DNA of 11,064 nucleotides, taken from positions 1-11,064 of the forward strand of contig JAXSMZ010000033.1 of NCBI GenBank assembly GCA_037924335.1, written 5' to 3'. Shown piece after piece: positions 1 through 11,064 of this stretch (position 1 is the first letter of the stretch; each line of letters starts with the position of its first letter). Below the pieces are notes generated by a model. It saw nothing but the letters and a program-made list of their open reading frames with translations. It was not told the DNA's origin and did not search any database. This stretch comes from Aquificaceae bacterium. Lineage in GTDB: Bacteria > Aquificota > Aquificia > Aquificales > Aquificaceae. Both the position numbers and the translations under genes were made by a program.

Positions 1-750
1 CTGTGCTTTTGTGGCATCACCTTGAACAGAGGATATTCCCTTTGAAAGCTCAGAGGGCAACACCCTTATCCCAAATATTTCCCTTGCTGGTATACCAGAC
101 GCTCTACATAGTGCAACAAAGAGAGAACTTATGTCCGTACACTTTCCGCCAAAATATCCGCTTTCCAGCATACTCTTCACGTCTCCAACACCACAACCCA
201 AAACTTTTGGGTCTCTAAAGGTGTTTTCTACAACCCAGTTATATATTGCCCTCGCTTTTTCTAAGTCTGTCTCGGCTCCTTTTGTTATTTTATCTGCGTA
301 TTCCTTGACTATACCATCTGTCTGTATATGTTCTGTTGGTTTAAGATAAAGAGCCACATCCTCTGGTATTCTTCTATTATTAGCAGGTATATTTTTCCAA
401 TCTATCCTATCTCTATCCCAAATTTCTACATGGAAGCTAACCTCTGCAAAGTTTCTTTCTGAACCGCCCTGAAATTCTAAATACAGAATAGGTGCTTTAT
501 AAGTGTTTTCCTCTGTCATAAGAATTCTGGAAGCACTGCTCCTTACTTCCACATTAACGAGTCTCTGATAGGAGGTGTTCATAGGAACTGGAATCCATAA
601 CCTAACGAGGTCTTTATAGGGTAATTCCGTGGAGTAGGTCAACTTCAACGCTTTTTTGTTTTGTGATGTCTTGCCTAAAACAGGACTGATGGGCGTAGCC
701 ATAAGTGTAATTCCACACACTGCTCCCTTAAGAAGCGTTCTTCTATCCAT
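1..750 (-). CDS. Tat-exported transglutaminase-like (Cys protease fold) protein, 5' part; continues beyond the window start
   Basis: Manual translation from ATG at 750 is open to position 1: MDRRTLLKGAVCGITLMATPISPVLG...LWIPVP...EKARAIYNWVVENTFRDPKVLGCGVGDVKSMLESGYFGGKCTDISSLFVALCRASGIPAREIFGIRV...DATKAQ. Twin-arginine motif DRRTLLK; transglutaminase core G-K-C-x-D...ALCRAxGIPAR with the Cys codon at 139-141; SD AAGGAGG at 757-763 (minus). Confidence 0.9.
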   Translation of the reverse strand, partial: MDRRTLLKGAVCGITLMATPISPVLGKTSQNKKALKLTYSTELPYKDLVRLWIPVPMNTSYQRLVNVEVRSSASRILMTEENTYKAPILYLEFQGGSERNFAEVSFHVEIWDRDRIDWKNIPANNRRIPEDVALYLKPTEHIQTDGIVKEYADKITKGAETDLEKARAIYNWVVENTFRDPKVLGCGVGDVKSMLESGYFGGKCTDISSLFVALCRASGIPAREIFGIRVLPSELSKGISSVQGDATKAQ

Positions 751-787
751 GGTTAACCTCCTTTAGTTTTTGGTTTCATGGCTTACT

Positions 788-816
788 AATATAGAGCGGG
801 TACAAAAACGTGTCAT
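788..816 (-). promoter_or_regulatory. Putative sigma70 promoter of the transglutaminase-like gene
   Basis: Minus strand reads ATGACA (816-811), 17 nt spacer, TATATT (793-788). Confidence 0.55.
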
Positions 817-857
817 TAGATTTATTCAAACAATTCTTAAAAAACTCTTTGAAAATT

Positions 858-872
858 TGTAACTTTGTTACA
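858..872. promoter_or_regulatory. Palindrome, possible transcription-factor site
   Basis: TGTAAC-TTT-GTTACA perfect inverted repeat in the divergent intergenic region. Confidence 0.35.
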
Positions 873-910
873 GACAATAGAAAGCAGACATTTCATAGTT
901 TAAACAAAAC

Positions 911-1494
911 GGGACTGTCTCATCCATTGTGTAAAAAAATACAAACGCTCCAATAACCCTAACTCCAGAAATGGCTCATGCGAAAAAACCATCAACACAC
1001 CATCAGGACAGGTCAAAGTCTCTATACCAAGAGATAGACTATCTGAATTTGAACCAACGCTTGTCCCAAAAGGTGAAAAAGTCTTGCTTACTATACTCCA
1101 AGGGTCTATCCACAAGAGATATTCAAGATATCCTTGAAGACATCTATAGATACTTGACTTTTGGCTTGCAAGACAAGAAAGTGCCAGTTTTTGGGTAAGT
1201 GTTCTGAATGACCTCAAGGCAAGAGGAGTAGAGGACATATGAGCGACCATCAGAAGTGTTTGGTGCATAAGGTAAGGAACAGTCTCAAATTACAAGTATC
1301 CGTATGAGATAAAGAGGATGCTTGCGACGACTAACTTTGTGTAAACAGCAAGATAAGGAAGGTGATATACGGCAAGAGGATATTTCCTACAGATGAAGCT
1401 TTACTGAAAGTGTGTTATGGGGTAGCGATGGACTTAGAGGAGAAGGGTAGATTATGAGGTATGGTAGAATTTACACAAATTTTGAAACAGTCCC
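911..1494 (+). mobile_element. IS256-family element, internally deleted and non-autonomous (584 bp)
   Basis: 25-bp terminal inverted repeats GGGACTGTCTCATCCATTGTGTAAA (911-935) and TTTACACAAATTTTGAAACAGTCCC (1470-1494), 20/25 matching, enclose IS256 transposase fragments. No clear target-site duplication. Confidence 0.92.
937..1457 (+). pseudogene. IS256-family (Mutator-type DDE) transposase remnant
   Basis: Collinear fragments in shifting frames: NSRNGSCEKTINTPSGQVKVSIPRDRLSEFEPTLVPK (from 961); LYSKGLSTRDIQDILEDIY; ILDFWLARQESASFWVSVLNDLKARGVEDI* (1150-1242); HQKCLVHKVRNSLK (1248-1289); YPYEIKRMLATTNFV* (1297-1344); NSKIRKVIYGKRIFPTDEALLKVCY (from 1344). Confidence 0.92.
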
Positions 1495-1510
1495 AAAAGG
1501 AGGAAAAACC

Positions 1511-1720
1511 ATGGTTTTGGAACTTACAGAAGACCTAAAAACTGGTGTAGAAGAAATGGACAAGGACCACCAAATGCTTGTGGACTATCTCAACGAGGTC
1601 TATGCACTTTAAGTGGGAGGTGGAGATGAAGAAGCCTTTGCTTGGGGATGGCTTGCGGGGCATATAGGAAAGGTAGACAAAAAATACGGAGAGCATGCAA
1701 AAGAAAAGGGTTTGATATAA
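1511..1720 (+). pseudogene. Bacteriohemerythrin pseudogene (in-frame stop and central deletion)
   Basis: SD AAGGAGG at 1497-1503. MVLELTEDLKTGVEEMDKDHQMLVDYLNEVYAL, then TAA at 1610-1612, then in the same frame VGGGDEEAFAWGWLAGHIGKVDKKYGEHAKEKGLI*. Hemerythrin N-terminal (TG-x3-D-x2-H) and C-terminal (WL-x2-HI-x3-D-x2-Y) motifs are present; the central HxxxE and HxxxH ligands are absent. Confidence 0.85.
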
Positions 1721-1721
1721 T
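1713..1721 (+). promoter_or_regulatory. Extended -10 promoter element upstream of the tRNA-Arg remnant
   Basis: TGATATAAT (TGn-TATAAT) ends 10 nt before the tRNA 5' end and overlaps the hemerythrin stop codon. Confidence 0.55.
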
Positions 1722-1731
1722 ATATATGTTA

Positions 1732-1794
1732 GCCCCCGTAGCTCAGAAGGACAGAGCGCGAGATCCCTAATCTCGAGGTCGGAGGTTCAAATCC
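1732..1794 (+). pseudogene. tRNA-Arg(CCT) remnant, 3'-truncated
   Basis: GCCCCCG-TA-GCTC D-arm GAGC; anticodon stem CGAGA/TCTCG with loop TCCCTAA (CCT at 1766-1768; position 33 is C, not U); GGAGG-TTCAAAT-CC, after which pairing stops. No 3' acceptor strand (CGGGGGC expected). Confidence 0.85.
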
Positions 1795-1796
1795 CA

Positions 1797-1837
1797 TTAC
1801 CCCAGTGTTAACACATTATTAACATAATGGGTATAAA
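1797..1837 (+). promoter_or_regulatory. Pho-box-like direct repeats and -10 element upstream of phoU
   Basis: TTAACA at 1808-1813 and 1819-1824 (11-bp period), a degenerate TTACCC at 1797-1802 in the same phase, then TATAAA at 1832-1837. Resembles the TT(A/T/C)ACA repeats bound by PhoP/PhoB-type regulators. Confidence 0.6.
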
Positions 1838-1862
1838 TTTTAATGGATAAAGGAGGAGTAAA

Positions 1863-2531
1863 ATGAAACTTTTTGAAGAGCTTGAAGAGACAAAGCAGAT
1901 AGTCCTTAAGATGGCGGGTATTGTTAAATCTGCCGTAGAAAAAGCTATAGAATCGCTGAATAAACAGGATATAGAGCTTGCTGAAGATGTTATAAAGGGG
2001 GATGACCAGATAGACCAGCTTGAGGTAGAAGTGGAGAGAAGATGCATAAGGATGATAGCACTCTATCAGCCTGAGGCTATAGACCTTAGGTTTATAATGG
2101 GAATGTATAAGATGGTTTCCGACTTGGAAAGGATAGGAGATGAGGCAGAAAACATAGCCCAAAGGTCTATACTTCTTGCTCAAGAACCCCCACTTAAACC
2201 CTATGTAAACCTAACCTTGATGTCTGGTCATGTAAAGGATATGATAGAAGATTCAGTTATAAGCTTTTTTCAGAGGGACGTAGAGCTTGCCAAGAGGGTA
2301 ATAGCGAGGGATGATACCGTTGATGAGCTCTATCATCAGCTTGAGAGGGAGCTAATCACATATGTTATGGAGGACCCAAGGAACATAAAGAGGGTAATAA
2401 ACCTCTCCTTTGTTGGTAGACATCTGGAGAGGATGGCAGACCATTCAGAAAACATAGCCGAAATGGCGGTTTACTGGTCGGAAGGTGAAGTTATAAAGCA
2501 TCAGCACATAAAGGATAAGGGTATGGTGTGA
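1863..2531 (+). CDS. phoU: Phosphate signalling complex protein PhoU
   Basis: Two PhoU repeats with motifs DDQIDQLE, QPEAIDLR, DLERIGDEAENIA, DDTVDELY and HLERMADHSENIAE; SD AGGAGG at 1851-1856. Confidence 0.96.
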   Translation: MKLFEELEETKQIVLKMAGIVKSAVEKAIESLNKQDIELAEDVIKGDDQIDQLEVEVERRCIRMIALYQPEAIDLRFIMGMYKMVSDLERIGDEAENIAQRSILLAQEPPLKPYVNLTLMSGHVKDMIEDSVISFFQRDVELAKRVIARDDTVDELYHQLERELITYVMEDPRNIKRVINLSFVGRHLERMADHSENIAEMAVYWSEGEVIKHQHIKDKGMV

Positions 2532-4288
2532 GGCTCTACATAGCATTTCTTGTCTTCTTTTTGCTCTTTTTGGGCATTAACATAGCCCTCCTCGATAATC
2601 TAAGAAAGATATGGTATGTGGGTTTTCCTCTCATACTTCTTACCGTAAACATAGACCTTCTTGTTTTGGTTATAGTTTTTGCCATTTTCTTTAGAAAGTT
2701 TATAAAGGCCTATTTAGCTGGTTCAAAAAGTAAGATCAGAAGAAAACTTTCAACTGCTACACTCCTGTATGTCTTTATCCCCATACTCTTCCTAAACTTC
2801 GCCACATCCTTAGTCTTGATACAGTCTACAAAGACTCTGGTGAGTTCTCAGCTGAAAGATGTTGCAGTAAAGTCTGAAAGACTGTACCAACGATTGGAGA
2901 AAAGAGAGGATGAAAGGATAAACCTATACAGAGAGTTCTTTCTCTTCCTATTGAGAAGGGGGGAAGACCCCACCATGTACACAAGAGGATTAAAGGAAGT
3001 GAAAAGTATCACTCAGGATGCAAACTGCTCGGAACGTATGGATAACAGTAATATAGTTATGTGCATTGACGGTTACAGAGTAGTGCTCGTGAGAGATAAG
3101 GAAACACTCAGCTCTATAAGTTATCTTTACGATGTTTCAAGGCAGCTCAGGAACCTGGTCAAGTCAAGGGACATAATAAGCGGTATATATGTCTATTTCC
3201 TTATTCTCATAACTCTTGTTACGCTTCTTGCTTCTGTTTGGTTTGGGAACTTGGTTGCAAGGTACATAAGCTTGCCCTTGGAAAGGCTGTCCCAAAGGGC
3301 AAAGGAGATATCAAAGGGTAACTTCTCTGTCAGCGTAAGCATTCCAGCAACGAACGATGAGTTGCAAGAACTCTCAGAATCTTTTGAGAGAATGAAAGAA
3401 GAGTTAAGGAATATGTACAGTAAGCTTAAAAGTGAGAAGAGAATGCTGGAAGAGCTTATAAACGTGCTACCAGTGGGAGTTGTTTATGTATCAAAGGATG
3501 GGAGTCTCTTAGTGAACGATACCTTCAGAAACATGTTTGGTGTACATGTCTGCAAAGAGGAGGACCTAAAAGGGATTGAAAAGAAGCAAAGCATAAGGGA
3601 GGAGCTCATCGAAAGTGCTGATGGTAAAGTCTTTATGTACGAAGACCTTGAGCCTGTTATACTATCAGAAAGGTTCAAAACTTGGCAGTATGCAGTAAAA
3701 AGAATAGCTCACGAGATAAAAAACCCTCTCACTCCGGTAAGCCTTAACTTAGAGAGAATATCTAGGCTCATCTACACTGAGCCTATGGACAGAAGTAAGA
3801 TAAAAGAGTCCATAGACCTGATACTTGGTGAGATAGAAAGGATAAAAAACATTGTAAACCAATTTAGAGACTTGTCCATAGACAGGGAAATAAAGCTCCA
3901 TGAGCTTAGCCTTCGTCAGCTTATAGAGGATGTGTCCAAGCTTTATACAGAGCTAAAAGTAAATGTGGAGGGGGATAAGAGAGTTTATGCAGACAGAAGC
4001 ATGTTAAAGGATATGTTCCTCAACCTTTTCAACAACAGCTTAGATTGGGGTGCTAAAAGCGTGAGTATAAAAATAGATGATAGCTCCTTGGAATATTTGG
4101 ACGATGGTAAAGGTATAGAAAAAGGTAAGGAGGAGATAATATTCTTTCCCTATCACTCAGACAACCCCAAAGGTATGGGGATTGGATTAGCCGTAGTCAA
4201 ACATATAGTCCATGTGCACGGGTGGAATATAAAGGCTCTTCATGATGAAAGGGGTTTTTATCTTATCGTAGAGTTCAAGTCTTCGTAA
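2528..4288 (+). CDS. Membrane sensor histidine kinase, NtrY-like (TM helices, HAMP, degenerate PAS, HisKA, HATPase)
   Basis: Three N-terminal hydrophobic segments plus one before the HAMP (ISLPLERLSQRAKEISKGNF...DELQELSESFERM); H-box WQYAVKRIAHEIKNPLTP typical of NtrY; N-box NLFNNS, G1 DDGKGI, G2 GMGIGL. GTG start overlaps the phoU stop (GTGA). Confidence 0.9.
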   Translation: MRLYIAFLVFFLLFLGINIALLDNLRKIWYVGFPLILLTVNIDLLVLVIVFAIFFRKFIKAYLAGSKSKIRRKLSTATLLYVFIPILFLNFATSLVLIQSTKTLVSSQLKDVAVKSERLYQRLEKREDERINLYREFFLFLLRRGEDPTMYTRGLKEVKSITQDANCSERMDNSNIVMCIDGYRVVLVRDKETLSSISYLYDVSRQLRNLVKSRDIISGIYVYFLILITLVTLLASVWFGNLVARYISLPLERLSQRAKEISKGNFSVSVSIPATNDELQELSESFERMKEELRNMYSKLKSEKRMLEELINVLPVGVVYVSKDGSLLVNDTFRNMFGVHVCKEEDLKGIEKKQSIREELIESADGKVFMYEDLEPVILSERFKTWQYAVKRIAHEIKNPLTPVSLNLERISRLIYTEPMDRSKIKESIDLILGEIERIKNIVNQFRDLSIDREIKLHELSLRQLIEDVSKLYTELKVNVEGDKRVYADRSMLKDMFLNLFNNSLDWGAKSVSIKIDDSSLEYLDDGKGIEKGKEEIIFFPYHSDNPKGMGIGLAVVKHIVHVHGWNIKALHDERGFYLIVEFKSS

Positions 4289-4722
4289 GGAAGTATCTGA
4301 AGTAAGCGTATAAGATGGTTTTCCCACACGGTATCCAGTACTTGGGAAACTACCTCCTCCTGTTCCTCCTGAGTTAAGCCCTTAAAGCTTTCTGAGTTCA
4401 CACCCTTCTCGTGAAGGAGAAGAGGTATGAAAAGCTTTCCTATAGCGTAAAAGATAAAGCACAGCTCTATGTCCGAAAGCCAAGAGAAAGCATTATAGGT
4501 CTTGTAGGTTTTCTCACAGGCCCACCTTGCCCATCTTTTTACGCTTTTGTCGCTCAATCTGTGTTCCATTCCGCCTATGTACATAGAAGCCAAAGCCCTT
4601 GAAAACCTATCATCTTTTTCCTCCTCCCTTAGACTATTCCACAGTCTTTGGACTTTCGGATAGCTTTGTAAAAACTGATCCTTCCATTTAGAATACCTGA
4701 TGAACTCGGAAAAAGGCTTCAT
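4258..4722 (-). CDS. Hypothetical protein, 154 aa
   Basis: ATG coupled to the upstream stop (TGATG at 4724-4720); protein-like composition; 31-nt convergent overlap with the kinase 3' end. No motif recognised. Confidence 0.75.
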   Translation of the reverse strand: MKPFSEFIRYSKWKDQFLQSYPKVQRLWNSLREEEKDDRFSRALASMYIGGMEHRLSDKSVKRWARWACEKTYKTYNAFSWLSDIELCFIFYAIGKLFIPLLLHEKGVNSESFKGLTQEEQEEVVSQVLDTVWENHLIRLLQILPYEDLNSTIR

Positions 4723-5291
4723 CAGCCGCTCTCTTCAGACCTTTCATACTCGGGACAGTCTAACGTTGTAAGGTCTACGTCTGGAATGTTCTCTTCAACT
4801 GTGCTGTAATAACCACAAACAAAGCAATCTATCGCCACGGCATAACCTAGATGAGCATGCCCCACATCCCACCCACAGAGCGGGCACTCTCCCTCACCAG
4901 CTTTTAAAACATCCAGGAGTCTGTTGCCGTTCTTCAAAGAGTTCTGAATCCTCTTTACCCTATCTACTGCTTTTTTAACTTCATCGCTGTTCCATTCAGC
5001 CCCACAGTTTAAACACCTGTACTCTGCGTAGCTTCCCTCTTGGAGAAGTTTCAGAACCTTGTTGGAACCACACCTATCATCTATACATACCTCACCTATG
5101 AGCTTCTTACCGAGCTTATCGAGAATCAATCTGAAATCTTCCCTTGTGAGCTTCATGGGTGTATCGTGAACTTGATATCCACAACACTGGCATTCAGCAC
5201 TCACTCTTGGATATGGCTCATCGTACTCACAAACCTTTAGAGAAACCCTTTTACAGTATGGGCAAAGCTCCAAATGTGTAATGCATATCAT
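4722..5291 (-). CDS. Cys-rich putative multi-zinc-ribbon protein, 189 aa
   Basis: SD GGAGGT at 5302-5297; six Cys pairs: CPYC, CQCC, CIDDRC, CLNC, CPLC, CFVC. Confidence 0.82.
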   Translation of the reverse strand: MICITHLELCPYCKRVSLKVCEYDEPYPRVSAECQCCGYQVHDTPMKLTREDFRLILDKLGKKLIGEVCIDDRCGSNKVLKLLQEGSYAEYRCLNCGAEWNSDEVKKAVDRVKRIQNSLKNGNRLLDVLKAGEGECPLCGWDVGHAHLGYAVAIDCFVCGYYSTVEENIPDVDLTTLDCPEYERSEESG

Positions 5292-5319
5292 GGGCTACCT
5301 CCAGCAAAATTAAATATAG

Positions 5320-5649
5320 TTAAAGGTCAAAAACTGTGTAGTACATCTTCCTTTTATCTTTTATGAACCAGCATTCTCTTATCTCTCCATCCGGGTATAT
5401 GTAGCATTTCCCCTTGATGGGAAGGTCGAGGTATATGTTGGCAGATGAACTCAACCTATTGCCATCTCCGTAGATCTCAATGACCTTGTTCCTCTTGATA
5501 GCTAACTCTATGTTTTTGAAGATAAAAGCCCTAAGGAGCTCCTTATCACTGAAGAACTTCCTTTGCAAAAGGGGTATGACGCTCAAAGTGAGCAAGGAAG
5601 CTATCGTGATCACGATTATAAGCTCAATTAAAGTAAAACCCCTCATCAT
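5320..5649 (-). CDS. Prepilin-type N-terminal cleavage/methylation protein (minor pilin or pseudopilin)
   Basis: (M)MRG/FTLIELIIVITIASLL class III signal with Glu at +5. Start more likely ATG 5649 or 5646 than the TTG at 5661. Confidence 0.85.
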   Translation of the reverse strand: MMRGFTLIELIIVITIASLLTLSVIPLLQRKFFSDKELLRAFIFKNIELAIKRNKVIEIYGDGNRLSSSANIYLDLPIKGKCYIYPDGEIRECWFIKDKRKMYYTVFDL

Positions 5650-5652
5650 GCC

Positions 5653-5701
5653 ATTATACAACAGTTCATCAACTTTTCATAAAACTGGTGTATAATTATA
5701 C
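5653..5701. promoter_or_regulatory. Divergent promoter region with inverted repeat
   Basis: ATTATACAACAGTT (5653-5666) and AACTGGTGTATAAT (5683-5696) match 13/14 as an inverted repeat; each arm ends in an outward-facing TATAAT. Confidence 0.6.
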
Positions 5702-5725
5702 CAAACTCTGAAGGAGGTAAAAAGA

Positions 5726-6022
5726 ATGAGAAGACTGATGCTTCTTATGGTTGCCGGAATTGTAAGCTTTACCTTTGCAAGCGAGCAGCTGGCAAAGCAG
5801 AAAGGCTGTATGGCATGCCACGACCTAAAAGCAAAGAAGGTAGGACCTGCCTTTGCAGATGTTGCTAAGAAGTACGCAGGAAAGAAAGATGCAGTGGATT
5901 ATTTGGCTGGAAAGATCAAGAAAGGTGGTTCTGGTGTTTGGGGATCTGTTCCAATGCCTCCGCAGAACGTGAGCGATGCTGAAGCAAAGCAGCTTGCTCA
6001 GTGGGTTCTTTCTGTGAAGTAA
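5726..6022 (+). CDS. Cytochrome c552 (class I, c551/c552 family) with signal peptide
   Basis: Sec signal ending TFA; heme motif CMACH; KKVGPA; axial Met in WGSVPMPPQ; SD AAGGAGGT at 5711-5718. Mature part nearly identical to H. thermophilus c552 as I recall it. Confidence 0.97.
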   Translation: MRRLMLLMVAGIVSFTFASEQLAKQKGCMACHDLKAKKVGPAFADVAKKYAGKKDAVDYLAGKIKKGGSGVWGSVPMPPQNVSDAEAKQLAQWVLSVK

Positions 6023-6029
6023 AACCAAA

Positions 6030-6051
6030 GGGGCCTTAGGCCCCCTCTTCT
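6030..6051 (+). terminator. GC-rich hairpin, probable intrinsic terminator between convergent genes
   Basis: GGGGCC-TTA-GGCCCC (6030-6044) followed by CTCTTCT; A-rich on the upstream side; the loop is the stop codon of the convergent ORF. Confidence 0.6.
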
Positions 6052-6380
6052 ATAGGATTGCACCTATTTATATTTCCAAAGCATTCAGGACAAAGGTCAA
6101 AAAAGACTAAAAGGCCAAGCCCACCGAGCATCATGTTAACCTGTGTTATAACAAGGTTCTCTTGCCTTTCCGGGAGTACCTGATACCTTTCCAAGGTCAA
6201 ACCGCATAGAGTTTTTCCTTCCGAATCTCCAAGCCTGTGAAACTGAAACACAAGCCTCTTAGTTCTCCTACACTTCATCCACTTGGGGTTCAAATTTAAA
6301 AGTACAAAGTTTATCTGAGCATCTTTATTAATAAGCTCTGCCCTTTGTAGCAGGCGTTCGAACTTTTCTCTTTCTGCCAT
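6036..6380 (-). CDS. Hypothetical protein with possible Zn-binding motif
   Basis: ORF fills the gap between c552 and the nik promoter; ATG at 6380 (ORF track starts at TTG 6389); FH-x9-LCG and CPEC motifs. Confidence 0.65.
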   Translation of the reverse strand: MAEREKFERLLQRAELINKDAQINFVLLNLNPKWMKCRRTKRLVFQFHRLGDSEGKTLCGLTLERYQVLPERQENLVITQVNMMLGGLGLLVFFDLCPECFGNINRCNPIEEGA

Positions 6381-6433
6381 GGATATCAAATATTAGGACT
6401 TTAATAGGATGTTAATATATGATTGATATCATA

Positions 6434-6461
6434 TTGATAATGAACAAACATTCATTAATAT
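6434..6461 (+). promoter_or_regulatory. Putative sigma70 promoter of the metal uptake operon
   Basis: TTGATA (6434-6439), 16 nt, TAATAT (6456-6461). The region is very AT-rich, so other registers are possible. Confidence 0.4.
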
Positions 6462-6486
6462 TATTTTTGTTTAAAAAATAATATTA
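6456..6486. promoter_or_regulatory. NikR-type operator palindrome
   Basis: Perfect 13-bp inverted repeat TAATATTATTTTT-gttta-AAAAATAATATTA containing TATTATT-N11-AATAATA (6459-6483), which fits the Helicobacter NikR consensus TATWATT-N11-AATWATA; lies directly before the SD of the first operon gene. Confidence 0.7.
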
Positions 6487-6497
6487 GAGGTGGAAGT

Positions 6498-7181
6498 ATG
6501 AGATGGTTGATCCTGATGGTCCTTTTGCCATCTGTTGTTCTCGCCCATGAGCTCTGGTTTGAAAAGAGTGGGGATAAGATGGTGCTTTATTACGGTCATA
6601 TGGAACCCAAGTCGGGAGAAGAGCGGTTTATAAAATACAAGCCAAAGAGTGTTTTAAGAGTTTCTTGCTTTGATGCCAACGGAAGGGGCTTAGCGGTTAA
6701 GGTGGAGAAGACATATCCCCTTTCAATGCCTACCCTTTGCTCCGTATACTATGCTCTTTTTTCTACAGGATATTGGACAAAGACGGTGGAGGGTCTGAAG
6801 AATCTTTCTAAAGACGAAGTCTCAGGTTCTATAGAAAGCTGGCTTTCTTACGAGAGTGTCAAAAGGGTGGACGGCTGGACAGATGCCCTTTCAAGACCTT
6901 TGACAGAAGACATTGAGATAGTTCCTTTGGAAGATCCTTTTGGGGTAAAGGTGTACGAAAAGATAAGTCTACGCGTTTATTACAGAGGAAAGCCTGTAAA
7001 GGATGCTGTGGTTGCTTATGATGAACATCCCATAGGTACAACAGACGAGGAGGGAAGGATAAGCGTAAGGGTCAGGCACAAAGGAATCCAAAGGATAAGC
7101 ACATCCGTAAAGGAAAAGGCAGATGGAGTGAGAGCCGATTACATCATAAGATCTACAAGCCTTATCTTTGAGGTCAAATGA
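6498..7181 (+). CDS. Periplasmic DUF4198 / NikK-like nickel uptake protein
   Basis: Signal peptide ending VLA then HELW; YYGH; C-terminal IEIVPLEDP...VYYRGKP...TTDEEGRI pattern typical of DUF4198; first gene of the ECF operon. Confidence 0.8.
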   Translation: MRWLILMVLLPSVVLAHELWFEKSGDKMVLYYGHMEPKSGEERFIKYKPKSVLRVSCFDANGRGLAVKVEKTYPLSMPTLCSVYYALFSTGYWTKTVEGLKNLSKDEVSGSIESWLSYESVKRVDGWTDALSRPLTEDIEIVPLEDPFGVKVYEKISLRVYYRGKPVKDAVVAYDEHPIGTTDEEGRISVRVRHKGIQRISTSVKEKADGVRADYIIRSTSLIFEVK

Positions 7182-7588
7182 TGTTTATCTTGCTTGTGAT
7201 TATGTTGGCTTTTGCCCATGAGCTTCAGCACAGCGTACACAGGGAAGGGAAATGCTTAACGGTTAGCTTTTTCTTTCCTGACAACACCAAGTTCTCTTAC
7301 GAGAAGTACGAAGTCTACAAAGACGGTGAAAAGCTTCCCTTTCAAGTAGGTAGGACAGATGCGCTGGGAAGGGTAGTTTTCTGTCCTGGATCGAGCGGTG
7401 TTTGGAAAGTGAAAACCATGTCGGAGGACGGTCATGGCTCAGAAGTGAGCATCGACTTTGAAGGAGGGTTAGTGGAAGAAAGGGGTAAAAACCTCTTTGA
7501 GAGATATGAAAAGGTTTTTATAGGCGTTGGGATACTTCTTGGTATCTTTGGCTTTTTTGAACTCTTCATAAGGAGGTTGAGAGGATGA
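7178..7588 (+). CDS. NikL/CbiL-like membrane-anchored accessory component
   Basis: Short signal ending AFA then HEL; FQVGRTDALGRVVFxP...GVWKV...DGH; single C-terminal TM helix; ATGA overlap with the upstream gene. Confidence 0.72.
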   Translation: MMFILLVIMLAFAHELQHSVHREGKCLTVSFFFPDNTKFSYEKYEVYKDGEKLPFQVGRTDALGRVVFCPGSSGVWKVKTMSEDGHGSEVSIDFEGGLVEERGKNLFERYEKVFIGVGILLGIFGFFELFIRRLRG

Positions 7589-8610
7589 AAAGGGGATTGT
7601 TGGTAGCGATTCTTTTTGCAGTGAGCTCCTCCTTTGCTCATCATGGAGTTGCCTCTTTGGGTACTGGAGGTTTGGAGGGTCCAGGTTCTCCCCTTGAAAC
7701 CTCAAGCTCTGCAACGCTTCCAGAGGGAAAGTGGCTTTTTTACCTCAAGCTAGACCATGTAAAATGGAGAAAGTACAGCTTTTCCCAGTTCCCAGACCAA
7801 AAGGACACGTACGATTTCTGGATGTACGGAATAGGATACGGCGTGAGACCTTGGCTATCCCTTTATCTCTTCGTTCCCTACTATGTGAAGAAGGAAATAA
7901 AAGGAGGAGGAAATTACTCTTATACGAACGCAGATTTTTCAGACATGTCTTTTATGGCAGTCCTTGGGTTTAAGTACGACAAAGGTTTTAAGCTCATTCC
8001 AAAGAAGGAAAGCCTTGATGACCTTATGGACTGGCACTTCACCCTGTACGGCGGAATGTCTTTACCCACAGGAAACCCAAACAGATATGATAGGGCAAAG
8101 GACCCAAAGGGAGATTTTGAGCCCGATATGACAACTGGCTTTGGGAAACCTTCCCTAACGCTTGGCTTTACTGCAACGAAACAGATTTTAAGCTACCCAA
8201 GGTTTACCTTTGTTTTTGATACAAATTACACAAAATTCTTTGAAAACACCTACAACTACAGGAAGGATGGTTCAAAAAAGAAGTACAAGTTTGGGGATGA
8301 GTTCAGGCTAAATACGGCTGTAGCTTACAGACTGTACAAAAGCGAGGAAAAGAAATTCCGTGCTGATGCTCTTTTGGAGGCAAACTTTCAGTACAATGGG
8401 AGGGATGAAGAGGATAAAGTAAAGCTTGAGGACTCTGGAGGTAATATACTTTATGGAACTGTGGGAACGAGGCTTTATTACAAGAGCTTATCTCTTGGTG
8501 TTGGTGTAAAAGTTCCTGTGTGGAAAAAGTTAAACAGAGAACAGGAGCAGCAGGGAAGCGAAGGAAAAGAAAGGTACAGGCTGATTTTAACTCTTTCAAC
8601 GCTCTTTTAG
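7585..8610 (+). CDS. Putative outer-membrane beta-barrel transporter, 341 aa
   Basis: Signal ending SFA then HHG; many alternating aromatic/hydrophobic strands (YGIGYGV, LSLYLFVPY, GGMSLPTG, LNTAVAY, YGTVGTRLYY, LGVGVKVPV); C-terminal Phe. Resembles MetA-pathway/SphA-like barrels (inference). Confidence 0.72.
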   Translation: MKRGLLVAILFAVSSSFAHHGVASLGTGGLEGPGSPLETSSSATLPEGKWLFYLKLDHVKWRKYSFSQFPDQKDTYDFWMYGIGYGVRPWLSLYLFVPYYVKKEIKGGGNYSYTNADFSDMSFMAVLGFKYDKGFKLIPKKESLDDLMDWHFTLYGGMSLPTGNPNRYDRAKDPKGDFEPDMTTGFGKPSLTLGFTATKQILSYPRFTFVFDTNYTKFFENTYNYRKDGSKKKYKFGDEFRLNTAVAYRLYKSEEKKFRADALLEANFQYNGRDEEDKVKLEDSGGNILYGTVGTRLYYKSLSLGVGVKVPVWKKLNREQEQQGSEGKERYRLILTLSTLF

Positions 8611-8619
8611 GAGGTAAAG

Positions 8620-9255
8620 ATGCATATACCCGATGGCTTTTTGGCACCTCAGGTTTACGTTCCAGCTTACCTTTTAGACCTAAGCCTCATGTTTTATGCT
8701 CTGAAAAGCTTCAAAGAAAAGCTTAAAGAAAGAACTGTACCCTTCATAGCTTCCCTATCTGTTATGTCTTTCATACTCATGTCCATAGCCATACCTATGC
8801 CCGGTGGCACATCTGTACATGGCTTAGGCGTTGCTAGCATCTCTCTACTCTTTGGCCCCTGGACTGCTTTTGTTTGCATCTCTTTGGTTCTTTTCCTTCA
8901 GGCTTCAGTCTTTGGAGAAGGTGGTATTACAAGCTTTCCCATAAACTCACTTGGCATAGGCCTTGTAGGGAGCCTCTCATCTTACTACGTTTACAGGGTG
9001 CTGAGCAGGTTCATCGGGGAAAAGATGGCCATTTTTATATCTGGTTTCTTATCGACAGTTCTCTCAGCTCTCTTCATAGCCTTAGTGCTAGGTCTTCATC
9101 CTTATCTCTTTATAGACTCTTCTGGAAGGCCTCTTTACTTTCCCTTTAAGTTCCGTGTTGTTATTCCAGCAGTGCTTTTACCCCATATACTCGTCGGCAC
9201 AGGGGAAGGTTTGCTCACTCTGCTGGTTGTTAAGACCATAAGGAGCAGGATATGA
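8620..9255 (+). CDS. cbiM: Ni/Co ECF transporter substrate-binding component NikM/CbiM
   Basis: Hallmark N-terminus MHIPDGFL; PGGTSVH; LFLQAxxFGEGG; GEGLLT; polytopic membrane protein; SD AGGAGGT. Confidence 0.93.
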   Translation: MHIPDGFLAPQVYVPAYLLDLSLMFYALKSFKEKLKERTVPFIASLSVMSFILMSIAIPMPGGTSVHGLGVASISLLFGPWTAFVCISLVLFLQASVFGEGGITSFPINSLGIGLVGSLSSYYVYRVLSRFIGEKMAIFISGFLSTVLSALFIALVLGLHPYLFIDSSGRPLYFPFKFRVVIPAVLLPHILVGTGEGLLTLLVVKTIRSRI

Positions 9256-9815
9256 GGGATAAGCTTCTACTCCTTCTGTACGTCTTTCTCCTTTTGTTCT
9301 TATCCTCTTTAAGAGGCGTAGTAGAGCTTTTTATAATCTTGTTTCTCCTTCTTTTTACACTTTTGCTTATGCCCATAAAGAGAAAGTTAGATGTGTTAAA
9401 GACCTCCTTTCTATCATTTTTCTTTTTTAGCTCTGTTGTTTCTACTTCCTATCTTATGACAGGTTTTTGGCTAAGGGAGAATCGTTTTGACTACTTTTTG
9501 ATGATAAACCTTAGGTCTTTTGACCTTACCCTTCTGACTTTCCTTTTTCTTAGGACTATAAATCTGTACAAAGCTCTGGATTTTTCAAAAACTCTGAGCG
9601 CTTTACTCGTTATCACCATGAGCCATACAATATCCTACCGTAGACTCTTCTGGGATTTTATGGATGCTTTTAAGAGTAGAAAGATTGAAAAGCCAAGCAG
9701 GAGCACAGCTCTTACCTTTTTAAGGAGATTGTCCCTATTTTTCTTCGAAAAGTCCATAAGCATGTCTGAAGAGATGCACCAAGCCTTGAAATCCAGAGGA
9801 TTTTATCATGATTGA
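9252..9815 (+). CDS. cbiQ: ECF transporter T component NikQ/CbiQ (short form)
   Basis: Hydrophobic N-terminal half; coupling-helix Arg motifs AFKSR and ALKSRGF; located between the M and O genes with overlapping start/stop codons. Confidence 0.82.
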   Translation: MRDKLLLLLYVFLLLFLSSLRGVVELFIILFLLLFTLLLMPIKRKLDVLKTSFLSFFFFSSVVSTSYLMTGFWLRENRFDYFLMINLRSFDLTLLTFLFLRTINLYKALDFSKTLSALLVITMSHTISYRRLFWDFMDAFKSRKIEKPSRSTALTFLRRLSLFFFEKSISMSEEMHQALKSRGFYHD

Positions 9816-10563
9816 ACTAAAGGGAGTTTCTTATAGATACAAAGATAGGGAAGTCTTGAAGGATATAAACCTGAAGGTAGATGAGGGTGATAGGGTGGTT
9901 CTCCTTGGTATAAACGGCTCTGGTAAGACAACGCTCTTGAAGGTCCTAAACGCTCTTTTGTTTCCACAGAGGGGTTCTTACCTGTACAGAGGAAAGGAGA
10001 TAAGGAAGGAAAGCGTTAGATGTAAGGAGTTTAATAAATGGTTTAGGAGAGAGGTAGTTTTGCTCTTCCAGAACCCTGATGTGATGCTCTTTAATCCCAC
10101 CGTCTATGACGAGATAGCCTTTGGACTGAGACAGCTCGGTATGGATGAGAGGGAGATAAAAGAGGAGGTACTCTTTTGGAGCAATAAGTTTGGCCTTCAT
10201 CTCTACCTTGAAAGGCCTCCCTTCGAGCTGAGCGGGGGAGAAAAACAGAAGCTCTGCCTTGCATGCCTTCTCGCACTAAGGCCGAAGGTTCTGCTCCTCG
10301 ATGAGCCGACCGCCAACCTTGACCCAAAGACCGTCGGGTGGTTTATAGACCTCCTCTATGAGATAAACATCACAAGCATAATATCTACGCACAACCTAAG
10401 CTTGGCTCCAGAGTTGGGGGAAAAGCTGATAGTACTTGGTGAAAACCATACAGTAGTCTATCAGGGGAAAGCAAGGGACTTTTTGGAAGACAGGGGGCGC
10501 CTTATGGAAGCTGGACTCCTCCATAAGCACGGTCAGAAAGGCTATCACCTCCATGGCTTCTGA
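9808..10563 (+). CDS. cbiO: ECF transporter ATPase NikO/CbiO
   Basis: Walker A GINGSGKTT; Q-loop FQNPD; signature LSGGEKQ; Walker B LLLDEPT; H-loop STH; His-rich tail HKHGQKGYHLHGF. Confidence 0.93.
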   Translation: MIELKGVSYRYKDREVLKDINLKVDEGDRVVLLGINGSGKTTLLKVLNALLFPQRGSYLYRGKEIRKESVRCKEFNKWFRREVVLLFQNPDVMLFNPTVYDEIAFGLRQLGMDEREIKEEVLFWSNKFGLHLYLERPPFELSGGEKQKLCLACLLALRPKVLLLDEPTANLDPKTVGWFIDLLYEINITSIISTHNLSLAPELGEKLIVLGENHTVVYQGKARDFLEDRGRLMEAGLLHKHGQKGYHLHGF

Positions 10564-10572
10564 TATGTTCGG

Positions 10573-10601
10573 TTGAAAAGTGTTGATCTTTGATATATAA
10601 T
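10573..10601 (+). promoter_or_regulatory. sigma70 promoter of the tRNA cluster
   Basis: TTGAAA (10573-10578), 17 nt, TATAAT (10596-10601). Confidence 0.8.
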
Positions 10602-10627
10602 AAGCAAGATAGGCAGGAGTTTCTAAA

Positions 10628-10700
10628 GCTGGCGTAGCTCAGTCGGCAGAGCGCGGGATTTGTAATCCCGCGGTCGTGGGTTCAACTCCCACCGCCAGCT
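10628..10700 (+). tRNA. tRNA-Thr(TGT), CCA not encoded
   Basis: Acceptor GCTGGCG/CGCCAGC; anticodon stem CGGGA/TCCCG; TGT at 10661-10663; T-loop TTCAACT. Confidence 0.96.
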
Positions 10701-10709
10701 TAGACTTTA

Positions 10710-10796
10710 GGAGGGGTGGCCGAGCGGCCAAAGGCAGGGGACTGTAAATCCCCCGGGCTCCGCCCTACGCAGGTTCGAATCCTGCCCCCTCCACCA
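10710..10796 (+). tRNA. tRNA-Tyr(GTA), CCA encoded
   Basis: Acceptor GGAGGGG/CCCCTCC; GTA at 10744-10746; long variable arm; T-loop TTCGAAT; ends ACCA. Confidence 0.97.
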
Positions 10797-10868
10797 GCGG
10801 GCGTAGCTCAGTGGTAGAGCAGCTGCCTTCCAAGCAGCAGGTCGTGGGTTCGAGTCCCATCGCCCGCT
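10797..10868 (+). tRNA. tRNA-Gly(TCC), CCA not encoded
   Basis: Acceptor GCGGGCG/CGCCCGC; anticodon stem GCTGC/GCAGC; TCC at 10829-10831; T-loop TTCGAGT. Confidence 0.96.
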
Positions 10869-10896
10869 CTTGAAAAAATCCTATATTTTACACATT

Positions 10897-11064
10897 ATGG
10901 TGCTAAAGCTCAAGATAAGAAGGCAGGATAGGTTAGAAGAAGGTGCTTTTTATCAGACCTTTGAAGTCCCCTATGAAGAGGGTATGACCTTTCTGACGGC
11001 TTTCAACAGGATCAAAGAAAATCAGGATGAGACTTTTACCTTCCGTCACTTTTGCAGGGCCGGG
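10897..11064 (+). CDS. frdB: Fumarate reductase / succinate dehydrogenase iron-sulfur subunit, 5' part; continues beyond the window end
   Basis: Manual translation: MVLKLKIRRQDRLEEGAFYQTFEVPYEEGMTFLTAFNRIKENQDETFTFRHFCRAG, matching the SdhB/FrdB N-terminus up to the first [2Fe-2S] Cys (CRxG). frdB versus sdhB cannot be decided from this fragment. Confidence 0.85.
   Translation, partial: MVLKLKIRRQDRLEEGAFYQTFEVPYEEGMTFLTAFNRIKENQDETFTFRHFCRAG

Follow-up and report, generated by a model that had tools for sequence, protein, structure and literature searches.

A small His-His-tipped outer-membrane barrel in NikKLMQO operons is a candidate TonB-independent nickel channel

Introduction

A nickel-import operon of an Aquificaceae bacterium carries, among its transporter genes, a gene for a small outer-membrane beta-barrel, which raises the question of whether this barrel is the route by which nickel crosses the outer membrane. 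In the available text of a 2024 survey, the outer-membrane routes for nickel are TonB receptors and unspecific porins only (PMC11247825). No outer-membrane member is named in the available parts of the papers on NikKLMQO importers (PMC545781, PMC2667541), whereas here the barrel is a near-constant sixth gene. The original prediction had suggested a TonB-independent nickel channel whose His-His-tipped N-terminal segment folds into the lumen. We analyzed the window (the whole 11,064-nucleotide stretch of DNA) together with homologous proteins, loci and genomes.

Results

The barrel gene lies within a nickel ECF importer operon

Within the window, nikK, nikL, nikM, nikQ and nikO stand in one operon and make up a NikKLMQO ECF importer, with nikL assigned below the cut-off of its model and nikQ by position. 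The genes are as follows:

6498..7181, plus strand: nikK, periplasmic DUF4198 protein with mature His1 and His18 (PF10670, E 8.6e-17)
7178..7588, plus strand: nikL-like gene; signal peptide, mature His1 and C-terminal membrane anchor (NF058648, E 4e-11; its 43 bits fall short of the 100-bit cut-off; N-terminal His in relatives)
7585..8610, plus strand: His-His-tipped COG4313/PF13557 12-stranded outer-membrane barrel, 341 aa (Pfam, alignment, AlphaFold, structural and profile matches)
8620..9255, plus strand: nikM, encoding the S component of the ECF importer, with Met1, His2 and His67 (CbiM/NikM PF01891, E 1.1e-55)
9252..9815, plus strand: nikQ-like T component (assigned by where it lies, by its hydrophobicity and by homologs that take this slot in 43/48 loci; no Pfam or NCBIfam match)
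9808..10563, plus strand: nikO ATPase (PF00005; the ECF ATPase and cbiO models also match, but short of their cut-offs)

All five nik genes and a NikR-type operator are shared with the NikKLMQO importers described previously (PMC545781, PMC2667541). The NikK profile matches PDB 9GCB 'NikK' (IsDUF4198) over its full length with E 2.8e-18, and H1 and H18 are invariant in 42/42 NikK sequences; IsDUF4198 binds nickel through these same two histidines with a Kd of 18 nM (PMC12537917). In sequence, His2 and His67 of NikM match the published NikM site, where nickel is held as a bare ion by Met1, His2 and His67 and Co2+ is also accepted (PMC3945884). Four operon products thus carry an N-terminal histidine: NikK (His1), NikL (His1), the barrel (His1-His2) and NikM (Met1-His2). 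A search of the window against Rfam returned tRNAs alone.

The identities that had been proposed for the two neighbors of the barrel, nikL-like and nikM, were upheld, and the translational coupling claimed for both sides stood in part. The barrel start overlaps the upstream stop (ATGA, 7585-7588), and a 9-nt gap separates the barrel from nikM, whose ribosome site AGGAGGT overlaps the barrel stop codon; direct coupling therefore exists on the upstream side only. The first gene of the operon, nikK (6498-7181), and the NikR-type operator (6458-6484) had been missed in the original prediction.

The barrel protein has a His-His-tipped N-terminal segment and conserved insert and loop motifs

The open reading frame is as first described: its 341-aa product ends in LSTLF, with Phe as the last residue, and hydrophobic and polar faces alternate along the barrel strands. 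The following parts were distinguished:

7585..7638, plus strand: predicted cleavable signal peptide, 18 aa, MKRGLLVAILFAVSSSFA (read by eye; conserved position before HH in homologs)
7639..7731, plus strand: mature residues 1-31, comprising the His1-His2 tip, a Gly/Pro-rich linker and a plug segment with invariant E20 and S24 (alignment; residues 20-31 overlay the Pput2725 plug; residues 1-10 of low confidence)
8008..8037, plus strand: acidic stretch ESLDDLMDWH, a conserved insertion separating strand 4 from strand 5 (alignment)
8065..8073, plus strand: PTG motif common to COG4313 and FapF (P143, T144 and G145 at least 90% conserved; aligned with the FapF PTG)
8548..8571, plus strand: clade signature QQGxEGxE in the last loop (Q304, Q305, G306, E308, G309 and E311 invariant in 108/108; motif missing from non-HH relatives)

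By-eye reading of the cleavage site gives HHGVASLGTGGLEGPGSP, HHGVASLG, as the mature start. In homologs, the His pair comes right after the small residue that closes a hydrophobic stretch, and the mature N-terminus can thus stay as originally written. The mature protein has 323 residues, only 31 of which precede strand 1 (DSSP on the AlphaFold model). D102 is invariant and, together with P143-T144-G145, corresponds to the Asp/PTG cluster of COG4313, which is aligned with FapF. Barrel topology would place the acidic insert, a candidate docking site, on the periplasmic side; a related insert is present in a subgroup with nikM in first place and is missing from non-HH relatives. The nearest named homologs among the matches listed are Aquificaceae proteins, and plasmids gave no match to the barrel. 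A homolog from the cultivated Hydrogenobacter thermophilus TK-6 (P0002) shares 77% identity with it.

Structure prediction places the protein in the COG4313 family

PF13557 matched residues 96-262 with 32.5 bits against a cut-off of 22 (E 1.2e-7), and an Atlas search also led to COG4313/PF13557. The AlphaFold model, built from 108 sequences, has a pLDDT of 90.8 and 12 long strands by DSSP reading, bearing out the proposed beta-barrel. Its best fold match is FapF (PDB 5O65; Z 24.8, rmsd 2.7, 262 aligned residues), followed by Pput2725 (PDB 4RL8; Z 24.4, rmsd 2.8, 255 aligned), with autotransporters as the next fold family (Z 18.6); Foldseek and a second AlphaFold model agree with the FapF/Pput2725 match. 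By sequence, a wider profile reaches FapF (E 1e-7) and 4RL8 (E 2e-4); searches of the PDB with the single sequence and a close profile gave nothing meaningful, and NCBIfam had no model above cut-off for the barrel or its distant relatives. The TonB receptor domains PF07715 (Plug) and PF00593 had no match in the barrel at E 0.1, in line with the claim that this small barrel differs from TonB receptors. TonB-dependent receptors have 22 strands, and those that take up nickel are about twice the size of the barrel, carry a folded plug domain and are energized.

Insertion of the N-terminal segment into the lumen is predicted for the residue 20-31 part alone: in the model these residues, whose block pLDDT is 79, superpose on the 4RL8 plug starting at 4RL8 residue 2. 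Residues 1-10 have a pLDDT of 41 both in this model and in the second run, which used 42 mature sequences, and the two models place them differently. The available text on Pput2725 describes an N-terminus occluding the lumen as a family hallmark already in 2015, with a cargo proposed to be hydrophobic (PMC4493636). The plugged architecture thus stands and, being a known COG4313 trait, is not new.

The comparison with solved and characterized members also bears on whether an unrelated function is already known. It is at the family level (TcpY, SphA, FapF) and not at the level of the clade, which is 13-16% identical to solved members. Relative to Pput2725, TcpY and SphA (13-14% identity), the clade has 19 extra N-terminal residues tipped by His-His, the acidic strand 4-5 insert and the QQGxEGxE loop, and it resides in nickel operons, whereas the latter type belongs to aromatic or lipid catabolism. 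With FapF it shares the fold and a plug region aligned from model residue 9, but it is 16% identical, lacks the periplasmic coiled coil and has no fap genes in sight; transport in the clade would be import, as opposed to export by FapF. The COG4313 proteins characterized so far transport hydrophobic compounds or secrete polypeptide, an observation that speaks against a nickel channel; the gene context of the clade points to metal instead.

The His pair defines a clade

His1 and His2 are invariant in 108/108 aligned sequences among the matches listed. This alignment (A1) consists of the window protein and 107 of the best 120 of 613 matches, leaving out P0001, P0006, P0009, P0037, P0066, P0085 and seven near-duplicates; alignments A2 and A3 leave out L025 and L040. 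The pair is likewise kept in 48/49 readable genome loci and in all 68 readable loci, at 29-52% identity, from the 80 of 176 distant metagenome loci taken. Fifty of 53 library representatives covering the N-terminus have it, and the other three either seem frame-shifted or have His-Arg there. The proposed conservation of the pair is thereby borne out.

In a tree of 41 proteins, one branch (support 100/99) holds 21 His-His rows and a variant with Tyr-Tyr in place of His-His (L050), which nests inside the clade and is the sole one of the 51 genome loci without nikL and nikM. Outside the clade (E about 1e-12) are relatives starting with Asp-His, Asn-His or Cys-rich sequence; a Cys-tipped one, G040, has no nik genes among its neighbors. 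Fusions of NikL to the barrel were found in four proteins (P0121, P0125, P0133 and P0145). A literature search covering mainly open articles and their main texts gave no published description of the clade.

Linkage to nickel genes is kept through operon rearrangements

Across 51 genome loci, those with adequate flank have nikK upstream in 47/47 cases and nikL in 46/47 (one downstream). Directly downstream of the barrel is nikM in 46/48 loci, with nikQ in 43/48 and nikO in 42/45, as the predicted link to nickel genes requires. Hydrogenase or hyp genes are present in 17 and nikR in 16 of the 51 loci. In the 80 metagenome loci taken from 176, the usual order shifts to nikM-K-L-barrel-Q-O. From this set, all 33 loci with 1.5 kb on both sides carry nickel-linked genes, nikM among them in 32; cooT lies upstream in 13/80, and one TonB receptor query had no match in any of the 80. 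Two loci of the same set, L123 and L145, read nikM-L-Q-O-barrel without nikK (L145 also has nikR), and strict dependence of the barrel on nikK was rejected on their account. The linkage extends over Aquificota, Betaproteobacteria, Myxococcota-type and other loci in three gene orders. The nickel-gene link of the barrel thus outlasts operon rearrangement.

A published neighbor table for DUF4198 genes is led by TonB receptors (121 and 29 counts beside 200 entries) and gives 8 for Phenol_MetA_deg, and the main text of the same paper contains the terms 'phenol', 'barrel' and 'outer membrane' 0 times each (PMC12537917).

The barrel travels with nikK and nikL

Among 148 genomes of the order, 45 have the barrel, 60 nikM and 46 nikK. 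The barrel count falls to 44 when one weak match is taken out (G040, E 1.4e-6, Cys-tipped). In these 44, which are related genomes and not independent samples, nikK and nikM each occur in 42. Eighteen genomes have nikM without the barrel, and none of them has nikK. In 13 of these 18 and at the nikM locus of G124, all of which were inspected, nikM is followed by a 94-101-aa ORF and then nikQ; the ORF was PDGLE/NikN in the 2 cases tested. In G124 itself, a nikK-nikL-barrel module lies 230 kb from nikMNQO, beside hypA and hypF. Four genomes have nikK without the barrel: three are cut by contig ends and the fourth is a weak match. The barrel therefore co-occurs with nikK and nikL, not with nikM, and would be part of a K-L-barrel capture module.

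Absence from the 18 nikM genomes also means that the barrel is dispensable, which counts against the channel model. It is broken in G107, G069 and G002, with nikK, nikL and nikM intact in G107 and G069; unless these are assembly errors, some genomes thus do without it.

The genome to which the window belongs (99.9% complete) has [NiFe]-hydrogenase, hyp and nikR genes, in agreement with the hydrogenase-dependent lifestyle assumed at first, and a single PF13557 gene. There was no NiCoT (PF03824) match in it. It has two TonB receptors and three TonB-domain matches; the two receptors could import nickel instead of the barrel, and this counts against the barrel model.

A NikR-type operator precedes the operon

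Three elements were found upstream of nikK:

6434..6461, plus strand: sigma70-like promoter TTGATA-16-TAATAT (9/12 consensus matches; similar spacing upstream of nikK in relatives)
6438..6457, no strand assigned: second palindrome TAATGAAC-4-ATTCATTA in the promoter spacer (the form ATGAAY-n4/5-RTTCAT occurs once in the genome)
6458..6484, no strand assigned: NikR-type operator ATATTAT-N13-ATAATAT, overlapping the -10 box (relaxed-pattern match)

Eleven promoter-like sites were observed against 6.1 in shuffles, so the promoter match is weak when taken alone. The NikR pattern was built on the consensus in PMC545781 and widened after sites had been seen. It is exact in 16/48 nikK upstream regions (26 with one mismatch), compared with 0/368 controls, which were unmatched for A+T content, and 0.08 expected in shuffles. 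In the genome it has five matches, the other four of which precede no evident nickel genes; nikR itself is on contig C3 and is 62% identical to that of a relative. As a general trait, NikR control was rejected for the distant subgroup, where 2/31 regions match exactly and 4/31 with at most one mismatch, against 2.25 in shuffles. A terminator-like leader recurs in that subgroup, and Rfam matches with weak E-values on two leaders were judged to be chance. A looser form of the second palindrome precedes nikK in 9/48 regions, all from Aquificales; its regulator is possibly the TetR protein whose gene is often nearby.

Discussion

Proposed role of the barrel

The clade is always His-His-tipped, with the exceptions given above, and almost always found in nickel-import operons, which makes it a strong candidate for a TonB-free nickel route through the outer membrane. 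Judging from sequence and models, the barrel is probably a passive nickel channel in which the His-His tip captures nickel and feeds the periplasmic NikK-NikL-NikM relay. It would be the outer-membrane step of the NikKLMQO importer, with its fold taken from prediction and the partial plugging by its own N-terminal segment from family homology. Signal cleavage would free an amine beside His1-His2, a natural nickel-chelating end. Ni2+ or a small nickel complex would diffuse into the barrel, be caught by the tip on its flexible Gly/Pro-rich tether, and on the periplasmic side be released to NikK, whose His1/His18 site would serve as a high-affinity sink. From there it would pass to membrane-anchored NikL (His1) and on to NikM (Met1/His2/His67), with NikQO driving import by ATP. 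Flux through the barrel would be drawn by the periplasmic sink and need no TonB energy. Once nickel suffices, NikR would shut the operon off through the operator seen upstream. The barrel may thus take the slot that usually belongs to TonB receptors beside DUF4198 genes.

A bolder version, which we offer tentatively and hold to be doubtful as a whole, would have the tethered His-His N-terminus of a dedicated, energy-independent channel shuttle nickel through the plug and hand it directly to NikK. The tip would then be the first site in a four-site relay of N-terminal histidines across the envelope (barrel, NikK, NikL, NikM). COG4313 would also contain a wider set of metal-tipped proteins, with this clade as one of its branches, as suggested by the relatives whose N-termini begin Asp-His or Asn-His or are rich in Cys.

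Alternative readings

The lumen is where the passive channel model meets its most serious competitor. Six basic and four acidic invariant residues face it, there is no conserved His/Cys/Met ladder, and a cation path is not obvious. A salt-bridge net pinning the plug, or a path for a chelate, would fit this pattern equally with an ion path. The barrel may then conduct a nickel chelate or metallophore, that is, an amphipathic small molecule, in the manner of other COG4313 proteins, with the His pair stripping or steadying the metal. Several of the invariant lumenal residues are Arg or Lys, and both motifs assigned to a proposed lateral gate, PTG and Asp, are retained. The family also has precedents for amphipathic cargo and for bound detergent (PMC4493636). 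Hydrophilic solutes pass Pput2725 only poorly (PMC4493636), which counts against the passive nickel channel. However, no metallophore synthesis gene recurs in the neighbor clusters of 51 loci (by eye, with most clusters unannotated), and further along the route NikM holds nickel as a bare ion (PMC3945884). On balance we consider a chelate channel unlikely.

Somewhat less likely still is a closed barrel whose only role is to fix a metal-holding His-His tip on the periplasmic side, there to buffer nickel entering via general porins. The position of the tip is what matters here. The FapF plug is a closed hairpin whose N-terminus comes back to the periplasm (PMC5557850), and in model 1 residue 9 of our barrel is aligned with FapF 88, the start of that plug. 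If the same holds for the clade, the tip may be where nickel exits or is handed off. Zcp, a DUF4198 protein, buffers zinc without import. DUF4198 proteins also figure in zinc or iron responses, and uptake can proceed without one of them (PMC12663993), points that count against the passive nickel channel. Against this, the invariant polar residues along the lumen and in the last loop exceed the needs of an anchor. When the two models are overlaid without trimming, residue 1 falls, at low confidence, on N-terminal segments of autotransporters and FadL that are lumenal.

The passive nickel channel model also has to be weighed against a cargo of cobalt, or of nickel and cobalt alike. NikM takes Co2+ too (PMC3945884), some NikKMLQO operons serve cobalt uptake (PMC2667541), and few loci of the distant subgroup have a NikR box. 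Yet the neighbors of the barrel are nikR, hydrogenase, hyp and cooT genes, and no cobalamin riboswitch was found in the window or at any of 33 related loci, a set that includes 30 distant metagenome loci. The 99.9% complete genome has only two tetrapyrrole methylase matches, too few for de novo B12 synthesis. A cargo other than nickel specifically is therefore, in our view, very unlikely.

FapF stands among the top structural matches, and the distribution of the barrel follows that of nikK and nikL rather than that of nikM; both would suit an export pore of the FapF type through which NikK, or another His-tipped protein like it, leaves the cell and scavenges nickel outside. Such a pore is highly improbable: barrel loci L123 and L145 have no nikK, NikL is membrane-anchored, a FapF-type periplasmic coiled coil is lacking, and Zcp, itself a DUF4198 protein, resides in the periplasm without exposure at the cell surface (PMC12663993). 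Finally, that the barrel is an ordinary COG4313 hydrophobe channel and a bystander in the operon, as its Pfam name and the characterized family members would have it, is hardly credible given the linkage across phyla and three gene orders, the invariant His pair and the fusions to NikL.

Relation to known nickel systems

The TonB receptors for nickel FrpB4, FecA3, CntO and NikH provide the same outer-membrane uptake step (PMC11247825) and are of the type commonest beside DUF4198 genes; the nik loci of Caldithrix have TonB receptors (PMC5317091). They are, however, no longer the sole precedent, as had been assumed. HopV and HopW of H. pylori are NikR-repressed, His-lined beta-barrels other than TonB receptors, with indirect evidence for a part in nickel traffic; the likeness to our barrel is one of description, and in the available text these Helicobacter-specific Hop proteins are not described in an ECF operon (PMC5385501). 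Exposure of an N-terminal metal-chelating histidine by signal cleavage, with proposed feeding of a transporter, has been put forward for IsDUF4198 (9GCB) and the anglerases, which differ from the barrel in being soluble domains with a beta-sandwich fold or fusions to inner-membrane permeases (PMC12537917).

Since both the fold and the importer are known, the advance would be a new function for a known scaffold. If the passive nickel channel model is right, COG4313, so far associated with hydrophobic cargo and amyloid export, would extend to metal uptake, and the label 'phenol degradation' would be misleading on at least several hundred proteins (613 matches). The clade is a small, single-gene candidate for the nickel route in hydrogen-oxidizing thermophiles and in Thiobacillus- and Hydrogenophilus-type bacteria.

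Flanks of the nik operon

Downstream, the tRNA cluster is followed by a 2Fe-2S (Fer2_3) gene that extends past the contig end, and the genes on the upstream side are ordinary neighbours:

10627-10869, tRNA-Thr, -Tyr and -Gly cluster, directly 3' of nikO
1-750, 1863-4288 and 5320-6022, transglutaminase-like protein; phoU and sensor kinase; prepilin-motif gene; cytochrome c

Among relatives the flanks of the nik operon differ, which is consistent with the operon being a mobile module.

Barrel variants and gene fusions

Several homologous loci (L-numbers) and proteins (P-numbers) hold variant, damaged or distantly related barrels or, in one case, a fusion of two other nik genes:

L050:5983-6984, Tyr-Tyr barrel, a natural variant of the His-His tip
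L073:4794-5842, L074:5340-5660 and P0009, split or internally deleted copies
L071:4555-5502 and P0239-P0269, distant PF13557-like barrels with N-terminal Asp-His, Asn-His or Cys-rich motifs
L103:3014-4429, NikM-NikK fusion (CbiM and DUF4198)

The Tyr-Tyr barrel adjoins nikK only, in a locus that has neither nikL nor nikM. The damaged copies, one of which (P0009) is the window protein with 68 residues missing, sit in operons that are otherwise intact. Some of the distant barrels carry His-rich loops, and these proteins possibly serve other metals.

In P0121, P0125, P0133 and P0145 (456-568 aa), NikL is joined to the barrel, and within the fused chain His-His is still preceded by a run of hydrophobic residues and a small-residue site. 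These fusions are probably polyproteins cleaved by signal peptidase, or else gene-calling artefacts. The NikM-NikK fusion contains an internal signal-like segment ahead of the NikK His.

Candidate regulatory elements

A terminator-like leader, GCCACGAAGG...CGTGGC followed by a U-tract, is conserved 5' of nikM in the nikM-first subgroup (19 of 162 loci), with copies at:

L075:2855-2899
L102:3019-3060
L103:2038-2078 and 2865-2911

One of the two copies in L103 lies 5' of DUF3842-cooT, and L139 also has two. The outer stem is almost invariant, and the inner stem shows covariation, with both-side changes in 6 of 16 pairs. An Rfam scan of the leader returned nothing reaching the gathering score. 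We regard it as a candidate nickel-linked attenuator in loci without NikR boxes.

The window promoter upstream of nikK holds a further element:

6438-6457, second palindrome, in the spacer between -35 and -10

Eight Aquificales loci also have one 5' of nikK, with a TetR gene as a frequent neighbour. The palindrome may be the site of a second regulator that couples Ni uptake with hydrogenase genes.
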